Assembly: GCA_964519145.1 (NCBI GenBank) | Contig: CAZFHL010000008.1 | Coordinates: forward strand, 1 to 21,829 | DNA length: 21,829 nt | Direction: 5' to 3' | From: an uncultured Candidatus Saccharibacteria bacterium | GTDB lineage: Bacteria; Patescibacteriota; Minisyncoccia; Phycocordibacterales; WO2-35-19 | In this document: piece after piece, positions 1-21,829 of the stretch | Position numbering within the stretch: the stretch's first letter is position 1 | Layout: each line of letters begins with the position of its first letter | The notes under the pieces: model-generated | Told to the model about the DNA's origin: nothing | Seen by the model: only the letters and a program-made list of their open reading frames with translations | The model's database searches: none | Made by a program: the position numbers and the translations under genes

Positions 1-155
1 ATCACACCTTTTTGAACCACGGATATTTTTTTGCTAAAAAATTCCTGCGAAGCTGTTTCAGTCAAACTCGCTAGGCTTCAAAAAGGTATGATTTCGACGA
101 GTTTTGAAATTTAAGATTATAAAAAGCCACACTTGCGACGACTTTTGAAAGAGGT
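1..155. repeat. Mosaic intergenic repeat, copy A, truncated by the window edge. Contains module M2 with a variable GC core at 47-67 and terminal module M4 ending cgacgacttttgaaa.
   Basis: Near-identical to 11397-11511 (copy B) except for the 21-nt core. Its 3' end cacttgcgacgacttttg is repeated at 2200-2218. The outer inverted repeat acctttttgaa / ttcaaaaaggt encloses the core. Confidence 0.7.
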
Positions 156-161
156 TCACTG

Positions 162-611
162 CTAACATTTATTTGGTAAATGCATTTTGGAAACAATATC
201 AAATGATACAGCAATGATTAATAGATTTTTTATTATATACTGCCCTTCTAATGTTGGTACAAAAATCCCCCGCCACGCCATATTTGGTATGAGTACGAGT
301 GGCATAAACGTAGTTATCATATGGAACATAAGCATAGCAATAGAAATTCTTGTTAATTTTGGTATCAAAAAAGATAAACCAATAATCATTTCAAAAATTC
401 CAAAAAATATAATAAATTGATCAAAAGATATAAAATATAAAGTTTTTTCCAAAAGTTCTTCAACAAGTTTGTTTGCTGGGCTTAATCCAAAAACTTTTAA
501 TATACCAAACCAAAAAAATACAATAAATAAAGATATTCTAGCAAATGGTAAACAACAGATTTTTGCTATTTTAATAAAAAGATTATCAAAGAAAAATAAT
601 ACAGATTTCAT
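162..611 (-). CDS. Small polytopic membrane protein, DoxX-family-like
   Basis: 149-aa ORF with an ATG start at 609-611 and four hydrophobic segments. Segments such as LPFARISLFIVFFWFGILKVFG and FGIFEMIIGLSFLIPKLTRISIAMLMF resemble the DoxX-family pattern. Confidence 0.5.
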   Translation of the reverse strand: MKSVLFFFDNLFIKIAKICCLPFARISLFIVFFWFGILKVFGLSPANKLVEELLEKTLYFISFDQFIIFFGIFEMIIGLSFLIPKLTRISIAMLMFHMITTFMPLVLIPNMAWRGIFVPTLEGQYIIKNLLIIAVSFDIVSKMHLPNKC

Positions 612-676
612 ATATTTAAATTATTATAAATAAAGGTGGCATTCAATATGGTTTTATTGTATCATTGTTTTGTAAA

Positions 677-750
677 CGGAGTGTAGTATAGTGGTAGTAT
701 AAATGCTTTGGGAGCATTAGGTCCGAGTTCGATTCTCGGCACTCCGACCA
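677..750 (+). tRNA. tRNA-Pro, anticodon UGG, with the CCA tail encoded
   Basis: The acceptor stem cggagtg pairs with cactccg. The anticodon stem is aatgc/gcatt with loop tttggga. The T-arm is ccgag-ttcgatt-ctcgg, followed by discriminator a and cca. The D-arm is slightly non-canonical. Confidence 0.8.
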
Positions 751-838
751 ATATTTAATCTAAATTTAAACTAATTTTTATAAAAATTTAGTAGTTTTTA
801 TTTATCAAAATTATTTATAGAGAATGATATTTTTGTTG

Positions 839-1156
839 TTAAAGATTTTTCGATAAATTTCTGATTTCTTCTGATAAAGCTTCTAATCCTTTTTGATTTG
901 CTTGGCATAAAGCATCTCTTAGTGTTTCATCTGCTAGATTGCTTCTATCTGTTATTATATAAATTTTAGCCAATTCTATTTGAAATTTCACCCTGTCTTC
1001 AATTGTTCCTCCAGGTTTATCATTTTCTTCAAATCTTTGATTATGCCAATCATCTATTTGTGCTAGTAATTCTGCAGAAAGACCTTCATTTTTAAAAAGT
1101 TCTGAAATTCTATTTCTAAAACTTTCAAAATTTTCTATATCATTTTGATTTTCCAT
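839..1156 (-). CDS. Hypothetical protein, 105 aa, acidic and predicted helical
   Basis: Clean ORF with an ATG start at 1154-1156 and an AT-rich upstream region. No recognisable motif. Confidence 0.55.
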   Translation of the reverse strand: MENQNDIENFESFRNRISELFKNEGLSAELLAQIDDWHNQRFEENDKPGGTIEDRVKFQIELAKIYIITDRSNLADETLRDALCQANQKGLEALSEEIRNLSKNL

Positions 1157-1235
1157 ATCTATAGTTTAGTTTAAATTTAAAGAAAAATAAAGCTTGAGGA
1201 TAAAACTAAAATGTTTATTACAATTTTATATAAAT

Positions 1236-1264
1236 ACAAAAATGGGGCACCTGTGTGCCCCATT
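1236..1264 (-). terminator. Intrinsic terminator in minus orientation: hairpin tggggcac-ctgt-gtgcccca followed by TTTTTG
   Basis: Perfect 8-10 bp GC stem at 1241-1264. The T-tract is on the minus strand only (plus-strand caaaaa at 1236-1242). It therefore ends a minus-strand transcript coming from the GC island on its right. Confidence 0.55.
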
Positions 1265-1760
1265 GACCGAACCGAACCTTACTCCTTGTCGCCTCGCGCG
1301 CGGTTTGCCGCCGCGCTGTGAATTCGAACGATTTCGCTCAAGGGCACATTGCCCAAGAGCAAGAACCGTCCCTCCTGCCCGAGTCGGCGCGCGGTGCGCG
1401 CCGACTCCACGACAATAGGCTGTCCTGGGCGCGCAGCACCCTGCGTGATAAAACTCTTCATTTCAATCTCCTCTCTCTGGACTACCCTCCAGAGTGGGTT
1501 GTTTCTAGGAATCGATGCGATTCCTCTTTTCAGCACAATTTTATGAATTGATGGTGCTGAAGAAGAGGAATAACATTAAATATCTAAAATTCTCTTTCTT
1601 TAAGAGAAGCGGGAGAGCAAGCTTTAAAATTATATATATTACTTTAGGTTGTTCCCGCGCTTCTTTCAAAGAATTTTATTTTAGAAAGACCCCTATTTAT
1701 TTGTTAAAAAACTTTTGACCCCCTACCCTGCCACCTACAATCTTCTCTGTACTACTCTTT
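1241..1760 (-). ncRNA. Unclassified GC-rich structured element. Candidate ncRNA whose core is 1241-1525.
   Basis: Sharp switch from AT-rich to GC-rich sequence. Perfect hairpins: gagtcggcgcgc-ggt-gcgcgccgactc (1381-1407), ctctgga-ctaccc-tccagag (1474-1493), ggaatcg-atg-cgattcc (1508-1524), cagcac..gtgctg (1532-1560), and a long-range pairing gaagcggga (1607-1615) / tcccgcgcttc (1653-1663). ORFs in all frames are Arg/Pro/Ala-rich, consistent with noncoding sequence. It did not match remembered RNase P, tmRNA or SRP core motifs. Confidence 0.3.
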
Positions 1761-1969
1761 AACCTTACACATACAGTATAGCATTTATATGAAATTTTGT
1801 CAAGTATAATATGACAAAAACAGTTATTTATATTATAGTATCCTAAGATATGGCTCTAAATATAGATTTATATCAGACAGTAAAATGTCTTATATAATGA
1901 CATTTATTGAATATGATAATATGTTTTGTGTTATACTAAATAATATTTAATATTAAATTATTAAAATAA

Positions 1970-2041
1970 GCACCTGTGGTGAAATGGATATCATACCGGT
2001 CTTCGGAACCGTTGTTCTAGGTTCAAGTCCTAGCAGGTGCA
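1970..2041 (+). tRNA. tRNA-Arg, anticodon UCG, with no encoded CCA
   Basis: Acceptor gcacctg/caggtgc. D-arm gtga-aatggata-tcat. Anticodon arm ccggt-cttcgga-accgt. T-arm ctagg-ttcaagt-cctag, then discriminator a followed by caa. Confidence 0.75.
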
Positions 2042-2091
2042 CAAAACTTTTGATTTTTTATAAATAATCTTTTAAAAATATTGAACAGATT

Positions 2092-2223
2092 TATTCCAAA
2101 AGTCTTTCTTAGTATAGTTTTTGCTAGACACGCATAAAAATCTGCTGATTTTTTGCTATGCTCGTCTCGGTCAGACTTGCGCAAGTCTATCAAAAACTAC
2201 ACTTGCGACGACTTTTGGAATAT
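2092..2223. repeat. Mosaic intergenic repeat, copy D. The complete unit is terminal inverted repeat attccaaaagtctttctt ... cgacgacttttggaat flanking module M3.
   Basis: Positions 2111-2199 are almost identical to 19263-19356 (copy C). The internal palindrome is gacttgcgcaagtc. The termini TTCCAAAAGTC / GACTTTTGGAA are inverted. It lies 55 bp upstream of cca. Confidence 0.75.
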
Positions 2224-2278
2224 GTTTAATAATACTAAAAACTATCTGAAATTTTGTTTTTTTGTTAAAATGCTATAA

Positions 2279-3763
2279 ATGAATAATTTTAAAATAGAAA
2301 AATTTAATATACCAGAAGAGGTTTCATATGTAACAAATAAGCTTAAAGACGCAGGTTTTGAGGCTTATTTGGTTGGTGGTTGTGTTAGGGACTTATTTAT
2401 GAATAAAAAACCTAAAGATTGGGATATAACAACAAATGCTTTGCCAGAAGAAATAATAAGCTTGTTTGAAAAAACTGTATACGAAAACTCCTTTGGTACG
2501 GTAGCTATAGTAAATGAAAATGTTTCTGATGAAACATTGAAGGTTATAGAAATAACTCCATATAGGTCTGAAAGCCTCTATTCTGACAATAGAAGGCCTG
2601 ATAATGTTGTTTTCGGGCAAAGTATAGAGGAAGATTTAAAAAGGCGTGATTTCACAATAAATGCCATTGCTTATGACCCCATAAATTTAAATATTATAGA
2701 TCCATATTTTGGTATGGCTGATATATTAAAATCAGTTATAAGAACTGTTGGTGACCCTTATGAAAGACTAAAAGAAGATGGTTTGAGGGTTTTTAGAGCT
2801 GTTAGGTTTCATGTGGAACTTGGCTTCCCTATCGATACGGAAACAGAAAAAGCTATTATTGAGAATAAAGATATATTAAAAAATATTTCTAAAGAAAGAA
2901 TAAGAGATGAGTTTATTAATATAATAATGTCAAAAAGACCAATAGATGGAATGGTTTTGTTAAAAAAGCTGGGTCTGGTTTCTTTTATCGCCAAAGAACT
3001 TGAGGAATCTTTTGATATTGAACAAAATAAGGCTCATTCTTATGATGTTTGGACTCATTTAATAAAGACATTACAACACTCTGCCGATAAAGAGTACCCA
3101 ATTCATTTAAGACTGGCTTCCCTATTTCATGACATATCTAAACCTAAAACAAGAAAATGGGATAATGATTCAAAACAATGGACTTTTTACGGTCATGAGG
3201 TGGTTGGTTCACGTGTAACCAAAAAAATACTAGAAAACCTAAAGTTTTCACGTGAAACAATAGACCGTGTTGTAAATTTGGTTAGGTGGCATATGTTTTT
3301 TTCTGATACTGAACAAATAACCATATCTGCTGTAAGGAGAATGATAGTTAATGTTGGAAAAGAAAATATTTGGGATTTAATGAATCTTCGTATTTGCGAT
3401 AGGGTAGGTACTGGAAGGCCAAAAGAAGATCCTTATAGATTAAGGAAGTATTATTCTATGATTGAAGAGGCTATGAGAGACCCTATATCTGTTTCTATGC
3501 TTAAAATAAATGGTAATAGGCTTATGGATATGCTTGAAATAAAAGGTGGTCCGAAAATAGGTTATATATTAAATTCATTGTTAAATGAGGTATTGGATGA
3601 TCCAGAAAAAAATAATGAAGATTATTTGGAAAATAGGTCTAAAGAATTATTTATGATGGATGATAAAGATTTAAGGAAACTTTCAGAAAAGGGTAAAGAG
3701 AATAGGGAAGAGAAAGACAATAAAATTGTTGAGGAAATAAGAAAAAGACATTTTGTTAAATAA
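2279..3763 (+). CDS. cca: CCA-adding tRNA nucleotidyltransferase with HD domain and a Lys/Glu-rich C-terminal tail
   Basis: The N-terminal GGCVRDLFMNKKPKDWDITT polymerase-beta nucleotidyltransferase motif, RRDFTINA, and the HD region LFHDISKP...GHE. ATG start at 2279. Confidence 0.85.
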   Translation: MNNFKIEKFNIPEEVSYVTNKLKDAGFEAYLVGGCVRDLFMNKKPKDWDITTNALPEEIISLFEKTVYENSFGTVAIVNENVSDETLKVIEITPYRSESLYSDNRRPDNVVFGQSIEEDLKRRDFTINAIAYDPINLNIIDPYFGMADILKSVIRTVGDPYERLKEDGLRVFRAVRFHVELGFPIDTETEKAIIENKDILKNISKERIRDEFINIIMSKRPIDGMVLLKKLGLVSFIAKELEESFDIEQNKAHSYDVWTHLIKTLQHSADKEYPIHLRLASLFHDISKPKTRKWDNDSKQWTFYGHEVVGSRVTKKILENLKFSRETIDRVVNLVRWHMFFSDTEQITISAVRRMIVNVGKENIWDLMNLRICDRVGTGRPKEDPYRLRKYYSMIEEAMRDPISVSMLKINGNRLMDMLEIKGGPKIGYILNSLLNEVLDDPEKNNEDYLENRSKELFMMDDKDLRKLSEKGKENREEKDNKIVEEIRKRHFVK

Positions 3764-4194
3764 TTATTTTTCAACATAACAATAAGCCATGTGTTTAAAG
3801 ATATCTTTAAATCTAAATATGCTTTTAAATATGAACTATTTATATAAGACTTATATAAATAAGACATTAAAATTAAAAATAAGACAGTTATCCACAACTA
3901 GTCCTTTACACTTTGTTTTAAAAGACATATAATGATATCAGACAGTTAGTATTGTAAAGTAAATTCTAACTATTGGTTCTTTAAAAAGTTCCTTTTGTTT
4001 TTAAAAAGAAAACTTGGTTAAGCAAAAGAATCAAGATATATACATCTCCTCAAAATAATATTTAAAAAATGTGAGATTATATCATTTCTTTTGAACGCGC
4101 TTCTTGACTGGGATTATCTTTTAAATAGATTCCCGGCTCCACCTGTGAATATAATAAAAATTGTATTTAGAAGTGGGGCTGGGTAGAGTGTGTC

Positions 4195-4250
4195 AAGCCA
4201 CTTGTGTTTTAGCGAATCCTCCACCGCTAAAAATGGGTGGCTTTTTGTTT
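4195..4250 (+). terminator. Intrinsic terminator-like hairpin plus T-tract. It may end a small RNA in the 3764-4341 spacer.
   Basis: agccacttgtgttttagcg ... cgctaaaaatgggtggct forms a long imperfect stem. ccacc/ggtgg is the inner stem. It is followed by ctttttgtttatc. Confidence 0.35.
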
Positions 4251-4298
4251 ATCTTATTTTTAGATATAAACAATTTATTTTTGTTTTATTTTTAAAAA

Positions 4299-4306
4299 AT
4301 TGTATA
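4299..4306 (+). promoter_or_regulatory. Extended -10 box (TGTATAAT) 36 bp upstream of the DUF378 gene
   Basis: The sequence attgtataattga matches TGnTATAAT. Confidence 0.3.
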
Positions 4307-4341
4307 ATTGAGAGTATTAGAAGTTAATATAAAATAAATAT

Positions 4342-4557
4342 ATGAAAAAGCTTCATGGTTTAACTTTCATTCTTCTTGTAATTGGAGGATTGAATTGGGG
4401 ACTAGAATTTTTAGGGTGGGGTATTGGAAACTATATTCCATCTGGTATAGCTAGCTTGATTTATCTTTTGGTAGGTATTTCAGCTATTATTGAAATCTTT
4501 TCTCATAAATCAAACTGTAGATGCTGTGATAGCTCTAGTATGCCTAAACCAATGTAA
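4342..4557 (+). CDS. DUF378-family small membrane protein with a Cys-rich C-terminal tail
   Basis: 71 aa with two TM helices. The GGLNWGL motif is characteristic of DUF378. The tail is CRCCDSS. Confidence 0.7.
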   Translation: MKKLHGLTFILLVIGGLNWGLEFLGWGIGNYIPSGIASLIYLLVGISAIIEIFSHKSNCRCCDSSSMPKPM

Positions 4558-4578
4558 TATAGTTGGTTTTTTTGATTT

Positions 4579-4606
4579 CAAAAAATTACCGAGAGGTAAT
4601 TTTTTG
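4579..4606 (+). terminator. Intrinsic terminator: aattacc-gagag-ggtaatt followed by TTTTTG
   Basis: 7-bp stem plus T-tract, 22 bp after the DUF378 stop. Confidence 0.6.
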
Positions 4607-4638
4607 TTATAAATTGAGTCTTTTAGAGCCATTTGAGT

Positions 4639-4733
4639 GGTACTAGTATTTATGTGCCTAGCGAGCGCGACTGGCGCTGGCTTCGCAGGAATTTTTCACC
4701 AGAAAAATATCTGTGCACAGAAATACTAGTATC
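4639..4733. repeat. Mosaic repeat, copy E. Module M2 in inverted orientation, enclosed by its own 17-bp inverted repeat tactagtatttatgtgc / gcacagaaatactagta.
   Basis: Reverse complement contains gatatttttctggtgaaaaattcct + 22-nt GC core + tcgctagg. Compare copies A and B. It sits between the convergent DUF378 gene and xth, so it may also act as a bidirectional terminator. Confidence 0.65.
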
Positions 4734-4757
4734 GGAAAAATGGTTTTAAAAAATCTA

Positions 4758-5555
4758 TTATAAATCAATTTCTAAAATAATAGGGCAGTGGTCTGAACCC
4801 ATTACATCTGATAAAATTTTGCTTGATTTTATTTTCTTTTTTAATTTTTCACTAATTATAAAATAGTCTATTCTCCAACCTATATTTCTAGCACGAGAAT
4901 TTGCAAAGTTCGTCCACCAAGAGTAGTACCCTTTTCCCTCTGTAAACATTCTAAAACTATCTAAAAACCCAGCATTTAGTATTTTTTGGAAACCATCTCT
5001 TTCTTCTTTGGTAAATCCATGTTCACCTTCGTTTTGCTTTGGATTGGCAAGATCGTTTTCTGTGTGAGCTACATTTAGGTCTCCACAAAAAATCACAGGC
5101 TTTTCTTTTTCTAACTCTTTTATATATTCTAAAAATGCCGGATCCCAACCACTATGACGAAGGGGGAGTCTAGATAAATCTCCTTTTGAGTTTGGGGTAT
5201 ACACTGTCACTACAAAAAATTTTTCAAACTCTGCTGTTAAAACTCTGCCTTCTTTGTTTGGATTGCCATATTTATCTTTTTCTAAATTATATTTTTGAGC
5301 GATTTTTTCAGGTAAATCAAAAATAACTTTGAGAGGTTTAACTTTGCTCATTATGGCTGTCCCAGAATATCCAGCTTTTTCTGCACAGTTATAATATTCT
5401 TCATAATCTGGCAAGTCTATTTCTATCTGGTGTTTTTGAGCTTTGATTTCTTGAAGACAAACAATATCTGGTTTGTATTTTTCCAAAAATGGTAAAAATA
5501 AACCTTTGTTATTGATGGCTCTTATCCCGTTTACATTAAAAGATACAATTTGCAT
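4758..5555 (-). CDS. xth: Exodeoxyribonuclease III / AP endonuclease (EEP family)
   Basis: MQIVSFNVNGIRA...CLQEIK at the N-terminus, the WRIDY motif and SDHCPI at the C-terminus. 265 aa. Confidence 0.9.
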   Translation of the reverse strand: MQIVSFNVNGIRAINNKGLFLPFLEKYKPDIVCLQEIKAQKHQIEIDLPDYEEYYNCAEKAGYSGTAIMSKVKPLKVIFDLPEKIAQKYNLEKDKYGNPNKEGRVLTAEFEKFFVVTVYTPNSKGDLSRLPLRHSGWDPAFLEYIKELEKEKPVIFCGDLNVAHTENDLANPKQNEGEHGFTKEERDGFQKILNAGFLDSFRMFTEGKGYYSWWTNFANSRARNIGWRIDYFIISEKLKKKIKSSKILSDVMGSDHCPIILEIDL

Positions 5556-5620
5556 AAAGTTTTATTTTGATATATAATTTAACTATCAATACGAAAAAGG
5601 ATCCGAAAGGTGTTTGTGCC

Positions 5621-6135
5621 TTAGGAGCCTTTTTCATTTTCTGATAATTTTACATAATTTTTGATATTTATTAAATAATCATAAAATTCTGAACCCAGTC
5701 TTTTATATAAAGAAGATGCAAATTTTTTATTTGGGAACATTATTTTTTTAAGTTTGTTTTTTGATATTAAATAATCAATTAATTTTTTATAATCACCGTC
5801 TCCTGAAACCAAAATAATTTTATTCAATTTTTCATCTTCTAGTAAGCTTTTCATGATTTCAAAAATAATATCGGTATCAACATTTCCTCTCTTTTTTTTA
5901 ATGTATATTTATTGTGTTCTTTAAATAAAACAATAAAACCAGCTTTTTGTATGTTTTTGTATAGTTCTTCATTTTCTTCTTGTAAGTATCCTAGGAAATA
6001 ATAAGCTTCAGAAACACAATATTTATCCTTTAAATAGATTCTAAATTTTTTTAAATCGATAAACCAATTATCCTGCTTTATCCCAAGGTATAAGTTTTGA
6101 CCATCAATAAAAGCAAAATTGTTTTCTTTTTGCAT
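5621..6135 (-). pseudogene. NYN/LabA-like (PIN-like) nuclease gene split by a frameshift in a homopolymer
   Basis: ORF 5851-6135 carries the N-terminal FIDGQNLY motif. ORF 5621-5854 carries ILVSGDGDY. The -1 frame across the junction reads KKKRGNVDTDIIFEIMKSLL, which is the missing NYN core. Adding one A to the A8 run (T8 at 5892-5899 on the plus strand) restores a single ORF of about 171 aa. Confidence 0.7.
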
Positions 6136-6280
6136 AAAAAGATTTTAGCATTTATAGAGAAAAGGAGCTATTTTCTATAAAAGTGTATATTATTTTTTTA
6201 TTTGCAATAGTTGGCGGTTAATTATATAGAAATATGAAAAACTTGATTTTATATAAATAATATGGTAATGTATTTTTGGA

Positions 6281-6985
6281 ATGAAAAAACTAACCCTCTT
6301 ACTCTGTTCTTGTGTTTTTACTTCTTTTGGAGAAGAAAACATCAAAAGGTCCGCTAATTTGGCTAATTTTAATTTTGATCAGCTTCATGCAGATCAGCTT
6401 TACCAGGATACAGAAAAGATGCCCCAGGCACCTATTGTTATTTCTTCTGAATCTGCGGAGGATTATTTTATTGTCAGATATAGATCTGTTGGTGAGCTTG
6501 AAAATGGCACAAAACTCATTCCACGAATGATTGTTGGTGATCAAATCACTGATTTAGGATCTGTGCTAGTCACTTCATCAAGTGGTTTTGGAAATGTGTT
6601 TGATGAACTTTGGAATGGACACATACCACTCGCTTTTTTGAAGAGTAAAATCACTTTTGGTATAGTCATGGTTCATTTAAGTGGGGAATCGAGTTATACT
6701 TCTGTTGTAATAAGTAGAAATAGTGGTATTGGTTTCAAAAGGCAACTTGCAGGCTTTAAGATCTCTGAAGGGGGAATATTCTTTAGATTGTTTGAAAATC
6801 AAAAAGAGCCCACAACTGTTTTTGTTTATTCAGATGGAAAGTCAGGTAAAGCTGTTGGTGTTCCTTTGCCTCAAAATTTTGTAGATTATTTCTTTCAAAT
6901 GGATACTTCTGTCCCAAGAAGTATCACTATTTGTGCAGAGAGGGTTTGCAATACATATAAAATCTCTCCTGATTTTTTGGATTAG
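6281..6985 (+). CDS. Secreted hypothetical protein with N-terminal signal peptide, beta-rich
   Basis: Starts MKKLTLLLCSCVFTSFG. 234 aa with no recognisable motif. Lies upstream of the flotillin-like gene. Confidence 0.65.
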   Translation: MKKLTLLLCSCVFTSFGEENIKRSANLANFNFDQLHADQLYQDTEKMPQAPIVISSESAEDYFIVRYRSVGELENGTKLIPRMIVGDQITDLGSVLVTSSSGFGNVFDELWNGHIPLAFLKSKITFGIVMVHLSGESSYTSVVISRNSGIGFKRQLAGFKISEGGIFFRLFENQKEPTTVFVYSDGKSGKAVGVPLPQNFVDYFFQMDTSVPRSITICAERVCNTYKISPDFLD

Positions 6986-7000
6986 TTTCGTTTTTTATCA

Positions 7001-7032
7001 AAAATCGCTCCTCATTGGAGCGATTTTGTTTA
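7001..7032 (+). terminator. Intrinsic terminator: aaatcgctcc-tcatt-ggagcgattt followed by TGTTTAT
   Basis: Perfect 10-bp stem after the 6281-6985 gene. Confidence 0.6.
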
Positions 7033-7157
7033 TAAATTAGACAATATATTTATTTGTTTACAATATTGACAACTTTTATATAAAGAAGTAGTTTGTTTTT
7101 GGATAGTAAAAATAGACCGGCCTACTGCGGATATAGTACAGAGGAGAAAGGTGATGT

Positions 7158-9218
7158 ATGGAAATAATCCAAACATTGCTTGGTTATTGGGGTATTTTGG
7201 TAATGGCTAGTATTGCCATTATCTCAATATTCTCATATAAGTTGATATTGCGTCTTTTTGGGATTATCATTGTCCCAGATGACTCAATTGGTCTTGTTGT
7301 CAAGAAATTTGTCTTGTTTGGTAAAAATAAGATATTGCCGGACGGTAAAATTGTTGCTCTTAATGGAGAAGCTGGTATCCAAGCAGATACACTTGCTCCT
7401 GGTCTCCACTTTTTTCTTTGGCCTTGGCAATATGATATTCAAATTACAGGTTTTACTGTTATTCATCCTGGAAAGGTTGGAATAGTTGAGTCTTGTGATG
7501 GCAAACCTCTTCCTGATGGACGTATTTTTGGTTGCGATGTTGCTTGTGATAACTTTCAAGATGTAAGATCATTTCTTCAAAAAGCCGGTGAACGCGGACT
7601 TCAGATGGCTGTTATTCCTCCTGGGACGTGGCGTATCAATACAAATGTTTTCAGTGTAAAAAGTATAGATATGGTCGTTGTTCCTCAAGGCAAGATTGGT
7701 GTTGTCGATGCTCGTGATGGAAATGCATTGCCAAATGGTCGTGTGCTTGGTAGATATGTTGAGTGTGATTCTTTTCAAAATGCCAAGTTGTTTATGGATA
7801 ATGGTGGTGAGCGTGGGCAACAAATGCGCGTCATTCCTCAGGGTCAATATAGGATCAATACACAATTTTTTAATGTAGTTTTGTATGATGTGACTGAAAT
7901 TGCTGATGATAAAATTGGAATTGTGACTATTAAAGACGGTGCTGCGCTTGAAAGAGGTGAGATTGCTGGTAAGTTAATTTCCGGGCATGAAAGCTTTCAG
8001 AATCCCGATGCGTTCGTTAATAATGGCGGTTTTAGAGGTCTTCAAGAAGAGGTTTTGCGTGCCGGTCGTTATTTCTTAAATCCATATTTTGCAAGTATTG
8101 AAATTGTCGATATGGTTAAAGTACCCATTGCTCATGTTGGAGTAGTCATCTCTTATGTTGGTAAAGAAGGTCAGGATGTTACCGGAGATGCGTATAAGCA
8201 TGGAAATTTTGTTTCTGTTGGAGAGAAGGGTGTGTGGGTAAAACCACTTGACCCTGGTAAGTACCCAATTAACCCACATACTCATAAGGTGGAATTGGTT
8301 CCAACAGCTAACATTGTGCTTAATTGGGCAGATGCTAAGACCGAATCACATAAACTTGATGCAAATTTGTCGACAATTACCGTCCGTTCTTCTGATGGTT
8401 TTAAATTCAATTTGGATGTCAGTCAGATTATTCATATTCCATCGCTCGAAGCACCTAAGGTAATTGGTCGTTTTGGATCGGTGGCAAATTTGGTAACTCA
8501 AGTTCTCGAGCCTACTATCGGTAATTATTTTAGAAGAGCAGCACAATCTTCAGATGCTATCTCATTTCTAAATGAGCGTGGTAAGAGGCAAGATGAAGCA
8601 AAATCTTCCATCGCCAAAGCGTTAGAAGAGTATAATGTTGTGGCTGTAGATACTCTTATTGGAGATATTACACCTCCAGAACAATTGATGAAGACGCTTA
8701 CTGAGCGAAAAATTGCTGAACAAGAACGTGTTACTTTTGGAACTCAGATGGAAGCTGAAAATGTTCGTAAAGAATATGCTCAAGCTAAGGCAATGGCTGA
8801 TACACAACCAGAAGTTGTGGCTGCTGAACGAAAGGTTGCGATCGCAGGATTTAATAAGGCTACCGCTATTACAACAGCGGAAGGTGAAGGTGAAGCTACA
8901 AAAATCAAAGCCAGGGCAGGAGCCGAAGCTGCTGTTGTGACAGGTGAGGCTCAAGCTAAGGTTACTATTATGACTGGTGATGCTGAGGCTAGCAAGACCA
9001 AGGCAACTGGTACAGCAGAAGCGAATGTTATCGAAATGAAGACTAAGGCTATGGATCAAGATAAGTATGCTTTGGTTGAAGTTGCGCGAGCTTTAGCTGC
9101 TTCTGGTCAGAAATGGGTACCAGAAATTGTTTCAGGTAATGGAGATAGTTCCAAACAAAATTCTCTCGTGGAAGTTTTGGTTGCACAACTTGTCGCAGCC
9201 AATGTAAATAAAAAGTAG
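7158..9218 (+). CDS. Flotillin-like SPFH/band-7 membrane protein. The N-terminal beta module is repeated five times and the C-terminus is an Ala/Glu-rich coiled coil.
   Basis: GGAGG Shine-Dalgarno about 12 nt upstream of the ATG. An N-terminal TM helix. PGLHFFLWPWQYDI is the hallmark SPFH start. The SPFH core is KLDANLSTITVRSSDGFKFNLDVSQII ... ISFLNERGKRQ ... GDITPPEQL. EA-repeat tail AEGEGEATKIKARAGAEAAVVTGEAQAK. Confidence 0.8.
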   Translation: MEIIQTLLGYWGILVMASIAIISIFSYKLILRLFGIIIVPDDSIGLVVKKFVLFGKNKILPDGKIVALNGEAGIQADTLAPGLHFFLWPWQYDIQITGFTVIHPGKVGIVESCDGKPLPDGRIFGCDVACDNFQDVRSFLQKAGERGLQMAVIPPGTWRINTNVFSVKSIDMVVVPQGKIGVVDARDGNALPNGRVLGRYVECDSFQNAKLFMDNGGERGQQMRVIPQGQYRINTQFFNVVLYDVTEIADDKIGIVTIKDGAALERGEIAGKLISGHESFQNPDAFVNNGGFRGLQEEVLRAGRYFLNPYFASIEIVDMVKVPIAHVGVVISYVGKEGQDVTGDAYKHGNFVSVGEKGVWVKPLDPGKYPINPHTHKVELVPTANIVLNWADAKTESHKLDANLSTITVRSSDGFKFNLDVSQIIHIPSLEAPKVIGRFGSVANLVTQVLEPTIGNYFRRAAQSSDAISFLNERGKRQDEAKSSIAKALEEYNVVAVDTLIGDITPPEQLMKTLTERKIAEQERVTFGTQMEAENVRKEYAQAKAMADTQPEVVAAERKVAIAGFNKATAITTAEGEGEATKIKARAGAEAAVVTGEAQAKVTIMTGDAEASKTKATGTAEANVIEMKTKAMDQDKYALVEVARALAASGQKWVPEIVSGNGDSSKQNSLVEVLVAQLVAANVNKK

Positions 9219-9228
9219 TGTAAATAAT

Positions 9229-9269
9229 AATCGGAACAGTGCCTTGGCACTGTTCCGATTTTCTTTTTG
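9229..9269 (+). terminator. Strong intrinsic terminator: aatcggaacagtgcc-ttg-ggcactgttccgatt followed by TTCTTTTTG
   Basis: 15-bp perfect stem directly after the flotillin stop. Confidence 0.75.
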
Positions 9270-9321
9270 CATACATTTATTATTTTAGATTATATAAATA
9301 CACTATAAAGTGTAAATAAAA

Positions 9322-10248
9322 TCACTTCTTATTATGAAATTTTTTGTGGATTTCTCTTAAATGCTTGTCTGTGACATGAGTATAAATTTGGGTTGTGCCT
9401 ATATTTGCATGACCTAAAAGGGCTTGAACACTTCTTAAATCAGCTCCATTTGATAGTAGGTCTGTGGCAAACATATGTCGCATGGTATGAGGTGTCACTC
9501 TTTTAGATATACCTGCTTTGATAGCACAGTTTTTTACTATTCTTTCTACTGATCTTTTGGTTAAAGCCAAACTTTTATTTCCATCTTTCTTATTTTTATT
9601 GTTTTTTGAAAATTGTATAAATAATGCATCGTCCAAATCTTTTCTCTTTGATAAATATTCCTTTAAAATTTTTTTTGCATATTCTGATATAAATACTACT
9701 CTTACTTTTCTACCTTTACCTATTACAGAAAGTTCATCTGTGGTTAAATCTATATCTCTTGTAAGAGAACAAAGCTCTGATACACGAAGCCCAGTAGAAA
9801 AAAGTAATTCTAAAATAGCTCTATCTCTCAAAGCAGACACATCATTGCCTTCTGGGGCGTTCAAAAGCCTTTTTAGTTCGGCATTTGTGATCAAATCAAG
9901 AGATTTTTCTGGTATTTTTGCGAGCTCAATTCTCTCTGGTGGCAATGTCTTTATTTCTTGTCTTGCTAGATATTTTAGAAAAGCTCTTATGGCGATAAGA
10001 TAATAATTTTGAGTTTTTTTTGTTAGTGTCCTATCTGAACCAACAATTCCTCTTATTGTTTGTCTATTGAGCCAAAGGCGAAACTCTCTCATGGTCTCGT
10101 TTGTTATGTCTTCTGGTTTTGTGATTTTGATTTGTTCTATAAATACAGTTAAATAATGATTATAATTTTCAATTGTTTTAAGTGATCTGCCTTTTTCTAT
10201 TTCTATATATTCAAGAAATCTTCTTTTTAATTCTGTTAAATCAAACAT
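9322..10248 (-). CDS. Tyrosine site-specific recombinase, XerC/XerD-like
   Basis: C-terminal HTMRHMFATDLLSNGADLRSVQALLGHANIGTTQIYTHV carries the R..H..R..Y catalytic signature. The start is most likely the internal ATG at 10246-10248 (MFDLTELKRRFLEY), not the TTG at 10284 given in the ORF track. Confidence 0.85.
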   Translation of the reverse strand: MFDLTELKRRFLEYIEIEKGRSLKTIENYNHYLTVFIEQIKITKPEDITNETMREFRLWLNRQTIRGIVGSDRTLTKKTQNYYLIAIRAFLKYLARQEIKTLPPERIELAKIPEKSLDLITNAELKRLLNAPEGNDVSALRDRAILELLFSTGLRVSELCSLTRDIDLTTDELSVIGKGRKVRVVFISEYAKKILKEYLSKRKDLDDALFIQFSKNNKNKKDGNKSLALTKRSVERIVKNCAIKAGISKRVTPHTMRHMFATDLLSNGADLRSVQALLGHANIGTTQIYTHVTDKHLREIHKKFHNKK

Positions 10249-10416
10249 ATCATCAATTATACATTTGAAATCTTGATGTCGCAAAATATTTTGATTTATT
10301 TCCTGGTTATTTTACTTAGATTTTTGGTTTATTTTTGTAGTTAGGGGTAGAATTCGGGTACGATATATTGACTTTTTTAATTAAATATTATACCATAATA
10401 AATGGAGGCAAGAAAA

Positions 10417-10920
10417 ATGTTTCAATCTTTAGAAGAAAAAACAAGTGTGGTTGAAAAAATCTTTTCCGGTCTTAGTGTTTCTATTGCGTTGACCATCATT
10501 TATTTTTGGTCTACCTATAGTTGGATTGTTTATCCACATTTTGAATTCAGGGAAGGGTATACAATCCCATCTAGTATTGCATTAACAACATCTGATCCAA
10601 GAGTTGCTTATAATAATTTTGATAAAGCCTTGGCGTACATTGAACGAAAAGGTCTCAATAAAGGAACATCAAAAGTTGTATTTTATAGAGATCTTCCAGT
10701 TTACGATCTTGCTTCTTGGTATCAAAATCAAATGGATGCCAAAAAAATACTATTAGATGACAACCTTCCATATTCTGAAAGAATTATTTATTTCAGAAAA
10801 ATGTATAGACCTTGTCCTAATAATATTATATACAATGCATCTCTTTCTTTTCTATATATTTGGCTTGGTTTATATTTTACTGTTTGGTTGATTAAGAGAC
10901 ACTTTTTCAGATATTTTTAG
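10417..10920 (+). CDS. Hypothetical membrane protein with two TM segments
   Basis: GGAGG lies 8 nt upstream of the ATG at 10417, which fits better than the ATG at 10402. No recognisable motif. Confidence 0.55.
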   Translation: MFQSLEEKTSVVEKIFSGLSVSIALTIIYFWSTYSWIVYPHFEFREGYTIPSSIALTTSDPRVAYNNFDKALAYIERKGLNKGTSKVVFYRDLPVYDLASWYQNQMDAKKILLDDNLPYSERIIYFRKMYRPCPNNIIYNASLSFLYIWLGLYFTVWLIKRHFFRYF

Positions 10921-10932
10921 TTAATTTTTTAT

Positions 10933-10966
10933 AAAAGTCGATACATATCGACTTTTATTTTTTTAT
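10933..10966 (+). terminator. Intrinsic terminator: aaagtcgat-aca-tatcgacttt followed by TATTTTTTT
   Basis: Perfect stem plus T-tract after the stop at 10920. Confidence 0.65.
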
Positions 10967-11077
10967 GATGATATTTTAATACAATAAATTTCATTTCTTA
11001 AGGTTGGAATATTTAAATTTAATATAAATAATCAATAAGTTGCAATAAAATATAATATATGATATGCTTATTTGACA

Positions 11078-11344
11078 ATGCTTACAAAGAATAAAAAACA
11101 AAGAATAATAAAAGAAGTAAAGGTTCATGACACTGATACAGGAAGTCCTGAAGTCCAAATAGCTATATTGTCTAGAAGAATAGATGATCTTTCTTCACAT
11201 CTAAAGAAAAATAATAAAGATAAGCACTCAAGAAGAGGTCTTTTAAGTTTGGTGGCGGACAGAAAGGCTCATATGAAATATTTAGAAAAAAAGGATACTA
11301 AAAGATATAACTCTTTGATAAAAAAACTTGGTTTGAAAAAATAG
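11078..11344 (+). CDS. rpsO: 30S ribosomal protein S15
   Basis: TGSPEVQIAILSRRIDDLSSHLKKNNKDKHSRRGLLSLVADR...LIKKLGLKK matches the S15 signature. The track start at 11072 is TTG; an in-frame ATG is at 11078. Confidence 0.9.
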   Translation: MLTKNKKQRIIKEVKVHDTDTGSPEVQIAILSRRIDDLSSHLKKNNKDKHSRRGLLSLVADRKAHMKYLEKKDTKRYNSLIKKLGLKK

Positions 11345-11355
11345 TATACCAATTC

Positions 11356-11511
11356 TCCTTCAAAAGTCTTTCTTGTCTTAAATTACAAAACTCTTTCTCA
11401 TCACACCTTTTTGAACCACGGATATTTTTTTGCTAAAAAATTCCTCGAGCTCGCTCCGTCGAGACTCGCTAGGCTTCAAAAAGCTATGATTTCGAAGAGT
11501 TTTGAAAGATG
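11356..11511. repeat. Mosaic repeat, copy B. Full unit of left inverted-repeat module, M2 with a variable core at 11446-11465, and right terminus gagttttgaaag.
   Basis: Aligns base for base with copy A outside the core. The left end ccttcaaaagtctttctt matches copies C and D. It sits between the rpsO stop and the NYN/pilB operon. Confidence 0.75.
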
Positions 11512-11621
11512 TTTACTTACCTTATCCCTACTATTTTTATTTTTTATTTTATATAATTACGAATAGATATTTTAATAATATTTATTTAATTTTTTAATTA
11601 CTAATTTTTAATAATTTATTT

Positions 11622-12146
11622 ATGGCAGTCATTAAACACTCAGAACAGCGTATAGGTGTATTTATTGATACTCAAAATTTGTATCATAGCGCAAAAAATA
11701 TTTATAAGGCAAGGGTAAATTTTGGCAATGTGCTAGAAGACGTAGTAGCGAATCGTATTTTGGTAAGAGCTGTGGCTTATGTGGTGGCTACAGAAGGAGG
11801 TGAAGAGAAAAGTTTTTTTGAAGCTTTAGAAAAGTTTGGTATTGAAACTAAAACAAAAAATTTACAAGTTTTTGCAGGTGGAGCAAAAAAAGGGGATTGG
11901 GATGTTGGACTCGCTATTGATGCAATCAAATTTTCTTCCAAATTAGATGCCGTTATTTTGGTCACAGGAGACGGAGACTTTACACCACTAGTAGAATATT
12001 TAAAATCAAAAGGTTGTCAGGTAGAAATTGCTTCTTTTAGAAAATCATCATCTGCCAAATTGGTGGAGGTGGCAGATGACTTTATAGATTTAGACGAAAA
12101 TCCTAGAAAATATCTGTTACAAAATACAAGAAATAGATCAAAATAA
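11622..12146 (+). CDS. NYN/LabA-like (PIN-like) nuclease-domain protein, intact paralog
   Basis: VFIDTQNLY near the N-terminus and ILVTGDGDF near the C-terminus. 174 aa. Ends 70 bp upstream of pilB. Confidence 0.75.
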   Translation: MAVIKHSEQRIGVFIDTQNLYHSAKNIYKARVNFGNVLEDVVANRILVRAVAYVVATEGGEEKSFFEALEKFGIETKTKNLQVFAGGAKKGDWDVGLAIDAIKFSSKLDAVILVTGDGDFTPLVEYLKSKGCQVEIASFRKSSSAKLVEVADDFIDLDENPRKYLLQNTRNRSK

Positions 12147-12216
12147 TTTTTTATACACATAATTTAAAATTATAATTATTTTTTTTGATATAATTTTATT
12201 AAGATTTTAAATTATT

Positions 12217-13968
12217 ATGCATGTAGAAGATTCTCAAATAAAAGATTTTATTATAGACGCAGGTCTCATATCTAGATCAGAGATTGATGAGGTTTGGTAT
12301 GAAGCTAAAAACAATAAAAAGACTTTTGCTGAAATACTTGTCTCTAAGGGCAAATTTTCCGACGATGATTTAAGGAGAGTTCAAGCCTATATACTTGGAA
12401 TACCATTTATAAATTTAAAAAATCAAGTTTTAAATAGAGATATTTTAAATTTGATACCAGAACCTATTGCAAGAAATCATAATATAGTAGCTTTTGATAA
12501 AAAAGATGACACACTAGAGGTGGCGATGCTTGATACAGATGATTTGCAGGCTTTAAATTCTATAAAAAAGAAGGTTGGTTTAAAGATTTTGCCCAGACTT
12601 ACAGACACAGATTCTATGAGGAGTGCTCTAATACAATATCAAAAAAATTTGAAAGATGATTTTGGTGATTTGATTAAGAGTGATTCAAATGAAATAAAGG
12701 CTATAGCAGAAAAGATATCAAATGAAGATGCAAATGCTCATGATTTAAAAAAATTGGCAGAAGAATTGCCTGTGGTGCGTATTGTGGATACATTATTAAA
12801 ACACGCCATCATACAAAATGCTTCTGATATTCATATGGAACCATTAGAGGATCAAATGCTTGTGAGGTATAGGATAGACGGTTTGCTCCATGATGCTATG
12901 GTTTTGCCTAAACACATTGCTCCATCTCTCGCTGCTAGGATAAAAGTGCTCTCTAGTCTTAAATTAGATGAAAAAAGATTACCACAAGACGGTAGATTTA
13001 AAATAGATATGAATGGAGAAAAAGTTTCTTTTCGTGTCTCTACTTTGCCAGTTTATTATGGAGAAAAGATTGTGATGAGGCTTTTAAGAGAATCTGTTTC
13101 AGGATTTACTCTAGAATCACTTGGCTTCCATGGCCAAGGGCTCGAATTGCTTCATAAATCTTTGCAAAGAACTACTGGTATGATACTAACTACAGGACCT
13201 ACAGGAAGTGGTAAATCTACTACTTTATATACAATGCTTGATATTTTAAATACACCAGATGTAAATATTTCTACGATTGAAGATCCTGTGGAATATCAAA
13301 TGAAAAGAGTCAACCAAACTCAAGTTAAACCAGAGATAGGGTTAACTTTTGCTTCAGGACTCCGTACTTTGGTTAGACAAGATCCAGATATTATCATGGT
13401 AGGAGAAATAAGGGATAGCGAAACAGCTTCTCTTGCTATAAATGCATCTTTAACTGGGCATTTAGTTCTCTCTACATTGCATACAAATTCTGCTTCAGGA
13501 GCTATACCTAGACTTATAGATATGAAAGTTGAACCATTTTTGATTATATCTACTATTGATGCGATTATTGCTCAAAGGCTTGTTAGAAAACTGGGAGATA
13601 AAAAAGAAAAATATATATTATCAAAAAAAGAAATTGAATCTATTTCAAAAGTTATAAATATGAATAGAGTGCTTGAAACATTGAGAAGTGAAAAAATAAT
13701 AGGCAAAAAAGATGATTGGAAGGATATTTATTTTTATAGACCAAAAGAAAATACAGATGAAGAAGCTTTTAAAGGCAGGATAGGAATATATGAAGTTTTA
13801 AATGTGAGTAGTTCAATAAAAAATTTGATAATCAAAGGTTCAACAACAGAAGATATAGAGATTCAAGCTAAAAAAGAGGGTATGCTCACCATGCTTGAAG
13901 ACGGTTTGTTTAAAGCTGCTCAAGGTTTGACTACAATAGAAGAAGTTTTGAGAGTAGTTTCAGAATAG
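12217..13968 (+). CDS. pilB: Type IV pilus assembly ATPase of the PilB/GspE family, with an N-terminal GspE-N domain
   Basis: Walker A motif TGPTGSGKSTTLY, a Walker B Asp box, the His box and an N-terminal GSPII_E_N-like region. Confidence 0.9.
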   Translation: MHVEDSQIKDFIIDAGLISRSEIDEVWYEAKNNKKTFAEILVSKGKFSDDDLRRVQAYILGIPFINLKNQVLNRDILNLIPEPIARNHNIVAFDKKDDTLEVAMLDTDDLQALNSIKKKVGLKILPRLTDTDSMRSALIQYQKNLKDDFGDLIKSDSNEIKAIAEKISNEDANAHDLKKLAEELPVVRIVDTLLKHAIIQNASDIHMEPLEDQMLVRYRIDGLLHDAMVLPKHIAPSLAARIKVLSSLKLDEKRLPQDGRFKIDMNGEKVSFRVSTLPVYYGEKIVMRLLRESVSGFTLESLGFHGQGLELLHKSLQRTTGMILTTGPTGSGKSTTLYTMLDILNTPDVNISTIEDPVEYQMKRVNQTQVKPEIGLTFASGLRTLVRQDPDIIMVGEIRDSETASLAINASLTGHLVLSTLHTNSASGAIPRLIDMKVEPFLIISTIDAIIAQRLVRKLGDKKEKYILSKKEIESISKVINMNRVLETLRSEKIIGKKDDWKDIYFYRPKENTDEEAFKGRIGIYEVLNVSSSIKNLIIKGSTTEDIEIQAKKEGMLTMLEDGLFKAAQGLTTIEEVLRVVSE

Positions 13969-14049
13969 TTTGATTTATTATAAATACTAGTATTTATAAT
14001 ACAAACAGAATAAGTGACACTTATTTATTAGATATGTTAAAATTGCATT

Positions 14050-14589
14050 ATGAAATCAAAGATTGTTGCTTTGACTGATATTGAAACTAGCGGAGATGTG
14101 CCATCTATACATGAGATTTTAGAGATTGGTCTTGTGGTTTTTGATATAAATACTTTTAAGATTTTAGATACTCTTTCAGAAAAGGCTAAACCTGAAAATA
14201 TTCAAACTGCTATTAAAGAGGCGATTGATTATAATGGTTATAATGAAAAAGATTGGAAAGATGCCAAAAAACTAGAAGAAGTAATGAAAATTTATCAACA
14301 AAAAACAGAAGGTTGTATTTTTTGTGCTTACAATGTCTCTTTTGATTGGGGATTTATCAATGAAGCGTTTTATAGATCTAAACTTTCAAATCCAATGAGT
14401 ACCAAAGCAAATCACGATAGATTAGATCTTCTAACTTTGGCTTGGTATAAAGGTTTGAAAGATACAGAAAGTTTTTCTCTAAAAAATGCTTGTAAATTTT
14501 TTGGGGTAGAACCCGAACCAGAACCTCATAGTGCTTTAAATGGTGCAATGACAGGATATAATTTAATGAGAAAAATGTTAAATACTTAG
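14050..14589 (+). CDS. DEDDh-family 3'-5' exonuclease, DnaQ-like
   Basis: Exo I motif ALTDIETSG, Exo II motif YNVSFDWGFI and Exo III region HSALNGAMTGYNL. 179 aa. Embedded in the pilus locus. Confidence 0.65.
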   Translation: MKSKIVALTDIETSGDVPSIHEILEIGLVVFDINTFKILDTLSEKAKPENIQTAIKEAIDYNGYNEKDWKDAKKLEEVMKIYQQKTEGCIFCAYNVSFDWGFINEAFYRSKLSNPMSTKANHDRLDLLTLAWYKGLKDTESFSLKNACKFFGVEPEPEPHSALNGAMTGYNLMRKMLNT

Positions 14590-14615
14590 ATTACAGTTAG
14601 TTTTATCTTAAATTT

Positions 14616-15113
14616 TTAATGAGGGTTGCATATACAATAATAGTTGGTACTTGCTTGATCACACCAATTTGTACCAGCAGGAAAAGGTCTGCAGGTGCCA
14701 GAATAACCAACAGTGCTAGGAGCGGCTGATTCGAGTGTTGTCACCAGTATTGCACCTGGAGCGCTACCACTTAAGTAGTTGTAATAATTGTATGTATGAT
14801 TTTGAGGAGCAACAGGTATACCAGCCAAGAAACCCTCGCTCACTAACTGTTGCGCCATACTGTTAAAGTTATCGACCCAAGGATTGCTATTGACAGAAAC
14901 TTCATTTGGGTATCTGTTGTATTTATCATAATATAAAGTTAGTGCTGTTTTTACACTGTTAAACTCTTGTTTGACTTTAGCGTCTCTACTTTTTGCTCTA
15001 GCGGAATTTATATTTGTAAGGACAATGCTTGAAAGTACACCAATAATGGCTATCACAATCAAAAGTTCTATAAGTGTGAACCCTGATTTTATTTTAGGAC
15101 GTGAATATTGCAT
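14616..15113 (-). CDS. pilA: Type IV major pilin (class III signal peptide). Four C-terminal Cys.
   Basis: Leader MQYSRPKIKSG, then FTLIELLIVIAIIGVLSSIV with Glu at position +5. C-terminal Cys pairs suggest disulfide loops. Confidence 0.8.
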   Translation of the reverse strand: MQYSRPKIKSGFTLIELLIVIAIIGVLSSIVLTNINSARAKSRDAKVKQEFNSVKTALTLYYDKYNRYPNEVSVNSNPWVDNFNSMAQQLVSEGFLAGIPVAPQNHTYNYYNYLSGSAPGAILVTTLESAAPSTVGYSGTCRPFPAGTNWCDQASTNYYCICNPH

Positions 15114-15222
15114 TGCTTTTATGATAGCAATCTTTTTGTAGATTACAAATTAATTTGTGAGTATAAATAATACACAATTAATTATTTTTTTTATATAAAA
15201 ATGATATAATTTTTATATATTT

Positions 15223-16428
15223 ATGCCTAAATACAAATATAAAACTGTAAAAAATGGTTTAGAAATAGAAAACCAAATTGAATCTAAAGATAAAGCTACG
15301 CTATATAAAAATATAATAAAAGAAGGTGGAGCGGTAGTGTCTATATCTGAGATAAATGAAAGCAAAAAAGATTCATTTTTTACTTTTAAACAAATAAAAA
15401 ATGAAGACAAAATTAATTTTGCTAAAAATTTATCTGTAATGATTGATGCCGGACTATCTGTTTCTAGAGCAATAGCTATTTTGCAAAAACAATCAACAAA
15501 TAAAAAATTGTCTTCTTTATTTGAACAAATTGTTTTAAGTGTAAATAGTGGAAATACTTTTTCAAAATCATTAGAAATGTTTCCAAAAATATTTCCTGAA
15601 TTGTTTGTATCTATGGTGAAAGCCGGAGAAGAATCAGGTCAACTTGCTTCTTCTTTAAAAATAGTGGCAGAACAGCTCGAAAAAAGTAATAATCTTACCA
15701 AAAAAATAAAAGGCGCAATGATATATCCTGCCATCATTATATTTATCATGATAATAATAGGTTTTGTTTTGATGGTTTATATGGTACCTATGCTTACCGA
15801 AACATTTAAAGGTTTAAATATAAATTTACCATTACCCACAAGGATTATTATCTCAATAAGTGATTTTATGATAAATAATATAATTTATTGTTTAGGAGGT
15901 CTTATTTTATTTATATTTAGCTTTGCTTATGTACTTAAAACCAAAAAAGGCAAATATTTTATTGATTATTTGGTATTAAAGATGCCAATCATTTCAAATA
16001 TATCTAAACAAGTTAATACAGCAAGAACGGCTAGGACGCTCGCTTCTTTAATTTCTTCTGGAGTTAGTATTGTTTCAGCTATAGAAATAACAAGTAAAGT
16101 GGTACAAAACCATTATTTTAGAGATGTTTTACTTAATGCTTCTAAAAAAATTGAAACAGGAGATCAACTTTCGTCTGTTTTATCTCAAAATAGCAATCTT
16201 TATCCTATATTTATAAGTGAAATGCTCGCTGTCGGAGAAGAAACCGGGAAGCTCACTGATATGCTTTTAAATACAGCAAATTATTATGAATCTGAGGTAG
16301 ATCAAAAAACAAAAGATTTATCCACAATAATAGAACCATTTCTTATGGTATTTATTGGTATTGCTGTCGGTTTATTTGCTGTGGCTATGATGTTGCCGAC
16401 ATATTCTTTGGTAGACGCAATTAAATAA
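15223..16428 (+). CDS. pilC: Type IV pilus inner-membrane platform protein, PilC/GspF family
   Basis: Two T2SSF-type repeats, each followed by TM helices (e.g. GEESGQLASSLK and GEETGKLTDML). 401 aa. Confidence 0.9.
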   Translation: MPKYKYKTVKNGLEIENQIESKDKATLYKNIIKEGGAVVSISEINESKKDSFFTFKQIKNEDKINFAKNLSVMIDAGLSVSRAIAILQKQSTNKKLSSLFEQIVLSVNSGNTFSKSLEMFPKIFPELFVSMVKAGEESGQLASSLKIVAEQLEKSNNLTKKIKGAMIYPAIIIFIMIIIGFVLMVYMVPMLTETFKGLNINLPLPTRIIISISDFMINNIIYCLGGLILFIFSFAYVLKTKKGKYFIDYLVLKMPIISNISKQVNTARTARTLASLISSGVSIVSAIEITSKVVQNHYFRDVLLNASKKIETGDQLSSVLSQNSNLYPIFISEMLAVGEETGKLTDMLLNTANYYESEVDQKTKDLSTIIEPFLMVFIGIAVGLFAVAMMLPTYSLVDAIK

Positions 16429-16875
16429 ATGAATTTTATTTTTAAAAATAAAGGAATAACTTTGATGGAATTGTTAATATCTATTTCCATTTTGTCTATT
16501 ATATTTATAATGTCTCTATATTTTTTTTCAAAAACAAATAAAGCAGAGTCTTTGGAAAAAGATAAAGATGCTGTTGTCGCATTTTTGAGAGAAGCAAGAA
16601 ATTTGGCATATTCTTCAAAAAATAGCTCTGACATTGGGGTTCATATAGAAACAGATAAATTAACAATATTTGAAGGAGGGAGTTTTGTTCAAAATAATAA
16701 TCAAAAAAAATTATTTTTATCAAAATATACTTTAATTTCTAGTTCTACTTATGGAGATGTAATTTTCAATCATTTAAAAGGGGACACTTTAAACTTTGGT
16801 AATGTGGTTTTATCATTAAAAGATAATAGCACTTCAACTACTATTACAATACTTAAGTCTGGAGTGGTACAATAA
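16429..16875 (+). CDS. Prepilin-type minor pilin / pseudopilin
   Basis: Leader MNFIFKNKG, then ITLMELLISISILSII with Glu at +5. taaATG overlap with pilC. Confidence 0.7.
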   Translation: MNFIFKNKGITLMELLISISILSIIFIMSLYFFSKTNKAESLEKDKDAVVAFLREARNLAYSSKNSSDIGVHIETDKLTIFEGGSFVQNNNQKKLFLSKYTLISSSTYGDVIFNHLKGDTLNFGNVVLSLKDNSTSTTITILKSGVVQ

Positions 16876-16879
16876 CAAT

Positions 16880-17350
16880 ATGAATAAAAATTTTGGTTTT
16901 AGTATATTAGAAGCCATAATATCAGTTTCTATTTTTACATTTTGCATTCTTTTTATTTGGAAAATTTATGTTTCTTATATCAAAATCTCTGTTTATGATC
17001 CAAAAGAATTGCAATCAGAGCTTTTGGTAGAAGAGGGTATAGAAGTTTTAAAATTTATGAGAGATGAAAATTGGAATAATATAAAAAATTTATCAACTAC
17101 TACAGATTATTATCTTTCTTGGAATGGTTTAAGCTGGAGTACTACTACAAATAATGTTTTTATAGACGGAACTTTTGAAAGGAAAATTATGATTAGAGAC
17201 GTATTTAGAGATTCTTCTCAAAATATAGTATCAAGTGGTACTTTTGATCCAAATTCAAGAAAAATTGTTTCAAAAGTTTCTTGGAGTAAAAATCTATCTA
17301 CTACAAGTACAGAAATTATATATTATATTAGTGATATTTTTGATAATTGA
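16880..17350 (+). CDS. Prepilin-type minor pilin / pseudopilin
   Basis: Leader MNKNFG, then FSILEAIISVSIF with Glu at +5. Confidence 0.7.
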   Translation: MNKNFGFSILEAIISVSIFTFCILFIWKIYVSYIKISVYDPKELQSELLVEEGIEVLKFMRDENWNNIKNLSTTTDYYLSWNGLSWSTTTNNVFIDGTFERKIMIRDVFRDSSQNIVSSGTFDPNSRKIVSKVSWSKNLSTTSTEIIYYISDIFDN

Positions 17351-17864
17351 TAGGAATTTTAAGAATCAAGAAGGAATATCGTTGGTTGAAGTTATAATAT
17401 ATATCTTTATACTATCGCTGGTTTTGGGTATTATGGTGCAATCCTTTATTTCTTTAAATAGCGTTTATAGAAATATAAAATTAGAAAGAGAGCTTCAGAG
17501 TAGCGGTTTTAATATAGTTGAAAATATAAACAGGGAGATAAAATTGGCTACTAGTGTAAATTTCGAGCAAAGTTTGTTTGCCACAACAGCTGGAAAAATT
17601 GTTTTGTTAGGAAAAGAAGTTGATGAAAGTGATTATGAAATTATTTTTGATCTAAATATGGGAAATATAAGATATAATAAAAATAGCGAAGAATATTTAT
17701 CGTTAAATTCCAATAAAACAATTATAGAATCTTTAGTTTTTTATTATTTAGTAAACAGTAATTCAAAAGCTATAAAAACTGAGCTCGTTATAAGAGCAAC
17801 TGATAGAAATGTTGTTAAAATAAAAAAGTTTTATGGTTTTTCAGTTTTAAGAAACTCATATTAA
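17340..17864 (+). CDS. Prepilin-type minor pilin. The start is revised to an in-frame TTG at 17340 or GTG at 17331.
   Basis: The prepilin cleavage and hydrophobic motif NQEG-ISLVEVIIYIFILSLV lies 12-15 codons after the TTG/GTG. The upstream part of the track ORF (17235-17339) only overlaps the previous gene. Confidence 0.55.
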   Translation: MIIDRNFKNQEGISLVEVIIYIFILSLVLGIMVQSFISLNSVYRNIKLERELQSSGFNIVENINREIKLATSVNFEQSLFATTAGKIVLLGKEVDESDYEIIFDLNMGNIRYNKNSEEYLSLNSNKTIIESLVFYYLVNSNSKAIKTELVIRATDRNVVKIKKFYGFSVLRNSY

Positions 17865-17866
17865 AT

Positions 17867-19150
17867 ATGAAATATATAAAAATAAAAGAAAAAGGGAATG
17901 CTCTCATAATAAGCGTAATATTTTTTATTGTCATATCAACAACTATAATTTTTGGATTCACTAATCCAATAGTCTCTTATATATCTTCAGTTTCTGCTGT
18001 TAGTTCAACTAAAAAGAGCTTTTATGGTTCTGAGGCGCTACTAGAAGATGTTGTTTACAGGTTAAAATCTGGGCTTACTGTATCTTCACCGCAAAATATA
18101 ACAATTGGAAGTACCACTGTCACTGCTGTTATTGGTGATGAATCAGGATATAAAACAATTGTATCTACTGGAAACAACAATAATTTTATAAGAAAAAATA
18201 AATCAAAATTAATTTTAGGAGAAGGGGTTGCTTTTAATTATGGTATTCAGGTTGGAGAAGGGGGGCTTGTATTACAAAATTCTTCTTCTATAACTGGAAA
18301 TGTTTATTCAAATGGCACAATTTCTGGTAGCTCAAACTTAATTACAGGTTCTGTGGTTTCTGCTTCAAATATGGGGGTTGTAAATGGTATTAGGTCTACA
18401 GACTCTGTATATGCAAATAGTATACAAAATAGCATTATAGATAAAAACGCTTATTATACAAATATAATTAATTCAACTGTTTATGGTGTGTCTTATCCAA
18501 ATAGTCCAAATCAGGGTACTACAACTTTTCCAATATCAAATACAAAAATAGATGAGTGGAAGGATGAGGCTTTGCAAGGTGGAATAATAAGCTCTCCTTG
18601 TCCGTATAGAATAAATTCTACAACTACTATTGGTCCTAAAAAAATAAATTGTGATTTAGAAATAAGTGGAAACAATATAACTGTATCTTTGGCTGGGCAT
18701 GTTTGGGTTTCAGGAAATATAAAAATAAAAAATTCGCCAATTGTAAAAGTGGCTACAAGTTTAGGACAAAATAGTGTTGCTTTGATAGCAGATAATTTGT
18801 CCGATAGATTAAGTAGTGGTAAAGTAGAAATAGAAAATAGCACAACCTTCCAAGGTTCAGGTTCTTCAAATTCCTATGTTCTTGTTGTTTCAAACAACAA
18901 TAGCGCAAAAAATGGTGGTTCTGTTAATGCTATTTTGATCAAAAATAGTGTTTCAGGTGCTTTGGTTTCTTATTCAAATGAAGGGGCTACTGTTATTGAA
19001 AACAGCGTTTCATTAAAAGAGATTACAAGTTATAAACTCACTCTCAAAAATACAGCCAATGTGGTTTATGAATCTGGTTTAGTGAATCTTATTTTTAATT
19101 CTGGTCCAAGTGGTGGTTTTGATATTTCAAATTGGGGGGAAGTGGAGTAA
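17867..19150 (+). CDS. Large pilin-like protein, rich in Ser/Asn/Thr/Gly and predicted beta-rich. Possible pilus-associated adhesin or tip protein.
   Basis: N-terminus KGNALIISVIFFIVISTTIIFGF resembles a non-canonical prepilin segment with no Glu at +5. The body has beta-helix-like repeats of the form NxxxSGxV. It is the last gene of the minor-pilin operon. Confidence 0.55.
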   Translation: MKYIKIKEKGNALIISVIFFIVISTTIIFGFTNPIVSYISSVSAVSSTKKSFYGSEALLEDVVYRLKSGLTVSSPQNITIGSTTVTAVIGDESGYKTIVSTGNNNNFIRKNKSKLILGEGVAFNYGIQVGEGGLVLQNSSSITGNVYSNGTISGSSNLITGSVVSASNMGVVNGIRSTDSVYANSIQNSIIDKNAYYTNIINSTVYGVSYPNSPNQGTTTFPISNTKIDEWKDEALQGGIISSPCPYRINSTTTIGPKKINCDLEISGNNITVSLAGHVWVSGNIKIKNSPIVKVATSLGQNSVALIADNLSDRLSSGKVEIENSTTFQGSGSSNSYVLVVSNNNSAKNGGSVNAILIKNSVSGALVSYSNEGATVIENSVSLKEITSYKLTLKNTANVVYESGLVNLIFNSGPSGGFDISNWGEVE

Positions 19151-19168
19151 TTGCAGAGTCTCATTACC

Positions 19169-19375
19169 TATTCCAAAAGTCTTTCTCATTTTCAATTTCA
19201 AAACTCTTTCTCATCACACCTTTTTGAACCACAGATACTATGTATCTCCAAAAAATCTTTTTTAGTATAGTTTTTGCTAGACACGCATAAAAATCTGCTG
19301 ATTTTTTGCTATGCTCGGTTCAGTCAACCTTGCGCAAGTCTATCAAAAACTATACTAAAAAAGATTTTTTGGAAG
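19169..19375. repeat. Mosaic repeat, copy C. Left inverted-repeat module, a palindrome gatac-tat-gtatc, then M3 nested inside ccaaaaaatcttttt / aaaaagattttttgg.
   Basis: 19170-19238 matches 11357-11425 (copy B). 19263-19356 matches 2111-2199 (copy D). Lies between the pilin-like gene and tpiA. Confidence 0.75.
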
Positions 19376-19460
19376 GTGTTGTTGTTTAAATTTTACTTTA
19401 TCAAAATATAAATTTTGATATAATGGGTAAATGATAAATAAACAAAAAGTGGGTAGGATT

Positions 19461-20219
19461 TTGGGAAAACAAATAGTAATTGCAAATTGGAAAATGAATC
19501 CTGTAAGTACTGAAGAAGCCAAAAAACTCTTTTTTTTAAACAAAAAATGGATAAATGATTTAAAAAATACAAGAGTAGTTGTTTGTCCACCTGTCATCTA
19601 CTTAAACCAATTAAACAAGCTAAATAATGTAAAAAATCTATATCTGGGTGTCCAAAATATTGCAAACAAAGAAAAAGGTTCTCAAACAGGAGAAACTAGT
19701 GTATTGATGGCCAAAGACGCAGGAGCCACTTATTCTATAGTGGGTCATTCTGAAAGGAGGGAAATGGGAGAAAAATCTGGTTTAATAAGAGAAAAAATAC
19801 TTTTGTCTTTGTTAAACAAAATAACACCAATTGTTTGTGTGGGTGAACAAAAGAGAGACATAGAGGGACATTATTTAAATTTTATAAAAGAAGATATTAA
19901 AAACATATTTACTGGATTAGATAAAAAAGATTTGCTAGATATATGTATAGCTTATGAGCCAGTTTGGGCAATTGGTGCACCTACCGCAATGGATCCTACA
20001 AGTATACATGAGATGGTTTTGTTTATAAGGAAAGTAATAGGAGAGTTGTTTGGTCAAAATATTGCAAATGGGGTAAAAATACTTTATGGAGGTGCTGTAG
20101 ATAAGGGCAATGTTTTAGATATTATAAAAATAGGAAATGTTGATGGTTTTATAATAGGCAGAAGCTCTATTTCGCTAGATTTTGGTGAATTACTAAAAAT
20201 AATAGAAAGTAAAAAATGA
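19461..20219 (+). CDS. tpiA: Triosephosphate isomerase
   Basis: IANWKMN, GHSERR and YEPVWAIGAP motifs. The likely start is TTG at 19461 (giving MGKQIVIANWKMN), preceded by GGGTAGGA 4 nt upstream. The track ORF starts at the ATG at 19431, inside the repeat and adjacent to the TATAAT box. Confidence 0.8.
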   Translation: MGKQIVIANWKMNPVSTEEAKKLFFLNKKWINDLKNTRVVVCPPVIYLNQLNKLNNVKNLYLGVQNIANKEKGSQTGETSVLMAKDAGATYSIVGHSERREMGEKSGLIREKILLSLLNKITPIVCVGEQKRDIEGHYLNFIKEDIKNIFTGLDKKDLLDICIAYEPVWAIGAPTAMDPTSIHEMVLFIRKVIGELFGQNIANGVKILYGGAVDKGNVLDIIKIGNVDGFIIGRSSISLDFGELLKIIESKK

Positions 20220-21226
20220 TAAAATCTCTTTTAGATTTAAATTTTAAAGAAGGACAAAGGGTTATTTTAAGGACAGATTGGAATGTGCCTTTGCAAAATG
20301 ACTTGATTTTAAATAATGCAAAAATTGATGCAAGTAGAGAAACTATAGATTTTTTGATTAAAAAAGGTTTAAAAATAATAATTTTAAATCATTTGAGTGA
20401 TAAAAATCAAACAATTTTACCAATTTTCAATCATATACAAAAGTCTTTTTGGCCAAATAGTGTGTTTGTAGAAAACCCTTTTGATCAAATAGGCTTAGAT
20501 ATTTTAAATAGCCTTAAAAACGGAGAAATTGCTGTTGTAGAAAATATGAGATTTTGGAAAGAGGAAGAAGAAAATGACAATGATTTTGCTGAAAAACTCT
20601 CTAAAATGGGAGACTTTTATATAAATGATGCTTTTTCTGTTTCCCATAGAAAACACGCTTCTGTTGTAGGTATTCCAAATTTTTTACCAAAATGTGCTGG
20701 TTTTAGATTTTTTTATGAATATAACCATTTGTTGGAAGTGTTTAATCCTGAACACCCTTTTTTATTGATACTGGGTGGAGCAAAATTTGAGACTAAAATA
20801 CCTCTTGTAAATAAATTTTTAAATATTGCAGATAGTATTTTTATAGGTGGTGCCAATGCTTTTTCTGCTTCTTTATCAGAAATTGCAAAAAATCCAAAAG
20901 TTATATTGCCGTCGGGGGATTTAAAAGTATTGGATTTAGATGATCAAAATTTAAATGTATTAAGTGAAATAATAAAAAAATCAAAATTTATATTATGGAA
21001 TGGTCCTTTGGGTAAATATGAAGATGGTTTTATAGAAGGTACAAAAAAACTTATTAAAATTTTAGCAGAAAGTGGGGCAAAAGTTGTCATAGGAGGGGGA
21101 GATACTGAAGGTTTTTTGGGGGAGTATAAAAATTCTTTTCATTTCGTATCATTATCGGGAGGTGCAATGCTTGATTTTTTAGCAGAAGGAAATTTGGTTG
21201 GTATTGATGCACTGGAAGATGTGTAA
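20216..21226 (+). CDS. pgk: Phosphoglycerate kinase, short form of 336 aa
   Basis: RVILRTDWNVPL, NMRFWKEEEENDNDFAEKLSKMGDFYINDAFSVSHRKHAS, LGGAKFETKI and GGGDTEG motifs. ATGA overlap with the tpiA stop. Confidence 0.8.
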   Translation: MIKSLLDLNFKEGQRVILRTDWNVPLQNDLILNNAKIDASRETIDFLIKKGLKIIILNHLSDKNQTILPIFNHIQKSFWPNSVFVENPFDQIGLDILNSLKNGEIAVVENMRFWKEEEENDNDFAEKLSKMGDFYINDAFSVSHRKHASVVGIPNFLPKCAGFRFFYEYNHLLEVFNPEHPFLLILGGAKFETKIPLVNKFLNIADSIFIGGANAFSASLSEIAKNPKVILPSGDLKVLDLDDQNLNVLSEIIKKSKFILWNGPLGKYEDGFIEGTKKLIKILAESGAKVVIGGGDTEGFLGEYKNSFHFVSLSGGAMLDFLAEGNLVGIDALEDV

Positions 21227-21233
21227 TAAAAAT

Positions 21234-21268
21234 TAAGACCGTCTTTTTATAAAAATACGGTCTTAAAG
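21234..21268. terminator. Bidirectional terminator hairpin taagaccgt...acggtctta between the convergent pgk and 21286-21663 genes
   Basis: 9-bp perfect stem with A/T-rich sequence on both sides. Confidence 0.45.
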
Positions 21269-21285
21269 GTGTTCAATATAAAAAT

Positions 21286-21663
21286 TTACAAATTTTTAAT
21301 TAATACATATAAACAAACAAAGTGAAAGAATTGGTCTATTACAACATAAATAATAGATCCAAAAGAAATATCTTTTGGATTATTGCTCGAAAACAGTTTG
21401 GCGCTACCATTTATCTGCATCCATTTATAAGCCAAAGAATTTCTATCAATAATCCAATGTGGTATACATGTCAGAGCCATAAATGTGAACGAAAAATTTT
21501 GTACAAACAAACTTACACATATTGTATAAATTAGACAATGGATAGAGCACCAAAATGTTCCTTGCGCACCTTTTTGGTACTTATTGTCGGCCATAACTTT
21601 GAATTGGAATATAAAATCCCCAACGATATGACCAATAAATATTCCTAGCCAAATATTTTCCAT
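21286..21663 (-). CDS. Small membrane protein, DUF3307-like (HxxGDFxxQ motif)
   Basis: GHIVGDFIFQ near the N-terminus and three hydrophobic segments. 125 aa. Confidence 0.5.
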   Translation of the reverse strand: MENIWLGIFIGHIVGDFIFQFKVMADNKYQKGAQGTFWCSIHCLIYTICVSLFVQNFSFTFMALTCIPHWIIDRNSLAYKWMQINGSAKLFSSNNPKDISFGSIIYVVIDQFFHFVCLYVLIKNL

Positions 21664-21753
21664 ATATTGCTCCTTATTTCAATTTACTGTCCTATGCTAA
21701 TTTAGCAAGATAGACAAATATGTTCAATGATGTATAATAACAACTAAACAACT

Positions 21754-21829
21754 ATGAATAAAGAAGACATTAAAAAAATTTTAAAGGAGATAGGTTTTGC
21801 AGATAGTGAAATATTTGTATATATTGCTC
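21754..21829 (+). CDS. 5' fragment of a gene running off the window. The N-terminus resembles a TrmB-type HTH regulator.
   Basis: MNKEDIKKILKEIGFADSEIFVYIA. A TATAAT box at 21733-21738 lies upstream. Confidence 0.3.
   Translation, partial: MNKEDIKKILKEIGFADSEIFVYIA

Follow-up and report, generated by a model that had tools for sequence, protein, structure and literature searches.

A candidate leader-controlled micro-gene with a strain-specific GC-rich core between two tRNA genes of an uncultured Candidatus Saccharibacteria bacterium

The described systems closest to the locus reported here are hok/sok-type type I toxins, in which the 3' end of the hok mRNA folds back onto the initiation region; RiPP precursors (prochlorosins) and the comC/agrD pherotype genes, loci that to our knowledge do not depart from their genome in GC content; Borrelia vlsE and Neisseria pilE, of which the vls sequences are GC-rich and pilE has a G4; ROOL, GOLLD and other GC-rich intergenic RNAs of AT-rich genomes; and leader-peptide attenuators, whose known leader peptides (14-30 codons) are much shorter than 60 codons. 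Some large ornate RNAs occur near tRNA genes. CPR bacteria are very small epibionts, few of them cultured, and next to nothing is known of their accessory biology. Here, we analyse computationally a GC-rich island in the DNA of an uncultured Candidatus Saccharibacteria bacterium (GCA_964519145.1, CAZFHL010000008.1:1-21829), the whole 21,829-nucleotide stretch being called the window below.

The window is an AT-rich CPR chromosomal contig of 31% GC (mean 0.308). GC content rises to 0.53 at 1201-1400 and 0.60 at 1301-1500, with a peak of 0.655 over 200 nt, against 0.20-0.35 in the flanks, which bears out the abrupt switch from AT-rich to GC-rich composition described in an earlier note made from the sequence alone; no other such island occurs in the 21.8 kb. 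The island lies in the interval between two tRNA genes, together with an orphan gene:

677-750, tRNA-Pro(TGG) gene, one flank of the interval
1970-2042, tRNA-Arg(TCG) gene (ARAGORN), the other flank, adjoining the unit described below
839-1156, minus strand, orphan gene of 105 codons, 85 nt past the terminator of the unit and on the same strand

Near neighbours are thus the tRNAs, the orphan helical protein, a DoxX-like membrane protein and a CCA-adding enzyme (2279-3763), the last with at most 66-71% identity to any other in public genomes and metagenomes. Gene order further downstream is as in relatives (exonuclease III-like, XerC/D-like recombinase, S15, NYN, type IV pilus genes, TIM, PGK), and the sole tyrosine recombinase of the window (9322-10284) is this conserved XerC/D-like gene, found in the same place in relatives. 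In the closest relatives the inter-tRNA interval is occupied instead by a UPF0102/YraN gene and tRNA-Gly(GCC), and a synteny search across 84 related loci (80 Paceibacterota genomes and the 4 closest contigs) found other genes there and the element absent. Other GC islands at the relatives' loci proved to be ordinary genes of higher-GC genomes. A separate AT-rich palindromic repeat family has five copies in the window.

Perfect hairpins are packed into the island, and all those previously described are present, two of them with corrected boundaries: the 7-bp stem placed at 1474-1493 is one base off, and the hairpin placed at 1508-1524 is longer than the 7 bp given.

1241-1264, perfect hairpin, 10-bp stem and 4-nt loop
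1381-1407, perfect hairpin, 12-bp stem and 3-nt loop
1475-1494, perfect hairpin, 7-bp stem (H1)
1507-1525, perfect hairpin, 8-bp stem (P-C)

Perfect stems of at least 7 bp averaged 0.13 in 1000 dinucleotide shuffles of 1241-1530, and the observed count of four hairpins was never reached. The weaker helices said to extend to about 1760 are present and larger than described, comprising long hairpins at 1692-1578 and 1574-1517. Compared with shuffles, the 536-nt stretch folds with z = -7.1 (minus strand) and z = -8.5 (plus strand); the plus strand folds as well because the stems are perfect palindromes, and folding energy alone therefore cannot pick the strand. The GC-rich hairpins are unique within the window and are not palindromic repeats of the REP/MITE type, nor does the 21.8 kb hold a second copy of the GC-rich core or silent donor cassettes.

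Direction comes from two minus-strand signals, which support the proposal that the unit is read from right to left:

1803-1775, minus strand, sigma-70-type promoter: -35 TTGACA (1803-1798), 17-nt spacer with TG, -10 TATACT (1780-1775)
1230-1264, minus strand, intrinsic terminator: 10-bp stem (6 G-C pairs), 4-nt loop, then UUUUUGUAUUU

The near-consensus promoter, overlooked in the earlier note, scores 11/12 and is the sole site in 20 kb with a perfect -35 and an extended -10 TG. The terminator had been recognized correctly: read on the minus strand, hairpin 1264-1241 followed by TTTTTGTATTT ranks second among the terminator-like sites of 20 kb. As both signals lie on the minus strand, 1803-1230 forms one unit of about 530 nt, best read as a single, self-contained gene of the CPR chromosome, with transcription probably starting near 1768. 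A consensus scan, which is weak evidence, returned no plus-strand promoter-like sites within or to the left of the unit; the only ones (1811-1839 and 1897-1925) head away from it toward tRNA-Arg.

All comparisons of the locus rest on two sequences, the window and L231, a 1293-nt Logan contig from an independent sample (run SRR22387978) that was found through the orphan protein and aligns to window positions 2016-730. The tRNA parts are 100% identical, the spacer at 1969-1804 is 85% identical and the promoter differs at one of 29 positions (28/29, 97%). Within the transcribed region, identity is 107/107 over 1687-1581 (most of hairpin P-A, below), 91% in the P-B/P-C segment, 86% from H1 to the ATG and 65% in codons 2-15 of the reading frame described below; it falls to 43% in the GC-rich core (1416-1282), where the alignment score is not above that of shuffles (global P = 0.15) and only an 11-mer, differently offset in the two copies, matches locally. 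Identity then returns to 89% between stop codon and terminator, the terminator hairpin is identical, and the spacer from terminator to orphan gene is 96% identical. Judged from these two copies, hypervariability is confined to the GC-rich island, the remainder of the locus being conserved. An inversion of the core between strains was considered and rejected, there being no reverse-complement similarity between window and L231. The perfect identity of the P-A stretch over 107 nt, set against 4-15% divergence of neighbouring spacers, argues for purifying selection.

The second copy also settles the concern that the island could be an assembly chimera or contaminant insert, for which the abrupt composition switch is the only argument. 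A GC-rich island with the same flanks and architecture was assembled independently from another sample, which rules out a chimera, and the flanks run seamlessly through promoter, leader and terminator; we regard this explanation as effectively refuted.

The body of the island is occupied by a short minus-strand reading frame:

1459-1471, minus strand, initiation region: Shine-Dalgarno (SD) GGAG (1471-1468), 6-nt spacer, ATG (1461-1459)
1279-1461, minus strand, 60-codon ORF, 183 nt including TAA, encoding the basic peptide MKSFITQGAARPGQPIVVESARTARRLGQEGRFLLLGNVPLSEIVRIHSAAANRARGDKE, pI 11.5
1417-1458, minus strand, N-terminal coding part, codons 2-15, conserved as M[K/NT]SF[IV]T[QP]GAARPG[QK]P; includes hairpin H2
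1441-1427, minus strand, hairpin H2, in which a G.U pair becomes G-C in L231
1282-1416, minus strand, hypervariable GC-rich core, codons 16-60, 135 nt, with hairpins at 1407-1381 (12 bp), 1360-1336 and 1316-1298
1265-1278, minus strand, 3' UTR with tandem UUCGG (GGUUCGGUUCGGUC), complementary to the initiation region GAUUGAAAUGAA; conserved in L231

This frame had been put forward as an alternative reading of the island; its ATG and its stop (TAA, 1281-1279) are as described, and the distance from the stop to the terminator stem is 14 nt instead of 17 nt. In L231 the ORF is likewise 183 nt long, from the same ATG to the same TAA, and encodes a peptide of pI ~11.6, with SD, ATG and TAA all conserved; an SD of this kind precedes only 2-3 of 20 host genes. 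The ORF is not among the proteins called in the public collection. Differences within codons 2-15 include an in-frame 3-nt indel right after the ATG and, at third positions, three synonymous substitutions. A 1-nt indel shortly before the SD puts a TAG in the upstream extension of L231, and these two features dispose of an extension to 85 codons from an upstream GTG. A 124-codon antisense ORF called in L231 was likewise set aside, the same frame having three stops in the window.

Composition within the core follows the frame in both copies. Overall GC is 0.65 in the window and 0.62 in L231, and GC at the three codon positions (GC1/2/3) is.69/.49/.78 and.66/.48/.77, respectively (P = 0.002 and 0.003 vs shuffles; joint chi-square for both copies, P = 0.0002), while host GC3 is 0.21. 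This phase-locked periodicity has the signature of coding sequence from a genome of ~62-65% GC. Codons rare in the host are used in the ORF (host use per thousand: CGC 0.5, CGG 0.2, CGA 1.3). Counting for a foreign origin are a CAI-like index of 0.22, compared with 0.58-0.82 for host genes, and the presence of an SD though most host genes are without one.

Since the flanks are near-identical in the two copies and the GC-rich cores are unrelated yet alike in length, composition and codon phase, a swappable 60-codon micro-gene looks likelier than a conserved structured RNA. Our preferred, still tentative, reading is a micro-gene under the control of its leader, which would encode a very basic peptide of 60 residues and have as its coding core a strain-specific cassette of foreign composition. 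Its layout from 5' to 3' would be promoter, ~305-nt leader, SD and ATG, 60-codon frame, short 3' UTR and strong terminator, with the GC island as the body of the frame. The leader and the tandem UUCGG of the 3' UTR, which can pair with SD-AUG, would gate translation of the small ORF; the predicted pairing probability is 0.9-0.99 in L231 and 0.2-0.3 in the window. The 135-nt core, carrying the codon signature of a ~62-65% GC genome, would have been swapped by recombination within the conserved flanks and not have diverged by point mutation, and what selection preserves in it would be its length, its frame, its base composition and its local content of hairpins, not a particular amino-acid sequence. 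The anatomy, the pattern of conservation, the periodicity, the excess folding and the leader substitutions that preserve pairing are observed in the sequences; translation of the ORF, its gating by fold-back, recombinational exchange of the core and a foreign source for it are inferred. That the peptide is a basic nucleic-acid-binding or toxic one is a guess, made with low confidence.

Support for the frame has grown since it was first suggested, through the periodicity, the in-frame 3-nt indel and the conserved SD, start and stop. Its length contributes nothing: 69% of shuffles contain an ATG ORF of 60 codons or more and this specific frame stays open in 57-62% of shuffles, and ORF length was therefore dropped as coding evidence. 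Several further observations count against a micro-gene. A 12-bp G-C-rich stem is odd inside a reading frame, and the RNAs of the 183-nt ORF fold beyond codon-order shuffles (z = -3.9 in the window, -4.4 in L231), a property that an ordinary protein gene would not require. Both copies leave two further frames open, and under a small high-GC codon model the ORF frame does not come first. The hydropathy profiles of the two peptides are unlike (P = 0.48), the 60-residue peptide is modelled with low confidence (AF2 pLDDT 62), and the searches described below found neither a protein homologue nor a donor of either core, with two sequences to compare.

Upstream of the frame, the leader is the part of the transcript in which structure is conserved:

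1462-1768, minus strand, AT-rich 5' leader RNA, ~305 nt, conserved predicted secondary structure
1719-1735, minus strand, G-run GGUGGCAGGGUAGGGGG near the 5' end, 100% conserved in L231
1578-1692, minus strand, long hairpin P-A, with a compensatory change in its basal helix (pair 79:193, G.U to U-A)
1517-1574, minus strand, hairpin P-B, ~19 pairs, whose 3' arm overlaps the alternative hairpin P-C
1576-1541, minus strand, uORF of 11 codons (MLFLFFSTINS), overlapping the P-B 5' arm
1507-1525, minus strand, hairpin P-C, 8-bp perfect stem, mutually exclusive with the P-B base and helix 4
1475-1494, minus strand, hairpin H1, 7 bp, directly 5' of the SD; identical in L231

Identity of the leader to L231 is 86-100% by segment, and a fold common to both leaders comprises 87 consensus pairs. 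Every substituted paired position keeps its pairing (7/7), one by the compensatory change in P-A and the remainder by A-U/G.U exchanges workable in minus-sense RNA only; all further substitutions fall at unpaired positions. Hairpin P-B has three one-sided changes (one A-U to G.U, two U-A to U.G) with all pairs kept. A control showed that covariation from two sequences only is statistically weightless, but the substitutions point to the same strand as promoter and terminator. A predicted pairing of the G-run (1735-1719) with 1513-1507 and 1499-1496 (helices 3 and 4, pairs invariant) would close the leader domain. Hairpin P-C lies outside the consensus fold; in L231 its stem is GGGGUCGC/GCGAUUCC, with two G.U pairs and an extra C-G pair from a two-sided insertion. 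P-B versus P-C is the alternative pairing found in the leader, and none was found that competes with the terminator stem. A 42-codon ORF starting with TTG in the leader (1669-1541) was rejected, a T-to-A change making TAA in L231. It is this AT-rich leader, the "weaker helices" of the earlier note, that carries the conserved sequence and the pairing-preserving substitutions.

The pairing-preserving changes also fit the most serious rival to the micro-gene, a possible but less probable reading in which the whole ~530 nt is a non-coding structured RNA, the leader a functional scaffold, the GC-rich 3' domain a variable hairpin-dense module (for stability, as a decoy or as a specificity domain) and the ORF incidental. 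The strong folding of both copies (z = -7.2 for the L231 counterpart), the four perfect hairpins where chance predicts none, the excess folding of both cores over codon-order shuffles (z ~-4) and the location between tRNA genes, which recalls some large ornate RNAs, all suit such an RNA, as does the lack of a protein homologue for a frame of a kind that chance produces in GC-rich sequence. The earlier note had made a structured non-coding RNA its headline reading of the island; the hairpins are there, and the reading fits L231 poorly. We doubt a conserved structured RNA because the GC island is the only part conserved in neither sequence nor hairpin position. Its stems are also mostly perfect Watson-Crick helices with 3-4-nt loops, in a sequence whose other strand folds equally well, and a non-coding RNA leaves the phase-locked periodicity, the in-frame indel and the conserved SD, ATG and TAA unexplained. 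As for known families, the earlier failure to recognize one is confirmed by an Rfam run covering ROOL, GOLLD, OLE, HEARO, raiA, group I/II introns, RNase P, tmRNA, SRP, 6S, riboswitches and T-box: at gathering threshold the whole window gave two tRNAs only, and at E up to 10 positions 1100-2000 gave chance miRNA-like hairpins only (14-21 bits vs cut-offs of 50-211). ARAGORN found no tmRNA in the window.

Orphan gene 839-1156 may be linked to the unit, as a consensus scan of the 85-nt spacer (1240-1157) found no minus-strand promoter match. Among ~15 billion sequences only two are known for the 105-residue protein; it has no family match, and its model is of low confidence (AF2 pLDDT 56). Between window and L231 the gene is 96% identical, 8 of the differences being non-synonymous and 2 synonymous. 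This arrangement admits an explanation that we consider unlikely, a ribosome-sensing attenuator of the orphan gene, in which ribosomes translating host-rare codons, together with the hairpins, would set whether terminator 1264-1241 forms; codon class, length and structure would matter and the peptide would not. The lack of a promoter match in the spacer, the host-rare codons that make up the frame, the adjoining tRNA-Arg(TCG) gene and the conserved start, stop and terminator distance beside a freely varying peptide are all as such a device would have them. Yet 14-16 nt separate the stop from the terminator stem, a distance at which a terminating ribosome would probably not melt that stem, and a search for an antiterminator alternative to that stem found none; known leader peptides, moreover, are much shorter, and relaxed constraint alone cannot yield 57% divergence where neutral flanks show 4-15%.

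Searches for relatives and donors returned little beyond L231. The 60-residue peptide matched nothing in Pfam, PHROGs, NCBIfam or PADLOC, and neither the 60- nor the 85-residue frame has a relative among 5.8 billion protein clusters; the sole match among 1.84 billion representatives, P0122, was discarded: it is a tandem-repeat pseudo-protein, and five weak matches to its repeats add up to an inflated E-value. Comparisons by blastn with phages and plasmids and by tblastn with plasmids gave chance-level short matches only, and seven scans of viral contigs with hairpin, leader, terminator and orphan-protein patterns gave seed-only matches, so that phage, plasmid, viral-contig and metagenome searches yielded a donor for neither core. 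One metagenome scan produced a 24-nt exact match in the 5' UTR of a sugar transferase gene on a contig of 69% GC (L230), rejected as a donor because the match does not extend (score 50 vs 48 for the 24-mer alone) and is at chance level by plasmid calibration.

That 24-nt match, the anomalous composition, the lack of a homologue and the different genes that relatives carry in the tRNA-Pro/tRNA-Arg interval could be taken to mean that the island is non-functional foreign DNA, a GC-rich scrap from a host or mobile element in a variable inter-tRNA spacer, with promoter, ORF and terminator there by coincidence. We think this quite unlikely. The match is within chance and without extension, scrap would hardly present two unrelated cores between identical flanks with the same ORF length, phase, GC content and excess folding, and P-A is conserved at 107/107 next to a neutral spacer at 85%.

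The contrast of fixed flanks and replaced core could also mark a site of programmed diversification, a reading to which we give a small chance: the leader, with its G-run on the non-template strand, and the terminator would frame an actively replaced, fixed-length, in-frame GC-rich cassette, replacement proceeding through gene conversion from silent GC-rich cassettes elsewhere or through capture of foreign DNA. Were this true, each lineage would have its own basic peptide or RNA module. Two known machineries were looked for. For a diversity-generating retroelement there was no template repeat and no reverse transcriptase domain among the window ORFs, and the two cores are unalignable, unlike the variable regions of such elements with their adenine-specific differences. 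For an integron cassette no attC-like repeat was seen, the XerC/D-like protein being the one tyrosine recombinase.

The significance of the locus lies in a putative regulatory RNA shell that is nearly unchanged while an unrelated sequence takes the place of the 135-nt core under the same rules of length, frame, composition and hairpin density. This pattern points either to a small protein whose alleles turn over extremely fast, for instance in an arms race or for self/non-self recognition, or to an undescribed exchange of short cassettes. It also advises caution in discovering ncRNAs through GC-rich intergenic regions, as the best-folding GC-rich part here is the least conserved one, and it has in addition a coding-type periodicity overlooked by gene callers.

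Each of the known systems shares part of this design. Like ROOL, GOLLD and other GC-rich intergenic RNAs of AT-rich genomes, the locus was found as a GC-rich intergenic region and has a strongly folded predicted transcript of ~530 nt between two tRNA genes; it differs in having no covariance-model match at E up to 10 and a GC-rich part without conservation of sequence or helix position. As in leader-peptide attenuators, a short ORF enriched in host-rare codons ends just before an intrinsic terminator that is followed by a same-strand gene without a predicted promoter of its own, but the ORF has 60 codons against 14-30 and its stop is 14-16 nt from the terminator stem. Borrelia vlsE and Neisseria pilE likewise place a GC-rich variable cassette between conserved flanks in an AT-rich genome, with a conserved G-run (here 1735-1719) on the non-template strand just downstream of the promoter; here, however, no silent donor cassettes occur within 21.8 kb, the product is a 60-residue basic peptide without signal sequence and not a surface protein, and the variation seen is between strains only. 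In common with RiPP precursors (prochlorosins) and the comC/agrD pherotype genes, ~15 conserved N-terminal residues precede an unrelated C-terminal part and the flanks are near-identical between strains, whereas no modification, transporter/export, sensor or immunity genes lie near the unit and the peptide has no Gly-Gly or other known leader motif. From the mRNAs of hok/sok-type type I toxins the locus differs in its peptide, which is basic and not hydrophobic (GRAVY -0.30 in the window and -0.17 in L231, neither with a hydrophobic or transmembrane helix), in having no plus-strand promoter for an antisense RNA (by consensus scan, which is weak evidence), and in its hypervariability and foreign GC content, features of the present locus and not of the hok/sok kind. 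With these mRNAs it shares a small monocistronic ORF, a long, stable, highly folded message, a strong terminator and, with high probability in L231 but low probability in the window, a predicted pairing of the 3' end with the initiation region that would keep the message silent.

In the closest relatives, a UPF0102/YraN gene and tRNA-Gly(GCC) lie between tRNA-Pro(TGG) and tRNA-Arg(TCG). Comparison of this inter-tRNA interval in the window (751-1969) with those of L081 (4009-4718) and L083 (3998-4863), two contigs of relatives, finds neither gene in the window, which carries an orphan gene and the GC-rich unit instead. Because gene content differs in this way between the window and its closest relatives, the tRNA-Pro/tRNA-Arg interval is, as judged from sequence comparison, a variable inter-tRNA hotspot. 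Features within it are listed here.

Features between tRNA-Pro(TGG) and tRNA-Arg(TCG)
839-1156, minus strand: orphan protein gene (105 residues, acidic, all-helical)
1576-1541, minus strand: hydrophobic upstream ORF of 11 codons (MLFLFFSTINS) within leader hairpin P-B (5' arm)
1735-1719, minus strand: G-run GGTGGCAGGGTAGGGGG, on the non-template strand

Just two sequences of the orphan protein are known among about 15 billion; of the codons that distinguish them, 8 are non-synonymous and 2 synonymous. The AF2 model of the protein has a pLDDT of 56. No promoter-like site was found upstream of the gene in the 85-nt spacer that follows the terminator of the GC-rich unit.

Within the leader of the GC-rich unit, the 11-codon upstream ORF is present in both copies of the locus, with T to A in L231 (the second copy, a Logan contig), and is enclosed by a 42-codon TTG frame (1669-1541, minus strand) that is interrupted by TAA in L231. 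The G-run, located about 35-50 nt 3' of the predicted transcription start, is the same in the window and L231; it could fold into a quadruplex of two tetrads or instead pair with 1513-1496, as in the consensus fold of the two leaders. Among host genes, the 25 nt upstream of the 20 larger window ORFs were inspected and a GGAG-type Shine-Dalgarno sequence was seen in just 2-3 of the 20. In several window genes (e.g. 2279 and 19431) a TATAAT box resembling a -10 element sits a few bases 5' of the ATG, which suggests that translation in the organism starts leaderless or independently of Shine-Dalgarno sequences.

A 24-nt exact match, GAACCGTCCCTCCTGCCCGAGTCG, is shared by window positions 1363-1386 and L230 (2332-2355), a 69% GC metagenome contig, where it is part of a sugar-transferase gene's 5' UTR; this match has no extension and was judged to be chance. 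On L061, a 32% GC Paceibacterota contig, positions 1858-2057 form a hairpin-rich stretch of 52% GC that adjoins a tRNA gene. The inverted pair AATGGGGTCAGCCCCCATT / AATGGGGGCTGACCCCATT is part of this stretch, which neither resembles the window's island in sequence nor has an Rfam match.

Across about 1 kb of the window (3764-4757), the position of a small DUF378 gene in relatives, there is no ORF of at least 90 residues. One site lies inside this stretch.

3905-3933, plus strand: promoter-like site (11/12)

Interspersed AT-rich palindromic repeats of about 120-200 nt are present in five copies in 21.8 kb.

Copies of the AT-rich palindromic repeat
1-150
2092-2222
4604-4768
11361-11510
19174-19373

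All five are intergenic, and two of them flank the tRNA-Pro to tRNA-Arg block, one on either side. Every copy is an inverted repeat with arms about 55 nt apart, as in 19247-19282/19338-19373, where the arms are 97% complementary. In its appearance, the family resembles a MITE/REP-type element.

Follow-up and report, generated by a model that had tools for sequence, protein, structure and literature searches.

Organisation of the Locus

The window, i.e., the whole stretch of DNA analysed here, is a complete contig of a metagenome-assembled genome; it is 21,829 nt long, has about 30% G+C and carries the genes for tRNA-Pro and tRNA-Arg, cca, xth, a Xer-type integrase, rpsO, NYN, a type IV pilus cluster, tpiA and pgk. 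The next relatives of its CCA-adding enzyme are proteins of about 70% identity, named Patescibacteria, Paceibacterota or Zambryskibacteria. A preliminary description of this DNA had reported five intergenic repeats, A to E, and a covariance model run with the filters off matched exactly these five, at 66–80 bits and E-values of 1e-14 to 1e-17, with nothing else in the window above 15 bits. The copies total about 815 nt, corresponding to 3.7% of the contig, and the high density already pointed out was borne out: five per 21.8 kb, or one per 4.4 kb, if compared to about one per 42 kb in the relatives described below, i.e., a density about 10-fold higher in the window. The repeats had also been said to fill essentially all the larger gaps between genes; this holds for five of the seven gaps of at least 200 nt, whereas those at 1157–1969 and 3764–4341 hold other things.

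All the copies in the window are strictly intergenic, and Pfam confirmed the neighbours previously assigned, namely cca, tpiA (PF00121) and NYN-pilB. Copy A (1–155, forward strand; 66.4 bits), which is cut by the contig start, belongs to subtype II (the former module M2). It consists of a 5' closing arm (1–20), two hairpins, HP1 (21–45) and HP2 (47–71), the latter with the apical stem-loop GTTT-CAGTC-AAAC at 55–67, a 3' arm (74–109) that includes TTCGACGAGTTTTG at 93–106, and a right terminal module (110–155) with GACTTTTGAAA at 140–150. Inside this module, on the reverse strand, lies a small terminator-like hairpin of orf149 (139–126), by which copy A is separated from that gene. Copy D (2092–2223, forward strand; 73.9 bits; folding z-score about −7.4) is of subtype I (the former M3). 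Its outer stem is formed by TATTCCAAAAGTC and GACTTTTGGAATA and its inner stem by 2110–2129 and 2185–2199; HP1 spans 2132–2156 and HP2 2160–2180, with the apical GTCT-CGGTC-AGAC at 2164–2176. It is located 50 nt past the tRNA-Arg gene (1970–2042) and 56 nt ahead of cca (2279).

Copy E (4604–4768, reverse strand; 68.3 bits) is an inverted subtype II copy located between two convergent genes, DUF378, which ends at 4557 and has its own hairpin and T-run at about 4583–4608, and xth, with the stop at 4758. Its place had been recognised, but its extent had been underestimated: the hairpin arms run from 4604 to 4768, beyond the 4639–4733 initially given. These outer arms, of 54 nt each (4604–4657 and 4715–4768), are unrelated to those of A–D, and the core at 4636–4733 contains HP1 (4688–4712) and HP2 (4661–4686, apical GCGC-CAGTC-GCGC). 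Copy B (11356–11511, forward strand; 79.7 bits), of subtype II, has rpsO (ends at 11344) on one side and NYN (11622) on the other. On its left it carries the terminal TTCAAAAGTCTTTCT (11359–11373), AAACTCTTTCTC (11388–11399) and the 5' arm (11400–11419), followed by HP1 (11420–11444), HP2 (11446–11468), with the deviant apical stem CTCG-CTCCGT-CGAG, and a 3' arm that extends to 11507 and includes TTCGAAGAGTTTTG (11491–11504). Copy C (19169–19375, forward strand; 74.9 bits; folding z-score about −9 to −10), between orf427 (ends at 19150) and tpiA (19431), is composite. An A/B-type left arm (19169–19232) and the remnant of the start of a subtype II HP1 (19233–19246, with a weak model match at 19212–19263) precede a complete subtype I unit, which has its own 36-bp stem of 97% complementarity (19247–19282 and 19338–19373), HP1 (19285–19309) and HP2 (19313–19333, apical GGTT-CAGTC-AACC). 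The AGGTGT at 19375–19380 pairs with the ACACCT of the copy's own left arm.

The sharing of modules among the copies, as originally proposed, was confirmed by pairwise E-values of 1e-16 to 1e-37. Positions 1–112 of A are 91% identical to 11400–11511 of B over 110 nt (E = 3e-27), positions 2098–2199 of D are 93% identical to 19251–19352 of C over 102 nt (E about 1e-36), the left arms of B and C share 90.6% over 64 nt (E = 2e-16) and A and D agree at their right ends in 19 of 19 nt; E has in common with A and B the M2 core only (32 nt, 90.6%, inverted). A is almost identical to its paralogue B, and C to its paralogue D, the arms being shuffled among them, and C is a nested copy. The inverted termini, TTCCAAAAGTC and GACTTTTGGAA, were found in D at 2094–2104 and 2210–2220, where the arms (2092–2129 and 2185–2222) are 82% complementary. 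The modules M2 and M3 are both real; however, they are not separate modules but homologous, representing two subtypes of one core, and the variable 'core' noticed within them, which does exist, is the apical stem-loop of a conserved hairpin. We conclude that the repeats form a genuine family, intergenic and non-coding, with a mosaic build and nested palindromes, for which the likeness to BOX and BIME elements already drawn is apt.

A Common Y-Shaped Fold

Copies A to E all fold into an outer stem with a Y-shaped tip, with a stability far above that of shuffled sequences, each being a long imperfect hairpin of 100–210 nt with a three-way junction at the tip. The closing stem has the form TTTTTG-N5 ... 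N5-CAAAAA. HP1 is composed of 3 bp, a bulged T, 7 A/T bp and a four-base loop of the TGCT type, and occurs as ATTTTTT-TGCT-AAAAAAT in M2, AAAAATC-TGCT-GATTTTT in M3 and ATTTTTC-TGGT-GAAAAAT in E. HP2 has a short lower stem, an internal loop and a variable apical stem of 4 bp (GTTT/AAAC in A, GGTT/AACC in C, GTCT/AGAC in D and GCGC/GCGC in E, with B deviating), topped by a CGTC, CAGTC or CGGTC loop. Outside the core, another stem, interrupted by an asymmetric internal loop (AAACTC-TTTCTC ... TTCGAA-GAGTTT), is common to A, B and C and was also found in two loci of relatives (L017 and L037), and the outermost pair of arms consists of the two termini mentioned above. Subtype I comprises C and D in the window and about 10 copies in relatives, subtype II comprises A, B and E and about 6 copies in relatives, and subtypes III and IV have the backbone GGTCAGG ... 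CGACCCC ... CTCCGTCTTG, the two loop motifs swapping hairpins in type IV.

As for the functional strand, out of 40 copies there were 35 in which the reverse complement of the modelled strand was the more stable by folding energy. At one basal pair G-C is exchanged with A.C, the latter being G.U on the opposite strand, and the remaining pairs include 10 G.U against 6 A.C on the modelled strand. The signals from the G.U pairs and from the folding energy are in conflict.

The differences between paralogues concentrate in the HP2 apex. Between C and D, five of the seven differences fall within 13 nt at this apex, every one preserving the pairing, and most of those between A and B lie within about 20 nt at the same site. 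Such a pattern could result from mutation biased towards A+T in the one G+C stem that is free to vary in sequence, with compensation afterwards, or from a diversifying process.

Covariation and Conservation of the Core

Covariation was evaluated on a MAFFT alignment of 20 cores, not fitted to structure, considering 14 base pairs; on this alignment RNAalifold predicted HP1 and HP2 unaided. Complementary bases were present in 91.8% of the cells of these pairs, if compared to 66.8% after column shuffling and 34–59% when the partner was slid by 1–3 columns, double-sided changes occurred in 62 cells with 19 expected, and 11 of the 14 pairs covaried. The same picture was obtained with an alignment of 40 sequences, which was fitted to the model. 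Thus, as in structured elements in general, the pairs are kept by compensatory change across homologues. Moreover, the cognate 5' and 3' arms of a copy pair at a mean of −26 kcal/mol, against −12 kcal/mol for arms taken from different copies, and the own arm was the best partner in 20 out of 31 copies.

The most direct evidence of selection was provided by the orthologous copies of two closely related loci, L048 and L038. Their 85-nt core is 100% identical, and so is the adjacent tRNA-Pro, the neighbouring UPF0102 ORF shows many differences (roughly 85–90% identity by eye), and the outer stem differs in 4 bp, all of them compensatory transitions. This comparison points to purifying selection on both the junction sequence and the stem pairing at a fixed locus. 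Since the core is identical and the arm changes are compensatory, selection would act in the host, on a structure that is useful to it, and this argues against inert selfish relics.

Distribution in Related Genomes

The relatives were sampled as 80 loci around cca from related Paceibacteria species (1.15 Mb), in which cca is 50–66% identical; these loci are given below by their L numbers. Searches with blastn-short and iterated nhmmer gave about 25 significant matches in them. The covariance model R1 gave 40 matches at E ≤ 1 and 32 at E < 0.01, which correspond to the five window copies and 27 others in 23 of the 80 loci, so the profile search of related genomes, which had been proposed as a check on the family, did reveal further copies. 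The outer stems are wholly different between genomes. The core is conserved far beyond this genome, across many ultra-small Paceibacteria/CPR relatives. The window itself starts within copy A, L082 ends within a copy and L014 starts beside one; contig ends that fall inside copies fit a multi-copy repeat, which would account for assembly breaks.

Exact 20-mer scans returned no match in the genome contig collection and one chance match, in unrelated DNA, in the metagenome contig collection. A strict two-hairpin descriptor recovered four of the five window copies and none in the relatives, and was for this reason judged too strict. No Rfam 15 family matched any window copy at E ≤ 1, or the elements of L073 and L008 at E ≤ 10, and a full-text search of the literature gave no account of repeats or RNAs of this kind in CPR bacteria. 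The five copies are best explained as members of an old family of structured extragenic repeats, not filed before, in Paceibacteria (Patescibacteria/CPR). That the Y-shaped core has been kept by selection across relatives indicates that the repeats are a structured family not described so far, and not ordinary fragments of transposons.

Genomic Context

Copies had been placed both immediately upstream of genes and between convergent genes. The first of these placements is less accurate, as the copies rather follow the upstream gene or tRNA: in the window, B comes after rpsO, C after orf427, D after tRNA-Arg and E after xth. All five window copies and most of the 35 in relatives are extragenic, mainly 3' of ORFs, and lie between co-directional or convergent genes. 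This does not apply to L079 and L071, where the element is found between divergent genes, directly upstream of murI. Some copies are only 7–17 nt away from stop or start codons.

A terminator scan of the window identified canonical terminators past other genes, at 9229–9260 (bidirectional), 10931–10958 and 1264–1241, and none in the four spacers occupied by B, C, D and E, with a loop limit of 8 nt that excludes branched hairpins; the sole flagged site within the elements was the small reverse-strand hairpin in the right module of A. By eye, the tails past the outer stems are T-rich in D (TGTTTAAT) and C (TGTTGTTT), and not in A, B and E; in the closing stem, the T-run is on the 5' side and the A-run on the 3' side. 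A promoter-like box can be seen close to the next start codon, e.g., TGATATAAT 7 nt before the tpiA ATG (by eye), and such matches are no commoner than in shuffles of this AT-rich DNA; no conserved promoter at a fixed distance from the elements was seen.

Several sites are occupied repeatedly. The rpsO/NYN slot holds window copy B and the copies of L080 and L017, and the cca/xth slot holds window copy E and those of L046, L012, L011, L080 and L072. A third slot follows an ORF of about 146–149 aa (window copy A, L048, L038 and L014), which Pfam assigns to UPF0102 in L048, and for which blastp showed no homology between the L048 protein and orf149 of the window. A fourth is located 17–31 nt upstream of murI (L072, L079 and L071). 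Placement downstream of tRNA genes also recurs: the subtype III/IV copies lie 8–100 nt past the 3' end of tRNA-Arg, tRNA-Gly or tRNA-Lys, with a fixed orientation in 15 out of 16 cases, the tRNA strand carrying the reverse complement of the strand modelled for subtypes I and II.

The occupants of a slot vary between genomes in subtype, orientation and presence. At rpsO/NYN in L017 the whole element, asymmetric arm loops included, is inverted with respect to the window. In L083, the closest syntenic relative, there is no detectable copy at either rpsO/NYN or DUF378/xth, the latter spacer containing instead a plain, long, AT-rich perfect palindrome, and in L082 DUF378 and xth are 6 nt apart, with no copy. 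Because the occupants differ or are absent across genomes, the slots are reused, with copies gained, lost or replaced. Among the subtype I/II copies with co-oriented neighbours or upstream of murI, about 11–12 are co-oriented and 3 are not, as read from the table without a formal tally. With respect to GC skew there is a weak orientation bias, 25 against 15 overall and 16 against 7 where the skew is clear.

Possible Function and Mode of Spread

We tentatively favour, at somewhat less than an even chance, the explanation that these are ERIC- or REP/BIME-like structured repeats that are transcribed with their neighbours, mark transcript ends and have spread by duplication and recombination. Each element would be transcribed along with the neighbouring gene or tRNA and would serve as transcript punctuation at the RNA level, the giant hairpin occupying the position expected for a terminator. 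There it could end or insulate the upstream transcript, shield its 3' end or offer a double-strand processing site, and the conserved junction and loops would form the contact surface for a putative conserved protein. New copies would arise by duplication, insertion and recombination between copies, which would generate the mosaic arms, the one nested copy and the high density found here. We infer, rather than observe, that the elements are transcribed, act at the RNA level, contact a protein and spread in this manner; the punctuation role is favoured because the copies follow genes, canonical terminators are missing from their spacers and they tend to be co-oriented, and a duplicative spread is suggested by the paralogues with shuffled arms, the nested copy C, the varying slot occupants, the patchy presence and the 10-fold higher density. 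The earlier proposal that the copies may supply terminators or promoters is plausible from their positions, four of them sitting where a terminator would be expected. The elements do not look like canonical intrinsic terminators, the T-run of the closing stem being 5' and the T-rich tails only partial, and a 3'-end role cannot apply to L079 and L071, which lie between divergent genes upstream of murI. Furthermore, a plain hairpin would be enough for termination or stability, so punctuation alone does not explain the conserved junction sequence, and it leaves the concentration of paralogue differences in the HP2 apex unaccounted for.

A bolder explanation, which we consider somewhat unlikely, is that the hairpin with its Y-shaped tip represents a structured RNA of a new class, functional in the Paceibacteria host. 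It would either partner a conserved protein or be a signal, peculiar to Paceibacteria, for processing or termination; it would have begun as a tRNA trailer and spread through the spacers between genes in a SINE-like manner, the HP2 apical stem being kept deliberately different between copies. It is also possible, although we regard it as quite unlikely, that the copies are independent small non-coding RNA genes of about 100–200 nt, each producing a long hairpin with a protein-binding three-way junction, expressed from an own promoter or released from tRNA precursors, and acting in trans, e.g., by protein sequestration. Deep conservation and covariation are typical of functional RNA, free-standing RNA genes are normally found in either orientation with respect to the genes beside them, the fixed orientation of the tRNA-trailer subtype is such that tRNA processing could release it, and the outer module AAACTC-TTTCTC ... 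TTCGAA-GAGTTT is common to the window, L017 and L037. By contrast, the lack of a conserved promoter at a fixed distance, with promoter-like matches at shuffle level, and the copies so close to stop or start codons that their own signals have no space, do not fit such genes; nor do the truncated, mosaic and nested copies that are still kept, or a copy number that varies about 15-fold between genomes.

The spread of the copies could instead be read as that of mobile DNA. In the preliminary description the architecture had been likened to that of MITEs, and classical MITEs, i.e., deletion derivatives of an IS630/Tc1-like element with the termini TTCCAAAAGTC and GACTTTTGGAA, moved in trans by cut-and-paste, would indeed be non-coding, multi-copy and of 130–210 nt, as these are. 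In addition, a terminal stretch of 11–16 nt recurs on the left side of B, C and D and on the right side of A and D, and TA is found at both ends of D and at the left end of C. However, the MITE reading is not supported, and we judge it very improbable: both termini are complete in D only, with one each in A, B and C, E and all the copies in other genomes are without them and have unrelated outer arms, TA is absent from the left end of B and the right end of A, and no transposase domain was found by Pfam in the window ORFs scanned. What is conserved and covaries is internal and structural, namely the three-way junction in the centre, and not the ends. A target-site duplication is not demonstrable, because TA is palindromic and inseparable from an extension of the repeat.

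The other mobile-DNA model, which we regard as quite unlikely, assumes hairpin-dependent elements, either REP/REPIN with a RAYT-like enzyme or IS200/IS605-derived, whose folded single-stranded core, with its bulged T and loops, would be read by an HUH/Y1-type or other structure-specific enzyme, any effect on transcripts being a by-product. The hairpins of IS608 and of REPs are recognised by their transposases through features similar to the bulged T and conserved loop of HP1. Covariation without conservation of stem sequence, near-identical paralogues, nesting, different subtypes and orientations in one slot, patchy presence in syntenic relatives and the weak orientation bias with GC skew also agree with it. 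On the other hand, Pfam revealed neither a Y1 transposase nor a RAYT among the window ORFs scanned, and tblastn with two approximate queries, a weak test, gave no significant match in 1.2 Mb of relatives, about 2–3% of each genome, with a single weak match of the Y1 queries (E = 0.05) without a Pfam domain. Known REP sequences are largely species- or genus-specific, unlike the present core, which is common to genomes with cca only 50–66% identical. The purifying selection on the core and the compensation in the arms of L048 and L038 would be unexpected for a purely selfish relic, and CGTC is here a loop and not the unpaired terminal tag of the CGTC-REPs (PMC3733652).

A number of other candidates were examined and discarded. 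A viral or phage origin was not supported, as the core pattern found in IMG/VR was a chance match to a G+C-rich ORF and blastn against phages gave none. A riboswitch or leader is excluded by the unrelated neighbours (cca, tpiA, NYN, murI, xth and tRNAs) and mixed orientation, and integron attC sites, CRISPR and TIGR arrays by the dispersed copies, with housekeeping genes between them and no R'/R'' core. The autoregulatory three-way junction of S15 does not apply, since copy B is 3' of rpsO and the remaining copies are elsewhere. A 26-codon hydrophobic ORF, which might have indicated a type I toxin, runs out of copy B, has only 8 codons in A and is therefore not conserved. Flipping of the core in situ by recombination between the arms is discounted because in L017a the asymmetric arm loops are inverted together with the core. 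The resemblance of GCCGTC to a DNA uptake sequence is superficial, as four of the five window copies have CAGTC or CGGTC.

The genomes of Patescibacteria/CPR are considered to be streamlined and poor in repeats, and hardly any work has been done on the RNA biology of these bacteria. Here, a covarying and sequence-conserved junction is present in about a quarter of the sampled loci of relatives and has been amplified to about 3.7% of a 22-kb contig. The elements offer a handle on how CPR bacteria end, process or stabilise their transcripts, or on a new small mobile module. Moreover, the repeat family accounts for assembly breaks in such MAGs, and its covariance model is usable across all CPR genomes.

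Comparison with Known Bacterial Repeats

In behaviour, the closest known systems are ERIC, REP/BIME, BOX and Correia elements, and the present element files under none of them. The ERIC (or IRU) elements, reportedly found in Enterobacteriaceae and Vibrio, are said to be imperfect palindromes of roughly 100–130 nt with a sequence conserved across genera, strictly intergenic, in either orientation and believed to be transcribed, with longer versions carrying internal insertions (compare L012 and L017a), a copy number that differs more than 10-fold between related genomes and no known transposase, and in all this they are like the repeats described here. They belong to a different phylum, and the likeness to ERIC, which has a consensus of about 127 bp, is one of behaviour only.

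BOX elements of Streptococcus pneumoniae are modular intergenic repeats (boxA-boxB-boxC) that form long stable hairpins, and the present copies resemble them in the variable combination of modules and in the hairpins. Their sequence, however, is unrelated, BOX varies the number of boxB where here alternative cores and arms are found, and it is without a deeply conserved junction. The Correia (NEMIS) elements of Neisseria are co-transcribed with their neighbours, form a hairpin that is a substrate of RNase III and can carry outward-facing promoters. With other prokaryotic MITEs they share with the present elements a size of 100–160 nt and inverted ends, but Correia has conserved 26-bp terminal repeats and a TA duplication, whereas here the termini are not family-wide.

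REP/BIME sequences are, like these elements, extragenic palindromes found mostly after genes, between co-directional or convergent ORFs, in mosaic combinations of modules, with proposed roles in termination and mRNA stabilisation. REPs are single hairpins of 20–40 nt with an unpaired terminal GTAG or CGTC tag (PMC3733652), a definition into which the present elements do not fall. Whereas REPs usually form dimers, the structures described here are of 100–210 nt and branched, with CGTC/CAGTC as the apical loop of HP2, no RAYT was seen, and the core is conserved much more widely than in a typical REP. Differently from ERIC, finally, these repeats carry at the tip a three-way junction that covaries and comprises two defined hairpins, and one subfamily is tied to tRNA 3' ends; such a deeply conserved junction and a tRNA-linked subfamily are unusual for bacterial structured intergenic repeats.

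Sequence variation within the element

The orthologous copies L048:3277-3373 and L038:830-926, from two of the loci around cca in related Paceibacteria, are 100% identical over the 85-nt core, and four compensatory transitions separate their outer stems; the adjoining UPF0102 gene has many differing positions, with an identity estimated by eye at roughly 85-90%. Between the otherwise identical paralogues of the window, differences cluster in hairpin 2, at its apical stem-loop, and leave the pairing intact (window 47-71 vs 11446-11468 in copies A and B; 2160-2180 vs 19313-19333 in copies D and C).

Position relative to neighbouring genes

In the relatives, the subfamily with the GGTCAGG ... CGACCCC backbone lies 8-100 nt 3' of a tRNA-Arg, tRNA-Gly or tRNA-Lys, often in the tRNA/cca spacer, and 15 of the 16 tRNA-linked cases share one orientation; its members include L003:9501-9601, L008:9749-9849, L074:9887-9987, L061:9575-9675 and, in the closest syntenic relative, L083:2676-2784. 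The same tRNA/cca slot of the window is occupied by copy D (2092-2223), which, compared with this subfamily, is of another subtype and reversed in orientation. In three genomes (L072:12206-12301; L079:5470-5564; L071:2310-2404), a subtype I copy in constant orientation precedes the Asp/Glu racemase gene murI by 17-31 nt. As the gene on the other side is divergent in two of these three, the promoters must overlap the element arms at those two sites.

Other features of the window

In the 578-nt spacer 3' of cca (window 3764-4341), every ORF is shorter than 60 aa. The spacer is 71.5% identical to L083 across 404 nt; a piece of roughly 60 nt (3886-3945) is kept in at least 10 relatives. Signals in the spacer are a perfect match to the DnaA box, TTATCCACA, at 3888-3896; a promoter-like sequence close to consensus at 3905-3933; and, at 4224-4240, a hairpin resembling a terminator. 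The spacer may be the home of a small RNA gene or of a DnaA-regulated promoter.

A stretch of ~530 nt with no ORF longer than 85 aa lies, on the minus strand of window 1236-1803, between a strong promoter-like site (TTGACA-17-TATACT with TG, 1803-1775) and a hairpin resembling a terminator (1264-1241). G+C reaches 53% at 1201-1400 vs roughly 30% for the contig, and the predicted fold has z = -6.3. Rfam yielded no match to the stretch at E ≤ 10, and nothing similar to it was found in the 83 related loci. We consider it a candidate for an unknown structured RNA.

A second NYN-domain gene (window 5621-6135, minus strand) is broken into two neighbouring ORFs, 5851-6135 and 5621-5854, each matching one half of the Pfam NYN profile; a frameshift in a pseudogene or an error in sequencing is the likely cause.

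Comparison with ordinary terminators

DUF378 has its own small hairpin and T-run (window 4583-4608) just ahead of copy E. In L083, the sole content of the same convergent spacer is a long AT-rich perfect palindrome (5020-5095), a plain equivalent in this slot. Between the convergent SPFH and Xer-type integrase genes of the window lies a textbook bidirectional terminator (9229-9260; 14-bp stem, T-run on the plus strand); therefore, ordinary terminators are also used by this genome.

Follow-up and report, generated by a model that had tools for sequence, protein, structure and literature searches.

What kind of genetic element holds a GC-rich segment that differs from copy to copy between constant flanks is the question raised by positions 11436-11474 of the window, by which we mean the whole stretch of 21,829 nucleotides analysed here. 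The first-pass annotation of this DNA had read the interval as a hypervariable hairpin core in an invariant scaffold, and had proposed a functional RNA or DNA structure with a programmable segment, naming guide-like or bridge-like RNAs, attC-like recombination sites and REP hairpins as examples.

A repeat with constant flanks and a differing insert

The repeat pattern itself is real. The motif AAAAATTCCT-N(15-30)-TCGCTAGGC has three exact matches in the window, at 37-76 (+), 11436-11474 (+) and 4656-4696 (−), in copies A, B and E, respectively, and none of 100 dinucleotide-preserving shuffles contained a match. The constant flanks enclose differing inserts of 20-22 nucleotides, being gcgaagctgtttcagtcaaac in copy A (47-67), cgagctcgctccgtcgagac in copy B (11446-11465) and gcgaagccagcgccagtcgcgc in copy E (4665-4686, reverse complement). 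As had been described, the three inserts are GC-rich in an AT-rich setting, with 48-77% G+C vs approximately 30% for the window, and each module is closed by an outer stem, which is 18 bp long with 2-3 mismatches in copies A and B and 17 bp long with 1 mismatch in copy E, more pairing being present outside it. That the inserts differ completely was an overstatement: copies A and E have the first seven nucleotides (GCGAAGC) and a CAGTC loop in common, and all three follow one layout consisting of the 5' strand of a basal helix, a helix of 4-5 bp and a C(N)GTC loop.

Five copies and three relics of a branched hairpin

A covariance model built from 20 copies (R1) made exactly five matches in the window, scoring between 68 and 82 bits, with the next best match at 14 bits. 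The two additional repeat copies that had been listed at 2114-2202 and 19267-19355 are members of the same family (copies C and D), in which helix P2 is swapped base pair by base pair. The features are as follows.

1-109, + strand: copy A, 5' side cut by the contig start (model match 3-92, 78.3 bits)
1-18 and 75-92, + strand: copy A, P1 5' and 3' arms, followed by the basal loop TTCGAC (93-98) and the P0 3' strand (99-106)
19-74, + strand: copy A, core, with P2 at 21-45 and P3b GTTT/AAAC at 55-58/64-67 around the loop CAGTC (59-63)
107-150, + strand: relic 3' half of a C-type hairpin (…CACACTTGCGACGACTTTTGAAA), directly 3' of copy A
2092-2222, + strand: copy C, variant subfamily, arms 2092-2129 and 2185-2222 (model match 2114-2202, 69.9 bits), core ACGCATAAAAATCTGCTGATTTTTTGCTATGCTCG-TCT-CGGTC-AGA-CTTGCGCAA
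4604-4768, − strand: copy E, arms 4604-4657 and 4715-4768 with the core between them (model match 4640-4730, 74.8 bits), P3b AGCGC/GCGCT with loop CAGTC
11361-11385: matching relic 5' half of a C-type hairpin (CAAAAGTC-TTTCTT-GTCTTAAATTAC), upstream of copy B
11386-11504, + strand: copy B, complete element (model match 11402-11490, 82.2 bits)
11386-11393 and 11497-11504, + strand: copy B, P0
11394-11399 and 11491-11496, + strand: copy B, basal internal loop, TTTCTC and TTCGAA
11400-11417 and 11473-11490, + strand: copy B, P1 arms
11418-11419, + strand: copy B, J 'AC'
11420-11444, + strand: copy B, P2, with bulged T at 11423 and loop TGCT at 11431-11434
11445, + strand: copy B, J 'T'
11446-11465, + strand: copy B, insert, comprising the P3a 5' strand, internal loop, P3b (GCTC/GAG(A)C) and loop CGTC
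11466-11472, + strand: copy B, TCGCTAG, comprising the 3' internal loop and the P3a 3' strand
11436-11474, + strand: the interval in question, comprising the P2 3' strand, J 'T', all of P3 and the first 2 nucleotides of the P1 3' arm
19174-19246, + strand: relic 5' half, A/B-type, 84% identical to 11361-11440 as far as CCACAGATA
19247-19373, + strand: copy D, subfamily of C, arms 19247-19282 and 19338-19373 (model match 19267-19355, 68.1 bits)

Copy B lies 41 nucleotides past the rpsO stop codon and 117 nucleotides ahead of the NYN gene, and the outer part of one arm of copy E overlaps the last codons and the stop of an ExoIII-family gene (4758-5555, −). The arms of copy D are 36 nucleotides in length and 97% complementary, its P3b is GTT/AAC with loop CAGTC, and it abuts the relic at 19174-19246 directly, as a nested or adjacent insertion would.

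Fold anatomy and covariation

Each copy forms a long hairpin, the tip of which is a conserved three-way junction of approximately 55 nucleotides and the arms of which, 14-46 bp in length, are mostly locus-specific. Among 102 unique ungapped outer stems of at least 14 bp, the median length is 21 bp and the maximum 46 bp, and 12 of the 102 are perfect, up to 43 bp. The arms carry a T-run and one conserved A.C mismatch, and in many lineages a basal 6x6 internal loop, TTTCTY/TTCRAC, sits approximately 19 bp below the junction. The junction dinucleotide AC is invariant (80/80 unique canonical cores). It is followed by P2, GGA(T)ATTTTT-C/TGCT/G-AAAAATTCC, a helix of 10 bp in which the bulged T is conserved and which is capped by a U-N-N-U tetraloop; the loop-closing pair covaries (CG 90, UA 29). 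In copies C and D, P2 reads GCA(T)AAAAAT / ATTTTTTGC, so that every base pair is compensated relative to copies A, B and E with the bulge and the loop kept. A single T joins P2 to P3, which is composed of P3a (CGWG/CWAG, or N-G-W-G / C-W-A-N), containing a conserved G.A pair and pairs that covary (CG 91, GC 9, AU 5 for one; UA 71, AU 30 for another), a 3x3 internal loop (CTC / TCS) and P3b, a 4-bp helix capped by the C(N)GTC loop.

Across 126 distinct copies, 91.8% of paired cells hold a base pair, with 93.5% in P3b and about 90% in P3a. The covariation score of these copies was 0.477, vs 0.129 for shuffles, none of which reached 0.477 in 500 trials, and partners slid out of register scored at most 0.115. 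Double-sided changes were observed at 25 of 25 pairs, pairs outside the search model included; the pairs of P3a and the one that closes the P2 loop are absent from that model and so provide independent support for the fold. RNAalifold, run on an independent plain MAFFT alignment, recovered the outer stem, P2 and P3b and did not recover P3a. An alternative pairing at the base of P3 (CGA/UCG) is paired in only 64%, vs about 90% for CGWG/CWAG, which also covaries. On these figures, the earlier proposal of a selected folded nucleic acid, as opposed to a decaying repeat, is borne out.

The variable core is a covarying helix

Mapped onto the fold, the variable insert covers P3b with its loop, together with the internal loop and the 5' strand of P3a. 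The 3' flank TCGCTAGGC then completes the loop, supplies the 3' strand of P3a and contributes the first pairs of the outer arm. Hypervariability does not extend to the family, since 39 of the 80 unique canonical cores (49%) have the same P3b helix, GCGC/GCGC. The other P3b alleles are compensated (GCTC/GAGC, GCCC/GGGC, GCAC/GTGC, GCCT/AGGC, GGCT/AGCC and others), and the P3b loop in the same 80 cores is CGTC in 43, CAGTC in 24 and CGGTC in 5. No variable part is single-stranded, and the core is therefore not guide-like; it is a covarying helix changed by ordinary paired substitutions and not a programmable segment.

The three window inserts that differ between identical flanks had suggested a programmable element, guide-like or bridge-RNA-like, whose insert of 20-22 nucleotides would specify a nucleic-acid target. 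Like the bridge RNA of IS110/IS1111, the element is a structured nucleic acid linked to mobile DNA; unlike it, with its two unpaired programmable loops and adjacent recombinase, the element has variable positions that pair mutually and no recombinase. Only 4+4 nucleotides vary freely, the apical loop is conserved and about half of the unique cores carry a single allele. The three inserts matched only other copies of the element when searched against the window and 1.74 Mb of related loci, the copy B insert, extra bulged A included, reappearing in a different metagenome with one substitution (L157/L158). Searches of 2.9 million viral contigs and of phage genomes found no copy. Beside copies, no gene for IS110, Cas, TnpB or IscB was found, and neither an unpaired variable segment with a target nor an adjacent effector gene was seen. 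The programmable reading is effectively refuted.

Distribution of the family

Scanning species representatives (one genome per species) with the AAAAATTCCT/TCGCTAGGC pattern gave at least some 17 true copies in metagenome-assembled genomes (MAGs) of Saccharibacteria, Kaiserbacteria and other Patescibacteria, most of the listed matches being chance ones in Campylobacter coding sequence. A metagenome scan with the P2 sequence gave at least 120 loci, mostly from groundwater, peat and sediment. With P2 sequence as the seed of the collection scans, the sample over-represents the canonical subfamily. Among the listed loci, model R1 made at least 181 matches (131 + 50; search E-values up to 1 and 0.1), approximately 165 of which are above 30 bits, the weakest few being probably noise. 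The carrier loci range in G+C from 0.34 to 0.56, with the window at about 0.30, and the same core is present throughout. By its PilB protein, the window, a MAG contig, belongs to Parcubacteria/Paceibacterota. The S15 protein of the window had no exact match on record.

At the gathering threshold, Rfam returned two tRNAs for the whole window and no family match to the element. With copy B and L141 searched at E-values up to 10, sub-threshold hairpin-like matches appeared, the best at 27 bits against a 245-bit threshold, and none of the Rfam ribozyme models matched the element. Literature searches turned up no account of an element of this kind in CPR, and the family, recognised here in intergenic DNA of CPR/Patescibacteria, is apparently undescribed.

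Presence and absence at orthologous sites

Relatives whose PilB is 85-94% identical to that of the window keep its gene order (Xer-like integrase, rpsO, NYN, pilB, pilC, ..., TIM, PGK, HIT) and differ in the spacers. In the window, where it contains copy B, the rpsO|NYN spacer measures 277 nucleotides, compared with 23 nucleotides in L225, 56 in L221 and L222 and 104 in L223. Similarly, the spacer ahead of TIM is 280 nucleotides with copy D in the window vs 14, 17 and 91 nucleotides in relatives. In L223 and L224, copies occupy instead the NYN|pilB and PGK|HIT spacers, which hold none in the window or in L225/L227, and no copy at all was found in L225 (20 kb) and L221 (22 kb). The copies are thus polymorphic in presence and absence across orthologous sites, and relatives that lack B and D and have copies at other sites indicate that the element is mobile.

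Adjacent or nested copies are frequent (L149, L161, L175, L176, L212 and the window relics at 107-150, 11361-11385 and 19174-19246), and several contigs, that of the window included, start or end inside a copy. At one Saccharibacteria locus the same copy is present in at least seven species representatives; its retention there could reflect a host function, and such conservation at an orthologous locus is a point in favour of the RNA-level reading weighed below.

Mobile unit, arms and target

Comparison of sister copies delimits what is held in common. The two copies of L223 have a 75-nucleotide centre that is 100% identical and arms of approximately 19 bp that are unrelated, the two copies of L018 share only TGC-core-GCA and have arms of 17-18 bp that each reach the core directly, and identity between L124 and L154 ends at the basal loops, outside of which lie different perfect inverted repeats. 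In some subfamilies the arms are shared over 20-40 bp and perfectly complementary (A/B and C/D in the window, and the L107/L120/L132/L149 group).

The PGK|HIT site gives the clearest view of how an arm arose. In L225, where the site is empty, PGK and HIT overlap by 9 nucleotides. In L223, the 3' arm consists of the last codons and the stop of HIT (..NLE and stop; ..NLS and stop in the L225 homologue), and the 5' arm, which directly follows a changed PGK end, repeats the 3' arm in inverted form at 17 of 19 positions. One arm was therefore copied from the coding flank; its match to the end of HIT indicates an inverted duplication of the flank and not a pre-existing palindrome. At the NYN|pilB site, both arms are missing from the empty sites. 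This one well-resolved locus and the perfect arms suggest that the arms of the family generally originated by inverted duplication.

We could define neither a target-site duplication nor a consistent target sequence; candidate direct repeats of 6-7 bp occur at 2 of 9 copies of one subfamily and not at other copies. In the L107 subfamily, no solo arms without a core were found. Neither a transposase beside any copy, Y1/HUH or other, nor an autonomous version was found in fragments of 8-22 kb; Y1_Tnp was absent from the 25 most frequent of 204 neighbour families (150 neighbours) and from 30 individually scanned proteins.

Genomic context and the terminator reading

Approximately 160 neighbouring ORFs (150 flanking and 10 between paired copies) represent diverse housekeeping genes with no recurrent partner, S1 matches among them coming mainly from one orthologous locus. 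By crude ORF calls, copies lie co-oriented in tandem spacers (32), anti-oriented in tandem spacers (17), in convergent spacers (17) and in divergent spacers (16). Copy orientation follows local GC skew at 81:38, a ratio that rises to 14:3 under strong skew. Outside the palindromic unit, neither a conserved promoter nor a conserved terminator was found.

This context bears on whether the copies could be intrinsic terminators, or insertions in terminator loops, without mobility of their own, or else a decaying neutral repeat. The intergenic location of the copies, and outer arms with A-tracts and T-tracts that resemble bidirectional terminators in some of them (L223 copy 1, L141, L135), would fit the former. 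However, the G+C-rich stem with a T-run, co-oriented 3' of a gene, that marks an intrinsic terminator is not the rule here: many copies have no 3' T-run, 16 sit in divergent spacers and a further 17, located in tandem spacers, run antisense. In addition, classical terminators stand directly beside some copies (window approximately 4580-4606, L132, L149), perfect arms reach the core with no loop remnant (L018b, L104, L107, L120), and both arms are missing at the empty sites L225/L227. As for decay, a 55-nucleotide core that stays constant across genomes of 30 to 56% G+C is not a decaying sequence. We consider this pair of explanations unlikely.

RNA versus DNA

Either strand folds well, whether taken as RNA or as single-stranded DNA, with z-scores of -5 to -7; for copy B as single-stranded DNA, z was -6.1 on the + strand and -7.4 on the − strand. 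The helices change almost only by double substitutions from one Watson-Crick pair to another. Non-Watson-Crick pairs in the core comprise 3 G.U, 12 A.C and 19 transversion mismatches, and the arms, one conserved position set aside, have 16 G.U and 19 A.C, which is near parity. The folding strand was also sought in the balance of G.U and A.C, where an apparent A.C excess of 67:16 came mostly from one conserved mismatch and fell to 19:16 elsewhere; with the excess concentrated at a single position, this balance chooses no strand.

A structured non-coding RNA module with an RNA-level function (3'-end protection or processing, a protein-sponging RNA or a small ribozyme), present in multiple copies and spread by duplication, would account for the strong multi-helix covarying fold with its conserved junction, bulge, loops and G.A pair. 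The tip of P3b and J3/1 tolerate extra hairpins (L154, L107, L145, L108, L148), as is typical of structured RNAs, co-orientation with flanking genes is in mild excess (32:17), and the opposite strand would read the P3 internal loop as tandem G.A/A.G and the conserved P1 mismatch as G.U. However, an RNA family of such diversity is normally rich in G.U pairs, and no helix of the element is enriched for them. Divergent spacers (16) are as frequent as convergent ones (17) and one third of the tandem cases are antisense, neither a gene family nor a conserved promoter or terminator outside the palindromic unit goes with the copies, insertion sites differ among close relatives of which some have no copy, Rfam gave no match with its ribozyme models included, and the strand of the putative RNA is ambiguous. 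We therefore favour a DNA-level mobile element that is read as a folded single strand, to which we give a little better than an even chance, over a primarily RNA-level function, which we rate as a serious but clearly less probable alternative. The two are not exclusive, as REPs also act in mRNA.

Comparison with known hairpin elements

Compensatory changes are also seen in the hairpins of REPINs, which are DNA elements (PMC3116915), and IS608-type transposases recognise subterminal hairpins in single-stranded DNA of the lagging-strand template (PMC6006769). A REP is an imperfect palindrome of 20-40 bp that carries GTAG or CGTC, unpaired, at one end (PMC3733652), and the phyla named in the abstract of that paper do not include Patescibacteria. 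The present element resembles REPs and REPINs in being high-copy, intergenic, hairpin-forming and non-autonomous with compensatory changes, in its lineage-specific copy number and sites, in its clustering and nesting, and in a mobile form presumed to be single-stranded and folded (PMC3116915, PMC3733652, PMC6006769). The numbers, 5 copies in 21.8 kb and at least 181 matches among the listed loci, are those of a family of many intergenic hairpins with compensatory changes, and among the examples first proposed REP hairpins are the closest, features of bridge RNAs, guides and attC sites being absent. Unlike REPs, the element has TTTCTY/TTCRAC or a CTCGCTC-type sequence at its foot and no GTAG or CGTC tag, CGTC occurring only as the apical loop of P3b. 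Unlike REPINs, in which the foot is conserved and the tip varies, it conserves an asymmetric three-way-junction tip of 55 nucleotides and has arms that are largely locus-specific. No RAYT gene flanked by copies was found in the fragments of 8-22 kb. In REP/REPIN systems, the RAYT gene, which encodes a Y1 HUH transposase, is flanked by copies and present once per genome.

With the ends of IS200/IS605 elements and with PATEs, the element shares imperfect hairpins with an extrahelical T, presumed here also to be read in single-stranded DNA, the lack of inverted terminal repeats, short conserved sequences at the hairpin foot, and an orientation bias relative to the replication-skewed strand, seen here as GC skew (PMC6006769). 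Unlike IS200/IS605, where two different simple hairpins (LE and RE) surround cargo, it is one hairpin with a branched tip, and no TnpA or TnpB gene was found nearby in the fragments. MITEs such as Correia/NEMIS, ERIC, RUP and BOX are likewise small, intergenic, polymorphic in presence and absence, assembly-breaking and able to form long hairpins. By contrast with their family-wide terminal inverted repeats and direct duplications (e.g., TA), the arms of the element differ between sister copies, as in L223, L018 and L124/L154 where they are unrelated, and the duplication of the flank resolved at L223 PGK|HIT is inverted.

Recombination sites of the attC kind, belonging to an integron or a Xer-type system, were also considered. 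Like attC, the element folds into an imperfect palindrome that has extrahelical bases and a terminal structure that varies, its function would depend on the folded single strand, and a tyrosine recombinase gene is present in the window (9322-10284). That gene, however, is syntenic in the copy-free relatives L221 and L225 and therefore looks like a housekeeping Xer. In attC sites it is structure and not sequence that is conserved, within cassette arrays and with IntI, whereas the element strongly conserves its sequence and is dispersed among housekeeping genes in both orientations with no linked integrase; no R''/L''-L'/R' boxes (GTTRRRY), cassette arrays or adjacent intI were found. This explanation is very unlikely. 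Taken together, the element lacks the end tag and the foot-conserved architecture of REPs, the family-wide terminal inverted repeats of MITEs and the defining features of attC sites, bridge or guide RNAs and terminators, matches no Rfam family, and works most like REP/REPIN hairpins or hairpins derived from IS200/IS605.

Proposed mechanism

We propose, as the somewhat likelier account of the family, that the element is a dispersed non-autonomous mobile hairpin of Patescibacteria, similar to REP/REPIN or IS200/IS605 and recognised in folded single-stranded form. The conserved unpaired features of the tip would be read by a protein on folded single-stranded DNA, presumably a transposase acting in trans, and the basal loops would mark the ends of the mobile unit and may be its cleavage sites. 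Helices that need only to be paired could drift via double substitutions. The arms would arise by inverted duplication of the flank at or after insertion, via fold-back template switching at the hairpin, and the same switching may maintain their complementarity. Fold-back template switching would give rise to locus-specific arms, to their frequent perfection and to the near absence of single-sided changes. Quasipalindrome mutagenesis is an established process, and the fold-back arm model is derived from it.

Several observations run against the mobile single-stranded hairpin that we favour, among them the negative results on transposases and target sites and the copy kept in at least seven Saccharibacteria species representatives. 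In addition, conservation lies in the tip of the element, whereas in REPINs and MITEs it lies in the ends. An RNA that binds a protein would be equally compatible with so many conserved unpaired features at fixed spacing.

More speculative, and in our estimate rather improbable, is that the family constitutes a new class of mobile hairpins of the Patescibacteria superphylum in which the junction is the active module, either as the substrate of an unrecognised single-strand transposase or recombinase or as a catalytic RNA or DNA, and in which insertion would generate an inverted target duplication by a fold-back or hairpin-primed process.

Implications

CPR/Patescibacteria have tiny streamlined genomes that are thought to be poor in repetitive DNA, and yet five copies are present in 22 kb here despite that supposed scarcity. 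The same 55-nucleotide core extends from Saccharibacteria to Parcubacteria across 30-56% G+C, and a family so conserved implies a conserved partner, be it a transposase or a host protein. What makes it distinctive is a branched tip that is conserved superphylum-wide combined with inverted-duplication arms, the latter preserving natural traces of mutagenesis by inverted duplication (template switching) at hairpins. In annotation, the elements should be masked or modelled, lest they be reported as small RNAs, terminators or guide RNAs. Finally, the element can serve directly as a marker of variation between strains and accounts for some of the assembly breaks in MAGs of CPR bacteria.

Variants of the element and a conserved mismatch

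Some copies of the element carried extra hairpins of 24-90 nt, whose insertion point was the tip of P3b, the interval from P3a to P3b, or the junction preceding the 3' arm, and short repeats of the GCCTGCC type were observed within the L148 and L155 copies (L numbers designate loci from other Patescibacteria genomes or metagenomes).

Copies with extra hairpins
L154: 8527-8618
L107: 7854-7968
L149: 5442-5557
L145: 1335-1458 and 7678-7801
L108: 2216-2360
L148: 9882-10030
L155: 5115-5260
L208: 1468-1637

Weaker matches to the covariance model had the P2 hairpin (…GTATTTTTCTGCTGAAAAAT…) in common with the element and differed from it in the 3' half (…CTGRCCACRCCTC…); they may represent a sister family built on the same P2 module.

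Weaker matches sharing P2
L003: 421-533 (-)
L003: 1514-1563 (-)
L044: 5490-5535 (-)
L114: 1256-1344 (-)
L156: 8974-9062 (+)

The P1 arms of many loci possessed a position-specific A.C mismatch (A or C in the 5' arm, C or A in the 3' arm), located 9-15 bp from the junction and immediately outside the T-run, as seen at 11404/11486 of the window and in L131, L124, L138, L160 and L101. This mismatch was kept across subfamilies and, read on the opposite strand, would become a G.U wobble.

Genomic setting, contig ends and inheritance of the copies

Features near the copies and in the pilB/pilC interval
Window 677-750: tRNA-Pro(TGG)
Window 1970-2042: tRNA-Arg(TCG)
Window ~4580-4606: classical bidirectional terminator, AAAAAATTACC-TCTC-GGTAATTTTTT, in the interval from copy E to the DUF378 gene
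Window 5621-6135 (-): short ORFs of 77 and 94 aa lying side by side, with a match to half a NYN domain in each
Window 11622-12146: intact NYN gene, just downstream of copy B
L225: 9943-10522 and L226: 2497-3076: gene of the DUF559/MTES_1575 type (Vsr-like endonuclease fold), accompanied by a small ORF, between pilB and pilC

With this terminator lying beside copy E, the element itself does not serve as the local one. Copy C starts 50 nt past tRNA-Arg(TCG) and is followed by the CCA-adding enzyme gene. The ORF pair probably represents a NYN gene that is split or has undergone a frameshift. The pilB/pilC spacer is a gene-turnover hotspot, in which the window has a pilin-like gene and an RNase T-like gene in place of the DUF559/MTES_1575 gene and small ORF of the relatives L225 and L226.

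In copy A, the P1 5' arm (window 1-18) lies exactly at the contig start, leaving this copy without the basal loop and P0 that copy B has. Contig-end copies were also found in L220, L117, L193, L015 and L203, and the element seems to break CPR assemblies.

One copy, alike in arms and flanks and adjoining S1-domain and DNA polymerase III delta' genes, was present in at least seven Saccharibacteria species representatives (L003, L029, L044, L057, L061, L070 and L089), at a locus that appears to be orthologous among them, indicating that some copies of the element are old and stably inherited.
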